This document shows, piece by piece, positions 1 through 6,374 of a DNA stretch of 6,374 bases. The notes below the pieces were generated by a model, which was not told the origin of the DNA, searched no databases, and saw only the letters and a program-made list of their open reading frames with translations. The translations under genes and the position numbers were made by a program. The first letter of the stretch is position 1. Each line of letters begins with the position of its first letter. Source of the stretch: Octopus sinensis (taxonomy: Eukaryota); the NCBI RefSeq assembly GCF_006345805.1, contig NW_021829358.1, positions 1 through 6,374 on the forward strand, read 5' to 3'.

Positions 1-513
1 AATGTAATTTTTAGTGGAACTAAGAATATGCATTTAGAACAATTTGATATCACTTCTTGATGATTCGACTCTTAAACTCCAAAGTAATAACGACTGCATA
101 GATGCTGAATCTTATTGATCCTAACAAGCCTCTTCATGAAGTGAAGATACAATCAGTCTCATGCCTGGCTCATTTTTCTGAGATGAGACGTCGTCCTTTC
201 ATTTACACTTTTCAGGTATAGCTTTTTTTTCTTAATTTTAACATACGTTTTGCCTTGTTTCCAGGTACAAACAGATTTACTTTTGACGGTAGATTTTAGC
301 TCTCTATAACTTTTTGGCTGACCTGACTTTTTTGTCCATTTTCCGTCGTTTTTCCGCTTACAGGAAAATTTTTAATTATCAGTATCTCCACTTAATAATT
401 ATTAATCCACAACAAACATTTTTTTAATTTTTGGTAATATTTTTAATGGAAATCTTATTATTTCATCCACCAATGACGTTTTATCTCGACTTAAAAATCT
501 CCAGACATTAAAT

Positions 514-547
514 GGTACTTTTGTCGAAGTGGTCGCAGTTTTTTTAG
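514..547 (+). repeat. Left TIR of Merlin element A
   Basis: Reverse complement of 1378-1412 with a 2-bp and a 1-bp indel; flanked by TSD CATTAAAT. Confidence 0.92.
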
Positions 548-595
548 AAGATAATTAAAATAAATTAATTTTTTTAGTGAAAAATAGATTATTAT

Positions 596-1255
596 TTATA
601 ATAACCCTCTATCATAATTTTCTGGTTGCAGAAAACACTGTTTGGTGGCTCGACAAATACCACCGAAGACCCACTGTTTTGGTAAAACTCTTCCAGAGTT
701 GTTTTTCCGTTTGGAAAACACTCTCGTCTACCTCCACACATCATACCAGGACCACCTGAAATAAACATTAATAATACCAATTTTGCCGTCAGATCTTTTA
801 ACAAGTGCGTCCACACAGACTTCACGTAAAAACATAGCCCAATCGACATATGTATGTTCACCCCAATTGTATTCGTGATGAAGCCATTTGAAGGTATGCC
901 TATCGTAACTCCATAAGTATATGTAGGCGATGACATCCTCAAATGGCAATCTACAATTCTCTAACCAGGTATCTAGAATTATTTGAGAGAAATTATACCT
1001 TTTTTAATAGAACATTGGACTCTACAACCAACTCTGAGCATTTCCAATTGAGCTTCGGTCCCAAGACTAATTCCATCTGATGTCCCTTCGGACATATACG
1101 TGATTTTGAAAGGATATCCACATTTTGCAGAAAATGCACTGCATCCTCCTTACTTATTGGGAGCTGTCGGAATTGATGTTGCATAAGTCCACAACAGAAT
1201 TTTCCATGTGACCTATAGTGCCAGTTTATATCAATATTAGGTACATGCTCGCCAT
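596..1255 (-). pseudogene. Merlin/ISXO2-like DDE transposase, N-terminal half, frameshifted, intron-containing
   Basis: Removing introns 1244-1213 (tentative), 998-973 and 777-756 and allowing ~3 frameshifts gives [93 protein letters not shown]: Zn-ribbon-like N-terminus plus the first catalytic-D motif. The C-terminal catalytic half is absent. Confidence 0.88.
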
Positions 1256-1377
1256 AATATTAAAAAAATTAGAAAATAAATTAGTAAAAAATTTAATAAT
1301 ATTTTAAATTATTGATAGAGCGACTTAAATAAAATATAATATATTCCACCTCAAAATTATTAGATTTTTTAAAAGGC

Positions 1378-1412
1378 CTAAAAAACTGCGACCACTTCGA
1401 CACAAAAGTACC
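1378..1412 (-). repeat. Right TIR of Merlin element A
   Basis: ctaaaaaactgcgaccacttcgacacaaaagtacc followed by TSD CATTAAAT. Confidence 0.92.
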
Positions 1413-1444
1413 CATTAAATTTAAAAAAGTAAAAATAATTAAAA

Positions 1445-2025
1445 AATGGAAGCATGTTTTAAGTTCCTTGTTCTGTGGATTCTTTTCGCCATCTATAGAC
1501 TGAATTTAACCGTGAATTTAACCAACGAGGCCGTGCATTCACGAAAAATATTCATGTTTTGTCTTAGTGCCAGCAGGATTCTCAAGCTCGCTTCACTGAA
1601 TTACGTTTTAGATGTTCGCTTAGCGCCACTGGATTCCCTTCAGTACTGGAACCAGTTGGGCTAGACCGTGGAAACGGAAAGCGTCCTGACCAGTCTACTT
1701 TATTCCAGTTCAAAATGGGACTTGCCCTCCTATGGGATGTAACATATGTCGGCTCGTTTTCGTCATCAGTGGTCATAGACTATGTTTTCGCACTAGATTC
1801 GCCTCTGCTATGGCTAAAACCAAATGAAATCGCAAAGTATGCTTCCTTGGTCAAAATTTGCTGCTTTGTTCCCCGGGGTTTTGAAAACAGTGGGGTGATT
1901 GGCCAAAAAGCGCTTAAATTCTTCTCATAGATTGGTTTAATCATATCGAAGAGGTCGTCTTTCAACAAGAATCGGTCGAGATATTACGTGGAATTTGCCT
2001 GTCCATCCGCTCAGCGACTAATATA
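1445..2025 (+). mobile_element. Degenerate 3' fragment of CRE-like non-LTR retrotransposon (restriction-like endonuclease domain)
   Basis: Frame 1553-1930 reads HVLS*C...SLSATGFPSVLEPVGLDRGNGKRPD.STLF.FKMGLALLWDVT...IAKYASL....FVPRGFENSGVIGQKALKFF*, then ILRGICLSI at ~1981-2007. This fits the CRE RLE pattern (EP.GL.R.DGKRPDG..WD.T; K..KY..L..F.P...ET.G..G; RGN). Contains stops and deletions; boundaries are approximate. Confidence 0.82.
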
Positions 2026-2027
2026 AA

Positions 2028-5000
2028 TTAAATTGTTCTTTTTTTGTTGTCAATATTTTGTTTTGTCTTATTTGCTACTGGAGGACTTACAATTCCCCAC
2101 AGTTCTTCTTGAGATTCATGTTCACAATCTATAATCAAATGATAGAAATATAAACCTGCATTTGCAGGCTGATTAGAAGATGACTCTAAATCCAGAGATA
2201 GGCGTTCTGGTGGTAAATAATCCCCTTCCATTTTTTCAGAAAATGGAGATAAATGTGGAGGGAGTTTTGTTCCAACAAAGTATTTTTCAACCGAAAGTAA
2301 ACGGCATTCATTAAATGAGTCAAAAATCCACTGTGGTTGAACATACAATCTAATAAATTATTAATAAACATCAAAATAATTATAAAAACAAAGGATTTTC
2401 GGTACTGTTGCATTTCATCCTGCACGAAAATAGCCTCTAAATGAATTAATGAAAATTTTTATGAATATTAGATCGAAAATTTAAATAATTGAACTATGTC
2501 GAATTTGTAAATTTTATTCTAATTTTTTTTTTAAAAAAATTTGAATTTTTTACCGACTTAGTGGTGTCAAAACAATACCGACAAAATTAAATCTGAGCTA
2601 TTAACGACCACCTGTCTAAAAAGACACAGTTGTTGGTTAATAAAGATGCTTATCATCATTCCCTCAGTGAAAAATCTTTATTACAATAAAAAAGGTCAGC
2701 TGGTAGTACGAAGCGTGATATTCGGCGGACAAAATTTGACGATGGCATCTATTAGCTCATCGAAGGAGTTGTCTAAATGGCTCACTTGCCTTCTCCATAA
2801 AAATTCTATAAATGTATTAGGAGTATTTAATACCTGCAAAATATGCACCCATGAAGTGACGCGGGGTCCCCCTTTGTCTCTTATTGCGCCATTTTGCGCA
2901 CCCCCACATTCTATATTTTCATATATAATTATTATCTGAACCTCTCAACATTCTGTGTATGTGCACCTGTGCTCGGATCTACAAAATTTCGTCTGCAAAT
3001 TTATAAACGAATTATGGCCAACTTGTGATTAACTGTAGGGTGCACATAAGCAAGAGCATTGAGATCTGACGATCTGGCTAATAGAACTGACGATCTGGAA
3101 ATAAATGTTCGACACCCACTTTAAAAGCACACCCATGTTGTATCTTCCTGCTGTTGGAGAAGGGTCATAAAATGTCTGTTTTGTCATTTTTTCTTTGGGA
3201 AAGATTCCAACCTCTTGAAGGAAGGCAACTGACTCCATTTCAGTACGGGGAAGTTCATAGTCCTTCAGTTTTGCAAATTTTCGCATGACAACTGTATCAT
3301 TCATCTCCACAAGCCGGTAAAAAATTCAAATTTTTTTAAAAAAAATTAGAATAAAATTTACAAATTCGGCATAGTTATTAAAGATTTCAAAGTACACCAA
3401 TCTCTCGGAACGCTATCTGTTTACCCCGATCGCCGTGGAGACCTCTGGCGTAATCGGTGACAGGTCACTCATTTTCCTCAAAAAGCTGGGTCGTCTGATT
3501 TCTCGCAAGAGAAACGACACGCGTGAGTGTGGATGGCTCCTTCAGAGGATTTCCCTTGCCATTGTACGTGGAAACTGTTTCTCCATCTACGAGGCGGGGA
3601 AGTCCTCTTGTTAACTCTCTTCTCTCTGTTTTCGTTTACAGTTATTATTTTCAAAAAATAAACTCTAATTTCTAAAAAAAAAAAAAGTTCAATTATTTAA
3701 ATTTCGATCTAATATTCATAAAAATTTTCATTAATTCATTTAGAGGCTATTTTCGTGCAGGATGAAATGCAACAGTACCGGATTTTCTTATATTAAATAC
3801 CTGTTTATATAATTTTTTACACAATTGGATCTGTCAGAAATTTCATGTGTTATAGTCTCGTCCGACTGACCAAAAGACGCACCTTCGGCTATATTGCAAT
3901 CCCATGATACTTCCCCTGAACAATTTCTTTGTACATAAATAACAATAACAAACCGAATGACGAGTGCTACAATATCCTTACGGACTTCACGACTGATGAA
4001 GAACTTAAGACCTTTAAACAAGACCTTCTGTCTATTAATCCTTTCCTGTTCATCCCTAAACTGCTGAATACGCACATCTTTAGAACCATTTGGTCCGACC
4101 TAAAAAATAAAATAAAACTAACTTGAGAATCATTAAAAACATCCAGAGTAATCTCATCATCAGTGATCACATTAATTGCATTATTTGATTCAAGCGGATA
4201 ACGGATGCCCAAAGATTGAAAAAGTCGAAAATTAATGAAAGTAAGCAGTTCACAATAAAATTCTGCAAATGTGTCCATTATTCGGAAATCCACATCCTCT
4301 GGCTCCTTAAGAAATATTTATATAAAATTTAAGATTTATTCATAAAGCTATATTTTATAGTAAAATCTTTAGCTATTGGAAAAATGTACTTTATAAGCGA
4401 AACAATGTGGAGAAATCCATCTTGTTCTTATCCCCTCGAATTCAGCCTCATAATAAATTCCCTTAATACTGATAAAAATCTAAAATAAAAAAACATTGAA
4501 ACAATACTTTACGAAGTGCCTTTTTGGCAATTATAAATGTTTGTATATCTCCTTTCAAATAATAAAAATAATTTAACCACACAGTTGTTCACATTTCTGG
4601 ATAAGGGATTTAATACATTTAATACATTTAATACATTTCATAATACCTTTCTATAATTGACTTCTCTAGAGTATAAGAAGGGGCAATGTCAACAATCTTT
4701 TCTATATGTAACTTGTCCCCTTTTGATTCGGCCTTTAATAATTTCCTTTTATAAACCTATAATTGTAAAAACATTTAAGTACTTTAGTTTCTCTAAGTAC
4801 ATCGATAATTGGTTCACGTAATAATTTTTTAATGCTGCGTCTTAAATAATATGTTTTTGGAGCCATGCTTCCTTTCCCAGCTTGTTTTTTATTAGTTGGC
4901 TCTCGAGGATAGATTCCTTTTAAAATACATACTCGCCTTTTGACATTAAGATCAGAGAAATATAAAACCTAAAATCAGCCAGGGAGATTTGTAATTTATT

Positions 5001-5104
5001 TAGTGCAGACGAACGACTGATATATTTCACAGCATTACCAGTTTTATACTAAAACAGTTTATTTATTTATCTACTTTTGAATCGTTTCCATATTTTTTAA
5101 CCAT
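2028..5104 (-). CDS. PES1: Pescadillo homolog (PES1/Nop7, ribosome biogenesis; Pescadillo_N + BRCT), multi-exon; probably disrupted/pseudogenised copy
   Basis: Manual splice model. Exons: 5104-5075, 5048-4969, 4936-4783, 4756-4647, [remnant 4608-4578], 4551-4508, 4479-4390, 4305-4123, 4099-3954, 3926-3801, 2349-2156, 2128-2028. All intact introns are GT-AG and phase-consistent. Translation contains pescadillo motifs [100 protein letters not shown] and [20 protein letters not shown]. The intron 4/exon 5 junction is broken and the 3' end is uncertain. Confidence 0.93.
2401..2564 (+). repeat. Left long TIR of Merlin element B
   Basis: Near-identical reverse complement of 3307-3376 joined to 3690-3779. 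Confidence 0.9.
2696..3304 (-). pseudogene. Merlin/ISXO2-like transposase: short N-terminus plus uninterrupted spliced C-terminus, centre deleted
   Basis: N-terminus [30 protein letters not shown] (3304-~3185) resembles that of element A. Removing introns 3022-2993, 2941-2911 and 2833-2806 gives [71 protein letters not shown] (TGA 2698-2696), the characteristic ISXO2/Merlin H.TVNH..FVDP.TG.HTQ..E..W motif. Confidence 0.92.
3307..3779 (-). repeat. Right long TIR of Merlin element B, split by a retroelement insertion at 3377-3686
   Basis: 3690-3779 matches the outer ~90 bp and 3307-3376 the inner ~70 bp of the left TIR. Confidence 0.9.
3377..3686 (+). mobile_element. 5'-truncated CRE-like non-LTR retrotransposon copy with 3' UTR and poly(A) tail
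   Basis: Open frame 3378-3614 [78 protein letters not shown] (RLE C-terminus: KY..L..F.P.AVET.G..G; QRIS.AI.RGN). AATAAA at 3657-3662, A13 at 3674-3686, short (A)GTT duplication at 3373-3376/3686-3689; visibly more GC-rich than the flanks. Confidence 0.9.
4608..4638. repeat. Tandem 9-mer AATACATTT x3 at the PES1 deletion junction
   Basis: Exact copies at 4612-4620, 4621-4629 and 4630-4638, plus partial ATTT at 4608-4611. Confidence 0.85.
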
Positions 5105-5198
5105 ACACAAGCAACACGTGAAAATATTAAATTTATTGATACATTTATTTATTAATAATATTATAATTTAAAATATTATAAATATATATTCTACTAAT
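5105..5198. promoter_or_regulatory. Very AT-rich region upstream of PES1; putative (bidirectional) promoter
   Basis: Positional inference only: 94 bp between the PES1 ATG and a divergent ATG. Confidence 0.3.
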
Positions 5199-5541
5199 AT
5201 GCACTCAAGGAAGTAAAAATTTTTCATTTGTAGGGAAATTAAATTAAGACGAAACCTGTTGATGCTTTCTTTAACATGTCTGATTCTCATTGTTTTCGTA
5301 CTTAATATGTGAAAATCTATCCTTCTGTAATTTAATTTCAATTTAATTGCATAATTTTCATATATAATTCGCCTAAAGTTGGATTAACTTAGTTATTAAG
5401 TTTAACTTTTCTGATACGAATACTTTATTCAGAGAAAATATGCAAACAGCAATATATTTTATTTCCACAAAAATATTTGGTATAGAATGAAAATGATTCT
5501 GTACATTAAAAAAAATAAAGTCTAATGTAATAAAATACTGA
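5199..5541 (+). CDS. Possible small or truncated single-pass membrane (signal-anchor) protein, divergent from PES1
   Basis: Hypothetical exons 5199-5212, 5234-5297, 5393-5479, 5521-5541 with GT-AG introns of 21, 95 and 41 nt give MHSRKEIKLRRNLLMLSLTCLILIVFLLSLTFLIRILYSEKICKQQYILFPQKYLSNVIKY*. No family recognised. Confidence 0.33.
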
Positions 5542-5552
5542 CTAATTGAGCT

Positions 5553-6290
5553 CAATTCCCCAGTGATACCCGTTTTTTGTGCAAGATTCGGGACGGCATT
5601 CTGGTTTGATTTCGAAAAAATAGGATTTGTCGTAGCTGATCTATGTGAAAAGAATTAAGCTTTTGTATTTCTGTCTTGCTTAACTCATGTTCCCTAGTCA
5701 TTAGTGAATTATAAAGACAAACTCACGTTATCACGTCAAGTCATCTGCGAGCGGGCCAGTTCATCCTCAATTTATATATTGCGCCATAATTAGGTGTCTT
5801 CTTGTTTTAATATCGTCTGCATTGCCGAGAAGGAAATCCACTTTTGTAGTTTTTAGCTCTTCTTTATCGTTGGAGACAAAGAAAAAGATTGTTCACCTGA
5901 TAGTAGGTGACCAGCAGGGTCCCTGCAGGTTCATCTTTCCTCTTCAATTTCTTCTAATGAACGATTCATCCAAGTGATTCGAGTAGAACTTTTGCGTGAA
6001 GGTCTGCTGCAATCAGTATTGACGTAGAACGTGCATATTTAGCATTTTCAGTCAAGAGATTTGCATATAAGTCGTCGATCTTTTCGGCATTTTGTTCAGT
6101 CATTCACTATGCGGAGGTATGCATTTATGATAGTATATATTTTTTGAGTCTCCTTTAGCAGTAGATTTTGGCAGCTGTGTCGTTTCTCACAGCAAAGGCA
6201 TGTCTGTAGTGTTTAGAATTACTGGAGTAGAATATTAATCTATAAACACCATTTTGTGCTTCCATCCCGTCGGATATTTTGCTTTAAATG
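5553..6290 (-). mobile_element. Degenerate RTE-like non-LTR retrotransposon: APE endonuclease remnant plus post-RT C-terminal remnant
   Basis: Fragments across frameshifts and stops: KISDGMEAQNGVYRLIFYSSNSKHYRHAFAV, TIINAY, KIDDLYANL..ILIAADLHAKV (cf. IAGDFNAKVG), RGKMNLQG, LLVTYYQVNNLFLC at ~6290-5870; and LYNSLM..LSKTEIQKLNSFHIDQLRQIL..MPSRILHKK at ~5722-5553. Boundaries are uncertain. Confidence 0.72.
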
Positions 6291-6374
6291 GTTCTATTCT
6301 TTTCCATTTGTTAATGGGTCCCTTGTGTGAGTTTTTTGCACAAAAAATGTAATTTTGTCTTTAAAAATATCCGT

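Follow-up and report, generated by a model that had tools for sequence, protein, structure and literature searches.

The analysed window, a stretch of 6,374 nt, carries two internally deleted Merlin transposons, and the 22- to 34-nt GT-AG segments that interrupt their transposase genes are likely spliceosomal introns on a contig likely derived from a dicyemid. From sequence comparison, we put the probability of this reading at roughly 0.9. The original prediction had named six introns in two distinct Merlin families. The families are indeed distinct (element A and the B clade share 49% amino-acid identity), and five of the six segments stand as coding introns.

Element A (899 bp) occupies positions 514 to 1412 on the minus strand. 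Its 8-bp target-site duplication lies at 506 to 513 on the plus strand and is repeated at 1413 to 1420; its terminal inverted repeat, which starts with GG, spans 514 to 544, with the partner at 1380 to 1412. The gene runs on the minus strand. Exon 1 (999 to 1207), with the ATG at 1207, contains one-base deletions at 1174 and 1035. It is followed by a 26-nt phase-1 intron (973 to 998), exon 2 (778 to 972), a 22-nt phase-1 intron (756 to 777) and the beginning of exon 3 (622 to 755), which holds the first catalytic block. Exon 3 is frameshifted at 739 and 720 and then broken by a deletion of about 500 bp at approximately 621, with which three further introns disappeared. In the numbering of a profile built from outside relatives, the two remaining introns sit at positions 61 and 126, and both are common to all six intron-bearing families described below.

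Element B (2401 to 3779, minus strand) lies within an intron of the host gene PES1. It has terminal repeats of about 165 bp that start with GG, and an 8-bp duplication at 2393 to 2400 (plus strand) that recurs at 3780 to 3787. On the minus strand, exon 1 (3105 to 3304, ATG at 3304) ends in a deletion near 3076 to 3104 that removed about 480 bp, including the first three introns. Three introns are left: 30 nt, phase 2, position 219 (2993 to 3022), shared with A and absent in subfamily B3 and in E/F; 31 nt, phase 2, position 236 (2911 to 2941), shared with E/F and absent in A and B3; and 28 nt, phase 1, position 262 (2806 to 2833), shared with A. The last exon extends from 2805 down to the stop codon at 2696. 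A 313-bp insert ending in poly-A (3377 to 3689, plus strand) is nested in a terminal repeat of B and also occurs elsewhere without B; a Pfam search with this insert and its relatives gave no match.

Both elements are, by sequence, true Merlin transposons. As the text of PMC8101967 describes, Merlin elements have terminal inverted repeats of 24 to 462 bp starting with GG and produce 8- or 9-bp duplications. The repeats of A (about 38 bp in intact copies) and B fall within this range and start with GG, and the duplications of both window elements are perfect over 8 bp. Exon 3 of an intact A copy matched PF12762 (DDE_Tnp_IS1595) with 28.3 bits at a cut-off of 27, and the core exon of family F with 41.7 bits; none of the four window exons matched this Pfam profile. 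The acidic D, D and E residues, which are catalytic in such transposases, fall in three conserved blocks, where they line up with their counterparts in intronless Merlins.

All six proposed segments are present with GT and AG at their ends (1244-1213, 998-973, 777-756, 3022-2993, 2941-2911 and 2833-2806; 32, 26, 22, 30, 31 and 28 nt, respectively). For detection without prior knowledge of intron positions, we used our own spliced aligner and a profile made from eight intronless chromosomal Merlins. This blind alignment recovered five introns in full-length A copies and the three introns of the window B copy. In the window A copy, it recovered 998-973, and the frameshifts at 739 and 720 led it to an incorrect neighbouring segment in place of 777-756. 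No intron was called in three chromosome-type controls (L006, L011 and L021) or in families C, D and H; a separate run gave one doubtful call in a frameshifted C copy. The spliced A protein matched this profile of intronless chromosomal Merlins, themselves PF12762 matches, with an E value of 3.8e-74. All 256 donor-acceptor pairs were then ranked under a profile built from 12 outside relatives. In each of the three families tested, GT-AG came first, leading by 30, 23 and 9 bits. Gaps left unconstrained took identical places and lengths in A and F, and the length differed at one site in B2. Over the spliced exons, dN/dS was 0.17 to 0.22 in all seven B-clade pairs (five more distant pairs were saturated); judged by these ratios, the B-clade transposase is under purifying selection.

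The claim that intron removal restores the reading frame is true of intact A copies; in the window no whole frame is restored, as A has four frameshifts and a large deletion and B a deletion. Full-length A copies are 1401 to 1405 bp long, nearly identical, and have five introns of 26, 22, 26, 23 and 26 nt. With these removed, a frame of 309 to 313 aa was open in 4 of 12 near-full-length copies (counted from 21 rows, in which one copy was entered twice). The unspliced frame stops at 76 aa, and retention of any single intron truncates the protein to 76 to 275 aa. In the other eight, small indels occur and the frame is not open, which likely reflects read errors or decay. Both ends were found in 18 of the 29 other A loci, and 7 of these 18 have a perfect 8-bp duplication; for B, the corresponding count is 9 of 16 other loci having both ends. 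In 15 of 17 A copies, substitutions relative to one reference copy (L035) amount to 0.4% or less and the insertion sites differ, pointing to a recent spread. A full-length gene with at least six introns had been extrapolated from the two fragments: the B clade has six, five of them at the positions of the five in A. No fully intact B-clade copy was among those fetched.

The segment 1244-1213 (minus strand, 32 nt), which the original prediction had marked as tentative, was rejected as a coding intron, since its removal leaves a frame of only 24 aa in intact copies. It fits in the window solely through a one-base deletion: the window reads two A's at a site where three stand in 16 of 18 other copies and the remaining two copies are unreadable. 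Intact A copies start at an in-frame ATG corresponding to window position 1207, and the segment lies 5' of this start codon. It may thus be at most a 5' untranslated intron.

The introns are host-sized, as anticipated. Element introns (n = 23) are 22 to 34 nt long with a median of 27 nt and an AT content of 0.78, and 21 of them start with GTW. Host introns (n = 15) are 23 to 32 nt long with a median of 26 nt and an AT content of 0.76; the lengths do not differ significantly (p = 0.16). The host set omits three PES1 introns, namely one of 84 nt, the one carrying B (2350 to 3800, minus strand; 64 nt without B, by subtraction) and one near 4646. Tiny size is therefore not universal among the host's introns. 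The element genes have 5 to 6 introns per approximately 930 coding bases, or 5.4 to 6.5 per kb. For comparison, the average D. japonicum gene is described as having 6.2 introns over 1,155 bases, which corresponds to about 5.4 per coding kb (PMC6736024), the median dicyemid intron is given as 27 nt (PMC6543705), and myxobolids and dicyemids are named as the only animals found with introns this short (PMC13644364). The element introns share the 26- to 27-nt length and similar density that these and an earlier account report for dicyemid host genes (PMC2222250, PMC6543705, PMC6736024); what sets them apart is their location in a gene that is mobile, exists in many copies and has prokaryotic relatives unable to contain spliceosomal introns.

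The window is the complete contig C5829 of a 2.72-Gb assembly with 13,516 contigs. Two of its chromosome-scale contigs, C5 and C28, bear hemocyanin arrays, so the assembly is mainly that of a mollusc, likely a cephalopod; on the same ground, a myxozoan parasite in a fish was rejected as the source. The window contig itself likely comes from a dicyemid parasite (Dicyema) that was co-sequenced with its mollusc host. This assignment relies on an element family held in common with a Pax6-bearing contig, on the tiny PES1 introns, and on a second PES1 gene on chromosome C25, whose exons are kilobases apart, whereas the window PES1 introns are mostly 23 to 32 nt long. Pax6 is absent from the window and present on the sister contig C9061, which also carries family A copies. 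The C9061 Pax6 is identical to that of D. acuticephalum in 391 of 408 residues (96%); its paired domain is 99% identical to the Dicyema acuticephalum sequence, and the other 119 matches listed reach at most 79%. Our spliced aligner found seven introns of 23 to 30 nt in it, and D. acuticephalum Pax6 is reported to have seven introns, known from cDNA, with a mean length of 26.2 nt (PMC2222250). The source is probably D. acuticephalum or a close relative, which for the window itself we infer by extension.

DNA searches with A and B (the best 40 of 140 and the best 40 of 360 candidates, respectively, were scored) gave no match on contigs C1 to C30 among the matches listed; all were on unplaced contigs. 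Cephalopod kidneys also house ciliates; a ciliate source was rejected because the contigs carry Pax6 and use the standard code. A search for homologs of one PES1 exon found none at an E value of 0.001 among five candidates, and identification of the organism accordingly went through Pax6. A second dicyemid PES1 copy, which would reveal the empty B site, was looked for and not found. The original prediction overlooked that the contig is likely dicyemid and not from the assembly's main organism. Dicyemids are reported from 75% of sampled cephalopods (PMC12953835). The mollusc assembly probably carries a dicyemid genome in long contigs among its unplaced sequences, which would confuse annotation of host repeats and genes.

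A search with the exons and 20 fetched regions revealed further families on unplaced contigs, and comparison of intron positions, which the original prediction had called for, showed positions common to six related families with differing sets per family. In outside-profile numbering, introns lie at 61, 126, 200, 219 and 262 in A; at 61, 126, 200, 219, 236 and 262 in B and B2; at 61, 126, 200 and 262 in B3; and at 61, 126 and 236 in E and F. The intron-bearing families form one clade (support 99/95 in one tree and 96 in another); the grouping of A with B is weak (97/74 in one tree, open in the second). Three intronless families, C, D and H, are placed elsewhere in the tree, and two of them, C and D, share contigs with A. 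Family G (L135) was too decayed and was excluded from scoring. With six families having three, four, five or six introns, next to three without any, gain and loss can be mapped on the tree.

In subfamily B3, about 81% identical to B2, all four spanning copies, which are on four contigs, lack introns 219 and 236, and the gaps have the exact intron lengths (this count comes from the alignment; a regular-expression survey of the junctions caught one copy). At 236, every letter of the junction agrees. At 219, the length is exact but there are substitutions, and a deletion slid by two bases could also account for it. Since A has intron 219 and E/F have intron 236, loss in B3 is the simpler reading. 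Two adjacent exact losses fit recombination with a spliced cDNA, which is their likely route. The discussion of CACTA intron loss in PMC4158355 likewise favours a spliced-cDNA route and adds that short repeats can also yield exact deletions. By this distribution, the ancestor likely had at least three introns and the A+B branch six, followed by loss of one in A and of two adjacent ones in B3. The lineage has likely been resident in dicyemids for long.

The history that we somewhat favour is that an intronless Merlin entered dicyemids, gained all six introns within the lineage up to the intron density and size of its host, and now sheds them via its own mRNA, with intronless newcomers on the same contigs. 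Its main competitor, which we regard as possible and less likely, holds that the introns are real and inherited: the Merlin would have entered dicyemids already split, and its introns would have shrunk along with those of the host. What bears on this choice is the set of 79 eukaryote-type metagenome Merlins (L183 to L261), which belong to the same transposase clade. An intron raised the score by more than 8 bits in 14 of them, and 13 are credible, with one or two introns each of 44 to 74 nt. Calls in L235, L240, L255, L258 and L260 were discounted for gains below 8 bits, and those in L256 as three stacked calls. The contrast with intronless relatives drawn in the original prediction is thereby weakened. 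Merlin introns also exist outside dicyemids; what is unusual about the dicyemid ones, within this sample, is how many and how small they are. One metagenome locus, L201, matches intron 219 in both position and phase, which, together with the thin sampling of eukaryotic Merlins, speaks for inheritance. Against it, L201 (the only locus with two introns) sits in another branch, among relatives without intron 219, and matches to positions 61, 126, 200, 219, 236 and 262 number 0/40, 0/52, 0/66, 1/64, 0/62 and 0/53 spanning loci, respectively; the remaining metagenome introns are at other positions. Furthermore, the 31 loci that span all six positions comprise 22 intronless ones and 9 with one intron (two of these weak), and none holds more than one. 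Some of the closest database proteins (e.g., P0005) may be derived from RNA.

Three other explanations concern what the segments do or are. An intron, or the upstream 32-nt segment, could act as a regulatory switch that confines the transposase to certain cells, in the style of the P element. The truncation caused by retention of any A intron would suit such a switch, as would the effect of removing the 32-nt segment, by which a short frame upstream would become one of 24 aa that overlaps the start out of frame; the P element and Ac provide precedents (PMC4158355). We consider it unlikely, as the element introns resemble ordinary host introns in their GTW starts and length, and as families that lost different introns have spread nonetheless, which argues against any single conserved switch. 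It is far less probable that the segments are removed from DNA during somatic genome rearrangement rather than spliced. Chromatin elimination is described in dicyemids (PMC6543705), and B3 copies without two segments do exist in genomic DNA; yet the GT-AG ends and the likeness to the cDNA-verified Pax6 introns fit splicing, the segment-less form is confined to B3, and clean segment loss was seen in no A copy among the alignments shown. The most improbable explanation, to which we give next to no weight, holds that the elements are dead and the segments are AT-rich insertions that arose by chance, or errors of assembly. A single A copy does hold 108 GT..AG stretches of 18 to 40 nt, and small indels are many across copies. 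This explanation is refuted by the conservation of positions and phases between families that share about 50% identity and have unrelated intron sequences, and it is at odds with the first rank of GT-AG among the 256 pairs and with the purifying selection.

Under the splicing interpretation, intact A copies would be transcribed and spliced by the host's tiny-intron spliceosome like ordinary host genes, and transposase would be made only from fully spliced mRNA. A search of sequencing runs with the whole window listed no RNA run containing it, which weighs neither for nor against splicing. Once made, the transposase would attach to the terminal repeats, cut the element out and insert it anew, creating an 8-bp duplication; it would also mobilise deleted copies such as both window elements. 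The host could tolerate an insertion into an intron, such as that of B in PES1, provided that splicing still removed the longer intron.

Transposase expression in Tc1 and the P element needs host splicing of one to three introns, and in the P element regulated splicing is established. The Merlin superfamily as presented in PMC8101967, a group of eukaryotic DNA transposons akin to IS1016/IS1595, differs from the dicyemid elements, which have five or six introns of 22 to 34 nt. Plant CACTA elements, according to the text of PMC4158355, are likewise multi-intron DDE transposons, with one to six exons and family-specific loss attributed to reverse transcription. They belong to another superfamily and kingdom, and their introns are ancestral and mostly lost, whereas those of the dicyemid Merlins appear gained and, unlike in CACTA, also lie inside the catalytic core.

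The text of PMC8101967 contains none of the terms "intron", "splic" or "Dicyem", and 11 of its supplements contain neither "intron" nor "Dicyema". Merlin and transposase are not mentioned in the text of PMC6736024, nor are they or IS1595 in one of its supplements, and the text of PMC6543705 mentions neither Merlin nor transposons. The literature searched, which left aside the 2004 founding paper and Repbase, held no intron-rich Merlin and no Merlin in dicyemids. What appears new is the host-level intron density, the tiny size and the visible turnover in a Merlin. The mechanism is not new: other superfamilies are known to include transposases with several introns, and Merlins with a single intron were found here in other eukaryotes.

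Animals seldom allow intron gain to be observed, and the way in which new introns arise in tiny-intron lineages is a standing question. If the gain history is correct, a mobile family documents introns being actively gained and lost in an animal group that is one of two with introns below 30 nt, and intron number marks the time that a transposon has spent in its host. The expectation that such genes are missed by ORF-based searches was partly confirmed, with the window exons undetected and the best intact-copy exon just above the cut-off. Six-frame or ORF searches detect such elements weakly, with about 28 bits as compared with 70 to 92 bits for intronless copies.

Unplaced contigs of the assembly that holds the window (for example, C9061, C8591, C12762, and C8702) appear to be a dicyemid genome co-assembled with that of its mollusc host. 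These contigs are long, with a maximum of approximately 1 Mb, and they carry three Pax genes whose introns are tiny.

In family B, one of the Merlin transposon families with tiny introns, the intron at position 200 of the outside Merlin profile (loci L090, L129, and L170) is 27 nt long, in frame, and free of stop codons. Its retention would therefore insert nine residues right after the second catalytic aspartate, without truncation. A 51- to 61-nt intron at position 171 is patchily present across one clade of Merlins from metagenome contigs (L187, L189, L200, L206, L207, L209, L218, and L201), and single introns were detected at positions 90, 131, and 219 in the same clade. This pattern represents intron turnover in another eukaryote.

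Intronless sequences were also found on the apparent dicyemid contigs. Merlin family D (L010 and L012, on contigs C9705 and C12622) is 1,357 to 1,358 bp long and is flanked by 9-bp target duplications, in contrast to the 8-bp duplications of the intron-bearing Merlin families; it is possibly a recent arrival. Within the same contig set, L083 has an intronless open frame (positions 2430 to 3311) that encodes 294 aa or more and looks, as judged by eye, like a Tc1-type transposase.

Sequences resembling 3′-end fragments of a non-LTR retrotransposon are located on the plus strand of the window at 3377 to 3689 (with a poly-A end and nested in the terminal repeat of the B element) and at 1568 to 1930, and sequence of the same kind is carried by L083. 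These pieces contain what we take to be an endonuclease-like motif; a Pfam search with them gave no match. Non-LTR retrotransposons of this kind would be a source of reverse transcriptase for intron loss.

Positions 5200 to 6374 and 1 to 400 of the window contain broken-up gene reading frames, and neither of the two that were searched against Pfam gave a match. Similarity to PES1 ends near position 2030, and the sequence beyond it (2000 to 1500) resembles a retrotransposon, suggesting that the 3′ end of PES1 may be disrupted or misassembled. A conserved stretch (profile positions ~120 to 150) also seems to be missing from this gene, the sole dicyemid PES1 found, at approximately 4646 to 4600. 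This apparent gap would be either an assembly error or a damaged allele; a 9-bp unit is present three times at the site.
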